Shown here in pieces: positions 1 through 64,000 of a stretch of 64,000 nt of DNA (position 1 is the first letter of the stretch; each line of letters opens with the position of its first letter). A model generated the notes under the pieces. The model was not told where the DNA came from, ran no database searches, and was given only the letters and a program-made list of their open reading frames with translations. The position numbers and the translations under genes were made by a program. The DNA comes from a candidate division FCPU426 bacterium (GTDB lineage: Bacteria > Oederibacteriota > Muellerivitia > Muellerivitales > Muellerivitaceae), in contig CAVYSE010000028.1 in assembly GCA_963771075.1 (NCBI GenBank), positions 224,001 to 288,000 on the forward strand, written 5' to 3'.

Positions 1-566
1 CTGAGCATTTCTTTATACCCCTTTCGGTGGAGCGCCTGGACCGCCAAGGCGGGAAAACCCGTGACTTGGAACCGGTTCTCCAAACCCATCACTTCCGGGG
101 TGTTTTCCGTCTTGGTCTTGATCTCATCGGTGACCTTGACCGGCACGAAAGACCGGTTGATGCGGGCGGCGATTTCCCCGTCCCCGAAAAACTCATTTTC
201 CATCTTCCGGCACAGGTCGCTCTTCCCATCGGTGAAGAAATAAAGCAGGGCCTTTCCCGTGGCCTGGCTCTCGGCAAGCCCGTCGGATGGGTTCCGCCAT
301 ACCAGGGTCTCGGGCGCCGTCTTCACCACGTCTACCTCGGCCTTGGGTTCGGGGAATTTCGGGGCGGGGACCGGAGTTTCCTTCGGCAGCAGCTGGGGCG
401 GTTGGGCCAGTTTGGGCTTTTCCCAATAACCGATGGTTTTTTCCTGGAGGTTCACGAAAACCATCACCAGGGTGATGAATAGGGCGATCGTAAAACCGGC
501 GAGAGCCCAACTGGCTGCCGGATGCAATTGGGGTTTATCTTTTTTGGGGGGAGTAGACTCGGTCAT
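1..566 (-). CDS. Membrane-anchored thioredoxin-fold protein (runs off the left edge of the window)
   Basis: Not in the ORF track because it has no stop in the window. Manual translation from ATG 566 (RBS AGGAGG): N-terminal TM helix, Pro-rich linker, then ALLYFFTDGKSDLCRKMENEFF...INRSFVPVKV...FQVTGFPAL, a thioredoxin-like pattern with cis-Pro motif GFP. Confidence 0.75.
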   Translation of the reverse strand, partial: MTESTPPKKDKPQLHPAASWALAGFTIALFITLVMVFVNLQEKTIGYWEKPKLAQPPQLLPKETPVPAPKFPEPKAEVDVVKTAPETLVWRNPSDGLAESQATGKALLYFFTDGKSDLCRKMENEFFGDGEIAARINRSFVPVKVTDEIKTKTENTPEVMGLENRFQVTGFPALAVQALHRKGYKEML

Positions 567-699
567 GGTTTGCCTCCTCAACGGGTCAAGGTCTAAATGG
601 CAGTCTTATTGTGGGACTTGATGAAAGTTCCAGCCTATGACCACAGTCATAAACAATGCAACAAAAGAGGCAGGAACTTTTGGTAACTGATTAGAGTCT

Positions 700-1206
700 T
701 TAAAGTTTCCAGGAATATTTCAAAAGGCCGAAGTCCATGCCGCCAATCTGAATATTTCGGGTGCAAGGTTCCAGAACCCCGCCGAGCGCCGTATAGAAAC
801 CTCGGGATGGGTTTTCTTTCAGGGAATAAAGCACCATACGGTGGTAACCCAAGCCCCGAAGTTTATCGAGGCAGGCGGCAAAAAGCTTTCGGCCTATGCC
901 TTTTCCCTGGTGTTCCTTCAAAAGATAAATAGCGTACAGCTCGCCCTCGCCGGGTTCCTTTTTTTCCCGCTCGGGTCCACCGCTCACGAACCCCACCAGC
1001 CTTTCCTTCTCCTTCAAGGCCCCGATCAGAAACCTTCCCGCGGGTTCTCGGAACCATTTTTGAAAATCTTCCGTCCGGGTGGAAAGGGCGAGGGAATCCA
1101 GATAGGCGTCCGGAACCAGGCCCCGGTAGGTGCTTTTCCAACTTTCTACATGCACCCGCGCGATTCCTTCCGCGTCCGCCTCGGTCGCCTCCCGAATGAA
1201 AATCAT
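700..1206 (-). CDS. GNAT family N-acetyltransferase
   Basis: IREAT..DAEGIARVHVESW, GELYAIYLLKEHQGKGIGRKL (acetyl-CoA motif A), NPSRGFY. Confidence 0.92.
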   Translation of the reverse strand: MIFIREATEADAEGIARVHVESWKSTYRGLVPDAYLDSLALSTRTEDFQKWFREPAGRFLIGALKEKERLVGFVSGGPEREKKEPGEGELYAIYLLKEHQGKGIGRKLFAACLDKLRGLGYHRMVLYSLKENPSRGFYTALGGVLEPCTRNIQIGGMDFGLLKYSWKL

Positions 1207-1215
1207 TGCGTCTTG

Positions 1216-1253
1216 CCCTTCGATTTACTCAGGGCCTTAAACCTGTCGAAGGG
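1216..1253. repeat. REP-like palindromic element between the tandem GNAT genes
   Basis: CCCTTCGA-tttactcagggccttaaacctg-TCGAAGGG; terminal arms are inverted repeats. Confidence 0.55.
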
Positions 1254-1265
1254 GGAGGTGTGCAT

Positions 1266-1772
1266 TCAAAGGTTCCAGCGGTAGGAAACCAAGTTCATGG
1301 AATCCGCCCCAAGGGTCATCTTCTTCGTTTCCCCGCCCAGTTTGCCGCCCGCTTTCTCATAAAAACCGCGGGCCTTGCCTTCCCTGAGGACCCAGGTGCG
1401 GGCTTGGTTCCAGCCCATGGAACGGAATCTCTGAAAAGCCTCCTCCAAAAGAAACATTCCAAGGCCTTGCCCCTGATAGGATTCCTGGAGGTACATGCCG
1501 TAAATTTCACCCAGACTGACTTCCTTATTTTCCCGGTCCCGGCCGCCATCCAAGTAACCCACGATCTGGCCCTCCGGTTTTTCGGCCAATAGCACAAAGT
1601 AAGAATACCCAACCGATTGGAAACTTTCCTGAAAGGTTTTCTCGGCGATCGGGTATTGGATGGCCTTCAAGAAGGCGTCGGGCAATAGCCCTTGATAGGT
1701 GGAGTTCCAGACCTGGGTATAGATTCGGCTGATGTCCGGGATATCCTTCGAAGTCGCTAATCGAATGGGCAT
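1266..1772 (-). CDS. GNAT family N-acetyltransferase (tandem paralogue)
   Basis: IRLATSKDI, TYQGLLPDAFL, GEIYGMYLQESYQGQGLG, ARGFYEKAGG; same length (168 aa) as the neighbour. Confidence 0.92.
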   Translation of the reverse strand: MPIRLATSKDIPDISRIYTQVWNSTYQGLLPDAFLKAIQYPIAEKTFQESFQSVGYSYFVLLAEKPEGQIVGYLDGGRDRENKEVSLGEIYGMYLQESYQGQGLGMFLLEEAFQRFRSMGWNQARTWVLREGKARGFYEKAGGKLGGETKKMTLGADSMNLVSYRWNL

Positions 1773-1789
1773 GGCTTTTTACCTCAATT

Positions 1790-4084
1790 CTATTGGGAGG
1801 GCGGAAGGCCGCCTTCCTTTTCGATTTCCTCAAGCATAGTGAGAGCCGACGCCGCCAAGGTACGGTTTCCCGGGGCCTTGAGGGCCTCATTCAGGTCCGC
1901 CCTCGCGGAAGCGAACCGGTTCTTCCTCAGCTCGATGCTTCCCCGTTTGTAAAAGAATTGGGCGCAAGGGTAACCTTCCCGCAGGGCCTGCCCCAAGGCC
2001 TGCTGATCGTTGGGATAGGCCTTGTCCCGGTAAAGAAGGTCGGATGTTTTCTCCCAATAAATGCTCGTCAGGAAAGGATCGTCCTCCAGGAGCGGCTTCA
2101 CTTTCGCGAAATCATTCAAGAGACCCTCGGCTTTCTGAAAATCAGCCAGTTCCAGCCAACCCCAATCCATGTCCCGGAAGGCTGGATAGGCCTCCACCCA
2201 TTGGGCAAACAGGTCCTGGTTGGAATCATCCACCGGGATCACCCCCAACATCTCTCCTCCATCCGCCGCTTGGACGTCTTGATCAACCCAAAACCATTTA
2301 CCTTCGGGAAAGGATTTTTTAAGGAAGGGTTCATAGCAGCTGTTCACGAGAAAAGCCGCCCAGCGAACCTTGTTTTTCGGTAACTTGGGATTCTCCAGGG
2401 CGTTGAAGGCGTAAACCCCGCAGTCCAGGCTTTGGTCATAGGGCATGGAGGTGAAATCGTTGAAAAAATAGCCCGGCCCCCTCGACGATTCTTCCTTGAG
2501 AATTTGGTAAGCCCGGTAGCTATTCATCATTTTAGGGGGCGGCACACCCCTCATCGGCCCCCTGGCCGATTCCAAGTGAAAAAAGTGGGGAGTTGCCAGA
2601 TGGGTCACGTCCAGAACCAATGAAACCGCCAACAGGCTCACCAGCACCATGACCCTTTGGGGTAAGGGGGCCTCTTTCATCAGCCGCAACAAGCCCCAAG
2701 CCGAGCCTAACAAAAGAAAAGGGATCACAAGGACGACGCGGAACATATCCACGTTCATGGAAAATAGCCCGGGCGCCATACAGAGGATGCCTCCCGCCCA
2801 GGCCCACCGGACTTTTGGATTTCGCCGGTGCCGGAAACTTTCCAACAGGCCGAGCCAAAAAGCGCCCGTCAGGATGGGGTTGAACATTCCTCCCCAAACG
2901 GGCGCGTAGGCGGGTTGGGCCTCAAAAACCCCCCAGAAGGGTGCGGTCAGGTATGAAAAAAAAGCCAATACCCCCTTGGCCAGGGGCATATCGCCCTGAC
3001 CCGAGGAGACCGCGAATATAGGGTGGCCAAACCCCTCGATGAAGACGGCTCGAAAAAAGGGTATGAGGCAAACAATGAAAAAGAGTGCGAAAACCATTAA
3101 TGGGGTTTTGGATTTTTTACCATGGATTGTTTCCAGCGTGACGACGCCTAGGATCCAGAGCGCGAAAATCGGCCAAGGCGTGAAGGTCAAGGACCCGAAA
3201 CCCGCGACCAGACCCAACAAAGCGCCCCGCCCAATGCGCGCGAGTTGAGTTTTGGCTTTCAGATAAAAACCCAAAGCCGCCAAGGCCAGACATTCCCACA
3301 GCGGGAGGAGTACTCCCGGATGGCAAAACCGCCCATAAAAAAAGGGCCAGAAGGAGAGGCCCCAAAGGGTAAAGGCCATAAAGGCGGTGGAACGCGAGAC
3401 AAGGGGACGAAAAGCGAAATAGCAGAGGAAAAAGGCAAGGGTTGAAAGGCAGGCCGGCAAAAGCCAAAGGCCCATCAGGAGGTCTGCCATTTTGGCGGAG
3501 AAAAAACAGAAGAGCCAATGGATACCGGGGGGTATCTGGTTATAAAAAAAACTCCACTGCCGGTGATTGAAAAGGTCCAACCCGAAACGGGCCACCAGGC
3601 CCTCATCGGTGTTGGGCCAGACCGGCCAGGTGGTGAGGTCGGCGAAGCGCAAGTCGATCGCCAACGCCAGGATCGGAAGGATCACCCAATAGGAGGAACG
3701 GGGGAGGATTTCCTCCTCGATTAACAACACTCCCCGAACGGCTGGCTCTCGGATGATCCGAAGAAGGGTCCAGACAAAGGGAAGGAGGATGCCGAACAGG
3801 CCCAATTCCATCTTGATCGTGAGGGAAAGGGGTGCATAGGAAAGGAGGACGCTTGTCAGGGTAAAAAGTCCGTAGAGAAGCCATGCGTGGCGAAACAAAA
3901 CCGGCCTGATGGATGTCGCTTTGGACTTCAACCTCGACCTCATTCGTATTGATTCGTTTGGAGGTCTAAGGTTTTTTCCCTTTCGATCCCCCTTCATCAA
4001 GGGCCATGATACCCTTTTCCATTTCGTCCTGAGGCTCTCAAAGGGCCATTCATAAAGGCGGTCCATGGCCTTGCCCCCCGCCAT
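1790..4084 (-). CDS. GT-C fold (ArnT/PMT-like) membrane glycosyltransferase with C-terminal TPR-like helices; true start probably internal (about 3943)
   Basis: LRFADL..WPVWPNTDEG (DE motif after the first TM), many TM helices, C-terminal helical repeat (FFYKRG...ARADLNEAL). Confidence 0.75.
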   Translation of the reverse strand: MAGGKAMDRLYEWPFESLRTKWKRVSWPLMKGDRKGKNLRPPNESIRMRSRLKSKATSIRPVLFRHAWLLYGLFTLTSVLLSYAPLSLTIKMELGLFGILLPFVWTLLRIIREPAVRGVLLIEEEILPRSSYWVILPILALAIDLRFADLTTWPVWPNTDEGLVARFGLDLFNHRQWSFFYNQIPPGIHWLFCFFSAKMADLLMGLWLLPACLSTLAFFLCYFAFRPLVSRSTAFMAFTLWGLSFWPFFYGRFCHPGVLLPLWECLALAALGFYLKAKTQLARIGRGALLGLVAGFGSLTFTPWPIFALWILGVVTLETIHGKKSKTPLMVFALFFIVCLIPFFRAVFIEGFGHPIFAVSSGQGDMPLAKGVLAFFSYLTAPFWGVFEAQPAYAPVWGGMFNPILTGAFWLGLLESFRHRRNPKVRWAWAGGILCMAPGLFSMNVDMFRVVLVIPFLLLGSAWGLLRLMKEAPLPQRVMVLVSLLAVSLVLDVTHLATPHFFHLESARGPMRGVPPPKMMNSYRAYQILKEESSRGPGYFFNDFTSMPYDQSLDCGVYAFNALENPKLPKNKVRWAAFLVNSCYEPFLKKSFPEGKWFWVDQDVQAADGGEMLGVIPVDDSNQDLFAQWVEAYPAFRDMDWGWLELADFQKAEGLLNDFAKVKPLLEDDPFLTSIYWEKTSDLLYRDKAYPNDQQALGQALREGYPCAQFFYKRGSIELRKNRFASARADLNEALKAPGNRTLAASALTMLEEIEKEGGLPPSQ

Positions 4085-4128
4085 GGAATCAATCTTGTCG
4101 GTGTTATGTCCCCGCCGTCAAAACGACC

Positions 4129-4503
4129 CTATTTTTTATTGCGGAATTTGACTTCAGGGAGACCCTCAAAGTCGGCGTCTTGGGTCCAAACCTTCGCCCC
4201 ATGTTCTTTTGCCGTCGCCAGGATAATGCTGTCGGCCATGGGAAGCTTATGTTTTAAACTCAGGGAAGCCGCCCGGATGGATAGGGGGGCCGTCAAGTCC
4301 ACCACTAATCCCTGTCGCATGGCCGCGGTCTTTTCCAAGGCTTCCTTTTTGCCGCTTTGGCGAAGGAGGGATTTAAAGACTTCATAGAGGCAGATTGAGG
4401 GCACAACCAGGCGTTTCGGGTCCTCGATGGCGGGGGCGAAAAAGCCGGCGTTCGGCCCCCCCGCGAAATATTCCAGCCAGGCGGAGGAATCCACCACGTT
4501 CAT
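4129..4503 (-). CDS. vapC: VapC PIN-domain toxin
   Basis: VVDSSAWLEYF, LYEVFK, LPMADSIILATA, WTQDADF; ATGA-coupled to the antitoxin. Confidence 0.93.
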   Translation of the reverse strand: MNVVDSSAWLEYFAGGPNAGFFAPAIEDPKRLVVPSICLYEVFKSLLRQSGKKEALEKTAAMRQGLVVDLTAPLSIRAASLSLKHKLPMADSIILATAKEHGAKVWTQDADFEGLPEVKFRNKK

Positions 4504-4709
4504 ACGCGGTCTTCCCTATCGCGGGGAACATCCGTGTCAATGCCCTTGAGGGATCCCCTGAGGGAGCGCACATCCTTGACGGGCACGAATTCCAGGCAGC
4601 CCTCGAATTCGATGACATCGAATTTTTGGCCGGGCTTTATTTTCATGCCCTTGCGGACCAATTCGGGGATGACGACCTGGTATTTAGGGGAAACGGTCAC
4701 GGTACTCAT
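4500..4709 (-). CDS. vapB: AbrB/MazE-type antitoxin (VapB)
   Basis: VTVSPKYQVVIPELVRKGMKIKPGQ AbrB motif; RBS GGAGG upstream of ATG 4709. Confidence 0.9.
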   Translation of the reverse strand: MSTVTVSPKYQVVIPELVRKGMKIKPGQKFDVIEFEGCLEFVPVKDVRSLRGSLKGIDTDVPRDREDRV

Positions 4710-4718
4710 CAAACCTCC

Positions 4719-4755
4719 ATCGATCTACTTACCGTCATACGGTAACATGATCGAT
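4719..4755. promoter_or_regulatory. Palindromic operator upstream of vapBC
   Basis: ATCGATC-tac-TTACCGT-cat-ACGGTAA-cat-GATCGAT, directly upstream of the vapB RBS. Confidence 0.65.
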
Positions 4756-4830
4756 AAAATTTCTCAAGTTGAGCCTTTAAAATCTCAATAAACAAGTCAA
4801 CTCCATAAATCGAAAATTGAATGGATCGGG

Positions 4831-6723
4831 TTACTTCTTCCCCTTAAACCCTTCCCCATCGTCGGGGATGATTCCCTTTTCCAACCACTCGTAAACGCCA
4901 TCCATCGCTTTAACGGACGCTTGGTTATCCTTGATATCCGTGTTCCAGCAGACCCCCAGGAAATAATTGTGTATACGGATGCGGGCCTGGCGGCAAAAAA
5001 GATCTGCCAGTTCCCGCGAACATTTGAATTCCGGGGTTTCGGCCTCCACCGCCAGGGCCTTGGCGCAACTGGCCGCCATGGCGAATAGTTCGGTCCCTAC
5101 CTCGACCAGGCGCCCTAAAATCATCTGCCGCCGCTCCAACTTGGGGCCGAACCGGATCATCTGGTGGAACAGCGTGCGGGCCAGCTTGCGGGAAGTCCTT
5201 TCGATGTATCTCATATGACCCGCTAGGTTGCCGTATTCTCCATAGCGGGGCCATATTCCCGTCGGCAGCCAAAGACGCAAATACCAAAAAGGATAAAACA
5301 GGGCGCAGGCCACCAGAGCCTTCAATTTTTGATTTATCGTGGATTTCGGGCTCAACAGGTCACCCGCCATCTTCATGTGCTTGTCCAAGGCTTCCCGGGC
5401 GATGAAGAGATGTTGTATCTCGCTCGTGCCTTCGATGATGCGGTTGATGCGCGCGTCGCGCATCATGCGTTCCACCGCGTAGCCCTTCTCGCCCCGGCCC
5501 CTTAAAGAGGGCGCGGTTTCATAGCCCCGCCCGCCCCGCAACTGCATCAGGTCGTCCAGGATCTTCCAGGACGCTTCCGAACAGAACAGCTTCGACATGG
5601 CGGCTTCCAGCCGGATATCCGCCCCGCCCTGATCGACCAGGGCGGAGGTGTAGTAGGTCATGCTTTCCTGCGCGTAGGTGGAACCGGCCATATTGGCGAT
5701 CTTGCTGGACCCCGCCTCATGCTTGCCGATGGGCTGGCCCCACTGCACCCTTTCCTTCCCCCAGAGCCGGGCGATATGCAAAGCCTGTTTGCTCATTCCC
5801 GCCGAGGCGGCGGGCAGGGTCAAGCGGCCGGTGTTCAGGGTGATCAGGGCCAGCTTTAGCCCCAGACCCTCGCCCCAGAGGATATTTTCCGAAGGGACTT
5901 TCACGTCCTTGAATTGGATAACCCCGTTCTGGATGGCGCGGATGCCCATGAAATCGCAACGGTGGGTGTATTCGATGCCGGGCATGCCTTTTTCCACGAT
6001 GAAAGCGGTGATCTGCTGTTTCTCCTTCCCATTCACGATCTTGGAGGGGGTGCGGGCCATGACCGCGATGTAATCCGCGACCAGGCCATTGGTACACCAT
6101 AGTTTCGAACCGTTGATCGTCCAGGTCTTGCCGTCAAGGGATGGCTCGGCGGTGGTCGTCAAATGGGCGGGGTCGCTGCCCACCTGGGGCTCGGTCAGGG
6201 CAAAGGCCGAGATGGCGCCTTTCGCGAACTTGGGGAAAAATTTTTTCTTTTGATCGTCGGTTCCGAATAGCTTCAGGGGCTGGGGAACCCCGATGGACTG
6301 GTGGGCGGAAAGCCACACGGCGGTGGACCCGCAATAGGAGGCTACCATCGCCACCGCGCGGTTGTAATTGACCTGGGACAGGCCCAGCCCGCCGTATTCC
6401 TTGGGGATCTTCATGCCCCAACAGCCCAGTTTAGCCAGGCCGTCCAGGACCTTTTGGGGAAGGAGTGTGGTCTTGTCCACTTCATCCGGGTCGAGGTTTT
6501 CCCTCAAGAAAGCCTCTAGGCGCCCCATGAACTCGTCGCCGACCGCCTTGTCCTCGGCGGATTGGAGGGGATAGGGAGAGATTAAATCGTCACGGAAGCG
6601 ACCCATGAAAAGCTCGGCCACGAAACTCGGCTGGGTCCATTCGGTTTCCCTGGCTCCCTCGGCGACTTCCAGTGATTCCTTTTCTTTTTCATTCAAGTGT
6701 TTGGCGGTATCGGCGACTCCCAT
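4831..6723 (-). CDS. Acyl-CoA dehydrogenase (long ACAD9/VLCAD-like form)
   Basis: AFALTEPQVGSD, NGSKLWCTNG, TLNTGRL, GGRGY, RDARINRIIEGTSEIQ. Confidence 0.93.
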   Translation of the reverse strand: MGVADTAKHLNEKEKESLEVAEGARETEWTQPSFVAELFMGRFRDDLISPYPLQSAEDKAVGDEFMGRLEAFLRENLDPDEVDKTTLLPQKVLDGLAKLGCWGMKIPKEYGGLGLSQVNYNRAVAMVASYCGSTAVWLSAHQSIGVPQPLKLFGTDDQKKKFFPKFAKGAISAFALTEPQVGSDPAHLTTTAEPSLDGKTWTINGSKLWCTNGLVADYIAVMARTPSKIVNGKEKQQITAFIVEKGMPGIEYTHRCDFMGIRAIQNGVIQFKDVKVPSENILWGEGLGLKLALITLNTGRLTLPAASAGMSKQALHIARLWGKERVQWGQPIGKHEAGSSKIANMAGSTYAQESMTYYTSALVDQGGADIRLEAAMSKLFCSEASWKILDDLMQLRGGRGYETAPSLRGRGEKGYAVERMMRDARINRIIEGTSEIQHLFIAREALDKHMKMAGDLLSPKSTINQKLKALVACALFYPFWYLRLWLPTGIWPRYGEYGNLAGHMRYIERTSRKLARTLFHQMIRFGPKLERRQMILGRLVEVGTELFAMAASCAKALAVEAETPEFKCSRELADLFCRQARIRIHNYFLGVCWNTDIKDNQASVKAMDGVYEWLEKGIIPDDGEGFKGKK

Positions 6724-6862
6724 TTCGGCCCTCCTAGCGTGGAATAGAACGGCCTCTTAACGTCTATTTTAATCCTCCTGAGCGGGAAAGACCCCTTAGT
6801 TAAGGAAAAATCTCAATATTAATTTACAAGCAGTTTGCTGGTCGCTGGAAAGCCTTTTAAAG

Positions 6863-6972
6863 TCTGACTGCCGACTGCGAACCGTCTCCTGCAACGAAAC
6901 CACAAGGTTCGTTGCGTGTCTTGGTGATCCCTATTGCTAAGGCAATAGGGGCCGACTGCCAACTTCGAACAC
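6863..6972. repeat. Heptamer repeats (GACTGCC-like) enclosing two hairpins
   Basis: ctGACTGCCGACTGCgaac ... ccGACTGCCaacttcgaac; hairpins GCAACGAA..TTCGTTGC (6891-6915) and CCCTATTGC-taag-GCAATAGGG (6929-6950). Confidence 0.55.
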
Positions 6973-6982
6973 CCACCATAAA

Positions 6983-7022
6983 CTGGGATTGCTCCGTGGC
7001 GAAATTTACCCCTCGCAATGAC
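6983..7022 (-). repeat. Solo shortened copy of the GTCATTGCGAGG...GCAATCxCAG palindromic repeat family
   Basis: Reverse complement reads GTCATTGCGAGGggtaaatttcgccacggaGCAATCCCAG, sharing both ends with the 52-kb repeats. Confidence 0.7.
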
Positions 7023-7087
7023 AGCAAAACAACCAATGGTTGAAAAAAGGGGTTTTCAAGCCCTGGGCCAGGGGATAAACTACACCT

Positions 7088-7309
7088 ATGAGAGCTTTCG
7101 CCAAACCCGAAGAAGCCGTGCCCTATACCTACACGGATTTTCCCGCGCCCGAGCGAGCGAAAATAGAATTTTCCTTCGCAGACAACCCCGCCTCCAAGAA
7201 GTTCGTTTTGTTCGACGCCGACGCAAACCGGATCCAAGACGCATCCCTTCCCGTTGTCCAAGGCCTCCTGCTTCAGGACTTCAAGGAAGTTATTTCCCGC
7301 GTTTCTTAA
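7088..7309 (+). CDS. Small hypothetical protein
   Basis: 73-aa ORF with plausible composition, ending 12 bp before the next gene; no motif recognised. Confidence 0.45.
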   Translation: MRAFAKPEEAVPYTYTDFPAPERAKIEFSFADNPASKKFVLFDADANRIQDASLPVVQGLLLQDFKEVISRVS

Positions 7310-7321
7310 TTTTTTTTAACC

Positions 7322-9265
7322 GTGGATTCCCTCCCGGAACCGCAACCTCCCCTTACGCTTTACAACCGGGCATTCAAACGCTTATCCCTTTTGCTATCCG
7401 ATCCCTGGGCCTGGACCCTTTCCCTATGCTTTGCCCTGGTGTTCCTCTTCGCCGCCCGCAAGAATCTTGATTTTGACCTGGGCTACCACCTGGCCTCGGG
7501 CCGGTGGATCCTCCAGCACTTGGATGTGCCTCGCCAGGATACCTTCACCTTCGGCGCGGCGGGCCATGAATACCTGGACAGCCAATGGCTTTACCAGGTT
7601 GGGATCTATCTCCTGGACCGCCTGGGCGGTTATCCCCTCGTTTCCCTCTCTCACCTTTCCCTCATCCTGCTAGCCTTCGCGCTCACCGCCGTGCGCATTT
7701 CCCTGGGCGGATGCCCGCGGTGGCTTCAGGCGGCGTTGGTCCTTCCAGCGATCCTGGGAATGGAGATCCGCTTCCTTGAGCGCCCCGAGCTTTTCTCATG
7801 GGTCTTCCTGGTCATGGTGCTTCTTTGTTTGGATCTCCACCGAAAGGGAAAAACGGGCGCCCTTTTCTTTTTGCCCGTGATCCATCTGGTCTGGGCCAAC
7901 GTGGAAGGCCTCTTTCCGCTGGGTTGGGTCGTGATCGGCGCCTACCTCATGACCTCCTATTTCGAACGGGGCCGTTTGGACCCGGCGCTGGTCAAGGCCC
8001 TATTGGCATCGGGGGCGGCGACCCTGGTCAATCCCTACGGATTCCGGGCCCTCTCCTTCCCCTTTCTCCTCCTTACCCGTTTTGACCCAGGTGGTTTTTT
8101 CAAAAAAGCCATCTCCGAATTCCAATCCCCCTGGACCGCCGCGGCCTCCCCCGATTCCCCGTTCTTTCCGGCCTTTCCCATCGACAGCTACCGGGTGGTC
8201 TCGATCCTATTTCTCCTGTTCATCCTCCTGACGATCCGCCGCCGCAAATTCCACGAATACGGCCTGGCCTTTTTTTTCTTCGCCCTCTCGGCCCTGGCCA
8301 TCCGGAACATTCCACTTTTTTTCCTTCCGGTTCTACCCACCGTGGCCAAGGCCGCGGCCGATTGCGCTTCCTTTACCCACGAAGGGGAAGGCCCCAAGGA
8401 ACGATGGACCCCTCCCCGGGGCCTGGGCCAGGGCATGGCCTTTATCGTCTTGCTCATCTGCCTGCGGGTGGGTACGGGGGCCTACTATGTTTCCGAAAGG
8501 CGAATCATCCACAACGGATGGGGAATGGACCCGGAGCACCTTCCCTTAAAGGTCTGCTCCTTTATCAGGCAAAACCACCTCTCGGCGCCCCTGCTGAACA
8601 GCATGGGATTCGGCGGTTTTATGGAATGGGAGACCCAGGCCGTTCCCTTCATCGACGGCCGGCTGGAGGTGATGGGTGAACCCCTGTTCCGGCAGTACGA
8701 GCTCAGTCACGCTCCCGGCGGATTGCAGACCCTTTCCCTCAACGCCAACTTCCAGGGGATCGTCTATGACCACATGATGGATATCCCCTGGACCAAACAG
8801 CTGCTCGATCTTGAGGGTTGGCGCATGATCTATCTGGACGACCTATCCGCCCTCTGGGCGGCGCCCGGATATGCCGTGAATCTTCCCACCGTCACGCCCC
8901 GGGACCTGGAGAAGGATTGGGGCGTCACGCCCCTGGACGAGGGAAAAACCATTTTTGACATCCATCACGGCCCGCGAAGCAGCCTGGGAGATTGGCTCAA
9001 CGGCTTTGTCTTTCCCCAGCAGTACCCCATGCCCTGCATGCGGCTGGGAAGCCTGGCCTATGAGATGGGAGATTACGAAAGCGCGAAGGATTATTTCTTG
9101 AGGGCCTTGGTCCTGTCAGGGGGGAGCTATTACGAGGTCTATTACAACCTGGCCTCGGCCTATGGAAAATTGGGCCAGAAAGACATGGCCCGTTACTGCT
9201 ACCAGTGCGTCTTGGACCTGTTCCCTTCCTGCCCGGGAGTGACGGCCCTCATCGCGGGCCTTTAA
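7322..9265 (+). CDS. Polytopic membrane protein (GT-C-like) with C-terminal TPR
   Basis: DFDLGYHLASGRWI, ERPELFS, WANVEGLFPLG, LVNPYG, FIDGRLEV; C-terminal YYNLASAYGKLGQKDMARYCYQ TPR. Confidence 0.8.
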   Translation: MDSLPEPQPPLTLYNRAFKRLSLLLSDPWAWTLSLCFALVFLFAARKNLDFDLGYHLASGRWILQHLDVPRQDTFTFGAAGHEYLDSQWLYQVGIYLLDRLGGYPLVSLSHLSLILLAFALTAVRISLGGCPRWLQAALVLPAILGMEIRFLERPELFSWVFLVMVLLCLDLHRKGKTGALFFLPVIHLVWANVEGLFPLGWVVIGAYLMTSYFERGRLDPALVKALLASGAATLVNPYGFRALSFPFLLLTRFDPGGFFKKAISEFQSPWTAAASPDSPFFPAFPIDSYRVVSILFLLFILLTIRRRKFHEYGLAFFFFALSALAIRNIPLFFLPVLPTVAKAAADCASFTHEGEGPKERWTPPRGLGQGMAFIVLLICLRVGTGAYYVSERRIIHNGWGMDPEHLPLKVCSFIRQNHLSAPLLNSMGFGGFMEWETQAVPFIDGRLEVMGEPLFRQYELSHAPGGLQTLSLNANFQGIVYDHMMDIPWTKQLLDLEGWRMIYLDDLSALWAAPGYAVNLPTVTPRDLEKDWGVTPLDEGKTIFDIHHGPRSSLGDWLNGFVFPQQYPMPCMRLGSLAYEMGDYESAKDYFLRALVLSGGSYYEVYYNLASAYGKLGQKDMARYCYQCVLDLFPSCPGVTALIAGL

Positions 9266-9366
9266 GCCCGGGTTTTCCTTTCGAATGAACGGACGTCAGG
9301 TTTGAATTCTTTTGATAAACAACATGAAATTAACAATAATCTCCATCCCGAACCCGGAAATATCAC

Positions 9367-9396
9367 GAAACGTTTGAAGGCGCCTGAGCGTCTAAT
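9367..9396 (+). promoter_or_regulatory. Putative ECF-sigma promoter
   Basis: GAAAC-N17-CGTCTAAT, identical boxes to 59079-59108. Confidence 0.6.
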
Positions 9397-9425
9397 ATTT
9401 ACAGATTATTAAAGGAGAGTTCACG

Positions 9426-10676
9426 ATGAAATCCACCCTGGCTTTGCTTGGTTTATTCGCTCTTTTGTTGATTCCCACCCTGGCTTCGGCCCAGATGACA
9501 TCCCAGGAATACGATCAATTGGGACAGGCGGTCTACCAGAAAGGCCTTTACGACAAGGCGGTAGTTTACTTCCAGCAAGCCACCCAGGCGGACCCCACCA
9601 ACGCCCAGGCCTTCGAGGATCTCGGCAACGCCTACATGAAACAGGGCAACCAATCCCAGGCCCTGCAAGCCTACCAGCAGAGCCTCCAGTTGAACCCGAA
9701 CAACACCACCTTGAAGGTAATGGTGGACAACATGAACAGCGCGAATAACACGGCCGCGCCGGCCCAAGCCCAAAACGAACCCGCCAATCCCCAGATGGAA
9801 CAATCGCCCGCCCAGGAAACTATTGTCATCCACCGGCGCCGGCCCAGGCCACAGCCAGAACCTGTCGTGAATTACAACGACAACCTGGCCCCCATGGACC
9901 ATGCCCGTGTCTGGACCAAGTTCGAGTTCGGGTACAACTATTCCCTTCAGGGGGATTTAACGGATAGCGCCACGAATGTCACGAACGAGAACAGTAACGG
10001 GACCCTCGCCGCCCAGGAATACGGTTTCACGAATGGCAGCGCCAGTATGCCCCTGGGAGGCTTGATGCTCGGTGGGGAACTGGGATTTTTGATCGACCCG
10101 AACGAGGGCATCGCCATTGGGGTCCGATACCTCCAGGCCAACGACTACAATTACAGCGCCTCCAACTCAGCTCCCTCGTCATTCGCGGGTTATCCCAGCG
10201 ATTTTTGGGCCACGACCTTGACCCCCTACGCGGTTCCCTTCACCCTCGACTATTACCTGTTCCTACCCGACCATAACGGCCGTTTCTTCATCACCGCCGG
10301 CGCCGGTTACTACGCGGGCACCGTCCAGGTGCAGGACAATTTCAGCGTGGTGAATTACACCGGGGATACCACTCAAAATGACAATCCGAACGGCGATTTG
10401 ACCGCCGGGAACATCGGCTTCGAATTCGGTATCGGACGGGATTTCGCGATCAACCGTAATTTCGGCATTTCCGTCTTCGCTCGCGGCCGGTACGCCAAGA
10501 TCACCCAATTCCAAGGCACCCTCAGTGACGGACAACAATGGGTCCTGGCCAAGTTCTCGGATGGAAGCGTGGATATTTGCGACCCCTCCCAGATCGGGTC
10601 GCATGGGATTTCCTACGCTACGGTGGACTTTACTGGCTTTGACATCGGCGCTTCCCTCAACTTCTACAGTTTCTGA
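9426..10676 (+). CDS. Secreted TPR plus outer-membrane beta-barrel protein
   Basis: Signal peptide (LASA|Q), two TPRs, Pro/Gln linker, amphipathic beta strands, C-terminal Phe (SLNFYSF); RBS AAGGAG. Confidence 0.8.
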   Translation: MKSTLALLGLFALLLIPTLASAQMTSQEYDQLGQAVYQKGLYDKAVVYFQQATQADPTNAQAFEDLGNAYMKQGNQSQALQAYQQSLQLNPNNTTLKVMVDNMNSANNTAAPAQAQNEPANPQMEQSPAQETIVIHRRRPRPQPEPVVNYNDNLAPMDHARVWTKFEFGYNYSLQGDLTDSATNVTNENSNGTLAAQEYGFTNGSASMPLGGLMLGGELGFLIDPNEGIAIGVRYLQANDYNYSASNSAPSSFAGYPSDFWATTLTPYAVPFTLDYYLFLPDHNGRFFITAGAGYYAGTVQVQDNFSVVNYTGDTTQNDNPNGDLTAGNIGFEFGIGRDFAINRNFGISVFARGRYAKITQFQGTLSDGQQWVLAKFSDGSVDICDPSQIGSHGISYATVDFTGFDIGASLNFYSF

Positions 10677-10685
10677 ATTTAAGTC

Positions 10686-10724
10686 AAAAAAGGCCGTTTC
10701 CCTCACGGGGAGCGGCCTTTTTTA
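10686..10724 (+). terminator. Rho-independent terminator
   Basis: AAAAAAGGCCGtttccctcacggggagCGGCCTTTTTT. Confidence 0.85.
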
Positions 10725-10729
10725 TTTCT

Positions 10730-10754
10730 GTAACTTCTTTTCTTATTAGCCGTA
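10730..10754 (+). promoter_or_regulatory. Putative ECF-sigma promoter upstream of msrA
   Basis: GTAAC-N16-CGTA. Confidence 0.45.
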
Positions 10755-10786
10755 ATTATTGGCAAGAACTTTGAGGGGAGAACAAC

Positions 10787-11380
10787 ATGAAAGCTACCGC
10801 TTTAATCCTTTTCGCGGGGGCCCTGCTGGCCGCCTCGGCGTCTTTCGCCCAACCCAAAACCGAATCGGCGGTCTTCGCCGGGGGCTGTTTTTGGTGCATG
10901 ACCCCGCCTTTCGAGAAGCTCGCGGGGGTCCTGAAAGTAACCGCCGGTTATGCCGACGGGCAGGGGGAAAACCCCAACTATGACGATTACGGCGACAAAG
11001 GCTACACCGAGGGGGTTTCCATCCTTTACAACCCCGGGAAGATCACCTATGCCCAGCTGGTGGATGTCTTTTGGAAACAGATCAACCCGACCGACCCCAA
11101 CGGCCAGTTCGTGGACCGGGGACTCCATTACCGCGCGGCGGTCTTTTACATGAACGACAGCCAAAGGAAGGCCGCGGAAAAATCAAAGGCCGTCCTGGAT
11201 AAATCAGGAAAGTACGATCAGCCGATCGTAGTGCCCGTCAAGAAATTCACGAACTTCTACCCCGCCGAGGATTACCACCAGGATTTTTACAAGAAGAACC
11301 CGGTTCATTACAACCTTTACCACATGAATTCAGGCAGGGACGAGTATTTGGATTCGATCTGGGGCAAGGGGAACCACTGA
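10787..11380 (+). CDS. msrA: Peptide methionine sulfoxide reductase A with signal peptide
   Basis: FAGGCFWC, GQFVDRG..YR, FYPAEDYHQDFY; N-terminal signal ASFA|Q. Confidence 0.93.
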   Translation: MKATALILFAGALLAASASFAQPKTESAVFAGGCFWCMTPPFEKLAGVLKVTAGYADGQGENPNYDDYGDKGYTEGVSILYNPGKITYAQLVDVFWKQINPTDPNGQFVDRGLHYRAAVFYMNDSQRKAAEKSKAVLDKSGKYDQPIVVPVKKFTNFYPAEDYHQDFYKKNPVHYNLYHMNSGRDEYLDSIWGKGNH

Positions 11381-11464
11381 CTTTTTGCCGGGACATGGTT
11401 GGAAATTGCTCCCAAACTTCTATAGGATGATCCCGCCTTCAATCTACCCTTGGGGAGCCCCGAC

Positions 11465-11935
11465 ATGGACATCGCCTTGATCGCCGTTCAATTCCTGCAT
11501 GTGTTGTTCGGCGCCATTCTCATCGGGAGCGCCGTCTACATGCATTTCGTGCTTTGGCCTGGGATCCTCTCGCGCCCTTCGGCGGAAGCCCGGGCCTTTT
11601 ACGAGGGCATCCTGAAAAAAACTAGCGTCCTGATGGCCTCCTCCGGGGGGATAACCTTCCTCCTGGGCATCCTGCGGGGAACCCTCCTGGGCCCCATCCA
11701 TTCCTTTTCCGATTTAGGGTCACCCTACGGGATCACCTTTTCCATCGCCCTCTTCGCCACCCTCGCCATGCTCATCCAAGGGCCCCGGATCGGCCCGACC
11801 CTCCTGAAAAAAGTCTGGAACGGGAACGCCTTCTCTCCCGAAGCCGCCCGAACCGTGAAGGTGATGAACCTCGTTCCGCTGTTGGCGATCCTGGTTATCC
11901 TTGCCTGCATGGTCCTGATGCATTTCAGCTATTAA
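11465..11935 (+). CDS. Four-TM membrane protein of unknown function
   Basis: Hydrophobic segments, QFLHVLFGAILIG N-terminus, C-terminal CMVLMHF. Confidence 0.75.
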   Translation: MDIALIAVQFLHVLFGAILIGSAVYMHFVLWPGILSRPSAEARAFYEGILKKTSVLMASSGGITFLLGILRGTLLGPIHSFSDLGSPYGITFSIALFATLAMLIQGPRIGPTLLKKVWNGNAFSPEAARTVKVMNLVPLLAILVILACMVLMHFSY

Positions 11936-12102
11936 CCCAACCTAAAATTCGGAAAGCGTTCTCCTTGCGCGCGAGCCCTTAAGGGGATGAAGGATTCAAT
12001 CGATTTCCCTTTTGGCTTCGGTTTTTCCTAGGCGGCACGTCAAAACTCTTTCTATATTAAAACCAGTTCAAATCGATCGGCCTTTACTCTGGAGCGCCAT
12101 TC

Positions 12103-12444
12103 ATGGATTCCCTGACCTACGAATTAAAAACCGTTCCCGGGCATAAGAACACCTTCTGCCTGGAACTGCGGGGTTTCCTTTATGCCGGCACCCTTCCCAC
12201 GGCCGCAGAGGCATTTCAGTCCATCCCCCTTTCCAAAACGCGGTTATTGCTGGATCTCACGGGCGTCCAGTACGTCAGCACGAGTGCTTGGAGCCGGATA
12301 CTGGAACTGCAGCAGCGGCTGAGGAACTCCGAGGGCGGAGTGGTCCTGTTCGGCCTCAAACCCGAGGTCCAGGATGGTTTCGAGTTCATGGAATTCAACA
12401 AGGTTTTGGAACACCACCCAAGCCGGGTGGAAGCCCTGCGCTAG
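12103..12444 (+). CDS. STAS-domain anti-sigma-factor antagonist-like protein
   Basis: LELRGFL, LLLDLTGVQYVSTSAW, VVLFGLKPEVQDGF. Confidence 0.8.
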   Translation: MDSLTYELKTVPGHKNTFCLELRGFLYAGTLPTAAEAFQSIPLSKTRLLLDLTGVQYVSTSAWSRILELQQRLRNSEGGVVLFGLKPEVQDGFEFMEFNKVLEHHPSRVEALR

Positions 12445-12654
12445 TGGGTTGTTGAGAAAGTCCTGGTACGGACTGTTGCAACTGACACCTAATACGGTAC
12501 CCCGCGATTCCAACGTGCCACCCCTCAATTTAATTTACGTAGAGGGTGGTACAGTACCCTTTGGGTACAAAAATCTTTGAATGAGCAGGCCGCTTTTAGC
12601 CGATTACTAAATTAATGAAATCGGTATGCGGCCTTTTTTATTTTCAGCAGCCTG
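12445..12654. mobile_element. Putative MITE (about 210 bp) at the STAS gene stop codon
   Basis: CTAG | tgggTTGTTGAGAAA ... TTTTCAGCAGCCTG | CCAG: imperfect terminal inverted repeats with CTAG/CCAG flanks and internal hairpins. Confidence 0.5.
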
Positions 12655-12701
12655 CCAGGGTTTTACTTGCCCTTCCCGGTTTGAAACCGTAAGCTTCCTT
12701 C

Positions 12702-13472
12702 GTGATCGCGCGTTTTTTCCTTTCCTTTTTTTTATTCGGCTTGTTTTTCCCTCCCGTTTGGGGGGAAGAGGATCTCCGTTCGGGACAACGGGCCCTTTTA
12801 GAGCGGAATTATCCCCTCGCCTTTTCTTATTTCCACCATAGCGCCCAAAAAGGCGACCCGGCGGGGGAGTGCGCCCTCGGCTTGATGTACGAGAACGGCT
12901 ACGGGGTAGAGAAGGATTACACCCAGGCCAAGGTTTGGTTCGAGCGGTCCGCCCGCAAGGGCGATCCGAGCGGGCAGAACAACTTGGGCTGGCTTTACCG
13001 CTATGGAAAGGGCGTCCCGCGCGACAATAAAACGGCCCTGGGCTGGTTCATCAAGGCAGCCGGGCAAGGCTTGGCCTCGGCCCAGCTCAACCTTGCCCTG
13101 ATGGCCGCCCGGGGCGAGGGGATGAAAAAGGACGCCGGACTGGCCTATATCTGGTTCGAGAAGGCCGCCCTCCAGGGCGACGACGAGGCCCAGGTCAACC
13201 TGGGGCAAATGCTGTCCTTGGGGGAGGGAACACCCAAGGACCTGGTGGAATCCTACAAGTGGTTCGCGGTGGCTTCCAAACACCCCGACTTAAGTGGGGA
13301 CAAGATGGATGAAATCCACGACGATTTGGAGTGGCTGGAAAAACACATGACGGGGGACCAGGTACGCGAGGCCCAAAAGAAGGCCGACCGGTTCAAGGCC
13401 GACTCCGTGGAGGCGGACCTGCCGACGCCCACTCCGCCGCCGAATGAGGAACGAAAGGCCATTCACCCATGA
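12702..13472 (+). CDS. Sel1-like repeat protein, secreted
   Basis: Repeated AQ.NLG.LY..G.GV..D...A..WF.KAA.QG units; signal peptide. Confidence 0.92.
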   Translation: MIARFFLSFFLFGLFFPPVWGEEDLRSGQRALLERNYPLAFSYFHHSAQKGDPAGECALGLMYENGYGVEKDYTQAKVWFERSARKGDPSGQNNLGWLYRYGKGVPRDNKTALGWFIKAAGQGLASAQLNLALMAARGEGMKKDAGLAYIWFEKAALQGDDEAQVNLGQMLSLGEGTPKDLVESYKWFAVASKHPDLSGDKMDEIHDDLEWLEKHMTGDQVREAQKKADRFKADSVEADLPTPTPPPNEERKAIHP

Positions 13473-13999
13473 ACCTCTACTTCCGGCTGCTCATCCGCCT
13501 ATGGATGACATGGATAAAACCCCGTCCCCTGGGCCTGTTGGATACCTCCGAGTTGCCGGGCCGGGTCTGGCCGATGGACCTGGATACTAACCTTCACATG
13601 AACAACGGCCGTTACCTGTCCCTGATGGATCTGGGGCGGCTCGACCTGGTGGCCCGGGCGGGACTTCTTGGCGCCATCCTGCGAAACCACTGGTATCCCG
13701 TTTTGGGTGCCGCCCGGATCGACTATTTCCACCCCCTGAAGCCCTTCCGTTCCTATGTCCTAAAAACCAGGTTCGTGGCCTGGGACGAGAAGTGGCTTTA
13801 CCTTCGCCAGGAATTCTTTTCCGGAGGAAAAACCTGCGCCGTGGCCTATGTCCAGGGCCTGTTCCTGGGTCCCCAAGGAAAGGTTTCCACGGAGGAATTT
13901 TTTTCGGTCCTTAACTTTCACGAGCCCTCCCCTCCCTTTCCAGCGGACCTGGCTGAATGGCGCCGCCCCGTCCAGGGCCCGGCTCCTCCGCTTCCCTAG
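13469..13999 (+). CDS. Hotdog-fold thioesterase family protein
   Basis: RVWPMDLDTNLHMNNGRYLSLMDLGR, WDEKWLY. Confidence 0.9.
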   Translation: MNLYFRLLIRLWMTWIKPRPLGLLDTSELPGRVWPMDLDTNLHMNNGRYLSLMDLGRLDLVARAGLLGAILRNHWYPVLGAARIDYFHPLKPFRSYVLKTRFVAWDEKWLYLRQEFFSGGKTCAVAYVQGLFLGPQGKVSTEEFFSVLNFHEPSPPFPADLAEWRRPVQGPAPPLP

Positions 14000-14105
14000 G
14001 AGAATCAATCCAGGAAAATGATTTCCTGTTACGTCGGGGTTAATTTCCATTTCGACGGTCCTGAAAGTTATTCTTTTTTATTTATTTGTTCCATACTAGA
14101 CAGGT

Positions 14106-15005
14106 ATGAATGATTCACTGAATTTGAATCCTTCCCTGCTGGCTTGGCTCATCGCCGGATTTCTTTTTTTCTTCGGCCTGAGCGCCCTTCACTATATCCG
14201 CCAGACCCTCCGCAAAAGAGAAGCTTTACGTGAATTGGCCCGCCAGATGGGTTTCGGATACTTCGTCCTGGTGACCGACCTGACTCGGGCCGGATATGAT
14301 CTCCCGGAGCCCCTCGCGCCTCGGCAGGCCCATTCCCCACTCATCCACCTGGGGCTGGGGCCCGGGTCCCAAAATATCTTGAGGGGGGAGAAAAACGGCT
14401 GGACGATTTTTTACCTTGAAACCCCCGCGCCCGAAAGGGACCGGACCCTGGAAACACTCGCCCTTTTCCTAAACCCGGGCGCGGACCTTCCCTACTTCGA
14501 ACTGGTCCCCCTGAGGCTCTTCGATAAATTTCACCGCCTTTTGGAACTGGACATCCGGGACCTGGTCTCCGGCCCCGGCGTGAGCCGGTTGGAGATCAAA
14601 GGGCTGGCTGATTTTCACAGGCCCAAGCACCACCTTTGGGGCGAAACCCGACGGGCTTCCGACTTCGCATCGATATTTTCGCGGGAGTTCCTGGAATTCC
14701 TGGGGGGCCAGCCCAACTGGCGCATCCAGGCGCGGGGGGACTGGGTGATGATCTTTGAGGAAAATTTCGCCATACCGCCCGAGGCTTTGGGCGAGTTCGC
14801 GTCCCGAACCCAAAGGGCCATGGAACTTTTCTTCAGCGGACTGAAGGATTCAAGGGCTCGGGTCCCGGTAGAGGCTGGAAAAGGGCTGGCTTCGGGGCCC
14901 TTGGACGGTGGCGGGAGCGGCGTTGGGGAGCCGGGTTCCAAGCATCGGACGCTTGGCGGCTCCGTTCGGGAGACTCCCCTGAACGGCCAAAGACCTGCCC
15001 CTTAG
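14106..15005 (+). CDS. Hypothetical membrane-anchored protein
   Basis: N-terminal TM followed by RKREALRELARQMGF; the C-terminal tail overlaps the convergent ORF. Confidence 0.65.
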   Translation: MNDSLNLNPSLLAWLIAGFLFFFGLSALHYIRQTLRKREALRELARQMGFGYFVLVTDLTRAGYDLPEPLAPRQAHSPLIHLGLGPGSQNILRGEKNGWTIFYLETPAPERDRTLETLALFLNPGADLPYFELVPLRLFDKFHRLLELDIRDLVSGPGVSRLEIKGLADFHRPKHHLWGETRRASDFASIFSREFLEFLGGQPNWRIQARGDWVMIFEENFAIPPEALGEFASRTQRAMELFFSGLKDSRARVPVEAGKGLASGPLDGGGSGVGEPGSKHRTLGGSVRETPLNGQRPAP

Positions 15006-15263
15006 GGCGCTCATCGGGCCATTGTGGTTTCCCGCGGGTTGAAGCGGAATAAACCCCGGCGTCTTGATGGGAATGGCCGGGTTTTTCTTCCAATTTCTCC
15101 GGGCCGGCTTCAGGCCGTTCATCTTCAGGGTTCGATTCGGCGCGGACCAAACATTCGTCGCCACGGGAATAAGGCCGTTGTTCTGGGCCGAAAGCGGCAC
15201 GGTTCCAAAAACCACCCCAAGGAATGTTAGGAATAAGCCATATTTCGAAAATACCCGGATCAT
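14850..15263 (-). CDS. Possible secreted Pro/Asn/Lys-rich low-complexity protein
   Basis: Signal-peptide-like N-terminus (PLSA|Q); overlaps the 3' end of 14106-15005. Confidence 0.4.
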   Translation of the reverse strand: MIRVFSKYGLFLTFLGVVFGTVPLSAQNNGLIPVATNVWSAPNRTLKMNGLKPARRNWKKNPAIPIKTPGFIPLQPAGNHNGPMSALRGRSLAVQGSLPNGAAKRPMLGTRLPNAAPATVQGPRSQPFSSLYRDPSP

Positions 15264-15473
15264 GCAAGCATTCTAGTCTGGCTTTCACCAAAATCCAGGA
15301 ATACCGGCTTTACCCATATTGGGCGTCTCTTTTTCTTTTTTACCCATTCCTCCACGGTTCCGGCTCCATTTGCGGAACCCAATCCCCACGATATATAGGA
15401 AATCGGGGAGGACCCCTTTGGCACGTCCTTTGCTTTGCTTATGGAGTCGCTATTCACTTTGACGGGGAGATTT

Positions 15474-15980
15474 ATGCGTTCGACTTTAGACAAAGCAAGC
15501 CGTACCCAAGTCCGCTATTCCAAACCCGCCCAACCACACCTTTCCCTCCCCTGGGTTCCCAAACCGGAAGATTGTTTCACCCAATTCGCCCAAGCCTTGA
15601 GAAACTTCGGGGATTTTCCATCCCATTGGCTGAATACCTTCCGCATTCAATCCTCCGACATGAAATTGGTCCGCACCCTGCGCGTTGGAGGACATAACGG
15701 GATCACCTGTCTGATCCGCACTTCCCCCCGGCTGGAGAGCTATCTCCAGGAAAACGCCAATCCCCTGATCCGGGTGGGGGAACCCCTGTTTGACCGGCTG
15801 GCGGTGGAATTTACCCAACGCATCGCCCACCTCTGTTTGGGATCCACCCTGATGATCGCGCCCGAAATCCAACCGGGAATCCCCAAGCTTCTTCAGGACC
15901 GTGAGCCGGATGTTGTTTGCAAGGTCCTGGTGGACGTAACATTCGTCGAAATCCTTCTCTTTCGGGAACCGCTCACCTAG
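15474..15980 (+). CDS. Hypothetical protein
   Basis: ORF with GGGGAG RBS before ATG 15474; no family recognised. Confidence 0.55.
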   Translation: MRSTLDKASRTQVRYSKPAQPHLSLPWVPKPEDCFTQFAQALRNFGDFPSHWLNTFRIQSSDMKLVRTLRVGGHNGITCLIRTSPRLESYLQENANPLIRVGEPLFDRLAVEFTQRIAHLCLGSTLMIAPEIQPGIPKLLQDREPDVVCKVLVDVTFVEILLFREPLT

Positions 15981-16066
15981 CGGTAACCCAATTCCGCACC
16001 TAAAGGTTTTTTTCTTCGGGGCAGGGCCTTTTCTTTTTTCGAACTTTTCCCCATTCTCTATCTAGG

Positions 16067-16129
16067 TCAGCTATTAGCGGTTAGCCGTTGGCTTTTAGCT
16101 AATAACTAAAAACCAATGGCTAACGGCTG
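16067..16129. repeat. Heptamer-built palindrome (TTAGCNN units)
   Basis: tcagcta ttagcgg ttagccg ttggctt ttagcta, followed by its inverted counterpart ...aaaaccaatggctaacggct. Confidence 0.65.
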
Positions 16130-16161
16130 CTTTTGAGAGCAGTTGTTGTGAGGTTCCAACC

Positions 16162-16977
16162 ATGGCCATCACTATTAATAAAGAGGGGTCGAATGGCCCC
16201 ATGCCGGTGGGTTTCGTGGGTCATGGCGCGCCGACTTTGGGGATGGAGGACAACGCCATCACCCAAGCCTGGCGCCGCTGGGCCCTTTCCCTCCCCAAAC
16301 CCAAGGCCGTTCTGGTCTTCTCGGCGCATTGGCTTTCGGACAAACCCCTGGTCGGCCCCCTCACTCCCCAGCCCTTGATCTACGACTTTTATGGATTTCC
16401 CGAGGAACTTTACCGGGTGAAATACGAACCTGCTGTTCCCGAAAAGTTGATCCGCGGAACCTTGGACCTTTTGCGCTCGGCGGATTGGAACCCCTCCTCC
16501 GCGCCCGAAAGGGGCCTGGACCACGGTGCCTGGGTACCCTTGATGAAAATGTTCCCGGACGCCGGCATCCCCGCCTTCCAGGTTTCCCTTCCCACCCAAG
16601 TGCCCCTCTCCGATCATCTGGCTTTGGGAAAAACTCTGGCGCCCCTTCGGGAAGAGGGCGTCTTCATTCTGGGGAGCGGAAACGTGACCCACAACCTCCA
16701 GCGGGTGAATTTTCACGACCGCCAAGCCGAACCGGAGGACTGGGCGAAAGATTTCGACGCTTGGGTAGTGGAGACGTTGGAAGGGGGCGGTCTTGAAACG
16801 TTGACTCGGTATCGGGAAGCCCCGGGCGGGGCTCAATCCCATCCGACGGACGACCATTACGTGCCCCTGGTGGCCGCGGCCGCCGCTGCTGGTGCACATG
16901 GTAAACCCCATATCCGATACCCCCATGAGGGTTTCGACTACGGGACCCTTTCCATGCGTTGCGTGGAATTTTCCTGA
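16162..16977 (+). CDS. LigB/DODA-type extradiol dioxygenase (YgiD-like)
   Basis: FVGHGAP, FSAHW, YDFYGFP, RGLDHGAWVPL, GSGNVTHNL, SHPTDDHYVPL. Confidence 0.93.
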   Translation: MAITINKEGSNGPMPVGFVGHGAPTLGMEDNAITQAWRRWALSLPKPKAVLVFSAHWLSDKPLVGPLTPQPLIYDFYGFPEELYRVKYEPAVPEKLIRGTLDLLRSADWNPSSAPERGLDHGAWVPLMKMFPDAGIPAFQVSLPTQVPLSDHLALGKTLAPLREEGVFILGSGNVTHNLQRVNFHDRQAEPEDWAKDFDAWVVETLEGGGLETLTRYREAPGGAQSHPTDDHYVPLVAAAAAAGAHGKPHIRYPHEGFDYGTLSMRCVEFS

Positions 16978-16981
16978 GCCT

Positions 16982-17521
16982 CTAGGGCTGGGCCGCCTGG
17001 CTGGGCACTTTCAGCCACGCCGGCTTCGAGCCCGGGGTCAGGTTGTCCATATGCTTCAGGAAAAGTGTGATCTTCCAGATTTGGTCATCATTGAGGGTGC
17101 CGCTGAAACCGGGCATGCCCGTGAGGCGGATACCGTGTTTGATTTTCCAGAAGGTCACGCCTTCCGGGTCATCCTCCACCCCGTCGTCGGCTAGCTGGGG
17201 GGCTTTTTGGTATAAGCCGACCGCGATATTAGAAGGTTTGGCGTCCGCAGCCCCGTGGCAAACCGCGCAATTGAAGGCATACAGGCGAATTCCCTCGATC
17301 AAGTTCGGGTCGGTCAGGGCCACCGGGTTTCCGCCCTGAGGCGCTTCCCGTTGGATGGCGGCGTGGAGGGAGGTCCGGGCCGCCCATTTTTCCCAAACGG
17401 GAGGCTTGCCGTCCGCGTTGGCGGGCATCCTCCCGGACGTGATGAACCAGTATCCCCCGCCTAATAGAAGAAAGAGCACCGTCAAACAGCCCCACAAATA
17501 TGACTTTATCATGGATCCCAT
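16982..17521 (-). CDS. Membrane-anchored c-type cytochrome
   Basis: CAVCHG heme motif, FWKIKHGIRLTGMPGF (axial Met), N-terminal TM. Confidence 0.92.
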   Translation of the reverse strand: MGSMIKSYLWGCLTVLFLLLGGGYWFITSGRMPANADGKPPVWEKWAARTSLHAAIQREAPQGGNPVALTDPNLIEGIRLYAFNCAVCHGAADAKPSNIAVGLYQKAPQLADDGVEDDPEGVTFWKIKHGIRLTGMPGFSGTLNDDQIWKITLFLKHMDNLTPGSKPAWLKVPSQAAQP

Positions 17522-17702
17522 CCTCCCTATGCGTCGTTTGATATGTTTTGGACGTTCAATCTTGTGGAACAGACACTTTCAGACTATGAATATCGTCCAT
17601 AGGACATGACTTTTTCAAGCCGGACGTTAACCCTTTCGCCATCTTGTTTTGTCCGGTATGAGGGGTTTAGTTTATGAGGAACTAGGCAGGGGAGGTTTCC
17701 CA

Positions 17703-18152
17703 ATGGTAGTGGCATACGAAAAATTCCGCGCCGTCCGTCGCCAGTTGAACCTGATCTTCACTCAGAATCTGAGGCCCCTCAAGATCGGTCCCAAACAAGC
17801 CGTCATGCTGCGGCATATCGACTCCATGGGAAAATGCTCCCTCGCGGACCTTTCCCGGGCCACCGCCACCGATCCCGCCGCGGTCAACCGGGCCATCGCC
17901 TCCATGATTTCGCGCGGATTGATCCACCGCCAGGCGCACGAGTCGGACCACCGTTGCTGGCAGGTTTCCCTCACCGAAAAGGGCCGTAACATGGCCCGGG
18001 ACATCGACCGTGTTTACGGTCAGGTCGCCGAAGTGCTCGTCGCTCCCCTCAATACGGAGGAACGGAACACGCTCTTGTCTCTCCTGGATAAAGTGGCCGA
18101 ATCCATTCCCGCAGACAAGCCCCGGAAAAGGGAGCTTGCGGGAAAACGCTGA
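17703..18152 (+). CDS. MarR family regulator
   Basis: SLADLSRATATDPAAVNRAIASM..RGLI..DHRC..VSLTEKG; RBS GGAGG before ATG 17703. Confidence 0.88.
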   Translation: MVVAYEKFRAVRRQLNLIFTQNLRPLKIGPKQAVMLRHIDSMGKCSLADLSRATATDPAAVNRAIASMISRGLIHRQAHESDHRCWQVSLTEKGRNMARDIDRVYGQVAEVLVAPLNTEERNTLLSLLDKVAESIPADKPRKRELAGKR

Positions 18153-18241
18153 TCACCTTAAAAGGGTTCCCTCAATCAAACAAATGAACAAAATCATGCC
18201 GGCTCCCCTACCCACCTTATAAGGAACCCATTTCCTCTTCC

Positions 18242-18607
18242 TTAGGTAAGATCCCGATGGACGGTATCCGCGGAAAAAGCGGGAAGGCAAACCGCCATAG
18301 TCTCGGCGCCGCCGTTGTGAGGGGTGCTGTAGCGGACCCACTCCCCCTTCAATACATGGACCGCCTGCCCGGCCCCCACATCAAAGATGGAGCCTTTCGT
18401 TTCCACCCTCAAACAACCTGACAGGACGAGGGTGTATTCGTCAAACTCGGGGGTTTGCCCCGGTTCGACCCACCCTTGCGGGCTTTTCATCCGGGCGACG
18501 CTGACCTTTTCTTCCTTGGACTTGACCCTGCCGAAAAATTCCTCGATCCGCTTGGGCTTGTTTCCCGCGGCTTCCACGACCGCCGGGGAGGATATGAGTT
18601 CGGCCAT
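18242..18607 (-). CDS. Cupin domain protein
   Basis: GWVEPGQTPEFDEYTLVLSG, GEWVRYSTP, VCLPAFS. Confidence 0.85.
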   Translation of the reverse strand: MAELISSPAVVEAAGNKPKRIEEFFGRVKSKEEKVSVARMKSPQGWVEPGQTPEFDEYTLVLSGCLRVETKGSIFDVGAGQAVHVLKGEWVRYSTPHNGGAETMAVCLPAFSADTVHRDLT

Positions 18608-18637
18608 AGGTTTTCTCCTTCTCGGCTATAGGATCCA

Positions 18638-20281
18638 TCAGTGCGCGTCGGTCGCCTTCGCCAATTGAGCGGGTCGGTGCATGAAAAAGGTGGGGATCAG
18701 GGTCAGGCTGAAAACCAGCACCATAATCCACATCATGTAATCGAAGCTCACCACAAAGGCTTGTTTCTGCACCCGGAAATAGGCCTCCCGCGCCAGAAGG
18801 CCGTTGGTATTGAACATCCCGACCTCGTTGGAAAGCCGATAGCCCAGCGCCTTCGCCCCGTAGGACCACTGGGTGAAGCTCGAGTTCAAGGGGCTGATGA
18901 ACTGGACCAGGTTATGGTACACCCGGTCCTGGGACTGCTTGAACATGGTGGCGAAGACCGCGATGCCCACGCTTCCCCCGATCTGCCGGGAAAGGTTCAT
19001 GATGCCCGCCGCCTGGCCCAGGTTGGGCCCGGTGAACTGCCCCAGCACCACCGCGTTGATGGGAACGAACAGGCTGGACATCCCCGCGCCGCGGATCATG
19101 AGCGGCCAGAAGAGGTTCCAATAGGTGGATTGGGCGGAAAAATGCGCGATCATGAAAAGGGCGATCTCCGAGCAGGAAAGGCCGTAAAAGATGAATAGGC
19201 GCGGGTCCCTTTTCTGGATCTGCATGCCGATGACCGGCATCATGAGGCCCGACAGGATGGCGCTGGGCATGAAAAGGTTCCCGGTCTGGGTGGCGTTCAT
19301 GGTCAGCATGAACTGGGCGAAGATGGGGATGAAAAAGATCAGGGCGTAAAGCATGCCCCCCACCGAGGCCATGAGGAAGGCCCCGTTGAAAAGCGCGAGA
19401 TTCTTGAAGAGCCTCAGGTCCACGATGGGGTGCTCGACCTTCAATTCCCACCATAAGAAAGCCGGGAGAGTGATGGCGGAAATAATGGCCATCACCACGA
19501 TGGTTTGGGAGGAAAACCAATCGTCCGCTTCCCCGCGCTCCAGCAAGAATTGCAGGCATCCCACCCCCGTCACGAGCAGTCCCAGCCCAATAAAATCCAC
19601 CGGCGCGCTGCGCATGCGGTTGTGGTGTTCCTCGTGGTGCTTTTCCACCTTGTAATCGGTCACGAACATGGCGGCCATGAAGGCCGCCAGGAGACCCAGC
19701 GGAAGGTTGATGTTGAAGATCATGCGCCAGCCGAAATGGTCGGTCAGGTAGCCGCCCAAGGGGGGGCCCAGGGTGGGGCCGATGATGACCACCATGCCGT
19801 AAAGCGCGGACCCCAGGCCGGAACGGCCGGGAAAGGCTTCCTGGATCAGGGCTTGGGAGGTGGGCAAGAGGGCCCCGCCGGCCAGGCCCTGCAGGACCCG
19901 GAAAAGCACCAGCGCCTGGAGATTGGGGGCGAATCCGCAGGCCACCGAGGAGGCCACGAAGAGAAGGATGCAGGTGATGTAATAAAAGCGCCGCCCGAAT
20001 CGGACCCCCAGCCAGCCCGAGATGGGAAGCACGATGGCATTGGAGATGATGTAGCCGGTGACCACCCAGCCGATCTCGTCCAGGGTGGCGCCCAGGTTGC
20101 CCATCATGGTGGGGATCGCCACGTTCACGATGGAGGTATCGACGATCTCCAGCATGGAGGCCAGCCCCGCCGTGATGACCATCATCACCGCTGCGCGGGA
20201 AATGCCCTGGGCCGGCGCGGACACATGCCCGGCTGCCGCGCCCAACGCTTGATCCTGGGAATGATGTTTTGAATCGGCCAT
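18638..20281 (-). CDS. emrB: DHA2 MFS efflux permease (EmrB/QacA family)
   Basis: IVDTSIVNVAIP, FRVLQGLAGG, GPTLGPPLGGYL, WRMIFNINLPLG. Confidence 0.93.
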   Translation of the reverse strand: MADSKHHSQDQALGAAAGHVSAPAQGISRAAVMMVITAGLASMLEIVDTSIVNVAIPTMMGNLGATLDEIGWVVTGYIISNAIVLPISGWLGVRFGRRFYYITCILLFVASSVACGFAPNLQALVLFRVLQGLAGGALLPTSQALIQEAFPGRSGLGSALYGMVVIIGPTLGPPLGGYLTDHFGWRMIFNINLPLGLLAAFMAAMFVTDYKVEKHHEEHHNRMRSAPVDFIGLGLLVTGVGCLQFLLERGEADDWFSSQTIVVMAIISAITLPAFLWWELKVEHPIVDLRLFKNLALFNGAFLMASVGGMLYALIFFIPIFAQFMLTMNATQTGNLFMPSAILSGLMMPVIGMQIQKRDPRLFIFYGLSCSEIALFMIAHFSAQSTYWNLFWPLMIRGAGMSSLFVPINAVVLGQFTGPNLGQAAGIMNLSRQIGGSVGIAVFATMFKQSQDRVYHNLVQFISPLNSSFTQWSYGAKALGYRLSNEVGMFNTNGLLAREAYFRVQKQAFVVSFDYMMWIMVLVFSLTLIPTFFMHRPAQLAKATDAH

Positions 20282-20408
20282 GTTCAGCTTTCTGTTTTTT
20301 AAGTTTGGAGTGGTTCGTTTTCTTTATTGATAGTTTTTCAAATTGCGATTGAAAAACATTCCTTACTTAGAACTTAAATCGAGGTCCCCACCCTGGTTGT
20401 GATTCGTT

Positions 20409-21263
20409 TCAGTGGATCTTCACGTCCACCACGGCGGATAGTCCCGCCGGGAGCCGATCGATATCCTGGGGGGAGAGGTACAGAAGCTTGATCTTGACCG
20501 GGATACGCTGGACCACCTTGGTGAAATTACCCGTGGAATTGTCCGGCGGCAAAAGGGTGAAGGTGGAGCCGGTGGCCGAGCCGATGGAATCCACCACGCC
20601 CTCGAACTTTTTTCCCGTGACCGCGTCCACTTCCACCGCCACCTTCTGGCCCGGTTTGATGGAGGATAGCTGGGTTTCCTTGAAATTGGCCGTGATCCAG
20701 CGCTCTTGGGACGAAACGAAACCAAAAAGGGCCTGGCCGGGGGGAATCACCATCCCGGGTTCCACCGACTTTTTCGCGATGGAACCGTCCTCCGGAGCGG
20801 TGATCTGGGTGTAGCTCAGGTTCAGCTTGGCCTCGTCCGCCTTGAACTGGTCGGCTTTCAATTTGGCCTGCAGATTGTGGAACCGCGCCACGGCCTTGTC
20901 GAATTCGGCCTTGGAAACGGCCTTCTCATGGTACAAGCGGCTGATGCGGTCGTAATCGAGGGAAGCCTGCTCCAGGTCGGCCTGCACGGAGGATTGGTCG
21001 GCCGCGACCTGGTTAAAGGCCGCCGAGTAATCCTTATCGTCGATCTGGGCCAAGAGCTCGCCCGCCTTCACCTTGTCGTTCTCATCCACCAACACCTTTT
21101 GGACCGTGCCGCCGATGCGGGCGGATAGCATCAGGGAATGGGCCTGCACATAGGCGTCGTCGGTGGACTCGTAATAGTAGGCGCGGTAGCCGAAATAACA
21201 CGCCGCCGCCAGGGCCAAGATCACGACGACTCGGATGAACAGGTTTTTTCGTTCCTTACTCAT
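20409..21263 (-). CDS. emrA: EmrA-type membrane fusion protein
   Basis: ESTDDAYV, ANFKETQL, TGSTFTLLPPDNSTGNFTKVVQRIPVKI. Confidence 0.93.
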   Translation of the reverse strand: MSKERKNLFIRVVVILALAAACYFGYRAYYYESTDDAYVQAHSLMLSARIGGTVQKVLVDENDKVKAGELLAQIDDKDYSAAFNQVAADQSSVQADLEQASLDYDRISRLYHEKAVSKAEFDKAVARFHNLQAKLKADQFKADEAKLNLSYTQITAPEDGSIAKKSVEPGMVIPPGQALFGFVSSQERWITANFKETQLSSIKPGQKVAVEVDAVTGKKFEGVVDSIGSATGSTFTLLPPDNSTGNFTKVVQRIPVKIKLLYLSPQDIDRLPAGLSAVVDVKIH

Positions 21264-22629
21264 GGCTGATCCTCTTTCCCACGGTGTTTTCAAGATTAAT
21301 CAAGGCTTCCAGCGCGTCCACCTGGGCTTGCACCAGGCCCGCCTCCGCCTGGAACTGGTCCAGTTCGGCGTCCAGGACGTCGGTGGTGGTGCGGGTGCCC
21401 GCCTTGAAGCCCAGAATGGCCAGGCGGGAATTCTCCCTCGACTCGTCGATCTCCGTCAGTTTGGATCGATAGAGGGCGACTTTCGAGACTAACGTCCGTT
21501 TCCAGATGTCGAAATCAAAAGGGGCCCTCAGCTTGGCGCTGTTAAAGTCATCGATCGACTCATTGGCCTGTTCCTGGGCCGCGTTGGCTTGGGCCCAGGA
21601 CTGTCCTCCGTCCAACAGGTTCCAGGTGGCGGCCGCGCCCACGAAATAACTTGTACTGACGTTGCCCGTATTCATCGGATCGGACCCGATGGTATAGGCT
21701 TGTTCGTTGTACCAGGTGTAATCCCCGATTAATTGGACCTTGGGAATCCAAAAGGATTCCGCCGCGGCGCTGCGGTCCTGGGCCGCCAAGGCCGTCAGTT
21801 TCTTGGCCTTGAGGTCGGGCCGGTTCTCGTAATCCTCCTGGTTCACCCGGGAGAGTATCTCGTCCGGGTTCAGGATCGGCAGGGTCCCGGATAAAACCCG
21901 ATCGTCCGCTTTATACCCCATCGCGTTAGCGAGGGCTTCCCGGGCCAACACCACATTGTCGTGCGCGGAGATCTGGTCCGATTGGGCGCGGGATAGTTTG
22001 ACATTGACGCTCAAGAGGTCGTATTGGGTGGCCTGGCCGTTGTCCAATTGGTCCTTCACGACACGCTGATGGTCCTGCAGGGTCTTCACGTTCTGGTCTG
22101 CGGTATCGGCCAGCTCCTTCTTGGCAAGGGCGTTGTAATAGGCCAGCCGGACACGCTGGGTTAATTGAAAGGAAGCCCATTGCGAGGAAAGCTTGGCGGA
22201 TTCATGCTGGTTGTTCGCCGCGTCCAACTGGTGGATGTTTTGGAAGCCATCGAAAAGATCGAAGGTCGCGTCCACCGACAGGTCCGCGATGGGGAAATTC
22301 TCCAGGAAGGGCTGGAGCCCACCGGGACCGAACGAAACAAGTTCTTGGGGGTACTGATTGTCGAAAAAATACTTTCCCCCGATGCTGAGGTGGGGAAGGA
22401 ACCCGGCGGTAAAGGCCTCGACCTGTTCCCAGGAGGCCTCCTTTTCCGCGTTGATGGCCTTCTGGTAATCCGGTGAATGTTCGATGGCTTCCAACTCGGC
22501 GGTCGCCAGGTCCAAGGACGGGGAAGGTGTCCCGGCCGGGGAAGCGGCCACGGCTTCGGTCTGGGCGTAAACCCACGGAGCCAACCCCACCGATAAAATG
22601 AACAGGCCTAAGCGTGTCTTGCTTTTCAT
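21256..22629 (-). CDS. TolC family outer membrane efflux protein
   Basis: Signal peptide, VRLAYYNAL, GQATQYDLL, FKAGTRTTTDVLDAE. Confidence 0.9.
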   Translation of the reverse strand: MKSKTRLGLFILSVGLAPWVYAQTEAVAASPAGTPSPSLDLATAELEAIEHSPDYQKAINAEKEASWEQVEAFTAGFLPHLSIGGKYFFDNQYPQELVSFGPGGLQPFLENFPIADLSVDATFDLFDGFQNIHQLDAANNQHESAKLSSQWASFQLTQRVRLAYYNALAKKELADTADQNVKTLQDHQRVVKDQLDNGQATQYDLLSVNVKLSRAQSDQISAHDNVVLAREALANAMGYKADDRVLSGTLPILNPDEILSRVNQEDYENRPDLKAKKLTALAAQDRSAAAESFWIPKVQLIGDYTWYNEQAYTIGSDPMNTGNVSTSYFVGAAATWNLLDGGQSWAQANAAQEQANESIDDFNSAKLRAPFDFDIWKRTLVSKVALYRSKLTEIDESRENSRLAILGFKAGTRTTTDVLDAELDQFQAEAGLVQAQVDALEALINLENTVGKRISHE

Positions 22630-23135
22630 ATCGTTCCTCGATTCGACTCGTTTGAAAGATGGGATAAAACCAGTTTTTTCAAGAGCTTAAAAATTTCCTT
22701 TTGTTCATGGGTGGATAGGCTCGACAGAAATTTCTTGTCGGCCGCCTCGCTCAGCTTATGGGCCTTGGGAAGGATTTCCTTGCCCTTCGGGGTTAATACC
22801 AGGGCGTGGGAACGACGGTCGGTGGGGTGCTCCTGCCTTTCCACCAACCCTTTTTTCTCCAGTTCATCCACGAGGCTAACCATGGTGGTACGGTCGATAT
22901 GGGTGCATTTGCCGATCTCGTGCTGGCTGACCGAGCCTTTTTCATTCAATACCAGCAAAACCCCCCATTCTTTCCCATCGATCCCTAAAGGCGCCAGGGC
23001 TTCCTGGTAGGCCTCCCGTATCTTTTGTCCTCCCTTATTCAACAAAAAACCCATCCGGCCCAAAAGAACCTCCGGAACGGGGTCCGGGGCCTTTGCGGAA
23101 AGACCAGACTTTTCGAACAATGATTTTAAAACCAT
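22626..23135 (-). CDS. MarR family regulator heading the tolC-emrA-emrB operon
   Basis: IDRTTMVSLVDELEKKGLVER..HPTDRRS..LVLTPKG. Confidence 0.92.
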   Translation of the reverse strand: MVLKSLFEKSGLSAKAPDPVPEVLLGRMGFLLNKGGQKIREAYQEALAPLGIDGKEWGVLLVLNEKGSVSQHEIGKCTHIDRTTMVSLVDELEKKGLVERQEHPTDRRSHALVLTPKGKEILPKAHKLSEAADKKFLSSLSTHEQKEIFKLLKKLVLSHLSNESNRGTI

Positions 23136-23161
23136 TTAATTGATAATCCTTTTCATCATGC

Positions 23162-23192
23162 TTCGGATAATCAGTAATACTGATTATCCGAA
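23162..23192. promoter_or_regulatory. Perfect 15-1-15 palindrome, probable MarR operator
   Basis: TTCGGATAATCAGTA-a-TACTGATTATCCGAA, just downstream of a minus-strand TTGACA (23197-23202). Confidence 0.75.
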
Positions 23193-23347
23193 CAAGTGTC
23201 AATCCCCTGTTCCAAAAATAATGAGGGAACAAGAAGCCGTCTAATTTCTTTTGGGCTGTTCGGAAACCTTGGAACGTTTTCCTTGTTGTCCGCACCCCGC
23301 TTTTAAAATTTCTTGACCGCCCTGGAATCGGCGTTTAGGCTCTTGTC

Positions 23348-25030
23348 ATGCAAAAAATTCCAGGCCTGGCCAACCTCCGTGAGACCTTGAACCGGAACCT
23401 GTTATTAAAGTCCAGCCATCTTCCCTGGTTCACCCAGGGTGATTTGGACGGCTTCTTCGGTTTATTTATCGACAATCTTTTACAACTCATGCTCGTGGGG
23501 GCGCTTTGCAATGTCTTTTGCGGCATTCCCGCCGACTTCATCACGGGACAAATATTGCCTGGCGCAGCCCTCTCCATTCTTTTGGGCAACTTCTATTACG
23601 CCTGGCAGGCGCGCCGCCTGGCGCTGGACTCCAAACGGGCGGAAGTGACCGCGCTGCCCTTCGGGATCAATACTCCCAGCCTGATCGCCTTTATCTTCCT
23701 GGTAATGGCGCCGGTCTTCCGCGAAACCAACGACTGGCACCTGGCCTGGAAGGCGGGTCTATTCGCCTGTTTGTTGAACGGGTTGATGGAAATCGGCGGC
23801 TCCTACTTGGGCGATTGGCTCAGGCAAAACACACCCCGGGCCGCCATGCTTTGCGCCCTGGCCGGCATCGCCATCACCTTCATCGCCATGGGCTTCATTT
23901 TCCAGATCTTCGCTTCCCCCCTGGTGGGCCTCCTGCCCATGCTGTTGATCCTGCTTTCCTATTCCTCCCGGATCAAATGGCCCCTTTCCCTGCCGGGCGG
24001 CTTCCTGGCGGTGGTCGTGGGCACGGTGTTGGCCTGGGCCTTCCACACGGTCGCCCAATTGCCCCTCAACGTCTCGACCAATCCCATCGTCTGGTCCTTT
24101 TATGTTCCCCATCCCGTCCCCAAAGACCTGTTTTCGCTCCTGCTGAACCCGACCGGGTGGAAATACCTGGCGGTCATTTTCCCCATGGGACTTTTCAACG
24201 TGATCGGATCGCTCCAGAACCTGGAAAGCGCCGAGGCGGCGGGGGACCGCTACCCGACCAAGCCCTCCCTCCTCTGGAACGGCATCGCGACCCTGTTGGC
24301 GGGCTTCCTGGGCAGCCCCTTCCCGACGACCATTTACATCGGCCATCCCGGTTGGAAGGCGATGGGCGCCCGCCATGGTTATTCCATCCTGAACGGAACG
24401 ATCATTACCCTTCTTTGCCTGTTCGGCGGCGTCACCCTGATCCTGAAGGTCATCCCCCAGGAATGCATCCTTGGCATCCTGCTTTGGGTGGCGATCATCA
24501 TTACCGCCCAAGCCTTCATGGAAATTCCCAAGGAGCACGGCTTGGCGGTGGCCTTCGGGCTTATCCCCGCCTTCGCGGCCTTCGTGCTCCAGTTGGTCAT
24601 TGAGCCCACCCTGAAGGTGGCGGGCATGAGCCTGGCCGATGTCTGGGATAAATTCGGGAGCCTTCTCTATATCAAGGGCGTGGTCTACCTTAGCCAGGGC
24701 TTTTTGCTGACCTCGATGATTTTCGCGGCGGTGATGGTTTACATGATCGACCGTAAATTCCTCAAGGCGGCCCAGTGGACCTTCGCCGCTTCCCTTTTTT
24801 CCTTCCTGGGGCTCATCCATGCCTTTCGTTTGTCCCCGGACGGGGTAATCCAAAACGTTTTCGGGCTGGTCGCGGCGCCGGATTTTGGCATCATCTACGC
24901 CTTGGTGGGCGGAATCCTTCTCATGCTCCATTACCGCCAAAAATCGGATTCGCAATCCTCCCGCCGAAAAAAGAAGGGAAAGAAAGCACCTCCGCCCGAG
25001 CGCCCCAAGAGCAAGGTCAGCTACGTCTAG
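23348..25030 (+). CDS. NCS2/AzgA-like permease
   Basis: GDLDGFFGLFIDN, TALPFGINTPS, SLQNLESAEAAGD, PFPTTIYIGHPGWKAMGAR. Confidence 0.88.
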   Translation: MQKIPGLANLRETLNRNLLLKSSHLPWFTQGDLDGFFGLFIDNLLQLMLVGALCNVFCGIPADFITGQILPGAALSILLGNFYYAWQARRLALDSKRAEVTALPFGINTPSLIAFIFLVMAPVFRETNDWHLAWKAGLFACLLNGLMEIGGSYLGDWLRQNTPRAAMLCALAGIAITFIAMGFIFQIFASPLVGLLPMLLILLSYSSRIKWPLSLPGGFLAVVVGTVLAWAFHTVAQLPLNVSTNPIVWSFYVPHPVPKDLFSLLLNPTGWKYLAVIFPMGLFNVIGSLQNLESAEAAGDRYPTKPSLLWNGIATLLAGFLGSPFPTTIYIGHPGWKAMGARHGYSILNGTIITLLCLFGGVTLILKVIPQECILGILLWVAIIITAQAFMEIPKEHGLAVAFGLIPAFAAFVLQLVIEPTLKVAGMSLADVWDKFGSLLYIKGVVYLSQGFLLTSMIFAAVMVYMIDRKFLKAAQWTFAASLFSFLGLIHAFRLSPDGVIQNVFGLVAAPDFGIIYALVGGILLMLHYRQKSDSQSSRRKKKGKKAPPPERPKSKVSYV

Positions 25031-25058
25031 TTTCCAGGCCCGAGAAAAGGAACCGGCC

Positions 25059-27170
25059 TTGTCCCCACCCCCCTCCGCTTATTTATTGCGCCGGTTCCTG
25101 TGGTACGGTTATTTCCTATGCCTGTGCTCCCTCTTGACTTGGATCCCCATGGATGGAGCCATTCAATTCGCCCTGGTTTTGGTCGGCTTGGGGATTCCCT
25201 TATTAACCGCATGGCGCAAGGCGATCCCCGGCACTCCTTCCACTCCCTGGGAAACAGAAACCCTTAGCCCCCTGTCACCCTGGGTTTGGTTTATTTTTAT
25301 CTTCCTGGCCCTAACCCTTCGCCTGGCCGATATCCAATCCTTTCCGGCCTGGCCCAACCCGGACGAGGGTGGCATCGGCACCATGGGTTTAAGCATCAGC
25401 CAGCATTGGACTAGCCGCTTTTTTTATTCTTTCGCCCAAAACCCTCCCCTGACCTTCTGGCTGGACGCCCTGGCCGCGAAGATGTGGCTGAACCCCTTTC
25501 TCGCCCTATGGCTTCCCTCCGCGGTCGTTTCGGTTTTGACCTTGGGAATGGGTTATTGGGTTGCCCGACGTTTTTTCTCTTTTTCTTTGTCCTTTTTATT
25601 CACGTCTCTGGTGGCCTTCTCTTTCTGGCCCCTTTACATCGGCCGCCACAGCCACGAGGGCATGGCCCTTCCCCTGTTTGAACTCCTGGCCTTTGGGGCC
25701 TTGGGTCTGGCGGTTCAAAAGCAGAAGAACGAGGGTTCTTCTTTCCGTTTTTTCTTGTTCGGGCTCACGGCAGGTTTGGGTTTTATCACCTTCACCGCCT
25801 GGGCCGGAGTGGCGCTCTATTTCGTTCTTCTTGCGGCTTGGGGCCTTTGGAAAAATCCCGCCACACGTTCAAAATGGTTGTGGTTCATCCCCGGAATAGG
25901 CTTGGGGGCTTTCCCTTTCATCCGGGCGGTTTTAACCGAGGGTTATGGTCACCATCTAACTTCCCTGACCCCTTGGAGCGGTTGGTTTCCCTGGGCCCAT
26001 CAATTCGAAGTGGATTGGCATTACCTGACGGTGCTTTGTTGGGGCACGTTTGACCCGGAAGCCGCCTATACCCCGGTGACCGGCGGGTTTCTGAACCCGA
26101 TTCTGGGAGCTTTTTTCTTTTTGGGATTAATGGAAATTCTTAAATTCCGCAGGGCAGCTTGGGCCCAATGGATGCTCTTGGGTTTTCCTATTCTTATCCT
26201 TCCCGGCGTCCTCTCCATGAACGTGGAGGCTTTCCGCATCGTCCCTGTCTTCCCGCTCCTTTTATTCACGGCGGCCCTGGGATTTCAATCCCTGTTGGAA
26301 GCACTGAATTTGGAAAGAAGATGGCTTTACTTGTTTCTATTACTTTTGATATCGCTTGGATTTGATTTGTACCGCTTGGTAGGGACCTGGACGGACTATG
26401 ACGCCCACCCAATGGACTTTGACCGGCCCGTGAAGTCCGTGGAAAAACTTCGCGCCTACCGGATGATGGAGGAAACCTTTAAGGAAAAGGGGCCGGGGAT
26501 TGTGTTAGCCGACTTTGATACCAATACCGAAAATGACGCTACCCTCACGCTTTGCACCTCATTTATGGATTTCGCCCAAATTCCTTTACGGCCGGGCAAC
26601 CCTATTGTTCCCACATGGGGAGCACTTTGCGTGAATGTGCATTACCAACCCTATTTGGAAAAGCGCCTTCCGGGCGCCCAATGGTTCTATCTGGCGAAGG
26701 GACTCCAAAAACCGGATGGAGGGTCTGTACTTGCCATTTTCCCCATCTCAAATCCGATACCGAAATTCGTTATGAATTGGATGGGAATCAACATGTATAT
26801 GAGGACAGTGGACTCAAAACGGCTCAATCAACCAAAAGAGGATTGGGATTCTTTAATCAGTGAGTTATACGGTTTTTGTTACGGTTTGTCCGAAAAAGAT
26901 CCATTTTTGGCCTCAGTCTTTTGGGACAAGGTAGCGGCTTTTGAGTACGGCAAGCTGGACTATGGCGCGAACCTGGCGGCCCTGCAGTACGCGGTGAAGG
27001 ATGGTTATCCCACCGCGGCCCTTTGTTTTGAGCTGGGAAATCTATACCTGGCCAAGGGTTTCAAAAAGGAGGCCCGGGAAGCATATCAAATGGCCCGAAA
27101 AGCCCCCCTCGACCTGACTCCATCGGCTCTCCTTCTCTTACAACTCCAAAAAGAGAATTCCGCCAAATAA
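25059..27170 (+). CDS. GT-C fold membrane glycosyltransferase with C-terminal TPR (paralogue of 1790-4084); start reassigned to TTG 25059
   Basis: LRLADI..FPAWPNPDEG, AYTPVTGGFLNPILG, DPFLASVFWDK, GYPTA..CFELGNLYL shared with the paralogue; the listed start at 24885 lies inside the upstream gene. Confidence 0.75.
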   Translation: MSPPPSAYLLRRFLWYGYFLCLCSLLTWIPMDGAIQFALVLVGLGIPLLTAWRKAIPGTPSTPWETETLSPLSPWVWFIFIFLALTLRLADIQSFPAWPNPDEGGIGTMGLSISQHWTSRFFYSFAQNPPLTFWLDALAAKMWLNPFLALWLPSAVVSVLTLGMGYWVARRFFSFSLSFLFTSLVAFSFWPLYIGRHSHEGMALPLFELLAFGALGLAVQKQKNEGSSFRFFLFGLTAGLGFITFTAWAGVALYFVLLAAWGLWKNPATRSKWLWFIPGIGLGAFPFIRAVLTEGYGHHLTSLTPWSGWFPWAHQFEVDWHYLTVLCWGTFDPEAAYTPVTGGFLNPILGAFFFLGLMEILKFRRAAWAQWMLLGFPILILPGVLSMNVEAFRIVPVFPLLLFTAALGFQSLLEALNLERRWLYLFLLLLISLGFDLYRLVGTWTDYDAHPMDFDRPVKSVEKLRAYRMMEETFKEKGPGIVLADFDTNTENDATLTLCTSFMDFAQIPLRPGNPIVPTWGALCVNVHYQPYLEKRLPGAQWFYLAKGLQKPDGGSVLAIFPISNPIPKFVMNWMGINMYMRTVDSKRLNQPKEDWDSLISELYGFCYGLSEKDPFLASVFWDKVAAFEYGKLDYGANLAALQYAVKDGYPTAALCFELGNLYLAKGFKKEAREAYQMARKAPLDLTPSALLLLQLQKENSAK

Positions 27171-27202
27171 AAAAGCCTCTCCCGTTTGCGGGAAAGGCTT
27201 TT
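27168..27202. terminator. Bidirectional terminator between convergent genes
   Basis: AAAAAAGCCTctcccgtttgcgggaaAGGCTTTT. Confidence 0.75.
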
Positions 27203-27231
27203 AATCTTTGCCTATTCACTCCCAACTTGAC

Positions 27232-27618
27232 TTATGGTTTGTAGGCGTCCGCCTCGATCTCAACCATCATTTCGGGGTCGATCAATCGGGACACTTCCAC
27301 CAAGGTCATGGCGGGCCGGATTTCGCCGAACACTTCCCCGTGGGCCTTGCCGTACTTTTCCCACTCGGCGGCCTTGGTCACGAACAACCGGGTTCGAACC
27401 ACGTCCTTCGCCGAAAAGCCTGCCTTCTCCAAGCCGGCCAACAGGTTTTTGAGGGCCTGGACCGTCTGGGCGTAGGCGTCACCGACCCCGACGATCTTTC
27501 CGTCGGGCCCTGTGCCCGTGGTGCCGGAAACAAAAAGATGCGGCCCCACCTTCACGGCGCGGGAATAACCCAGGATGGGCTCCCATTTCGAACCAGTGCT
27601 GATGTTCTCTCGGGACAT
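27232..27618 (-). CDS. RidA/YjgF family protein
   Basis: [42 protein letters not shown]. Confidence 0.92.
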
Positions 27619-27663
27619 GTTCTTACCTCTGGAATGGAATCACTTCGTAAAATTAGCTCAGTC

Positions 27664-27984
27664 TTAGGACGATCCAACTTTTCGGGGAGCGGAAACCTGC
27701 TTTTGCGCGTTCACCGGATTCTGGGTCCGGGTCGGCCCGCCCTTCTCGTGCTTGTGGGCGTGCTCGTGGGGATGCTCATGGTCGTGGTGGTCATGGTCAT
27801 GCCCGTGTTCTTCCTCGTGCTTCTTCGCCTCGGCCGCCGCATCCGAGTTGGTCTTGGCCAAGGCTTCGCTCTCGGTCTTCTCGTCCGCCTGCAGGTGGCA
27901 CTTTTTGTACTTTTTTCCCGACCCACAAGGGCAAACATCGTTTCTCCCCGTCTTCAGCCTGGCCTGCCAATCCTGATCCGCCAT
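27664..27984 (-). CDS. SEC-C motif protein with His-rich tail
   Basis: GRNDVCPCGSGKKYKKCH followed by HGHDHDHHDHEHPHEHAHKH. Confidence 0.88.
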   Translation of the reverse strand: MADQDWQARLKTGRNDVCPCGSGKKYKKCHLQADEKTESEALAKTNSDAAAEAKKHEEEHGHDHDHHDHEHPHEHAHKHEKGGPTRTQNPVNAQKQVSAPRKVGSS

Positions 27985-28094
27985 AAGTCCTCCAAAACCA
28001 ATTGATTAGGGGCGTTATTATACGGTGGTTGGACAAAAAATCATCCCCAGTACTATTTCAACAGTCGGAAAATTGAGATCGTGAAATGAAAAGG

Positions 28095-28404
28095 TTAATA
28101 GGTAGGAGTATTCGTAGGCTTACCAAAGAAGTACGTAGGAGTTGGGGCAGACGTGCGATGATGTGTGGTGGGTGTAATAAGTAAACTTAAAGTTGTAGAC
28201 GCACTACCCGCATAGCCACCTGAACCGCCATTAACATAACCCGATCCGCCTACGCCACCGGCTATGCTCACAATACTGCTGTCCACCGACACCGCTCCAA
28301 CGACCGTTAATACCGCCGAACCAAAGCTCACCAAGGGCCATGGCCGAAAGAAAAGAAAATATCATTCCCTTTTTCAGCGACCGCGTAAAAATTTTACTTT
28401 CCAT
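28095..28404 (-). CDS. Possible small secreted Gly/Ser/Thr-rich protein, split by a one-base frameshift near 28337
   Basis: MESKIFTRSLKKGMIFSFLSAMAL joins VSFGSAVLTVVG..GGVGGSG..PTPTYFFGKPTNTPTY if one C is removed from GCCCTT. Confidence 0.35.
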
Positions 28405-28495
28405 ATTATGAGGACGGTTAAACATATGTGGAATTTTACTCTGATATTCATTGTATTGTGCAACGATTATTAAAGTTCTAACCTTAATTTCCCAT

Positions 28496-30169
28496 TTACC
28501 TATTTTTTGAGCCGCTTTTCGCCATTTCCCGGGCCTTCTTGGCCTCCCGAGCGGTCCAATCCTCATACTCGGCGTAGCTTCCCTTGAAGTCGTTATAGGT
28601 GCCATCCGGTTTCAGCTCCAGGATGCGGTTGGCCACCTTTCCGATCAAATCCTGGTCATGGGACGAGAAGATCACCGTCCCCGTGTATTCCTCCAGGGAT
28701 TTGCTCAGGGACTCGATGGATTCCAAATCCATATGGTTGGTGGGCTCGTCGAGAATGAGCACGCTCGCTCCCTCGATCATCAGCCGGGAAAGTACCATGC
28801 GCTGGCATTCGCCCCCGGAAAGCACCTTCACGCTCTTGTCCTGCTCCTCGCCGGAAAAAAGCATCCGGCCCAGCATCCCGCGCAGGACCTGGCCCTCTTC
28901 CAGGGGAGCGAACTGGCGAAGCCACTGAAGAGCGGTCATGTCGGTGGTCAGTTCTTCCTTCACGTCCTGGGGCATGCTGGAAAGCCTGACCGTGGAGCCC
29001 CATACCACTTGTCCCTCGTCCACCTTCACTCCCCATTGGGCCAAGTCCGACCCCTCGTTATGGAAGGCCCCGACGAGAGACTTGATAAGGGTGGTTTTGC
29101 CCACGCCGTTGGGCCCGATGATGGCCAACTTGTCTCCGTTGCCCACGATGAAGCTGAGCTTCTTCAGCACCTTGAGGTCGCCGTAACCCTTGCTGATGCT
29201 CTTGACGTTGAGGATGTCCTTGCCCGCGCCCTGTTTTTCCTTGAAGAAAAGCCGGGGATACTGCCGGGTAGTGGGGATGATCTGCTCAAGCTCGATTTTT
29301 TCCAAGAGCCGGGCCCGGCTGGTGGCCTGGGCGCTCTTGGAGGCGTTGGCGGAAAAGCGCGCCACGAAGGCCTTGAGCTCGGCGATCTGCTTTTCCTTGC
29401 GCGCGTTCTCGGTCATCTTGGTGTCCAGGTTCTGCTGGGAGGCGTGCACGAAAAAGTCGTAGTTGCCCGTGTACACCGTCACCTTTTCCCGGTCCACGTC
29501 GGCGATATGGCTGCAAATGTGGTTGAGGAAGTGGCGGTCGTGGGAGATGACGATGATGGTGCCCTCGTAGGCGTTGAGGTAGTCCTCCAGCCAGTCGATG
29601 GTTCGGATATCCAGGTTGTTGGTGGGCTCATCGAGGAGCAAGACGTCGGGCTTGGCGTAAAGCACCTGGGCCAAAAGTACGCGCACCTTCCAACCGCCGG
29701 TCAAAAGCTTCATCCGGGTCTCGTGCCGGGCCGTCTCGATGCCCAGGCCTTCCAGCAGCTCGCCCGCGGCGGCCGCGTAGGCATAGCCGTCCATGTCCCC
29801 GAACTGGGCCTCCAGCTCGGCGGCCCTCAAGCCCTCGTCGTGGGTCATCTCGGCCTTGGCGTAAAGCGCGTCCTTTTCCTGCTGGATCTTCCAAAGGTCT
29901 TCCCGGCCCATGAGGACCGTTTCGAGCACCGTGAACTCGTCGAAAGCGTATTGGTCTTGCTTGAGCATGGCCACCTTGACGCCCCGGTCGATGGCGATTT
30001 CACCCTCGTCGGGCTTGAGCTGCCCCGCGAGGATCTTCATGAAGGTGGATTTTCCCGCCCCGTTGGCCCCGATCAAGCCGTAGCAATAGCCCGGATTGAA
30101 TTTCACCGTGACCTTGTCGAAAAGGGTTTTCTTCCCGAAACGGAGGGTTACTTCTTTAGCCGAAATCAT
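28496..30169 (-). CDS. ABC-F family ATPase (YbiT-like)
   Basis: Two NBDs (GANGAGKST, LLDEPTN; GPNGVGKT, LSGGE, ILDEPTNH); no TM domains. Confidence 0.93.
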   Translation of the reverse strand: MISAKEVTLRFGKKTLFDKVTVKFNPGYCYGLIGANGAGKSTFMKILAGQLKPDEGEIAIDRGVKVAMLKQDQYAFDEFTVLETVLMGREDLWKIQQEKDALYAKAEMTHDEGLRAAELEAQFGDMDGYAYAAAAGELLEGLGIETARHETRMKLLTGGWKVRVLLAQVLYAKPDVLLLDEPTNNLDIRTIDWLEDYLNAYEGTIIVISHDRHFLNHICSHIADVDREKVTVYTGNYDFFVHASQQNLDTKMTENARKEKQIAELKAFVARFSANASKSAQATSRARLLEKIELEQIIPTTRQYPRLFFKEKQGAGKDILNVKSISKGYGDLKVLKKLSFIVGNGDKLAIIGPNGVGKTTLIKSLVGAFHNEGSDLAQWGVKVDEGQVVWGSTVRLSSMPQDVKEELTTDMTALQWLRQFAPLEEGQVLRGMLGRMLFSGEEQDKSVKVLSGGECQRMVLSRLMIEGASVLILDEPTNHMDLESIESLSKSLEEYTGTVIFSSHDQDLIGKVANRILELKPDGTYNDFKGSYAEYEDWTAREAKKAREMAKSGSKNR

Positions 30170-30347
30170 GGGTTATTCGCCTCTTTATAAACAGAACCAA
30201 CTTCCAACGAAAAGCCGCAATGAAAACCTTTCTAATTTAAAAGTTAAAACAAATAGTTTTTCTTGGCGGCTTAGCGTCTTTGCGTTGGCTTTGGGTTTTA
30301 AGCCCGCAATTGTCCGGGGTTTCAGCCGGTGAGTCAAGGGCAACGGA

Positions 30348-31016
30348 TTAGGGACGGCCGTGCGGATGGCCGGTGCGGAGGTCGTGCAAATGGTCCCGCC
30401 ACTGGGCCAAATCCGCCACATCCTCGGGTGGAAAGGAGAATTTATCCTTCCATTTCCCCTTGTCATAAACAATGACCTGCCCCTTCTTGACGATATCGGT
30501 GCGGCCCTTGGCGCTGGTCACGAACCCGCCCTGATGGGAATAGACCTCCACCTGATCGCCCTTCTTGACGAACTCCACCAAAGTGCCGTGGGCCTGGCAG
30601 AGAACGTCGCCCGCGTAAACCTCGAAAGGATAATTGGGCGTTTGGTCCATTTGGGCCACCAGTTTCCCGGAAAGCAGGGTCACCCGAAAGGTCAGGCCCC
30701 GGGTCTCGTCAAAGCGCAGCCGGCTGATGGAAAGGCGGGAATTCTCGGCCAATTGCAGGTATACCCGGTTTTTGAGCCTCAACACCACTTCCGACTTGGG
30801 GCCCGTGGTGATGCGGTCGCCGTCGTCCACGTGCTGGTCCATTCGAAGGCGTTTGGTCTCATCCGTCTCATCGCGGAAGGCGGTGACCTGCCCCACGCAA
30901 TCCAATACTCGAAGCCGCGGGTCCGAGTCGTCCGCGCGCAGGTTGGAAAAACCAACGAGGACCAGGATCAGGGAGAAACCCATCCAACCCTTCAGGTTTG
31001 AAAAAGTTCTTTTCAT
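30348..31016 (-). CDS. Secreted FecR-domain protein
   Basis: Signal peptide, GDRITTGPKSEVVL, LAENSRLSI, LLSGKL, AHGT.VE. Confidence 0.82.
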   Translation of the reverse strand: MKRTFSNLKGWMGFSLILVLVGFSNLRADDSDPRLRVLDCVGQVTAFRDETDETKRLRMDQHVDDGDRITTGPKSEVVLRLKNRVYLQLAENSRLSISRLRFDETRGLTFRVTLLSGKLVAQMDQTPNYPFEVYAGDVLCQAHGTLVEFVKKGDQVEVYSHQGGFVTSAKGRTDIVKKGQVIVYDKGKWKDKFSFPPEDVADLAQWRDHLHDLRTGHPHGRP

Positions 31017-31140
31017 GAGGGCGTATTATAAGAAATAGAAGCCTTATTTCTTCCCTAAATCAATCTGGCCGCGAACAGGGAGGATGCACCTGGATCGGCG
31101 TAAAACATTTTCCTTTTGGACAGATCACCTGAATCTCACC

Positions 31141-33075
31141 CTAGGACGGGGTCGAAAGGATTTTTTCCAGGCGGATCAACTCGCCCAGCGACCAGGCTTG
31201 GAAGGGACAGCCGCCGGAATGGAAGGGAGCCTCCCCGTCGAAAAGCTCGGGCACATGGGTCGAACCCGAAAGGTGCATGTGTTCCAACAGCGGCTCCATG
31301 AATTTTTTCCTCGCCTCGGTTTTTGCCTTGGGGTTTTCCCCGTGGCATTTGAGCCAGGCCTCCACGAAGGGCCCCAGGAGCCAGGGCCAGGCCGAACCTT
31401 GGTGGTAGGTTGCCTCGCGTTCCTGGGCCCCGCCCCGGTAATGGGGCTGGTAGCCCGGCTCCTCGGGCGCCAGGGTCCTCAAACCGTAGGGCACCGCCAA
31501 TCTCCGCTCGACTTTTTCCAAAACTTGCCGCGCCTGGTCGGCCGTAACCAGGGTCAGGGGCAGGCCTCCCACCGCGAAGAGTTGGTTGGGCCTGAACCGG
31601 CTGTCCACCGAATGGGGAAACCGGTCCGCGTCCACCACGTCGTATAGGTAGCCGCCTTCCTTGAACCAGAACCGGTCCCGGAAAGACTTCACGCCGCGCT
31701 CCAGAAGCTTCTTCAGTTCGGGGTCCGGATGCTTGCCAAGGGTGAGTGCGAAGGAAAGGGCGTTCAGCCAAAGGGCCTCCACCTCGACGGGCTTACCCAC
31801 CCGGGGCGTGACCGCGTTACCGTGCACCCGGGAATCCATCCAGGTGAGGGCGCTGTCCCCCTCCCCCGCCCAAAGCAATCCGTCCGAATCCAGGCCCAAC
31901 CCGATGCGGATGCCCTTGCGGTATCCTTCCAATATCTTCCAAACCGCCTCGGTCAATTCCTCTTCCCCGCCCTTGCCCCCGGACAAAAAGTATTCCCTCA
32001 CGGCCTGGACGAACCAAAGGGTGGAGTCCGCCGAGTTGTAATCGGGCTGTTCCCCCCGGTCGGGGAAATGGTTGGGCAGCATTCCCTGGTCGTCGATCAT
32101 CCGGGACCATTCGAGGAGGATTTCCCGGCTGTCGTCCAGCCGTCCCGTCGCGATCCCGAGTCCCCGAAGGGTGATGAAGGTGTCCCTGCCCCAATCCGTG
32201 AGCCAGGGGTATCCCGCCATCAGGGTTTTCCCCCTACCCCTTTTCACGAAGTAGGCGTCCGCGCTTCGGTGCAGGAGAGAGGGGAACGACTTGCGTCTTT
32301 TTTCCTCGGCGCGTCTTAACGTGTCGTAAAGTTCCTCGACATGAGGCTGGTCTTTTTCGGAGGCGGGATGGAAACCGTCGGCCGAGAAAATGAGCACCGC
32401 TCGGGTCTTCGTGATGGTCCATTGGAAGAGACCCGGGGAAGCCAAATCCTCGATATGGTCCTGACCCCTTTCCCTCTCCTTCTCGTAGAGGAACTGGTAA
32501 TACCAATCGGGTTTGTGGTGGTAATGCCCGTTGTGCAGGGCGGAAACGACCGGCGTCGTGGAGTAAGGTTGCCATTGCACCAGCTTATCGAACACCTGGG
32601 CCTCGAAACGGAAGTCGAGATTCTGGTGGTGCAGGGCGTGGTAATCGCAACCGGCCAGGAGGGGGCGAAGGGAAAGGCGTACCGAGCCCGATTCGGAAAG
32701 AAGCTTGAAGGAAAGCACGCTCATGGGATGGCCGTGCGGAACGAAAAATTCGTATTCCAATAAAAGACCGTTGGTAAGCCGGTAGACCCAGCGGGGCCAG
32801 GGATTGGACTCGAAGGAAACCAGGGCGTCGGTTTTTTCGGGAACCTGCACGTTGGGGAAATAGGTTTGGGGATTCAGGAAATTAAAGTCGTTGCCCGTTT
32901 CCACCCAGGCGTCGATACCCTTGACCAATGCCATGCGACCGGTGGGGGGCGTAAGGGCGTTCAAAAGCAGGGCGTGGTATCGACGGGTCCGCAAACCCAA
33001 GGCAGTGCCTGAGGCGAACCCTCCCAGGCCGTCCGTTTCCAGCCATTCCCATTCCCGGTACGAGGCGTCCATCAT
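31141..33075 (-). CDS. Glycogen debranching enzyme (amylo-alpha-1,6-glucosidase, GH133-like)
   Basis: EWLETDGLGGFASGT, TRRYHALL, AGYPWLTDWGRDTFI, LTWMD, RPNQ, YHQGSAWPWL, GCPFQAWS. Confidence 0.93.
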   Translation of the reverse strand: MMDASYREWEWLETDGLGGFASGTALGLRTRRYHALLLNALTPPTGRMALVKGIDAWVETGNDFNFLNPQTYFPNVQVPEKTDALVSFESNPWPRWVYRLTNGLLLEYEFFVPHGHPMSVLSFKLLSESGSVRLSLRPLLAGCDYHALHHQNLDFRFEAQVFDKLVQWQPYSTTPVVSALHNGHYHHKPDWYYQFLYEKERERGQDHIEDLASPGLFQWTITKTRAVLIFSADGFHPASEKDQPHVEELYDTLRRAEEKRRKSFPSLLHRSADAYFVKRGRGKTLMAGYPWLTDWGRDTFITLRGLGIATGRLDDSREILLEWSRMIDDQGMLPNHFPDRGEQPDYNSADSTLWFVQAVREYFLSGGKGGEEELTEAVWKILEGYRKGIRIGLGLDSDGLLWAGEGDSALTWMDSRVHGNAVTPRVGKPVEVEALWLNALSFALTLGKHPDPELKKLLERGVKSFRDRFWFKEGGYLYDVVDADRFPHSVDSRFRPNQLFAVGGLPLTLVTADQARQVLEKVERRLAVPYGLRTLAPEEPGYQPHYRGGAQEREATYHQGSAWPWLLGPFVEAWLKCHGENPKAKTEARKKFMEPLLEHMHLSGSTHVPELFDGEAPFHSGGCPFQAWSLGELIRLEKILSTPS

Positions 33076-33313
33076 GATCGATCCTTGGCGTTGATGCCGG
33101 TTTTAACCTGTTTCCCTTACTACTTTAACTCCAAATGGAGGTTAAGCCCAAATTTATTGGCATTACGGACAGGAAGTGTGCGGAATGGGAGTAACCCCAA
33201 GGTGACTTAAAAGGTTTTAAGCCAATGTTTTTTTGAAGCCAAGGTTCTTAATATAGTTTCGTCGGGAAATGCCGTTATTTAATTAACTGAAAACGCCCAT
33301 GGAGGAGATGAAC

Positions 33314-33556
33314 ATGCCTGAACCGAATATCGCCGCTAAACAGCCCGCGAAGGTGGAATTGGAAGCGGGAAAAACCTATGCCTGGTGTGCCTGTGGCCAT
33401 TCAAAGAATCAACCCTTTTGCGACGGATCCCACAAAACCGCTCCGGGTTTCGCCCCCCTGGTCTTCAAGGCCGAGGAGAAGAAAACCGCCTTCTTGTGCC
33501 AGTGCAAACACACGAAGAACCCGCCCTACTGCGACGGCACGCACAAGAGCCTTTAA
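33314..33556 (+). CDS. Two-domain CDGSH iron-sulfur protein (MiNT-like)
   Basis: WCACGHSKNQPFCDGSH and LCQCKHTKNPPYCDGTH. Confidence 0.93.
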   Translation: MPEPNIAAKQPAKVELEAGKTYAWCACGHSKNQPFCDGSHKTAPGFAPLVFKAEEKKTAFLCQCKHTKNPPYCDGTHKSL

Positions 33557-33578
33557 CAAGAACGAGTTGTTATCGTTA

Positions 33579-33881
33579 CTACTGATGCCTTTTTTTCCAA
33601 TATCCGGGTTTACGGGACAAGTGCATGACGGCAACAACGATGATTTTCTTTTCCTGGATTTTATAAATTAACCCGAATGAAAAAGGCCTGACGAGACAAC
33701 GATATGTTTTAGAAGGTACGCGCTGAAGAACTGCCTAGGCTTGAGGATTCAAGAGGACGCGGTGGAAGCCTTTCTCAATCGCGGATAAGAACTGGAACCC
33801 CAGCCGGGGAACTTGGGATTCGTAGTTGAGAAAGGATGATTCCATTTCTTCCAGCGCGTCGGGAAGTATTTCCAGGTTCAT
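33579..33881 (-). pseudogene. RelE/ParE-family toxin with an in-frame TAG at codon 49
   Basis: Manual translation MNLEILPDALEEMESSFLNYESQVPRLGFQFL..NPQA*AVL..RCLVRPFSFGLIY..IIVVAVMHLSRKPGYWKKRHQ; ATGA-coupled to the antitoxin; TAG at 33735-33737. Confidence 0.85.
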
Positions 33882-34213
33882 TTTTTGTGTTTTTTCCTGA
33901 TTTTCGCTAGCGCATCAAATGCTGGAACTGCCCTGGTTTTTCCCGCCAAATAATCCCCATAACACCGCTCCGCCTCGTCCACCCATGCCTTCAGCATTTC
34001 CGGGTTTTCGGCCGTGTAAACTGCTGAAGGTTCCGAGGCGAAGCCCGTGCGCGTGGATTCGGCGATCCGGTCCTCGAAATTATCCTCGTTCAAATCGGTC
34101 AAGAGCGCGACCGGCTTACCCTTGCTCGTGAGGACAATTCTCTTTTCCTTGCGGAGCTGTTCCAGCACCTTTCCATAGCGGGTGCGTATTTCACGGACCT
34201 GGAGAAATTTCAT
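33878..34213 (-). CDS. Antitoxin: Phd/YefM N-domain fused to an addiction-module-component C-domain
   Basis: MKFLQVREIR..IVLTSKGKPVALL (Phd-like) plus KAWVDEAERCYGDYLAGKTRAVP (addiction module component-like). Confidence 0.8.
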   Translation of the reverse strand: MKFLQVREIRTRYGKVLEQLRKEKRIVLTSKGKPVALLTDLNEDNFEDRIAESTRTGFASEPSAVYTAENPEMLKAWVDEAERCYGDYLAGKTRAVPAFDALAKIRKKHKK

Positions 34214-34726
34214 TGTTTATCCTTGTAACCATTTTGTAGCGTTATTGATTCCATTATGGTAACAAACCAAAAGAAGGGCATCAACGAAACGGGGAGAACC
34301 GAATTTCGCCACGCCGGGGGACTGGGGGATTCAAGGTGGTGACGCCGATCCATCTGTTTACGGCTGCACGGGCGTTCTTGAAACCACATGCGAGGTTGAA
34401 TTGTTGGAAAGGTCCTCTGGCTCCTCATGGGCGTACTGTTTTCTTTTTTCCAGGGCTTAATCCTGCCCAAGTTCCAATTTGTCCTCGATCCCGTCGGGGG
34501 TGGGGTGTAGGGTGAAGGATTGGCTCACGAATAATCCTTCTCTTTGAAAGTCAGGGTGGGAGTGGCCGTAGTTTCGGAGGCTGCCCAGGATGCGGGCAGG
34601 CAAAAAGCCGCGAAGAACCCTAAATAAATCCGATTCATTTCATACCCCTAACCCGGGTTTACCAAATTACTTTTTCCGGCTCGTTCCCGAGCGAAAATAG
34701 CTGCCCGGCCACCATTTACCCCTTAA

Positions 34727-34825
34727 GAGAACCTCTATTAATTCACCACCAAGGCACAAAGACACCAAGAAAACCTTATTTTATTGATGTCGACAAAACC
34801 AAAAAGTCAATTTTTAGAGGTGCCC
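34727..34825. mobile_element. Putative 99-bp MITE with TTAA target duplication
   Basis: TTAA|GAGAACCTCTATTAATT ... AATTTTTAGAGGTGCCC|TTAA; inverted ends match at 13 of 17 positions; the right TTAA contains the stop of the adjacent gene. Confidence 0.6.
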
Positions 34826-35866
34826 TTAAGAAGGATTTTGGACTCTGTTGATCATTTTCATGACTTCTTCAGAAGAGTTAACAGGGAAAATCTCGACGTT
34901 GGGATGTTCGTTCTTATAAACCCTAAAAATTTCATCTGAAAACGCGGGGCCGATGCTCTTAACCCCCTCAAAATCAAGCATGACCGTCTTGAAGTTCTCG
35001 ACCCGCGCCATGAGGCGTTTGGCTTGGGAACGGGACAATAGATCTTCCCCCTCATATTGGGCTAGCCTCACGGGGACGACCGTTTTATCGAACGAATAGT
35101 TACCATCGTTGCTTGAAAACTTATCAAACACCTCTTTAAGTGTATTTTTTGAATCCAATTTCATTTCCATGTAAACAACCGTTCCCTCTGCCTGTCTTTT
35201 TTGATGAAACAAGAAATCATTTTCTTTCTCGACCAAATGAGAAAAAAACAATTTGTGCGATTCAATGCCGAATAGATCGAACGCCCGAGAGGAAAAAAAG
35301 ATCCCTTCGCCGGTATGTTTTTGGGGATCGGTGGTCAGTTTCCCCTTTGAAAGCTCAAGGATGGATTGCCTTTCATCGGAAAGACGGTACGCTTCCTTGA
35401 TTTTCCGGAAGATGCCGATCCCGTCATCCTGGACCCAAATTAATAACGCTCTGGATGTCCTTCTAAATCCTGCTTCTAAAACTTTGCCCTCGGAATGGTC
35501 CAAAACGTTATTCACCATCTCCGTGAAACCGTATTCGAAGATATGGGTGATGTTATCCGGGACATCTTTAAAGAGACCTCTGAAGTCATCCAGCCATATT
35601 TTGGATTCATCCCTCGATACCCCTAAGTCATATTCCTTTACGAAATTCCGTGGGGTTCCAAGGGCATAAGACCGGTCTTTGGTGGTCCCTTGGGCCGTCA
35701 ACTGCCCCGATTGGACCATTTGGGTTAAGTATCTCGTGGCCGCTTGCCTGGAGATTTTGAATTTATCGACGATTATGGAAGTAATGCCGGTGGAGTTCTT
35801 TTCGATGCTCTCAAGAATGAACCTGCGGATTCTTTCACCCCTGAGGAGAATGTCGATTCTTTTCAT
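34826..35866 (-). CDS. wHTH + GHKL-like ATPase + STAS-like (DUF4325) protein
   Basis: ISRQAATRYL HTH; FTEMVNNVLDHS, DDGIGIF, HTGEGIFF; SRSQAKR..VMLDFEGVKSIGPAFSDEIF. Confidence 0.88.
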   Translation of the reverse strand: MKRIDILLRGERIRRFILESIEKNSTGITSIIVDKFKISRQAATRYLTQMVQSGQLTAQGTTKDRSYALGTPRNFVKEYDLGVSRDESKIWLDDFRGLFKDVPDNITHIFEYGFTEMVNNVLDHSEGKVLEAGFRRTSRALLIWVQDDGIGIFRKIKEAYRLSDERQSILELSKGKLTTDPQKHTGEGIFFSSRAFDLFGIESHKLFFSHLVEKENDFLFHQKRQAEGTVVYMEMKLDSKNTLKEVFDKFSSNDGNYSFDKTVVPVRLAQYEGEDLLSRSQAKRLMARVENFKTVMLDFEGVKSIGPAFSDEIFRVYKNEHPNVEIFPVNSSEEVMKMINRVQNPS

Positions 35867-35882
35867 GAATTCATCCGCTTGT

Positions 35883-35932
35883 TTGTAAACATACTTCGGA
35901 TGATTGTAAACTAATGGAATCTCATTGTAAAC
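35883..35932. promoter_or_regulatory. Three TTGTAAAC direct repeats at exact 21-bp period
   Basis: Copies start at 35883, 35904 and 35925, immediately upstream of the 35866 start codon. Confidence 0.7.
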
Positions 35933-35991
35933 ATTGGTGAATTGTGGCTTTTTAGCCCATATCCCGAATAAACCATGGCATTACCGCCAAG

Positions 35992-38900
35992 CTAATTCTT
36001 CTCTTCAAACCTCACCCATTCGGGCAGGCGATTGAAGATGGCCCTTACTCTTTTCTGTGTTTCTTCCACTCTCTCCAACATCTTTTCAGCGGCTTCCTTC
36101 TCCCTCCCCAGGCCCGCGCGCCAGGCCAGACGCTTCAAGCGATCCGGGTCCGTGGGCAGTTCGTCATCCCCCGTTTCCCGCACCATGCGGTGCCGGGCCT
36201 CCAAGAGCCTGTAAAACCGGTAGGCATCCAGCATTTCATCCAAAACATCGGACGGAACCATTCCCTCTTCCTTGAATAATCCCAAGGCGGTCGGAACATG
36301 GGGTATGCGCAGGATGTTCTTATCCTTTCCATGGGAAACCTGGAGAATCTGGACGAAAAATTCGATATCCACGATCCCGCCCGGGGAAACCTTGAGTTCC
36401 AACCCCTGGGCTTTCTTGGCTTTCTCTTCCATCTGCTGGCGGATATCCAGTATCTCGTCGAATTCAATCCGGGTCAGGCCCCGGCCATAGACAAACCCAT
36501 CGATGATTTCTTTTACTTCCGTGGCGGTCTGGCGGTCTCCCGCCAGGTAGACCGCCCTCGTGTAAGCCAACCGCTCCGCGCTTTGGGCGAAGGTTTGGAA
36601 ATACTGCCGGTAAGCCGCCACGGAATGAATCATCTGGGCCTCCCGGCCCATGGGACGAAGCCTCGCGTCCACCTTGTAGGCCCTCCCGTGGGCGGTGGGG
36701 GAAGCCATCACCTGGGTGAAGAGTTCTGAAAGTTTCAGGTAGGTCTCGAAACCGACCTCCTTGGCTTCCTGATCCCCATAAACGAAAAGCAGGTCCAGAT
36801 CCGAGCCATAGTTCATTTCCCTTCCGCCCAGCTTTCCCATACCCAAGAGGCAGAAACCCTTGGGAGCGCAGGGTTGGGTTTCCACACAGGGTATTCCCAG
36901 TTTTTGGGAAGCGATCCCCAACCCCGAGCGGGAAAGGGCCGTGGCCAACCGGGAAAGCTCGGCGAAACAATCCATGAGCTCGCGCCTTCCCATTAAATCC
37001 TGCAGGCCCACCCGCAAGACTTCACCATCCTTCACTTCCCTCAAGAGGTTAAGCCGGTCTTCCCAATCGTTCGTAACGGCGATTCGGTCTTCCAATACGT
37101 CGAGAAAATCCTGCACCGATTGGGGGGTTCGTTCCCCCAAGGCCCGGATCACGATGTCAAAATTGCCGGGGTGGGTGACCAGAATCTCGGAAAGGAACAA
37201 GCTGTTCGAGAAAAGTTCCAGCATCCATTTCAAGAGGGCCGGGTTTTCGTCCAGGTAGCGCAGGTAAACATCCGGCAGGGAGCTTGCCCGCAGGAAACTT
37301 TCCATCTGGTTCAAGGCGCGGTCCGCGTAGGGCGTCTTGGAAAGTGCTTTCAAGAGACCTGGCCCCGCCTGGGTCCAAAGATTTTCCCCCTTGGCGCCCG
37401 CCGATTTCCTCAGGCGGGCCACCAGGGCCATTAAGTTGGTAGCGGCTTGGGCGGGGTCGAGGAAGATGCCCCCCTGAAGTTCCCGCTCCAGGGCTTCCGG
37501 GTCGGCCCCTAAAGCCGCCTCGATCACCTTGGCCGTCGCGTCCCGGCGGACGCGAATCTTGAAAACTTCCTGGTACAGGCCATGGACCTGTTGTGTCACT
37601 TCACGGTATGCCGCCAGGAATGGCTTGGAGGCGGAAAAACCATTCTCCGGTTTGAAACCTAGCGACCGGGCCAACCGTTCCATATCCACCCCCTTGGAAG
37701 GCAAGGTGTGGGTTTGGAGGCCCTCGACCATTTGCAGGCGGTGCTCCAACTGCCGCAGGAAACAATAGGACTCTTCCAAGGCTTGGGCGTCCGTCTTCAG
37801 CAAATATCCGCCTTTCGCCAAGGCTTCCAGGCCTTCCAGGCTGTTGGCGCTCCGCACCTCGGGATGAAGGCCGCCGTGGAGAAGCTGGAGAAACTGGACG
37901 ATGAATTCGATCTCACGGATACCGCCCTTCCCCAGTTTTACATGCGTTTTTTCCCGTCCTTTGGATTCCATCTTCTTCTTGATGAGGCCCATGATTTCAC
38001 GGATCTCTTTTAGGTAAATCGCGTCGAGGTTTTTACGGAAGATCAGGGGTTCCACCCCCTTGAGGAATTTTTTGCCTAAATCCAAATATCCCGCCACCGG
38101 CCTGGCTTTCAGGAGCGCCTGCAGTTCCCAGGGCTGCCCCCGGTTTTCGTAATGCTCCAGGTAAGCGTCCAAGGCCTTCGCCATGTCCCCCAAACCCTCG
38201 GGCCGAAGACGCATATCCACCTTATAGAGGGCGCCCAAGGCGGCTTGGGCGGGGAGAGCGGCGATGACCCATTCGGCCAGTTCGTTGAAATATTGCCGGA
38301 CCTCGGTTTCCTGGTCCCCCGGGGCGGGTTCATAAACAAAAAGAAGGTCCACGTCCGAGTGGTAGTTCAATTCCCTTCCGCCCAGCTTGCCCATGCCTAA
38401 AACCACACATTGGCCCCGGGGCGGGAAAGGATAACGGGGGACCAACGCTTCTTTTCCCAGGTCCAAGACCTTTTGAAGGATCAGATCGGCGGTATCGGAA
38501 AGTTCCAGGGTCAGTTCCCTTACGTTCGACAGGCCCAAGATGTCCCTCGCCCCCAGGCGCAGCATTCGCCGCCTTTTCACCCGGCGAAGGGCTTCCAATT
38601 TCCCCTCCCCATCCAAAGCCGCTTCCATTTCCAACCGGAAGATCTCCTCCAACTTCCCCGGAACGAATTTGGAATAGAGGCCTTCCTCAACGAAAAGCCA
38701 ATAAAACAGATTCGGGTCATGGCAGAGAATGGAAGCCAGGTATGGACTAAAACCTAGTATTTGGGCGAGCCCGTGGCGGGCGGGGGGAGTATGCGAAAGG
38801 TATTCGTACAGCTGGGACCGGTGAAAGGCCTTCCCGGCGAAGTTGGAAAACTGGGAGAGCGCCAGGTCGGGATCGGGGGAATGGGCAATCTCATGAAGCA

Positions 38901-39072
38901 TCAAGGGCAATAGGGGTTCCCAAGCCTCACGGTCGAACAGGGGCTGGGCGAGACTTGCCAATTCTTTCCAAGCCCTCAAGGTGTTTTTATAGCCGAATTC
39001 TTTAAGGGCCAGCAATTCATGATGAGAGGGAGGTTCCGGGCTTAGGTAAGAAGTGAGGGAGGCCGGATTCAT
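35992..39072 (-). CDS. glnE: Bifunctional glutamine synthetase adenylyltransferase/adenylyl-removing enzyme
   Basis: Two GMGKLGGRE(L/M)NY.SD.DL nucleotidyltransferase motifs, VDMRLRPEG / VDARLRPMG, KLGKGGIREIEF. Confidence 0.95.
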   Translation of the reverse strand: MNPASLTSYLSPEPPSHHELLALKEFGYKNTLRAWKELASLAQPLFDREAWEPLLPLMLHEIAHSPDPDLALSQFSNFAGKAFHRSQLYEYLSHTPPARHGLAQILGFSPYLASILCHDPNLFYWLFVEEGLYSKFVPGKLEEIFRLEMEAALDGEGKLEALRRVKRRRMLRLGARDILGLSNVRELTLELSDTADLILQKVLDLGKEALVPRYPFPPRGQCVVLGMGKLGGRELNYHSDVDLLFVYEPAPGDQETEVRQYFNELAEWVIAALPAQAALGALYKVDMRLRPEGLGDMAKALDAYLEHYENRGQPWELQALLKARPVAGYLDLGKKFLKGVEPLIFRKNLDAIYLKEIREIMGLIKKKMESKGREKTHVKLGKGGIREIEFIVQFLQLLHGGLHPEVRSANSLEGLEALAKGGYLLKTDAQALEESYCFLRQLEHRLQMVEGLQTHTLPSKGVDMERLARSLGFKPENGFSASKPFLAAYREVTQQVHGLYQEVFKIRVRRDATAKVIEAALGADPEALERELQGGIFLDPAQAATNLMALVARLRKSAGAKGENLWTQAGPGLLKALSKTPYADRALNQMESFLRASSLPDVYLRYLDENPALLKWMLELFSNSLFLSEILVTHPGNFDIVIRALGERTPQSVQDFLDVLEDRIAVTNDWEDRLNLLREVKDGEVLRVGLQDLMGRRELMDCFAELSRLATALSRSGLGIASQKLGIPCVETQPCAPKGFCLLGMGKLGGREMNYGSDLDLLFVYGDQEAKEVGFETYLKLSELFTQVMASPTAHGRAYKVDARLRPMGREAQMIHSVAAYRQYFQTFAQSAERLAYTRAVYLAGDRQTATEVKEIIDGFVYGRGLTRIEFDEILDIRQQMEEKAKKAQGLELKVSPGGIVDIEFFVQILQVSHGKDKNILRIPHVPTALGLFKEEGMVPSDVLDEMLDAYRFYRLLEARHRMVRETGDDELPTDPDRLKRLAWRAGLGREKEAAEKMLERVEETQKRVRAIFNRLPEWVRFEEKN

Positions 39073-39077
39073 GACGC

Positions 39078-39425
39078 CTATCGCAGGGCCTGGTCGCCCT
39101 TTTCATTCGTTCGGATCCGCATGGCATCCAAAACCTGGGAAACGAATACCTTGCCATCACCGATCTTGCCCGTCTTGGCCGAGCGGGAAATGGCTTCCAA
39201 GATGGCGTCCTTCTTATCGTCGGTACAGACGATCTCCAGTTTCAACTTGGGCAAGAACTCGATGGGTACCGAAGCGCCCTCGAAAATTTCCTCATGTCCC
39301 TTTTGCTTGCCGAACCCGCGCACTTCCAGAACCGTCATTCCGGTCACCCCCGCCTTGACCAGGGCCTCCTTCACCGTATCCAACTTGTGGGGTTTAATGA
39401 CGGCTTCGATCTTGAGCATGGGCAA
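39078..39425 (-). CDS. glnB: PII nitrogen regulatory protein
   Basis: IEAVIKP.KL..VKEAL, EVRGFGKQKGH, FLPK, AKTGKIGDGKVFV; could equally be a GlnK-type. Confidence 0.93.
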   Translation of the reverse strand: MPMLKIEAVIKPHKLDTVKEALVKAGVTGMTVLEVRGFGKQKGHEEIFEGASVPIEFLPKLKLEIVCTDDKKDAILEAISRSAKTGKIGDGKVFVSQVLDAMRIRTNEKGDQALR

Positions 39426-39572
39426 TTCCCCTTTCTTGTAACGCGGTCCTTATTATCGGCTCACGGGGTCCAAAATGATGCTTGTTCAGGTCTAATTTTT
39501 AGTGCATTCCTAAAAAGTGACTTCTCGGCTTGCGGGCATCAAAAAGCAAGCTTTTCCGGGTGCCTGGGTGGT

Positions 39573-40022
39573 TCATCCTTTGAAAACCCCTATCGTCTTT
39601 TCCCATTTTTCAACTCCACCCGGGACAACCCTGAATAAGGGATGGGGTTTAATCACTTGGTTTTTCTTCATTCCTTTGAACCTTAGCGGGTCCCTGCGTT
39701 TAAGTTTTTCGCGCAAGTGCTCCCATTCGAATGTCATTTGCCCTTTGTTGACAAAAATTGGCTTAAATTTATTTCGGTTGTTTTTTAGCTTCGTTCGGTC
39801 GAATGAATAACCCCTGCGGTTGGCTTCCTCCCAAACCTCCAATAAATATTGATGGATCGTAGCTTCAGGAGACGGTTGGGCTTTAAACCGATCCAGTTGA
39901 GGGTGATTCCGGTAGCCTTTGGTTTTACCCTTTAAAACTTTTTGCGCTAGTAGGCCTTCCCTCCAGAGGGCGACCAGGCCCTTTGTGTCGAGGTAACTTG
40001 GATGAATGGACCAAAGCCGCAT
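39573..40022 (-). CDS. Pyrimidine dimer DNA glycosylase / T4 endonuclease V-like protein
   Basis: MRLWSIHPSYLDTKGLVALWREGLLAQKVL..GYRNHPQL.RF. Confidence 0.88.
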   Translation of the reverse strand: MRLWSIHPSYLDTKGLVALWREGLLAQKVLKGKTKGYRNHPQLDRFKAQPSPEATIHQYLLEVWEEANRRGYSFDRTKLKNNRNKFKPIFVNKGQMTFEWEHLREKLKRRDPLRFKGMKKNQVIKPHPLFRVVPGGVEKWEKTIGVFKG

Positions 40023-40162
40023 AAGAGAAATCCCTTTGGGATTACGAGAAAATGAAATGGCTACCCGGATTAAACGATTTGCGAATCAGCTTCTCTATTT
40101 TAAGTCATTAATCCCAAGTTAAGTTCCCGATGAAATGTTCCAGGATAAACCCATGTGGAAGC

Positions 40163-40192
40163 TTGACGAATTGTCTCTTGTAAGAGACAATT
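40163..40192 (+). promoter_or_regulatory. TA promoter with overlapping operator palindrome; probably leaderless
   Basis: TTGACG-N17-GACAAT; palindrome AATTGTCTCTT-gt-AAGAGACAATT (40169-40192); ATG 6 nt after the -10 box. Confidence 0.7.
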
Positions 40193-40197
40193 ACTTT

Positions 40198-40548
40198 ATG
40201 GAATCTAGGCCCCGCATCGTCCTTTATTACCAGACCGTTGAGGGGATTAAGCCCATTCTCGTTTGTCTGAATTCCTTGAAGGACGCCAAAGGGAAGGTGG
40301 CTGTTTTCGAGCGGTTAAAACGCGCTCAACGTGGAACTCTTGGCCACTGTGATGATCTTGGCGAGGGGGTTTGGGGATTCAAAATAGACGTTGGGCCGGG
40401 TTACCGGGTTTATTTCGGGCAAGATGGACAGGTGTTGATTATCCTCTTGTGCGGCGGGGAAAAGCATCGGCAAGACCGGGATGCCAAAATGGCAAGGGCC
40501 TACTGGCAGGACTATAAAGCCAGGAAGCAGAAGGGCAGGGAAAAATGA
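40198..40548 (+). CDS. RelE/HigB-like addiction module killer protein
   Basis: RLKRAQRGTLG...LGEGVWGFKIDVGPGYRVYFGQDG..IILLCGGEK..QDRD. Confidence 0.88.
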   Translation: MESRPRIVLYYQTVEGIKPILVCLNSLKDAKGKVAVFERLKRAQRGTLGHCDDLGEGVWGFKIDVGPGYRVYFGQDGQVLIILLCGGEKHRQDRDAKMARAYWQDYKARKQKGREK

Positions 40549-40898
40549 AAAAGCAAAAATATCCTCCCGTTGGGGGAACGCTTGATGATTTGATCATCGA
40601 CCAACTAAAGGCCGATGAGGATTTCCGCTATGAGTACCTCAAGAGCGTCCTAAAGGAAAAGGACGTTCCTCTTTTGGCGCTCAAGCTAAAACCCCTCGTG
40701 GACGTTTTGGGCGGTATTGGAAAACTCGCGAAAAAGACCGGTTTGGGCCGGCAGAATCTTTATAAGGTTTTATCGGGGAAAGTCCGCCCTGAATTTTCCA
40801 CGATCTCAAAAATCATCAACTTTGCGGGTTATGATTTATCCCTTGAAAAAAAGCCGGCAGGGAAAAAACATGGCCGGCCTTTGGCAGTTGCTAGTTAA
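40545..40898 (+). CDS. HTH addiction module antidote (HigA-like)
   Basis: GGIGKLAKKTGLGRQNLYKVLSGKVRPEFSTI; ATGA-coupled to the toxin. Confidence 0.88.
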   Translation: MKKQKYPPVGGTLDDLIIDQLKADEDFRYEYLKSVLKEKDVPLLALKLKPLVDVLGGIGKLAKKTGLGRQNLYKVLSGKVRPEFSTISKIINFAGYDLSLEKKPAGKKHGRPLAVAS

Positions 40899-40935
40899 TT
40901 ACCAGGCACCATTACCCATTTTCTTAGCCCAACCG

Positions 40936-40958
40936 GGCTCCCCAGGTTGGACTCGAAC
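40936..40958 (-). other. tRNA 3'-end fragment (T-loop plus acceptor strand, tRNA-Asn-like); possible att scar
   Basis: Minus strand GTTCGAGTCCAACCTGGGGAGCC; no 5' half upstream. Confidence 0.6.
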
Positions 40959-40986
40959 TTCATCAATTATGAAGCGGTTATATGTT

Positions 40987-42500
40987 CTATTCCACGGCCT
41001 TGCCCAGGAAGGGCACATTGGGCACCGGCAAATTCTGGAAAGCCCGGGGCAGGGCCGGTTCCACGAAGTTGTGAAGAATTTCCTGGTGAAAAATCCCCAG
41101 CATTAAAACCCCCACCGCCAAAACCATGATCGGAAAAAGGGTCGAAAAGGAGGGCGGGGCCAGGTCCGGCACGGCGGGCCGGTGCTCACAAAGGTAAAAG
41201 GTGAATTTTCCCAGGTAAAACAAGTTGAATAGGGTCGCCACCGTGAGAATCGCCAGGAGCGCCCAATCATGTTTCTCGATCGCGCCTTGGAAGAGGTAGA
41301 ACTTCGCGAAAAATCCACCGGTGGGCGGGATCCCCACGGCCGAGGCCAGGAAAACCATCAGGGCGGTCCAGGTCCAGAACCGGTGGCGGGCCATGCCGAT
41401 CAACCGCGAGAGGGGATGGGGGCCCGCCCCCCCTGGCGAAGACCTTCGGAAACGAAATAGAGGCCCGTCACGGCCAGGGTCTGGCTTAACAATTCCAACA
41501 AGCTTCCCGCCAAGCCGCTTTTGTTCCCCAGTAGAAACCCCGCCAAAAGATATCCACCCTGGGCCACGCCCAGATAGGCCACGGCATGTTGAAAATCCTT
41601 TTGCCGCGCCGCGAAAAGGAAATTCGCGAGAAAAAGCGACACGAGCAGGTAAAGAAGGATCGTTACCCAGAGGGGGATGACCAATCCAGGCACGTTCAAG
41701 GTGAAGAAACACAGGATGAACAAAAGATAACCCGTCGCCCGGGCCCCCGTCGAAACCAGGAAACCGGTGACAAAGGAAGGGGTGTGGTTCAAAAGCCGGC
41801 TGAATAGGGTGGGAATGGGAAAGATCGCGGGAAAGGCCCACGCGCAAACCGTGAAAAAACCGGCGGCCAGGGCGACTTCCGGGGTTTTGGAAGTGAACAA
41901 TTGGGCGAGCAGGTCGTCCAACTGGACCGTACCAGCGGAGGCGGCCAAACAAATCACCCCCAACAGGTATAGGGTCGCGGCGGCGCTGCCCCAAAGCAAA
42001 ACCCGGTAGGCGTCCAATGTGCTTTTAGGATTGAGCAGAAGAAGGGTTCCCGCCCAGAAGACCACCAGTATTTGTAATAGAAGATAAAGTGAAAAAGCGT
42101 CCCTGAGCAAAAGAAAGCCGAGGGCCGCGCCCGTGATGAGGAGAAAGAGGGAGAGGAGCCATCTCTCCCTGCGGGCTCCGGTAGGCCCGGGCAGGCGGAG
42201 CCGATGGGCGTAAAACCAGGCCAGTAGGGCAACCGCCAAGACAAAACCGCAAAGCAGGGCGTTGAAAGGCGTTTCCCTCAGTTCGATCCCCCAGGGCGGG
42301 GCCCATCCCCCTAACTCGTAATTCCAGAAACCCCTCGCGAGCAGGGTCGGCAAGGTTTTCCATAGCACCGCCATGTCCAAGAACAAAACCGCCGCATAGA
42401 TAAGGGAGCAAAGGCGGCGGGAAAACAGGGAGGCTCCCAAGCAAAGAAAAGCCCCCAACCAGGGAAGGACAAGAAGGATCACCGGCCCATGCTGGCTCAT
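40987..42500 (-). CDS. MrpD/MnhD-like antiporter-type subunit, frameshifted in a homopolymer at about 41430
   Basis: GGWAPPWGIEL; later AYLGVAQGGYLL, then in the other frame SAVGIPPTGGFFAKFYL; ORFs 41400-42500 and 40987-41994 join on removal of one base. Confidence 0.8.
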
Positions 42501-42832
42501 GGCTTCAGTCTCCGGTTGATCTCATCCTCATCCCAGGTTCCATTCTGGCTTTTTAATAAGAAAGCCATTCCGAACAGGAGGAAACCTATGAGAAGGGCGA
42601 CCAGAAAAACGACCACCCCCAAGCACAAGGCCATGGGATTCGCCCCGGTGGAACCCGGCGCCGGGTTTTCAATCGCGAACTGGATCAGAAGAAGGCCGGC
42701 GGAAGCTTGAAGCAGGAACCAGGCTCCCGCCTTATAGTCGACCCGCTTGAAATGGAATAGGCCCCCAAAACCCACCACTGCCAGGACCAGGGGAAGCCCG
42801 AAATGGAAGAGAGGGGCGAGGGAAAAGGTCAT
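42497..42832 (-). CDS. MrpC/MnhC-like small membrane subunit
   Basis: Three TM helices, ANPMALCL..VALLIG, GTWDEDEI; ATGA-coupled at both ends. Confidence 0.7.
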   Translation of the reverse strand: MTFSLAPLFHFGLPLVLAVVGFGGLFHFKRVDYKAGAWFLLQASAGLLLIQFAIENPAPGSTGANPMALCLGVVVFLVALLIGFLLFGMAFLLKSQNGTWDEDEINRRLKP

Positions 42833-43332
42833 GGTTTTCCCTTCGAGCGGACCAGGAAGGACAAGACATAGGCGCCCATGGCCAGGCCCAAGGCCCAAGC
42901 CGCACCCAGCACCCTGGCTCGGATGGGCGGCGCGAAGAGGGTCCAGCACTCATAGTCCAGGAACCGGCACCCCTTCATGACACTGAAGAGCCCCAGTCCC
43001 AAAAGAGCCAGGCTCATGAGTATCGTGATAAAGGAGAAAATACCGGGAAGAAACGGCATTTCAATATTCGGGTCTTGGGAGCATTCCCAACGAAGCAGAC
43101 AGGCCCCGACCGCCAGGAGGGACAACAGGAACAGGTCAAAGGAACGATAATCACTGAGGACCGCGAGAATAGGATGGGATATACCGGTTTCCGCCATGGA
43201 TTGGGTTTCATAGCGGGCGCTCACATGGACCGAAAGAGGGGCGGTGACATCCCCCGGCAGGGGCACCTGGGTGAGGGACCAGGCGAAGACCAGGGCGAAG
43301 AAACCCGTCAATATCCAGGAAACGGCTTTCAA
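42829..43332 (-). CDS. MrpB/MnhB-like membrane subunit
   Basis: AETGISHPILAVLSDYRSFD (variant of the N.V..IL.DYR.FDT motif), four TM helices. Confidence 0.7.
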   Translation of the reverse strand: MKAVSWILTGFFALVFAWSLTQVPLPGDVTAPLSVHVSARYETQSMAETGISHPILAVLSDYRSFDLFLLSLLAVGACLLRWECSQDPNIEMPFLPGIFSFITILMSLALLGLGLFSVMKGCRFLDYECWTLFAPPIRARVLGAAWALGLAMGAYVLSFLVRSKGKP

Positions 43333-43402
43333 ATTCCCTCCAGGGAATGGGGGTAAAAATCGAGGAGCGTCCTATCCTAGGGCGCATCCCTAAAGTCCGT
43401 CA

Positions 43403-45613
43403 ATGTCGGCGAATCCGCTTTCGGGTTATCATAGCCTTCAACCCCAACGAAAGGAGTTTGGATTGCCCCAATCGAACGCCCCATCCATCGGGGCGAATCT
43501 TTCACGGTCCCGGTTTCCGGCCCTCCTGGCGGCCGGGGCCTTAGGACAATATTTTCTCTCCCAGTCCAACTCTCCCTGGACCCTGGGGCCGGGACTTGTC
43601 TTTTACGCCCTCGCCTTCTGGCTCTTGTCGAATGATAACAAACTCAACCCCCAAGCCCCGTTAAATCCCCCCTTGGACAATCTTTCCCCGAAAAGTGAAT
43701 TCCTTCTTTTTATTCTCATATTTTTGCTCGCGCTCTTTTTCCGCCTTTACCGCCTGGACAGCCTGCCCGCGGGGATGCATACGGACCAGGGGCTCATGGG
43801 GGAATACGGGCTGTGGGTCCAAAAGGGCTGGCGGCCCTTTTTGGACGTATTGGGTTACCAAGTCCCGGAAGTGCTCCTGGGCTATCTCTTGGCAGGATGG
43901 TATGGCCTCTTCGGCGCTTCCTATATTTCCTACCACGCATTTTTCATCGCCCTGGCCATGGCGGCTTTCCCTTTCATCTACTGGACCTTCCGGCAATGGG
44001 CGGGACCCCGGACCGCTCTTTTTTCCCTTTTCGTGCTGGCGGTCATGCGGTGGAATTGGACGGAACCACGGGTCGGTTACCCCAGTTCGGAAGTTGGATT
44101 TTTCCTGTTCGCGGGGCTGGCCTTTTGGCTCCACTGGGTACGCACAAGATGGAACCCTTCGCTTTACCTTTCCGCGATTTGGGTGGGGTTGGGCCTCTAT
44201 ACCTACCAGATCTTCAAGGCGGTTCCCTTTCTTTGCCTGATCTACGCGACCTATGAGCTTCGACACGGCTTTAAAAAACCCAAGCGCCTGGCGCTGTGGG
44301 CGGGAATCATCCTGGCTTTCGCTCTTCCCCTGCTGTCTTATTTCGCCCTGAACCACACGGCCGGAAACCGGGAAGGCATCCTTTTTATCGGCCAAACCCT
44401 GGAGTCCCAGCACAGCCTGAAACCCTTGTGGGACGAGGTGGCTTCCAACTTATTGATGTTCAACCGCCAAGGCGACCCTAACCCGCGTCACAACCTGCCC
44501 GGTCTAAGGATGCTGGATGACGTGACGGGTTTTTGCTTTATTCTCGGCCTGGGGTTGGCTTGGCTTCGGCGCAAGGAAAGGATGGGATTTTATCCCCTGG
44601 CGGGATTTCTCCTTTTCATGGGCGTGGCCTTTCTCACCAATGACCCCGCCAATTCCAACCGGCTTTGGGTCTTGTCGGTGTTCGCCGCCTATTTCGCGGG
44701 CTCCACCCTGGAGAACTTCCGCTCAAAATTAAAACCCGGTTGGCGGGTGAGAGGGATGGGTATCCTGCTGTTGTCGGCCATGGCTTTCCAAAACGCCCGG
44801 ATCTATTTCGTCCAGATCGACCGTGACCCCCAATGCCGAGGTTCTTACGGTTCCGAACAAAGCTACATCGGCCGGACCGTGGAGAACATGGAAAAAACCT
44901 ATCCCGGCCGCTATCGTTTTTTCATACCCCCTCTTTATACACAGAATCACACGGTCAAGTTCCTGACGGACGCCTGCGGTGCGGCCGTAACACCTCTTCA
45001 AATAGATGATTTGGCCTCAGGCCGCATGCCCAAGGATAAGGACATGGTCTTTTTCATGGAGGAAGGAAAAGCCGGGGTCGCGGAATTTCTGCGCGCCCTA
45101 TTCCCCGGGGGGAAAGATGACAGTTTGGAGGATACGAACCGCCAAATTCTGGTCTACCGCTATGAGGCACCTCGGGAAGTCCTTAATTCGTTCAAAAAAT
45201 GGGACCGGGGAATTCAGGGAACCTACTGGAATTCCACCGGGCCGGCGGGAATCCCCGTCACTGTCAAATGGGACCCGCTCTTGAATTTTTCCAACAAACT
45301 GGATTTTCCCTTCCAAAGCGGACCGCCCTTTTTCATCCGCTGGAAAGGGACCCTGAACCTTTCGGTCGCCGGAGCTTATTCTTTCGAGGCCCTAACCATG
45401 GACGGGGCCTCGGTTTGGGTGGACGAGAAGTTATGCTTCGAATCGGGGAAATCGTCCCAGGATAAGGTACGGCTCGGCCAAGGGCCGCATTCGCTCCGGG
45501 TGGAGTACCATAAAACCTCCGGGGACTGGATGGCCCTGCACTTGATCTGGATGCGCCCGGGAGCCACCGGTTGGGAGGTGGTACCTGCCGCCGCCTTCGG
45601 AAAAATCAAATGA
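43403..45613 (+). CDS. GT-C (PMT/ArnT-like) glycosyltransferase with C-terminal PA14 domain
   Basis: FRLYRLDSLPAGMHTDQG, GDPNPRHNLPG; C-terminal GIQGTYWN..FFIRWKGTL..GAYSF..DGASVWVD..GPHSLRVEY..LIW. Confidence 0.82.
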   Translation: MSANPLSGYHSLQPQRKEFGLPQSNAPSIGANLSRSRFPALLAAGALGQYFLSQSNSPWTLGPGLVFYALAFWLLSNDNKLNPQAPLNPPLDNLSPKSEFLLFILIFLLALFFRLYRLDSLPAGMHTDQGLMGEYGLWVQKGWRPFLDVLGYQVPEVLLGYLLAGWYGLFGASYISYHAFFIALAMAAFPFIYWTFRQWAGPRTALFSLFVLAVMRWNWTEPRVGYPSSEVGFFLFAGLAFWLHWVRTRWNPSLYLSAIWVGLGLYTYQIFKAVPFLCLIYATYELRHGFKKPKRLALWAGIILAFALPLLSYFALNHTAGNREGILFIGQTLESQHSLKPLWDEVASNLLMFNRQGDPNPRHNLPGLRMLDDVTGFCFILGLGLAWLRRKERMGFYPLAGFLLFMGVAFLTNDPANSNRLWVLSVFAAYFAGSTLENFRSKLKPGWRVRGMGILLLSAMAFQNARIYFVQIDRDPQCRGSYGSEQSYIGRTVENMEKTYPGRYRFFIPPLYTQNHTVKFLTDACGAAVTPLQIDDLASGRMPKDKDMVFFMEEGKAGVAEFLRALFPGGKDDSLEDTNRQILVYRYEAPREVLNSFKKWDRGIQGTYWNSTGPAGIPVTVKWDPLLNFSNKLDFPFQSGPPFFIRWKGTLNLSVAGAYSFEALTMDGASVWVDEKLCFESGKSSQDKVRLGQGPHSLRVEYHKTSGDWMALHLIWMRPGATGWEVVPAAAFGKIK

Positions 45614-45654
45614 TTCACCGCGAAGACGTTAAGAAGAACTAAAAACCTAAACTA

Positions 45655-46306
45655 TTATTGGGCCCAGCCTTCCTGGCCCAAAAGTGGAACGAACCTGACC
45701 CGGTATAGTTCCTTTTCCTGGAAATGGGTCTCGGAGCGTTTAAGAACCCTCACCAGGTTTTGTTCTTCCCTGCTCCCCACCGGGATCGACCAGGATTCCC
45801 CCGATTTTCAACTGCGTTAAAAGGCTTTTGGGCACTCGCGGGCTTCCCGCGGAAACCAGGATGGAATCAAAGGGCGCCTTTTCCACCCAGCCCAAGGTTC
45901 CGTCACCTGTTCGGGTTTCGACGTTTGAAATGCCTATGGATTTCAAACGGGCTAGGGCGGAGTCCATCAGCTGGGGTTCCTTCTCCATGGCGAAAACCTC
46001 TCCCACCAAACCCGCGAGGACGGCGGCCAGGTAACCGCTTCCTAAACCCACTTCCAGCACCCGATGTGTCTTTTGGGGTTCCAACAGCTCGATCATGGAA
46101 GCCACGATATAGGGTTGGCTGATGGTTTGGCCGAAACCGATGGGCAGTGGTCCGTCCTGGTAGGCCTTGGGTTGCTGGTCCTCGGGGACAAACCGGTGGC
46201 GGGGAATATCCAGCATGGCCTGGAGCACCCAGGGGTTCCGGACGCCCCTTTTCTCCAACTGGTCCTTCACCATGGTGTGCCGCTCGTCGAGGCGGTCTGT
46301 ATCCAT
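45655..46306 (-). CDS. pcm: Protein-L-isoaspartate O-methyltransferase, with a +1 frameshift near 45788
   Basis: IPRHRFVP, GQTISQPYIVA, VLEVGLGSGY, GDGTLGW..APFD; shifted frame restores LVIPVG..VRFVPLLG..GW; RBS GGAGGTG before ATG 46306. Confidence 0.92.
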
Positions 46307-46356
46307 CCGCACCTCCACAAAAATGGAACTATGCGCTCGTATAACAAAAAAATAAA

Positions 46357-46521
46357 CCCTCTCCCCTTGTGGGAGAGGGCAAGGGTGAGGGGTGCTTTGC
46401 GTTTGGAATCCCCCACATGCCGACATTCCATAAAACTTTTAAAGATGTCGGTATCGTACCGATCACCTTGATTTTGAGTGAGGATCGGCACATCCCAACC
46501 TTCTCCCTCCAGGGGAGAAGG
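46357..46521. repeat. Inverted pair of CCCTCTCCC...GGGAGAGGG-type REP-like palindromes
   Basis: CCCTCTCCCcttgtGGGAGAGGGcaagggtgagggg (46357-46392) and inverted catcccaaCCTTCTCCCtccagGGGAGAAGG (ends at 46521). Confidence 0.7.
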
Positions 46522-46609
46522 TAAAAACCGAACGGGAAAGCTATTCCGCCGGTGTTAAACCTGGTAGATCTGACCCCTAGAAATCCATAGGCCCAATTAA
46601 GTGAAGTTT

Positions 46610-46804
46610 TTATTTGGAATATTTGCTTTCGAGGTAACCAGAATAGATTTTCTTTTCATCTAAGTCCTTTTTTATGGGGGCGATACCGGACAATTCCCTA
46701 ACGAGGGGTGTGATTCCTTTTCCGGGGATGGTTTTTGATTTAATCCTTAACCCGATGAATTTTTGTTTGAATTTGAGGGTATGTTTGGCTTTTGTTGTTT
46801 TCAT
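46610..46804 (-). CDS. Small antitoxin-like protein (DUF6364-like C-terminus), orphan
   Basis: ITPLVRELSGI..DEKKIYSGYLESKYSK; AT-rich; no toxin gene downstream. Confidence 0.5.
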   Translation of the reverse strand: MKTTKAKHTLKFKQKFIGLRIKSKTIPGKGITPLVRELSGIAPIKKDLDEKKIYSGYLESKYSK

Positions 46805-46858
46805 GATAAGAATTATATCTGTTTTTGTTATACGGACACATCAAGCCTTGAACCACAC

Positions 46859-47662
46859 TTACTGAATCAACTTGGGCCGCATCGCCCTTACCGCGAAGAA
46901 GCCCAAGATAAAGGGAACGGTCAACATATAGGTCAGGCTGACGGGCCAATCGGGTTGGAACACGCCGGTGGTCAGCATGCGCGACAAATGCACGAAATGA
47001 TAAAGCGGGAGGATGTAAGCAATCTGCTGGATGACCGGGGGTAGTTTTTCAATTGGAAACAACGTGCCCGAAAAGAGCATCAGGGGGGAGATGATGCCCG
47101 AAACGAAGAAATTGAACTGGTTGATGTTTTTCACCACGGCGTTGGCGAAATAGCCAAGGCTGCCGAAAGCCATGGCCGTAAAGAACCCCACCAGGGGCAC
47201 CAGCAGGGCCAGCGGCGAATGCACCGTGTGGAAGAGCGACAGCACCGCCAGCATGATCGTGGTGTAGAAGACCCCCTTCACCGAGATGAAAATCAACTCG
47301 CCCCAGAAAACCTCGTCCACGCTCACGGGGGTGGAGATCATGGCGTCGTAGTTGTGGTCCATTTCCATCCTCAGGTAGGTGCCGTAGGAGGCGTCGAAGG
47401 CGGAAGTGAAGACCGCCGACATCATGATCTGGGCCGGGGTGATGTAGCTGAGGTAATCCACCCCGTTGATGGAACCGATGGCCGCCGACAGGCCCCAGCC
47501 CACCGCCAGGATGAAGATGAGGGGCTCAATGACCGTGGGAAAGGCGTTGGTTAAAAAATCGTTGAAGTAAACCACCACGTGCCGCATGAAAACGGCGTAG
47601 AGCCTCTGGAACTTACTGGGAACGGAGCGGTGATCCCGCAAAGCGGGTTCAGTCGGATTCAC
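46859..47662 (-). CDS. ABC-2 type permease (NodJ-like)
   Basis: IEPLIFILAVGWGL, YDAMISTPVS, PLMLFSGTLFPIEKLP, LPLYH. Confidence 0.9.
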   Translation of the reverse strand: MNPTEPALRDHRSVPSKFQRLYAVFMRHVVVYFNDFLTNAFPTVIEPLIFILAVGWGLSAAIGSINGVDYLSYITPAQIMMSAVFTSAFDASYGTYLRMEMDHNYDAMISTPVSVDEVFWGELIFISVKGVFYTTIMLAVLSLFHTVHSPLALLVPLVGFFTAMAFGSLGYFANAVVKNINQFNFFVSGIISPLMLFSGTLFPIEKLPPVIQQIAYILPLYHFVHLSRMLTTGVFQPDWPVSLTYMLTVPFILGFFAVRAMRPKLIQ

Positions 47663-48560
47663 GCAGGTCCCTCCCCGTGAGTTTCAAGAACAAATCCTCC
47701 AGCCCCGTGGGCCTAATCTGGAAATCACCCTTGGAAGCCTGGGCGATCTTTTCCAGGGCCATGGCCGACTTGGAATAAAGAAAGATCCGGTCCCCGTGCG
47801 TTTCCGACCTCACCTTTCGCAGGGAGGCTTTGGGAACATTGGTATTGTTCGGGATATCCATCACGAAGGGTTCCAGGTGTTTTTGGATCAGTTCGGCGGG
47901 CTTGCCTTGGGCCAAGACCTTGCCATGGTCGATCACCAGGAGCCGGTCGCAAAGCTGCTGTGCCTCATCCATATAATGGGTGGTCAGGAGCAGGGTGACG
48001 CCCTGGGTCTTGAGCTCCCTCAGCTTGCCCCAGATCAGGTGCCTCACCTGCGGGTCCAAACCGGTGGTAGGTTCGTCCAGGATGAGGAGGTCCGGATCGT
48101 TCAAGAGTGCCCGGGCAATGACCAGCCGGCGCTTCATGCCGCCGGATAGCTCGCGGACATTGGAATCGGCCCGGCTTTCCAGGGCCATGAACTTCAGGAG
48201 GGACTGGATCTTTTCCTTTAAAGCTTTCCCTCCCAGTCCAAAGAACCTTCCATAGATCTCCAGGTTCTGGGCCGGAGTGACCTCGTCGTCCAGGTTGTCG
48301 CTTTGGGCCACGACCCCCAGGCGGTTCTTGATCTCCGGAGCGCTCTTTCGCGGATCCAACCCAAAAATGGAAAGTTCCCCGCTGGTACGGGGAGAAAAGC
48401 AGTAGATCATCTTCATCAGGGTGGATTTGCCCGCCCCATTGGGCCCCAAAAAGCCGAAACATTCACCGCTCTTCACCTCAAAATCCACTCCGTTGACGGC
48501 GGTGAAATCGTCATATTTTTTGAGAAGATTTTTGGATTGGATCAGCTTTTGCGACAACAT
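47649..48560 (-). CDS. ABC transporter ATPase (NodI-like)
   Basis: GECFGFLGPNGAGKST, LSGGMKRRL.IARAL, LDEPTTGLDPQVRH, TTHYMDEA. Confidence 0.93.
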   Translation of the reverse strand: MLSQKLIQSKNLLKKYDDFTAVNGVDFEVKSGECFGFLGPNGAGKSTLMKMIYCFSPRTSGELSIFGLDPRKSAPEIKNRLGVVAQSDNLDDEVTPAQNLEIYGRFFGLGGKALKEKIQSLLKFMALESRADSNVRELSGGMKRRLVIARALLNDPDLLILDEPTTGLDPQVRHLIWGKLRELKTQGVTLLLTTHYMDEAQQLCDRLLVIDHGKVLAQGKPAELIQKHLEPFVMDIPNNTNVPKASLRKVRSETHGDRIFLYSKSAMALEKIAQASKGDFQIRPTGLEDLFLKLTGRDLRESD

Positions 48561-48614
48561 GGGATGACCTCAGGAAGTAAAGAGAAAGGCATCATAATCA
48601 ATTAGGGGGATCAT

Positions 48615-48706
48615 AAAAAAGGGGGCCGGGAAGCCGGCCCCCTCTCTCCTTCTACGGTTCCGCGCCCTCAGGGCTGGGCTGGAACTTGAGCTTTCACCTT
48701 TTTAAC
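48615..48706 (-). ncRNA. Candidate small RNA or attenuating leader (about 90 nt)
   Basis: TTGACG-N17-GAGAAT promoter (48741-48713); internal hairpin GTTCC..GCCC-tga-GGGC..GGAAC; terminator GGGGGCCGG/CCGGCCCCC followed by T6. Confidence 0.5.
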
Positions 48707-48807
48707 AGACAAATTCTCAACCCCAAACTTTAATCCGTCAAGAGGCGACCCTTCGGGTTCTCCCTTGGCTTATCCCCGGTGATTGCTGGAGCCTTGAAAG
48801 CAGCCGG

Positions 48808-51800
48808 TCAAGGCGCCTGGGTTTTATTCGCGGAGCTTGCCGCGGGCGGGAGATCCTCTTCCCCGGACAACCTGCGGATCCAGAGACGGAAATCATCCAC
48901 GTACCCAAAGACTGACGGCACGATGATGAGGGTAAGGACCAAAGAGCTGATGAGCCCGCCCTCCATCGCGATACCCATGGATTGCCGGAACTTGCCCACC
49001 TCGGTCAGGGCCAGGGCCACCGGCAGCATGCCGGCGATCAGGGCGAAGGTGGTCATAAGGATGGGCCGCAAACGCACCCGACCAGCGGCTTTCAGGGCCT
49101 CGTCCCGGGGCATGCCCTTTCGCATCATCTGCAGGGTGTAATCGACCAACAGGATGGAATTTTTCGTGACCAAGCCCATGAGCATGACAATGGAGATCAT
49201 GCTGAAGATGCTGAGGGTGACATAGGGAATGAAAATCCCGCCCACGAAAAGCGCGGCCAGGGCGCCCACCATGGCCAGGGGGATGGACATCATGATGGCC
49301 AGGGGATAAATGGGCGATTCATAAAGGCTGGCGAGGATCATGAAGGTGAAGAGCGTGGAAAGCCCCACGGCGATGAGCATGTTGACGATGAGGTCGTGAA
49401 AATCCTCCGCCTGGCCCACGAACTCGTAGGAGACCCCCTTGGGCATCTGCATCCCGTCCAATATCCGCTTTCCCTGTTTCAACACATTGCCTAAACTGCC
49501 GCCCGTGGCCAATTGCCCGGTGATCTGCACATAGCGAGCCCTGTCCTCCCGGTCGATCTCCGAAGGCCCCTGGGTCGTGACGGGTTGGGCGATCTCCGAA
49601 AGGCGGATCAGGTTGCCGTTCTGGTTGGGGACCAGCACCTTCGCGAATTCGGTCTGCAAATCGCGCTGGTCTTCCTGGAGCCGCACGCGGATGAAATATT
49701 CCAACCCGCCCTGCCTGAACTTGGCGGGCGTGGCCCCCTCCACCTGGGTTCGAAGCTCGTTCCCCGCCTCGATCCCGGAGACCCCCAGGCTCTGGAGCTT
49801 CCTCGGGTCCAGCTTGACCTGGAACTCGGGTTTTCCGCCGTTATAGGTGGATTGCACGTCGGCCAGCCCCTGGAAATGCCCTTGAATCTTTTCCGCCACC
49901 TGCTGGGCGAAGGGCGCCAGCACCGAATAATCCTCGCCGATCAGGTTCAGGGTGAAGGGCGCCTGGGCCATGACCGGATCGTAATCGGAAACCTGCGGGT
50001 TCAATTCGTCCCGGTAGGGTTCCAGTTCCTTGCGGAGAATTTCCTTGAATCGGCGGTCCCGATCTTGCGTTGGCTGGAGGGCTTCATCAGGATAAGAGGT
50101 TGGACTTGTTGGACCCCTGGTTGGCGCCGGTGGCGTCCGAGCCGCCGATGGTATCCGCCACCAGGTCCACCTCCGGGTGTTTCCGCACCAGGGCCTCGAT
50201 CTTCAGGGTCTTGTCCCGCATGGTTTCCAGGTCGGTGGCCGGGTCCGCTTTCAAGTACACGGCGAATTGGCCCACGTCCGCGGCGGGCTTGAAGTCGACC
50301 TTCATGAAGGGCAAGAGCCCCAGGCTCAAGAGGAAGATGACCGCGGCTGAGAGAACGATCCAGAAGCGGTGCTTCAGGCACCAACCGATGACCCCCACAT
50401 AACCTTCCTGAAGACTGTCCTGGAACCGACCGAATCCCTGGAGGAAGGGGGCGCAGAAATGGTCGATGGTGTCGATCAGGCTGTAGCCCTTCCCCCTTTT
50501 CTTGCCCCAGAAGGCCGACAGGATGGGGCCCATGACCATGGCCTCGAAAAGGGAGATGGCCATGGCGAAACAAACCGTCAGGCCGAACTGCCGGAAGAAC
50601 TGCCCCACCAGCCCGCTCAAGAACGAGATGGGCATGAACACCGCGATGACCACCGAGGAGGTGGCCACGACCGCCAGGCCCACTTCCAGGGCGGCCCCGA
50701 CGGCAGCCTTCTTGGGCTCTTCCCCCTTCTCGATATGCCGCCAGATGTTTTCCCGCACCACGATGGCGTCGTCGATCAATAGCCCCACCGCCAAGGACAG
50801 GGCCAGCAGGGTCATCATGTTCAGGGTGAACCCCACCCCGTTCATGAGGAAGAAGGCCCCGAAGAGCGAGACGGGCAGGGCCGTGATGGTAATGAGCGTC
50901 GAGCGGAAACTGCCGAGAAAGAAGAAAACCACAAGGATGGTGAGGAAAACGCCCTGGAGGATGGTGAATTTGACGTCCTCCAGGTTCATGCGGATATACC
51001 AGGCCATGTCCTGGAACATGACCAGGTGCGGGTTCCCCGGCTCGCCCTTCAGGTTCTCGTTGATCTTATCGATGCGTTTGATGAGCCCGTCCACCACGGC
51101 CACCGTGTTGGCCTTGGACTGCTTCACCACCTGGATCACCAGGGTCGGTTGTCCGTTGATGTAGCTGTACCCCTGCGCGTCCTCAACCGTATCCACGACC
51201 TGGCCCAATTGTTCCACGGGCACGGAGACATCCGACCCCATGAAATTGACCGAGGTCTGCTTCAGGCGGTCCAGGTCGTCATATTGGCCGACGGACCGGA
51301 ACAGCAGGTCCTTACCCGCCACCTGGATCGTCCCCACCGGCACGTTCATGCCGTTCAAGCCGATGCGGGTGGCCACCTGGGAAGCGCTGATGCGATATCG
51401 GTTGAGCTTGTTCCGGTCCAGTTGGACCTGGATCTCCCGCTTGCGCCCGCCCTGGATGCTGATAACCCCCACCCCCTGCACCTGCGCCAGCTGGGGCTTG
51501 ATGACCTGGTCGGCCAGGTCATAGGCCTGGGCGGGGGGCAAGGTGGAGGAAAGGCTCAGCTGGGCGATGGGGAGGGCGGATGGATCAAGCCGCCGCACGA
51601 TGGGCTCGTCGATATCCTTGGGCAGGGTCGACCGCGCGAAGGAAAGGTGGTCCTTCACCTGCTGTTCCGAATCCTTCACGTCGGCGTCCATGTTGAACTG
51701 GACCATGACCACCGAGTAGCCCTCCTGGTTGACGGAGGTGACCTTCTTCACGCCCTGGATGGTGGAAAACTCGTCCTCCAGGGGCTTGGAGACCTGGGTC

Positions 51801-51979
51801 TCGATCTCCTCGGGGGAGGCGCCCTGGTAGGGGGTGGTCACGATGACGAAGGGAAAGCTCACGTCGGGGAAGAGGTCCACCGCCATGATGTTGTAGGCCA
51901 TGATGCCCAGGACGAGGATGAGGATGACCACGCAGCTCATGAAGACGGGGCGGTCGATGGCGAGTTTGGGCAAATTCAA
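48808..51979 (-). CDS. AcrB/RND efflux permease, copy 2 (two one-base deletions at about 50093 and 50049)
   Basis: MNLPKLAIDRPVF, GLLIDDAIVVRENI, GLVTKNSILLVD, RLRPILMTT; fragments are collinear with the paralogue. Confidence 0.92.
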
Positions 51980-51996
51980 GTTTTTTTCCTTATTCC

Positions 51997-52131
51997 GTCA
52001 TTGCGAGGTCCAGCCCCAATCGGGGCGATTTGGGCCGTCGCAATCTCAGTTAATGATTTTAAAAAACCACAACTAAACCTGAGATTCCCACGTCGCCGTT
52101 CGGCCCTATCGGGCCGGCTCCTCGGAATGAC
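51997..52131. repeat. Inverted doublet of 53-bp palindromic repeats (R1 51997-52049 forward, R2 52079-52131 reverse)
   Basis: Both read GTCATT(G/C)CGAGG-N27-CGT(C/G)G(C/G)AATCTCAG. Confidence 0.9.
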
Positions 52132-52168
52132 AACTAAAACATCTTTATCACAGCAATTCGACTTTGGT

Positions 52169-52593
52169 GTCATTGCGAGGAGTTGCACCGATAGGCACGT
52201 TTAGCGACGTCGCAATCTCAGTTGCCGTTCTCTTGTTACAATTCTTCATACAAATCCTTCCACGAATCATTCATATTCCGAATAAGTTCAATCTTCCTGA
52301 TTCTGGAATAATTTTTGATCTGTTTTTCTCTTTCAATGGCAACCGAAATACTGTCTGAAACTTCGTAATAAACCAATTTCATTAAATTGAACCTTTTTGA
52401 AAAACCTTCCACTAATTTTTCTTTATGTTCGTATATTCTTCGTTTCAGGTCGTTAGTGACCCCGGTGTAAAGGGTGGTGTTGTTTTTGTTGGTCAGTATG
52501 TAAATGTACCCATGGTTAGTCCAACTCCAAGGCAAAAAACCTGAGATTGCGACGTCGCCAACCATGCCTAGCGGCATGGCTCCTCGCAATGAC
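52169..52593. mobile_element. GIY-YIG nuclease cassette bounded by inverted 53-bp repeats R3 (52169-52221) and R4 (52541-52593)
   Basis: Two copies of the repeat in inverted orientation flank an AT-rich nuclease gene inside a GC-rich RND operon. Confidence 0.75.
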
Positions 52594-52595
52594 AT
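52236..52595 (-). CDS. Stand-alone GIY-YIG nuclease (UPF0213/YhbQ-like); start uncertain
   Basis: GYIYILTNKNNTTLYTGVTNDLKRRIYEHK..LVYYE..AIEREKQIK; in-frame ATG 52595 follows AAGGAG. Confidence 0.9.
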   Translation of the reverse strand: MSLRGAMPLGMVGDVAISGFLPWSWTNHGYIYILTNKNNTTLYTGVTNDLKRRIYEHKEKLVEGFSKRFNLMKLVYYEVSDSISVAIEREKQIKNYSRIRKIELIRNMNDSWKDLYEEL

Positions 52596-52626
52596 CAACT
52601 CCTTTTTCAATATCAACAGCAACGGG

Positions 52627-55600
52627 TTAGGCGTTCAAGGACGAAAACATCCGGGTCAGCCAAAGCCTGAAGTCGTCCACATAGCCGAAGACCGAAGGCA
52701 CGATGACCAGCGTCAACAAAAGCGAACTGATCAAGCCCCCCTCGATGGCCACGCCCATGGACTGGCGGAATTTTCCCACTTCGGTCAAGGCCAGGGCCAC
52801 CGGCAGCATGCCCGCGATGAGGGCGAAGGTGGTCATGAGGATGGGGCGCAGGCGAACCTTGCCCGCCATCTTGAGCGCCTCGTCCCTGGGATGCCCTTTG
52901 CGCATCATCTGTAGGGTGTAGTCCACCAGCAGGATTGAATTTTTGGTGACGAGACCCAACAACATGATGAGGGCGACCATGCTGAAGATGTTCAGGCTCA
53001 GGGTGGGCACGATCATCTGCCCGAGGAAAAGGGCGAAGAAGGCCCCGACGATGGCCAAGGGGATGGCCAGCATGATGGTAAAGGGGATGATGGGCGACTC
53101 GTAAAGGCTGGCGAGGATCATGAAGGTGAAAAGAACCGCCAGGCCCACAGCCTCCAGCATGCTGACCATGAGGTCCTGCAGGTCCTGCGCCTGGCCCACG
53201 AACTCATAGGTGCACCCCCGGGGGCAGTTGGATGCCGTTCATGATCTCCTTGGCCTTGTCGATGGCCCCGCCTAAGGCCCCGCCGGGGGCGATCTGCGCC
53301 GAGATCATGATGTAGCGGGCGCGGTCCTGCCGGTCGATCCGGGCGGGCCCCTCGGTGGTGACCGGATGGGAAATATCGGACAAGGCGCACCATGTTGTGG
53401 TTTTGGTTGGGCACGAGGGTCGAGGCGTATTGCTTTTCCAGGTTCCTCTGGTCCTCCTGCAGGCGCACGCGAATGTCGTAGTCCTGGCCGTGCTGGCGAA
53501 GTTTCGCCGCGACCAACCCTTCCACCTGGGTGCGCAGTTCCATCCCCGCGTCCACGCCCGAAACCCCGAGGGCCTTCATGCGCTCCGGGTCCAAAACCGC
53601 CTGGAACTCGGGCTTGCCACCGTCGTAGGTCGATTGCACGTCGGCCAGATCCTTCACCGACCGGATCTTTTCGGCCACTTGGTCGGCGAAAGGCACCAGG
53701 GTGGCGTAATCGTCGCCCACCAGGTTCAGGTTAAAAGGCGCCTGGTCGCCGAACGCGCTGGCTTCCGCCACCTGGGGCTTCAGCGAGTCCTTGAAGGGTT
53801 CCAGTTCTTGGCGAACCTTGGACATCATCTGGGAAGTGGTGATATCCCGATCCTGATAGGGCTTGAGCCGGATATAAAGCCGGCCCTTGTTGACGCCCTG
53901 CGCCGCGCCCGAACCGTCCGTTCCCCCGATCGAACCGGATAAAACCACGACCTCGGGGTGCTTTTGGATCACCTGGGCCACCTGTTCGGTCATCGTTTTC
54001 ATCTCGTCCAGGGAGGTTCCCGGCGCGGACTTCAACAGCACCACGAACTCGCCCACGTCGGCCGTGGGAAGGAAGGTGAACTTGATGTGCGGCCCCAGGA
54101 CCAGCATGGAAAAGAAAAAGAGGAAGATTGCGGAACCGATCACCTTTTTCCGGTTCCTCAGGCACCAATCGATCAGGATCGCGTAACGGCCCTCCAGAAA
54201 ATCCTGGAAGCGGCTGAAGGCCTTGAGGATGGGCGTAATCACCGGGATCTCGCCCTCGCCCTTCACCGTTTTCTTGGCCCAATAGGCCGAGAGGAGCGGG
54301 CCCATGACCATGGCCTCAAAGAGGGAGATCCCCATGGCGAAACAAACCGTCATGCCGAATTCCCTGAAGAACTGGCCCACGATGCCCTTGAGGAAGGCGA
54401 TGGGCAAAAAGACCGCGATGATGACCGAGGAGGTCGCCACAACCGCCAGGGCCACTTCCAGCGCCCCCTTCACGGCTGCTTCCTTGGGGGGCATGCCTTC
54501 CTCGATATGGCGCCAGATGTTTTCCCGCACGACGATGGCGTCGTCGATCAAAAGCCCCACGGCCAAGGACAAGGCCAGAAGGGTCATGACATTCAGGGTG
54601 TAACCCTGGCTGTTCATGAGGAAAAAAGCGCCCAAAAGGGATACGGGCAGGGACGTGATGGTAATCAGGGTGGAGCGGAAGGAACCCAGGAACAATAGGA
54701 CCACCAAAATGGTGAGTAGGATCCCCTCGATGATGGTGTATTTGACGTCGGTGAGATTCATGCGCACTGGCCGGGCCATTTCCTGGATCACGGAAAGCCC
54801 GGGCGAACCCGTTTTCGTCTTCAGGAATTCATTGATCTTGTCCATCTGCTTCAAGGCCCCGTCCACTACCGCCACGGTATTGGCCTTGGACTGTTTATAG
54901 ACCTGAAGCACCAGGGTGGGCTTTCCGTTGAGGAAGCTGTAACTGTCGGCGTCCGCCACCGTGTCGACCACGTTTCCCAGCTTGTCCACCGTCACCGAAA
55001 CGTCGGATCCGAAAAAATTGACCGGTGTGTTCTTGATGCGATCCAGGTCGTTATATTCCCCCACGGACCGGAACAAAAGCTCACGCGCGCCCAGGTCCAC
55101 CTTCCCCACGGGCACGTTCATGCCGTTCAGGCCGATCTTGTCCGCCACCTGGCCCGCGCTGATGCGGTAACGGTTGAGTTGGTCGCGGTCCAACTGGACC
55201 TGGATCTCCCGCTTGTGCCCCCCGATGATGTTGACCACCCCCACTCCCGGCACTTCCGCCAGGCGGGGTTTGACATATTGGTCCGCCAGGTCGTAGATAT
55301 CGGCCGCGGTTAATCCCGGGGCCTGGAGGCTGAGGATGGCGACGGCCTGGTCGGTGGGATCGAACCGCCGGATGATGGGCTCATCCACGCCCTTGGGCAG
55401 CTGGGGCCGCACGAAGGCCACCCGGTCGCGCACCTGCTGTTCGGCGTCCTTGGCGTCGGTCTCCAGGGTGAACTGGACCCAGATGACCGCGAACCCTTCC
55501 TGGTTGGAGGAGGAGACCTTTTTCACGCCCTGGAGGGAGCTGAGCTCGTCCTCCATGGGCTTGGAGATCTGGGTCTCGATCTCTTCCGGGCTGGCTCCCT

Positions 55601-55754
55601 GGTAGGGTACCGTCACGAACACGAAAGGAAAGCTGACGTCCGGGAAGAGGTCCACCCCCAGGGAGTTATAGCCCATGATGCCAAGTACCATGATGAGGAT
55701 GACCACACAGCTCATGAAGACGGGGCGCTCGATGGCAAGTTTGGGTAAGTTCAC
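52627..55754 (-). CDS. AcrB/RND efflux permease, copy 1 (two one-base insertions at about 53384 and 53213)
   Basis: MNLPKLAIERPVF, IDDAIVVRENI, GLVTKNSILLVD, RLRPILMTT; the shifted frame restores GPARIDRQDRARYI. Confidence 0.92.
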
Positions 55755-55823
55755 AAAGCTTCTCCTTAATCCACTCTGATCTTTTTTCCCCTTAAAGCTT
55801 CCATTAAACTTCTCGCACGCCGA

Positions 55824-55878
55824 TAGCGGTTAGCGGTTGGCTGTTAGCTAAAAGCAAACAACCATCGGCCAATGGCTT
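55824..55878. repeat. Second heptamer-built palindrome, same family as 16067-16129
   Basis: tagcgg ttagcgg ttggctg ttagcta ... accatcggccaatggct. Confidence 0.6.
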
Positions 55879-55881
55879 TCT

Positions 55882-57333
55882 TTATTGCTCTTTTTCCGTG
55901 GAGAGCCACCATTGGGCTTGCGCCAGCAAACCCAGTTTTTCGGTGACCAACGAAAGACGGCTCAACCGGGCCAGGAAATACTGGTTTTCGATGGATAAAA
56001 GGGTGAACTGGGTGGTCCGTCCCAGGCCCAATTGTTTCCGCTCCGCGTCGGCGTTGAGGCGTTGGAGACTCTCGATGTCCGCCGCCATGGCCAGCCGCTT
56101 GTCCACATCCTTCAACCGGTCCTGGATGTCCTTCCATTCCTGGTCCACTTCCAACCGCTTGTCCTGAAGGGTCAGAACCGAACTCTCGTATTCCTTCTGG
56201 TATCCCTCGGCGGTCCTTTCCGCGGTGAATACATCGAGGGAAAGGTTGAACTGGGCGCCCAACAACCAGGTAGGATGGTCGGTGCCAAAGGCGGTGTTAT
56301 TGGCGTTCTGGAAATTCGGGTCCAACCCGTTTCCCCGCCAGGAGGCGAAGGCCTCGATGTCGGGGTAGATGTTCTGATAGGTCTGGTCATAGGCGGATTT
56401 TTTCTGCCGGGTTTGGGCTTCCACGGCCTGAAGGTCCATGCGGTCGGGAAGGTTCTTGGGGAACACCACCTTTTCGTGGGCGAGCGACCTTTCCAAAGCC
56501 TCCAACTTTTCGGGAACCTGGTCGGTGGTTTTGTCGCGGAATCGGTTAAAAGCCAGGCGGGCCGACCTTTCCCGGTTCAAGGCCGATTGCAGGTCCAGGT
56601 CCGCCTCCTTCACCGCGGCCTCCGCCTGCAGGGCGTCCGGAGGATCGGCCAGGTTGTGGGCGACCCGGCGTTGGGTCCAAGTCCAGATCTTTTGGTTTCG
56701 CTCCAGGGTGTCCCGGCGGATATCCACTTCCGCCCGGGCCAGGGCCAGGTTCCAATAAGCGAGCTTGGCGTTATAGATCACCCCATCCTTTTGAAAGGCG
56801 GACATTTTCTCGGCCGATTCCAGGCCATATTGCACGCTTTTGACCCCGGCGCCGGTTTGGGCGCCGCCGAAATCCTTGAAGAGGGGAACCGTCAAGGAAA
56901 GGACGGGCGAGATTTGGAAATAGGAGGTCTCAAAGGCGCCCGAACCCGGCGGGGCCAGGCTCAACAATTCGGAGGGATAGCTCAAATTGACGTTGGAAAA
57001 AGCGTAACCCACGGAAATCGAAGGCCCGAAGGGCAGTTTGTCCACGATCGAGGCGCCCGCAGAATCGGCCAGGGTCTGGGTGGTCGCGAGAATCGTGGGT
57101 TGCTGGGATTGGTCGTTGAGATGGGTGTAGGCCACCTCCAATTGGGGCGAATAGATCAAATCGTTTTGATGGGATTCTTTCTCATAAGCTATCGCGGAGG
57201 CTTGGGACGCCTTGAAATCCGCCCCCTGGCTTTGGACCTGATCGAGGTAAGACTCCAGGGTTAAATTTTGCTGGGACCAGGCGAGACCCGCCGCGAGCCA
57301 AATTCCCAAGCCCATTCGTGTCGAGTTTTTCAT
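55882..57333 (-). CDS. TolC family outer membrane protein
   Basis: Signal peptide, AKLAYWNLAL, AERKQLGLGRTTQFTLL; located in the RND operon. Confidence 0.85.
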   Translation of the reverse strand: MKNSTRMGLGIWLAAGLAWSQQNLTLESYLDQVQSQGADFKASQASAIAYEKESHQNDLIYSPQLEVAYTHLNDQSQQPTILATTQTLADSAGASIVDKLPFGPSISVGYAFSNVNLSYPSELLSLAPPGSGAFETSYFQISPVLSLTVPLFKDFGGAQTGAGVKSVQYGLESAEKMSAFQKDGVIYNAKLAYWNLALARAEVDIRRDTLERNQKIWTWTQRRVAHNLADPPDALQAEAAVKEADLDLQSALNRERSARLAFNRFRDKTTDQVPEKLEALERSLAHEKVVFPKNLPDRMDLQAVEAQTRQKKSAYDQTYQNIYPDIEAFASWRGNGLDPNFQNANNTAFGTDHPTWLLGAQFNLSLDVFTAERTAEGYQKEYESSVLTLQDKRLEVDQEWKDIQDRLKDVDKRLAMAADIESLQRLNADAERKQLGLGRTTQFTLLSIENQYFLARLSRLSLVTEKLGLLAQAQWWLSTEKEQ

Positions 57334-57372
57334 AAATTTCCTTTAAAGAATTTCAACGGAGCCTTCTTATTC

Positions 57373-57765
57373 CTATTCGCTACTCTTTTTCTCAACCCAC
57401 TCTTTCCATTCCTGCTCGGACCAGTTTTGCCAATCCCCTTTTGGCATATGCCGGCAGGCCCATCTTTTCCAATGATGCCGTCCCCAAGGCCCATGCCCGC
57501 CCCCGTTTACTTGTTGGGGAATGACCAGGCCCAGGACGGCCGACGCCAAGGCCACCACACCCCCGACCAGGAGCGCCGTGATGACAAAGATCGTCAGGAG
57601 CGTCGGTCCCAGCGATTGCCCGAAGACCAGCACGATCAAGGGCAACCCCAAGGCGATGCAGGCCCCTCCGATGACCCCCGCCACGGCGATGGTGGTCCCT
57701 CCGGTTCGGAACTGGACATTCGCGTGGACCTTCTCGTTATCCTTCTCTTTCGTTTCCTCAATCAT
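57373..57765 (-). CDS. Small two-TM protein overlapping the ECF sigma gene (candidate anti-sigma factor)
   Basis: Two hydrophobic segments, Trp/His-rich C-terminus; 8-bp overlap with the sigma gene. Confidence 0.65.
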   Translation of the reverse strand: MIEETKEKDNEKVHANVQFRTGGTTIAVAGVIGGACIALGLPLIVLVFGQSLGPTLLTIFVITALLVGGVVALASAVLGLVIPQQVNGGGHGPWGRHHWKRWACRHMPKGDWQNWSEQEWKEWVEKKSSE

Positions 57766-58300
57766 TCGTGTCTCCTTTGACGTCCAATAATTCCCGCAAG
57801 GTTTCCAGCGCGTACCGGCACCGGCTTCCCGCCGTGTTCAACGAGATCTGAAGCGCCTCCCCGATCTCACGAAAGGACAGACCTACGTAGTATTTCAACC
57901 GGATCACCGTTCGCTGGCTTTCCGGAAGCTTTTCCATCGCCTGTTCCAATTCCACCGGATCGAGATCATCCACCTGATCCAGGGGCTGAAACGACTCCGG
58001 AGCTTCCAGCTCCGGAAGATCCGCCAAGTCGATCTGGACTCTCCTTCGGCTCCGACGCTTGACCGAATTTAACCAGACCGCCCTCGCCGCGTAAGCCCCC
58101 GGATTCTCGATCTCCAGCTTTTCCCTTTTTTCCCACAAAAGGGTTAAGGTTTCCTGGACGACATCCTCCGCCTCTTCCCGGTTTTCAAGCACCCGGCAAG
58201 CCAGCCTTAACCAAAGGTCTTGGTGTTCCGCCACGAAGGCCTGGAACCCCTCCTCTAGACGGAAAACGGTCATGGGTTTTAATTCAACTCCTTCCCACAT
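57758..58300 (-). CDS. ECF-type RNA polymerase sigma factor (alternative start 58273)
   Basis: EEAEDVVQETL.LW (region 2); LPESQRTVIRLKYYVGLSFREIGEALQISLNTAGSR (region 4). Confidence 0.92.
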   Translation of the reverse strand: MWEGVELKPMTVFRLEEGFQAFVAEHQDLWLRLACRVLENREEAEDVVQETLTLLWEKREKLEIENPGAYAARAVWLNSVKRRSRRRVQIDLADLPELEAPESFQPLDQVDDLDPVELEQAMEKLPESQRTVIRLKYYVGLSFREIGEALQISLNTAGSRCRYALETLRELLDVKGDTND

Positions 58301-58364
58301 GAAAGATCCTTTCCGGCCGGTTTTTGTCTATCCATTCTTTATATCCGTTCGGTTCACGGATGGC

Positions 58365-58976
58365 TTACGTTTCCTGGAATCTCCCCGCGTAGGTTTTGGC
58401 CAGGGATTTCACGAAGGATTCCCCATCCCCGATCAGGGGCGTGATGTCCCCCACCATCATCTGGTGCCAGGAATAATGCATGAGGCTGGCGAAAAACTGG
58501 AAAAAGAGGAGCTTGATCTCTTTCTCGCTTTTTTGCGTGATCAACTTAGGCACTAAGATTTCCTGGACAATAAAGGTAAGTTGTTCGGTAATGAAATGAA
58601 GGTAAAATTTCCTCATCTCCGGGCTCTTCATTGTTTCGCTCAACATGATCTTCATCAACTCCACGTGTTCGGGCCTATTCATTTCCAGCAGGTGATGCTT
58701 TCCCAGCAGGTAAAAACATTCCTCCAGGTCTTTGGCTTGTTTTAATAAATGAATCACTTCATCCTTCTCCTCCACGTGGGAGAGGAAAATTTCCCTCAAA
58801 ATCTGGTCCTTGCTCTTGAAGTAGTGGTACAGCCCAGCCTTGGTGACCTTGCAGGCCTTGGCGATCTGGGACATGCTGGTTTCCATAACCCCGTGGGCGG
58901 CGAATAGCTTTCGGGCCTGGGCCACGAACCGGTTTTTCTGGCTCAAGTGTTTTTGTTCATTAAGGATTTTGACCAT
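58365..58976 (-). CDS. TetR/AcrR family regulator
   Basis: ARKLFAAHGVMETSMSQIAKACKVTKAGLYHYFKSKDQI. Confidence 0.93.
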   Translation of the reverse strand: MVKILNEQKHLSQKNRFVAQARKLFAAHGVMETSMSQIAKACKVTKAGLYHYFKSKDQILREIFLSHVEEKDEVIHLLKQAKDLEECFYLLGKHHLLEMNRPEHVELMKIMLSETMKSPEMRKFYLHFITEQLTFIVQEILVPKLITQKSEKEIKLLFFQFFASLMHYSWHQMMVGDITPLIGDGESFVKSLAKTYAGRFQET

Positions 58977-58982
58977 GGCATA

Positions 58983-59011
58983 AACCTACCAACCGGTCGG
59001 TAAATGATCAA
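58983..59011 (-). promoter_or_regulatory. tetR promoter with operator palindrome; probably leaderless
   Basis: Minus strand TTGATC-N17-TAGGTT-N6-ATG; palindrome TACCaACCGGTcGGTA at 58987-59002. Confidence 0.7.
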
Positions 59012-59078
59012 GACTTTATTGTCCTTTTTTATGAAAGGAAAACGAATGACAAAATTATTCGTTTTAAAGGAAAAACTT

Positions 59079-59108
59079 GAAACAATTGAAATTCGCTTAT
59101 CGTCTAAT
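59079..59108 (+). promoter_or_regulatory. Putative ECF-sigma promoter
   Basis: GAAAC-N17-CGTCTAAT. Confidence 0.6.
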
Positions 59109-59173
59109 TTAGGTAGGATTAGACGGTTTTAGAAAGCGGATCCTACTTGCAACATCAATTTGAGGAGGAATTC

Positions 59174-59398
59174 ATGAAAAAGTCGATTGTGTTGGCGATG
59201 GCGGTCGCCTTCTTGGCCGCTACATCCGGTTTGGTGATGGCGCAAGACACGGCGGGATCAGCTCCCCCGAAGACCCACAAGACCCACAAGGCCAAATCTC
59301 ATAAGAAACACAAGAAGACCGCTGGTGCTTCCGGCACTACTTCAACCGCCCCGGCTCCATCCGGCGATAGCGCCGCTCCGGCCGCTGGCGGGAAATAA
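59174..59398 (+). CDS. Small secreted Lys/His/Ala-rich protein
   Basis: RBS GAGGAGG, signal peptide VMA|Q, KTHKTHKAKSHKKHKK. Confidence 0.8.
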   Translation: MKKSIVLAMAVAFLAATSGLVMAQDTAGSAPPKTHKTHKAKSHKKHKKTAGASGTTSTAPAPSGDSAAPAAGGK

Positions 59399-59451
59399 AC
59401 TCAAAGCTTTTCATTCCCGGCAAAAGCCGGGGATTTCAACTCGGCGACTTT

Positions 59452-59487
59452 AAAAAAGGCTTGGTCCCTGAACCGGGCCTTTTTTAT
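59452..59487 (+). terminator. Rho-independent terminator
   Basis: AAAAAAGGCttggtccctgaaccggGCCTTTTTT. Confidence 0.75.
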
Positions 59488-59528
59488 TTTCCGGCATCCA
59501 AAATTTAATAAACCCGTTCCTTTTCTTC

Positions 59529-59558
59529 GTAACACATCTGTCCCTATGCTCGTCCAAC
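59529..59558 (+). promoter_or_regulatory. Putative ECF-sigma promoter
   Basis: GTAAC-N17-CGTCCAAC. Confidence 0.55.
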
Positions 59559-59595
59559 CTTTGCCGTTAACCATCAAACGAATTGGAGGCTGTAA

Positions 59596-60045
59596 ATGAA
59601 AATGTTTTTGTCTTTGACGTTCGCCTTATTGTTCGCCGGGACCGCCGGGATTGCACTGGCCCAAGCCGATTCTTCCGCCCCCGCGGAATCCGCCGCGCCC
59701 GCCACCCAATCCACGCCCATGGCGCCCAAGATGAAAGGCGCCCATCCCTTGATCCATGAGATCCAAACGCGTTTGCAGGACCAGAACAAGCGGATCATGG
59801 AAGGGATCCAAAAGAGAACCTTGACCAAGGATGAGATGGTGGCGCTTCACGCGAAGATCAAGTCCATCCGGGAAGAGATGCAGGGCGACCTCAAGACCAA
59901 CGGAAAGAAAGAACTGACCGAGGATCAATTCAAGCAATTGAACCAGGAATTGGACGACAATTCCAAGGCCATTCACGACGAGAAATCGCAAGGCGCCTCG
60001 GATGCCGGTACCTTGGCGGCTTCCACCACTCCCACCGCCAATTAA
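59596..60045 (+). CDS. Secreted helical protein
   Basis: RBS GGAGG, signal ALA|Q, RL.DQNKRI.EG...LTKDE and LTEDQFKQLNQELDDNSKAI repeats. Confidence 0.82.
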   Translation: MKMFLSLTFALLFAGTAGIALAQADSSAPAESAAPATQSTPMAPKMKGAHPLIHEIQTRLQDQNKRIMEGIQKRTLTKDEMVALHAKIKSIREEMQGDLKTNGKKELTEDQFKQLNQELDDNSKAIHDEKSQGASDAGTLAASTTPTAN

Positions 60046-60068
60046 TCTTATCATTCATTTTTTCTTGA

Positions 60069-60098
60069 AAAGCGGGCCATCATGCCCGCTTTTCTTTT
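60069..60098 (+). terminator. Rho-independent terminator
   Basis: AAAAGCGGGCcatcatGCCCGCTTTTcttt. Confidence 0.7.
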
Positions 60099-60157
60099 AA
60101 CTGGATTCCCTCGCCCAAGTGGTACACTTTCCTTGATCTTCTTTGCACGGAGCGGAC

Positions 60158-60874
60158 ATGAAACATGCAGCGTTCGGCTTTCTCATCCTCTTTTTTTCCC
60201 TTTCCACGCGCGCTCAGGCGGATATCGAACCGGCCTTGAAAGACCTGATCTCGGTTTATTCCATCGAGGACATTGAGGGGGCGGGCCAGGTCTGGATCCA
60301 GAAATCGGGGGATTCCCAATGGAACAGCGCCAAGGAAGGCCAAAATTTGGAAGAGGGTGATTCCCTCAAGGTGGGTTTGGCCACCGAGGTGGTGCTTTCA
60401 CTTAAGAAAGACACCTTTGTCCATGTGGGTGAAAAATCGATCCTCAGCGTCCAACAATTGGAGGAACAGGGAGAAGATGGTTTCCTGACCCGCTTGAGCC
60501 TCCAGGCCGGAGTGATCCTCTCGGATGTTCGAAAAAAGCTGGACCTTTCCGGCTCCGCCTATGAAGTGGAAGCGGGCGGGGTCGTCTGCGGGGTGCGGGG
60601 AACCGTTTTCGAGGTCTTGAAGGAAGGTGACGAGGTGGAGGCCACCACCCACGAAGGGACTGTCCAGGTGCGGAACGCATCGGGTACCCAGATGGTCCAA
60701 GCGGGCGAGACCGAACACTGCCACCACGGCCTGCACCATTCCAAAGGCCCTTGCGCGAAAAGGGCCCTGGCCCGTTACAAAGCCTGGAAGGCCCTGAAAA
60801 CCCGTTGTCTAGCCCGGCGGTCGTCCCCCCATTCCTCCCATGCCGCTCCCAAGTCCCGCGCCTACCACCGGTAA
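60158..60874 (+). CDS. Secreted FecR-domain protein
   Basis: Signal AQA|D, LEEGDSLKVG, VGEKSILSV, VCGVRGTVFEV, HEGTVQV. Confidence 0.85.
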   Translation: MKHAAFGFLILFFSLSTRAQADIEPALKDLISVYSIEDIEGAGQVWIQKSGDSQWNSAKEGQNLEEGDSLKVGLATEVVLSLKKDTFVHVGEKSILSVQQLEEQGEDGFLTRLSLQAGVILSDVRKKLDLSGSAYEVEAGGVVCGVRGTVFEVLKEGDEVEATTHEGTVQVRNASGTQMVQAGETEHCHHGLHHSKGPCAKRALARYKAWKALKTRCLARRSSPHSSHAAPKSRAYHR

Positions 60875-61058
60875 TCCTCTCCTAAGTGGAACTCCCATCG
60901 TTCAATGATCTTTTAGGCCTCTTTCCTTGTTTTCTTCCCTCCCCTCCGCTTGAAAGCCTATAATTCCCCTGTTTTTTCATGGTTAGGCTGTCATTGACAC
61001 CTCAATCGTCTAACGGTAAAAAGATAGGCCCCTTTAGGGTGACTTTCGGCCTTATTTT

Positions 61059-61991
61059 ATGGAGGTTCCTTTGCGATTCATGATTTGCCGGGTTCTAACC
61101 TTGGGATTGCTACTGGCCCTGGGCCTATCCCTGCATGGGTGTTTCATCAAGTCGATGGCGGTGGATTCCATCGCGGACAGCCTGGCGGGCACGGGCGACA
61201 CGTTCAGCTCCGACAATGATCCCCAACTCATCCGGGAGGCGATCCCCTTCAGCCTAAAGCTGATGGAAAGCGTCCTATCCGCCGCACCCCGACATGTGGG
61301 CCTCTTGACCGCGACCTGCAAGGGTTTCACCGAGTACGCATTCGCCTTCGTGCAGTCCGACATGGAGCGGATGGCGGACGCCCAATACGACAAAAAGAAG
61401 GCCTGGACCCTCCGGTCGAAGAACCTTTACCTCCGGGCCCAAGGATACGGTATGAGGGCCTTGGACGCGCGCCACGATCATTTCAGCCAAATGCTGAAGC
61501 TGGATCCCAAGGGCACCGTTGCCAAGGCCAACAAGGACGACGTCGAAGCCCTTTACTGGACCGCCGTCTCCTGGCTGGGAGCGATCGTTTTGGACAAGGG
61601 CGACAATGAGCTGATGGCCGATGAGCCAGAGGCTGAGGCCCTTCTTTACCGGGCCTATGCCTTGGACCCCGATTACGACAAGGGCGCCATCGAGGATTTT
61701 CTCATAACCTACGAGGGCGGTAAGCCCGCCATGATGGGCGGTTCGGACAAGAAGGCCCGGGAACACTTCGACCGGGCCCTGGTCTTGAACAAGGGTCTGG
61801 ATGCCACGACTTACCTGAATTACGCCGAGGCGGTGGACGAAAAACTGCAGAACAAGGAAGAATTCGAGGAGATGCTGAACAAGGCCCTGGCCATCGACCC
61901 GGACAAGGAACCCAGCAACCGCCTGGTCAACCTGCTCATGCAGGACCGGGCCCGCTGGCTCTTAGCCAACGAGGACAAGCTGTTCTTGTAA
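61059..61991 (+). CDS. TRAP transporter TatT component (lipoprotein)
   Basis: Lipobox LHG|C, DNDPQLIREAIPFSLKLMES, LYLRAQGYG, GGS.KKAREHFDRAL, RARWLL; upstream of dctP. Confidence 0.88.
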   Translation: MEVPLRFMICRVLTLGLLLALGLSLHGCFIKSMAVDSIADSLAGTGDTFSSDNDPQLIREAIPFSLKLMESVLSAAPRHVGLLTATCKGFTEYAFAFVQSDMERMADAQYDKKKAWTLRSKNLYLRAQGYGMRALDARHDHFSQMLKLDPKGTVAKANKDDVEALYWTAVSWLGAIVLDKGDNELMADEPEAEALLYRAYALDPDYDKGAIEDFLITYEGGKPAMMGGSDKKAREHFDRALVLNKGLDATTYLNYAEAVDEKLQNKEEFEEMLNKALAIDPDKEPSNRLVNLLMQDRARWLLANEDKLFL

Positions 61992-62039
61992 TGTAAGGAA
62001 ACGTGAATCAAATTTAAGAAAGCTGAAAAAGGAAAACAC

Positions 62040-63064
62040 ATGAAGACGATTCGAATGTCATCCCTGATGGTTCTGGCACTGTTGGCGGTTCTTTTCACCG
62101 CCCCCGCCACCCGAGCCCAGGACGCCGCCATTACCCTGAAACTCGGCACCCTGGCCCCGGAACATACGACCTTTGACAATATCCTCCAGGATATGGGCGC
62201 CCAATGGAGAAAGTCCGGGGTCATGCTGAAGATTTACGGGGGGGAGAGTTGGGCGAGGAGCCTGACATTATCACCAAGATGCGAATCAACCAGATCCAGG
62301 TGGGCGTGGTGACCGTGGTGGGTCTCTCCAAGATCGACAAGGCCATGAACGTACTTTCCATTCCCATGCTGTATAAGGATTACAAGGAAAGTGATTATGT
62401 CCGGTCCAAGATGCAGCCCATTCTGGAACAACGCCTGGAGGCCAAGGGTTTCAAAGTCCTGAATTGGGGCGAGGCGGGATGGGTTTACTTCTTCGGCAAG
62501 ACGCCCATCTTGACGCCAGACGACCTCAAAAAAATGAAACTCTTTGTCTGGGGCGACGACGCCGACACCATGAACATCTGGCAATCGGCGGGCTTTTCCC
62601 CCATTCCCCTTTCGAGCACCGACATCCTGCCCAACCTTCAGACCGGCATGATCAACTGCTTCGACACCACCCCCATTCTCGCCCTGTCCTCACAGTGGTT
62701 CGGCCTGGCTAAGCAAATGACCAACATGAAATGGTGCCCCCTGATTGGCGCCACCATCATCACCACCCAGGCTTGGAACAAGATACCCATGGCCTCCCGC
62801 CCCGCCCTGCTAAAGGCCGCGGCCGTGGCGGACAAAAGATTCCGGGATGAAATCCGCGCCAACAGCGATAAGGCCATCGACGCCATGAAGGAGCACGGCC
62901 TGGTCGTTCACGACATCACCCCGGAACAACATGACCAATGGGAAAAACTTTTCCAAAGCGTCTATCCCCAGATCGCGGGCACACTGATCCCGAAGGATAT
63001 CATGGAGATGGCCGTCAAATACCGCGACGAATTCCGAGCCCAAAAGGCGGCTCAGGCGGAATGA
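62040..63064 (+). CDS. dctP: TRAP substrate-binding protein DctP/TatP, frameshifted in a G7 tract at 62238-62244
   Basis: LKLGTLAPE in one frame; GELGEE..KMRINQI, LNWGEAGWVYFF, DILPNLQTGMI in the next. Confidence 0.9.
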
Positions 63065-64000
63065 GCGAGAAGCGATCCAACCTGGGGCCGGGGGGAACCC
63101 CGCCCGCCGGTTCCCCCGAAAGTTTAGGAACGCCGGATTACGTGCCGGAATTGGCCATGGAGGGCCATTTGGATGGCGCGCCCGTCCGACGGGCCTTTTG
63201 GCACATCCCCGAAAACCTGGTTTTGACCTTCTTCTTCAGTTTCATGATGATCCTTCCGCTGTTGGATATCCTGGGCCGCAAGCTGAACCCAATTCTTCAC
63301 TTCATCCCGGCCAACATCGTTCCCGGTTCCCTCACCCTGGTTCAGCACAGCATCCTGGCCATCATGATGTGCGGCGGGGCCATCGCGGCCAGGGAAGGCA
63401 AACTATTGGCCCTGGCCTCCACCGCCAGCCTCATCCCGGAAAAATATAAGAATGCCGTCCGCATCCTCACCTACGGGTTCGGGGCCGCCATCACCCTTTA
63501 CCTGGCCAAGGCCAGCTACAGCTTTGCCATGATCGAGAGAGACTCGGGGGACATTATTTCCCTGGGCATCCCCACCTGGGTCATTCTCTGCCTGCTGCCC
63601 ATCGGCTTTTCCCTGATCGTGGGCCGGCTCATTTGGCGCTCTTCCAACCGGATGCTGGAGAGGTTCTTCACCTTGGCCGTGACCTCGGGCTTGGCTTACC
63701 TGGGCTTCATGATCCATAACCCTCCCCAAGGCGTGGTTATTTTGGCTTTCGTGATTTTGTTCACCGCGGTCATCTTGGGGGCCCCGGTCTTCGTGGCCCT
63801 GGGCGGCGCGGCCCTTTTCTTCTTGTGGAATTCCGATACCCCTATCAGCTCCATCCCGGCGGAGACCTACCGCATGGTGGTAAACCCCACCATTCCCACC
63901 ATTCCCCTCTTTACCCTGACCGGCTACTTCCTGGCCGAGGGCGGAGCCTCCAAACGGCTACTCCGGGTCTTCCAGGCTCTTTTCGGCTCCATGAAAGGCG
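63061..64000 (+). CDS. Fused TRAP small/large permease (DctQM), truncated by the window edge
   Basis: Manual translation from ATG 63061 stays open to the end: GGAIAAREGKLL, LGAPVFVALGGAAL, IPTIPLFTLTGYFLAEGGASKRL. Confidence 0.88.
   Translation, partial: MSEKRSNLGPGGTPPAGSPESLGTPDYVPELAMEGHLDGAPVRRAFWHIPENLVLTFFFSFMMILPLLDILGRKLNPILHFIPANIVPGSLTLVQHSILAIMMCGGAIAAREGKLLALASTASLIPEKYKNAVRILTYGFGAAITLYLAKASYSFAMIERDSGDIISLGIPTWVILCLLPIGFSLIVGRLIWRSSNRMLERFFTLAVTSGLAYLGFMIHNPPQGVVILAFVILFTAVILGAPVFVALGGAALFFLWNSDTPISSIPAETYRMVVNPTIPTIPLFTLTGYFLAEGGASKRLLRVFQALFGSMKG

What the first reader, a model, noticed from the sequence alone, without database searches (positions are those of the whole stretch)
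51997..52595. GIY-YIG nuclease bracketed by four structure-conserved 53-bp palindromes: candidate REP/REPIN-like mobile system without a transposase
Seen: four repeats of exactly 53 bp in alternating orientation. R1 (51997-52049) and R2 (52079-52131) form an empty doublet; R3 (52169-52221) and R4 (52541-52593) enclose an AT-rich GIY-YIG gene with an intact-looking YIY/YTG, Arg and Glu set. Each repeat parses as 12-4-5-4-5-4-5-14 nt. The outer stem covaries (ATTGC/GCAAT in R1, R3, R4; ATTCC/GGAAT in R2). The inner 5-bp tetraloop stem differs in sequence yet pairs (GCCCC/GGGGC, GGCCC/GGGCC, ATGCC/GGCAT; partly broken in R3). The cassette interrupts a GC-rich RND-RND operon. Known: RAYT (HUH) genes flanked by inverted REPs plus empty REPIN doublets have this layout, and GTC-tagged palindromic repeats are widespread. 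Inference: the nuclease recognises hairpin shape and mobilises or maintains the repeats. I know of no demonstrated mechanism for this.
Basis: partly seen in the sequence, partly recalled or inferred. Interest (0 to 1): 0.82.

Follow-up and report, generated by a model that had tools for sequence, protein, structure and literature searches.

The report
Ssn nuclease cassette with long hairpins
A tiny nuclease gene sits between its own inverted hairpin repeats. It likely belongs to the Ssn single-strand-DNA nuclease system described in 2025, so it is ordinary in kind, although close relatives carry the same unit at a different gene junction or lack it, which suggests it moves.

Summary
The four 53-bp repeats and the GIY-YIG gene are real. 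The pairing is not new. It matches the Ssn nuclease / NTS-SRM hairpin system (Chenal 2025, PMC11893778), which this scan has met on other DNA before, and the repeats are CGTC-tagged REPs (PMC3733652).

Evidence: 76 of 79 homologues elsewhere have such a hairpin within about 370 bp (shuffles 0.7; distant GIY-YIG genes 0 of 6). The protein hits genes flanked by the exact published NTS and keeps the published Tyr-Tyr-Glu spacing.

What this locus adds:
(1) A longer hairpin with covarying stems, which the published SRM pattern misses.
(2) The orthologous repeat-gene-repeat unit lies at RND2|RND1 in two congeners and at OEP|RND2 in a third, and is absent from both junctions in three other relatives.
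(3) Eleven gene-less doublets in this genome ride inside unrelated MITEs with 8-bp target duplications, a rival way for the repeats to spread.

Corrections: the gene's native ATG is out of frame (10-nt deletion, backed by independent contigs), and published data show that Ssn reads sequence as well as shape. That the nuclease itself drives mobility is untested.

The parts
51997..52049 (+). R1, 53-nt GTC-tagged hairpin repeat; left arm of the gene-less doublet
52079..52131 (-). R2, 53-nt repeat with a compensatory change in the outer stem; right arm of the doublet. G000 has 172 bp more than G003 here (two extra repeats plus spacers); G003 has one R3-like repeat
   Evidence: contigs of X1 and X2 cover this stretch in two overlapping pieces
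52132..52168 (.). 37-nt AT-rich spacer between the GTC tags of R2 and R3
52169..52221 (+). R3, downstream repeat of the cassette, tag pointing outward; inner stem has two broken pairs and is fully paired in the G002 and G003 orthologues
52236..52513 (-). Ssn-type single-domain GIY-YIG gene. The native-position ATG at 52513 is out of frame. In-frame upstream starts exist at 52535 (TTG), 52565, 52577, 52589 (TTG, 9 nt after a Shine-Dalgarno-like AGGAG) and 52595
52541..52593 (-). R4, upstream repeat of the cassette, tag pointing outward; one base from G003's copy and two from G002's
48808..51979 (-). RND1 (AcrB family), host gene downstream of the cassette; split in the window by probable assembly errors
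52627..55754 (-). RND2 (AcrB family), host gene upstream of the cassette; split in the window by probable assembly errors
6985..7022 (-). Short solitary member of the same repeat family (same tag and outer stem, no inner stem)

Best explanation
This is a repeat-gene-repeat cassette plus an adjoining gene-less repeat doublet, whose small GIY-YIG protein is likely an Ssn nuclease that would bind its GTC-tagged hairpin when it is single-stranded and cut a few bases 5' of the tag. Shown here: the anatomy, the family-wide coupling of gene and hairpin, outward-pointing tags, conserved stems with a free inner arm, and different positions of the orthologous unit in congeners. Taken from the paper on homologues: ssDNA-only, strand-specific binding and cleavage that needs the three bases before the stem and the C after it. 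Inferred: cuts outside both tags would free the unit from exposed ssDNA (replication fork or incoming DNA), and host repair would occasionally place it at another gene junction, gene-less doublets being deletion derivatives. I put this Ssn-driven relocation step at about 0.4 and membership of the Ssn system at about 0.9. This copy may be recently disabled at its start, or may be made as an N-terminally extended protein from an upstream codon.
For: Coupling: 76 of 79 homologue loci from many phyla have a GTCAT-stem-C hairpin within about 370 bp, 56 on both sides; shuffled flanks give 0.7. Density is 227 per 47 kb near the gene against 45 per 205 kb beyond 1 kb; the nearest upstream repeat points outward in 52 of 63 loci, the nearest downstream one in 56 of 69 (all 80 loci). 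Distant GIY-YIG genes: 0 of 6. Link to the published system: in 3 of the 5 NTS-richest of 251 genomes the window protein has a hit (E 9e-23 or better, 45-48% identity, 88-89 of 92 residues), each with an exact NTS within 300 bp. Y8, Y19 and E66 of the intact orthologue have the spacing of the published Y6, Y17, E64 and are kept in 106, 106 and 107 of 107 proteins; median length 95 aa. The model (pLDDT 92.5) matches GIY-YIG folds, UPF0213 and Slx1. GTC and the C after the stem are invariant in 10 of 10 aligned repeats. Movement.
Against: I could not compare the protein directly with N. meningitidis SsnA or score it against CDD cd10448. The published SRM pattern matches none of the four repeats and only 4 of 80 homologue loci. 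No target duplication or outer terminal repeat is visible around the window cassette, and relatives are too diverged (about 80-87%) to fix the ends. Repeats persist in near-complete genomes where no Ssn-type gene was found with this query (G005 25 matches, G012 27). Eleven doublets here sit in other MITEs. From established knowledge, GIY-YIG enzymes hydrolyse DNA and are not known to rejoin it. The native start of this copy is out of frame.
Confidence: 0.8

Rival explanations
1. The nuclease only cuts, for example restricting incoming ssDNA as in Neisseria. Repeats and cassettes are spread by other agents: DDE-type MITEs, other transposases or recombination between repeats.
For: Seven of 11 paired copies of one MITE and 4 of 4 of a second carry a doublet, with exact or near-exact 8-bp target duplications. 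The genome has 20 Y1 transposase matches and 1 IS1595-family match. In vivo, SsnA lowers integration of NTS-bearing DNA (PMC11893778). Repeats persist without a detected gene.
Against: The cassettes in G000, G002 and G003 show no MITE ends or duplications. None of the 21 transposase matches has the diagnostic repeat start within 1.2 kb; one Y1 element is itself inserted into a repeat-bearing MITE. Both repeats moved together with the gene, plus about 6 shared bases outside the upstream tag.
Confidence: 0.45
2. An autonomous mobile element of a new chemistry: the GIY-YIG protein is itself the transposase, using a conserved tyrosine as a covalent nucleophile like HUH enzymes, and the doublets are its non-autonomous partners.
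For: The layout is that of RAYT/REP elements (PMC3733652; noted in PMC11893778). Two tyrosines are near-invariant. Ssn cassettes sit at 6 or more distinct junctions that are empty in G000, and the orthologous unit occupies two junctions about 3.3 kb apart. CGTC REPs had no dedicated transposase in the 2013 survey.
Against: One copy per genome in the genus. The fold is a plain GIY-YIG domain. In the text I read, the paper reports Mg-dependent cleavage and no strand transfer. Tyrosines are conserved across hydrolytic GIY-YIG enzymes (recalled).
Confidence: 0.12
3. The repeats act mainly as RNA hairpins (stabilisers or terminators) at gene junctions, and the gene is a passenger.
For: By a rough ORF scan, 37 of 39 copies lie outside long ORFs. 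One copy is nearly unchanged in three species. REPs are often transcribed (PMC3733652).
Against: It does not explain the coupling across phyla with different repeat sequences, the 0 of 6 control or the outward polarity. The published SsnA binds ssDNA and not RNA.
Confidence: 0.05

Closest known systems
Ssn nucleases (SsnA, CDD cd10448) with NTS / Ssn-related motifs (Chenal et al. 2025, PMC11893778)
   Same: Single-domain GIY-YIG protein of about 95 aa with the same Tyr-Tyr-Glu spacing; gene bracketed by oriented hairpins that start with a GTC tag and an AT-led stem and have a C after the stem; further copies across the genome.
   Different: The repeat is 53 nt, with an interrupted outer stem and a long covarying inner arm (NTS is 28 nt), and the published SRM pattern misses it. 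About 29 copies rather than hundreds. The native start of this copy is frameshifted. Relocation among congeners is visible here; the paper only hypothesised mobility.
CGTC-tagged REP superfamily (Di Nocera et al. 2013, PMC3733652)
   Same: CGTC or TGTC tag (R1; R2-R4), stem opening with an A-T pair, short unpaired tail, intergenic position, mostly dimers.
   Different: Published stems are 8-9 bp with 4-5 nt loops; here the loop is replaced by a roughly 35-nt substructure. The consensus figure was not available, so no family number is assigned.
RAYT/TnpA(REP) with GTAG REPs and REPINs (PMC3733652 passages; other papers seen as search listings only)
   Same: Single-copy enzyme gene between inverted tagged hairpins, with gene-less doublets elsewhere. 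It works like this in layout.
   Different: The enzyme is GIY-YIG, not HUH/Y1, and the tag is GTC, not GTAG. Not a member.

Membership tests
Ssn / SRM | Small single-domain GIY-YIG protein (about 94 aa, under 150) | tested here: met
   One Pfam domain; intact orthologues 95 aa; GIY-YIG fold
Ssn / SRM | Catalytic Y6, Y17, E64 of SsnA | tested here: met
   Y8, Y19, E66 at the same spacing (11 and 58 residues), invariant in A3; matched by spacing, not by direct alignment to SsnA
Ssn / SRM | Hit to N. meningitidis SsnA at E<1e-10 over 75%, or to CDD cd10448 | not testable with these tools
   Neither was available from a tool. Proxy met: E 9e-23 or better, over 95% of the query covered, to three genes next to an exact NTS
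Ssn / SRM | Gene flanked by oriented GTC-tagged hairpins with a C after the stem | tested here: met
   R3 and R4; 76 of 79 homologues
Ssn / SRM | Flanking repeat matches the published degenerate SRM search pattern | tested here: not met
   0 of 4 repeats; 4 of 80 homologue loci; 25 genome matches against 18 in the reversed genome. The pattern is a search aid of at most 35 nt built from 29 genomes, and in the paper it flanks only 71% of ssnA homologues
Ssn / SRM | Site-specific cleavage of ssDNA only, 5' of the hairpin | not testable with these tools
   Needs purified protein
CGTC-tagged REP | Unpaired CGTC/TGTC tag, stem starting with AT, short tail | tested here: met
CGTC-tagged REP | 8-9 bp stem with 4-5 nt loop | tested here: not met
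   5-7 bp outer stem continued by an interrupted 3+5 bp arm; a long variant, not one of the four published families as described in the text
RAYT / REPIN | HUH (Y1) transposase flanked by the repeats | tested here: not met
   The gene is GIY-YIG; none of 20 Y1 matches in the genome is bracketed by these repeats
RAYT / REPIN | GTAG tag | tested here: not met
   The tag is GTC
Classical IS / MITE | Target-site duplication and a DDE transposase | tested here: not met
   None at the window cassette; the separate MITEs elsewhere in the genome do show 8-bp duplications

The most novel reading that the evidence does not exclude
Ssn cassettes are true mobile elements. A 95-residue GIY-YIG ssDNA nuclease, cutting just outside its two outward-facing hairpins, relocates its own gene and the gene-less doublets without any transposase. 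That would make it the missing mobiliser of CGTC REPs, and the two positions of one orthologous cassette in this efflux operon would record such a local hop.
Probability: 0.35. Interest if true: 0.7.

Novelty: new member of a known kind. Interest (0 to 1): 0.3.

Why it matters
The system is published, so the locus itself is not a discovery. It matters modestly in three ways. It shows that the Ssn family pairs with longer, branched hairpins that the published pattern misses (4 of 80 loci by that pattern against 76 of 80 by a tag-and-stem rule), so the family and its range of cutting specificities are underestimated. It offers a natural filled / empty / moved series in one operon for the open question of whether Ssn units are mobile. 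And it shows a competing dispersal route, carriage inside MITEs, that any mobility test must control for.

Tried and rejected
Rfam: no family at the repeats. NCBIfam: no model over its cut-off. PDB by sequence: only UPF0213 proteins, no Ssn structure.

My first hairpin detector demanded 6 of 7 pairs and found only 47 of 80 loci; I replaced it with a 5-bp-stem-plus-C rule. For the 23 relatives the strict rule gave 13; allowing the first pair to mismatch, a relaxation chosen after reading the flanks, gave 22.

Covariance model R1 had a structure string out of register by two columns. The counts, and the correlation of repeat number with Ssn presence computed from them (p 0.03), rest on it, kin are not independent, and I do not use them. 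With the corrected model R2 the counts overlap (family genomes with an Ssn-type gene 1-104, n=10; without 0-40, n=6).

Idea that the G002 position arose by crossing-over between the RND paralogues: rejected, its RND gene is RND2-like from the first 200 bases. Idea that the out-of-frame start is an assembly slip like the RND frameshifts: rejected. Clustering of repeat types on the protein tree (quick tree, 96 columns, most forks open) is not taken as co-evolution. The single-sequence fold (pLDDT 65) gave no significant match. No RNA holder was listed, so expression is unchecked. The COG2827 literature search was uninformative.

Full report
Observation. The four repeats lie at 51997-52049 (+), 52079-52131 (-), 52169-52221 (+) and 52541-52593 (-), each 53 nt. 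Read from the GTC tag they align without gaps. A structure with a 5-bp outer stem, two isolated pairs, a 3-bp middle stem and a 5-bp inner stem closing a four-base loop pairs in 98% of 150 cells over ten copies from three genomes, with compensatory change at 6 of 15 pairs. No shuffle of 500 reached the covariation score, and slid controls pair at 26-40%. On 31 distinct copies fitted to the model the figure is 97.6% (this count leans towards the model). The gene between R3 and R4 is a single GIY-YIG domain at 34% GC between RND genes of 60-61%. The corrected covariance model finds 29 matches in the 4.4-Mb genome. The genome has three GIY-YIG matches, and only this one is of this type.

Two corrections. 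First, the orthologues in G002 and G003 start with an ATG 26-27 bases after the upstream repeat. The ATG at that position here (52513) leads into a stop after six codons, through a 10-nt deletion relative to G003. Contigs from runs X1 and X4 cross the spot with no gap, whereas four indels that split the RND genes are corrected in the contigs. X1 may be the source sample; X4 belongs to another study. The start lesion is therefore real and the RND splits are probably assembly errors. The G000 branch still shows purifying selection (10 synonymous and 5 non-synonymous changes in 88 codons, omega about 0.12, none at invariant sites), and in-frame starts exist upstream. So the copy is either recently disabled or made with an N-terminal extension. 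Second, the cassette sits between the RND genes and interrupts neither.

Coupling of gene and repeat. With a rule of tag, 5-bp stem and following C, 76 of the other 79 have a hairpin within about 370 bp and 56 have one on both sides, against 0.7 and 0 in shuffled flanks. Density is about 22-fold higher within 300 bp than beyond 1 kb, and the nearest repeats mostly point outward as here (52 of 63 upstream, 56 of 69 downstream). The repeat sequences differ between lineages while tag, stem opening and tail persist. Among relatives, 13 of 23 Ssn-type loci pass the strict rule, and 22 of 23 once the first pair may mismatch (a relaxation chosen afterwards). None of 6 distant GIY-YIG loci passes either rule; this control is small.

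What is known. Di Nocera et al. (PMC3733652; abstract, passages and section 6 read) define CGTC-tagged REPs and report no dedicated transposase for them. Chenal et al. (PMC11893778; abstract, introduction, results, discussion, four methods sections and Supplementary Data 5 read; figures and the other supplements not seen) show that the 94-aa cd10448 protein SsnA binds and cuts its 28-nt NTS hairpin only as ssDNA and only on one strand, a few bases upstream. The C after the stem matters most for binding and the three bases before it for cutting. The loop is dispensable, but structure-preserving stem changes abolish activity. SsnA lowers transformation by NTS-bearing DNA. The authors note that the NTS-ssnA-NTS layout resembles an insertion sequence and RAYT/REP systems, and offer mobility as a hypothesis only. 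The paper appeared in my own search in the same turn as earlier notes of this scan that named it. Searches for later work or for a mobility test listed no other relevant paper, within a library that lacks most subscription journals.

Membership. A direct comparison with SsnA or cd10448 was not possible. As a proxy I searched 251 genomes of one order for the exact NTS (46 hold it) and took the five richest. The window protein hits a gene in three of them at E 9e-23 or better over nearly its full length, and each of these has an exact NTS within 300 bp. The published catalytic residues Y6, Y17 and E64 have counterparts at identical spacing, conserved in 106-107 of 107 proteins. An alignment-based model (pLDDT 92.5) matches UPF0213 and Slx1 GIY-YIG domains. 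The published SRM pattern fails: 0 of 4 repeats and 4 of 80 loci. It cannot match a 53-nt repeat, so I read this as a longer repeat variant rather than a different system.

Does it move? The proteins of G000, G002 and G003 are 80-83% identical and form a clade (SH-aLRT 98 in a quick, poorly resolved tree), and their flanking repeats are recognisably R4 and R3 in each. In G000 and G003 the unit lies at RND2|RND1; in G002 it lies at OEP|RND2. G001, G014 and G024 lack it at both junctions, and G018 lacks it at the one junction seen. G002's RND gene is RND2-like from its start, so crossing-over between the paralogues does not explain its position. Of 16 Ssn-type loci in relatives, 7 (6 distinct sites) have both flanking genes adjacent in G000 with neither gene nor repeat between them; the other 9 were not syntenic or could not be placed. 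Gene-less doublets turn over too. Two G000 doublets are absent at the orthologous sites of G002 and G003, while one single copy is shared by three species and absent in G001. The extra 172 bp at R1-R2 is either a gain in G000 or a loss in G003 by recombination between direct repeats; the data do not decide.

Against Ssn as the mover. No target duplication or outer terminal repeat is visible at the window cassette, and about 80-87% identity between relatives hides the exact ends. Eleven doublets in this genome sit inside two MITE families with 8-bp target duplications, and four copies of one family carry no such repeat, so carriage by other elements demonstrably spreads part of the population. 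Near-complete relatives hold 25-27 repeats with no Ssn-type gene found by this query. None of the genome's 20 Y1 matches or its IS1595 match is bracketed by the repeat, so no cognate HUH enzyme is in view either. GIY-YIG enzymes are hydrolases (established knowledge), so any Ssn-driven relocation would need host repair to rejoin the ends.

Verdict. A real feature and a new member of the published Ssn / hairpin-repeat system, with a long repeat variant and useful comparative evidence that the cassette changes position. The biochemical mechanism is borrowed from homologues; the mobilising role remains an inference at about 0.35-0.4. Interest 0.3.

Noticed in passing
G000 C1:52558-52942, C1:118335-118719, C3:118097-118437, C5:146547-146930, C6:95462-95835, C7:49270-49518, C11:52043-52428; repeat-free copies at C3:200202, C3:338158, C11:467348, C28:55163: MITE family of 160-390 bp with terminal inverted repeats and 8-bp target duplications; 7 of 11 paired copies carry an Ssn-type doublet. 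The ends and duplication length recall IS1595-family elements (recalled). The one IS1595 match in the genome lacks these ends.
   Followed up: partly
G000 C1:54457-54768, C1:58262-58575, C3:108738-109061, C3:119355-119638: A second MITE family (284-324 bp, near-exact 8-bp duplications); all four paired copies carry a doublet.
   Followed up: partly
G000 C1:54460-54750, C21:16285-16615, C3:108755-109060, C3:119355-119620, C24:116625-117015, C5:6770-7060: Other hairpin repeats are nested inside the arms and loops of the Ssn-type repeat, up to three deep, so these hairpins appear to be insertion targets for further small elements.
   Followed up: no
G000 C3:342571, C3:235646, C3:103928, C18:221080, C2:48927, C21:77113, C27:43422 and others: About 15 Y1 transposase genes of roughly 320 aa. 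The seven whose flanks I printed are bounded by their own inverted repeats, most starting with a GGGG-led motif like the TIRYT elements of PMC3733652, and some are near-identical at different sites.
   Followed up: no
window 48600-48690 (- strand): Conserved non-coding element after RND1 that ends in a terminator-like hairpin; also present in G001, G002 and G003. No Rfam match at gathering level.
   Followed up: partly
window 49881, 50048, 53209, 53386: Small indels that split both RND genes are corrected in short-read contigs of two or three runs, so the assembly has indel errors here.
   Followed up: yes
L096:5540-8720 (G002): G002 has one RND gene with an RND2-like body and an RND1-like tail, consistent with loss of RND1 by recombination between the paralogues.
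   Followed up: partly
L098:8969-10281 (G001): Two extra small genes occupy the OEP|RND2 junction in G001, the junction that holds the Ssn cassette in G002.
   Followed up: no
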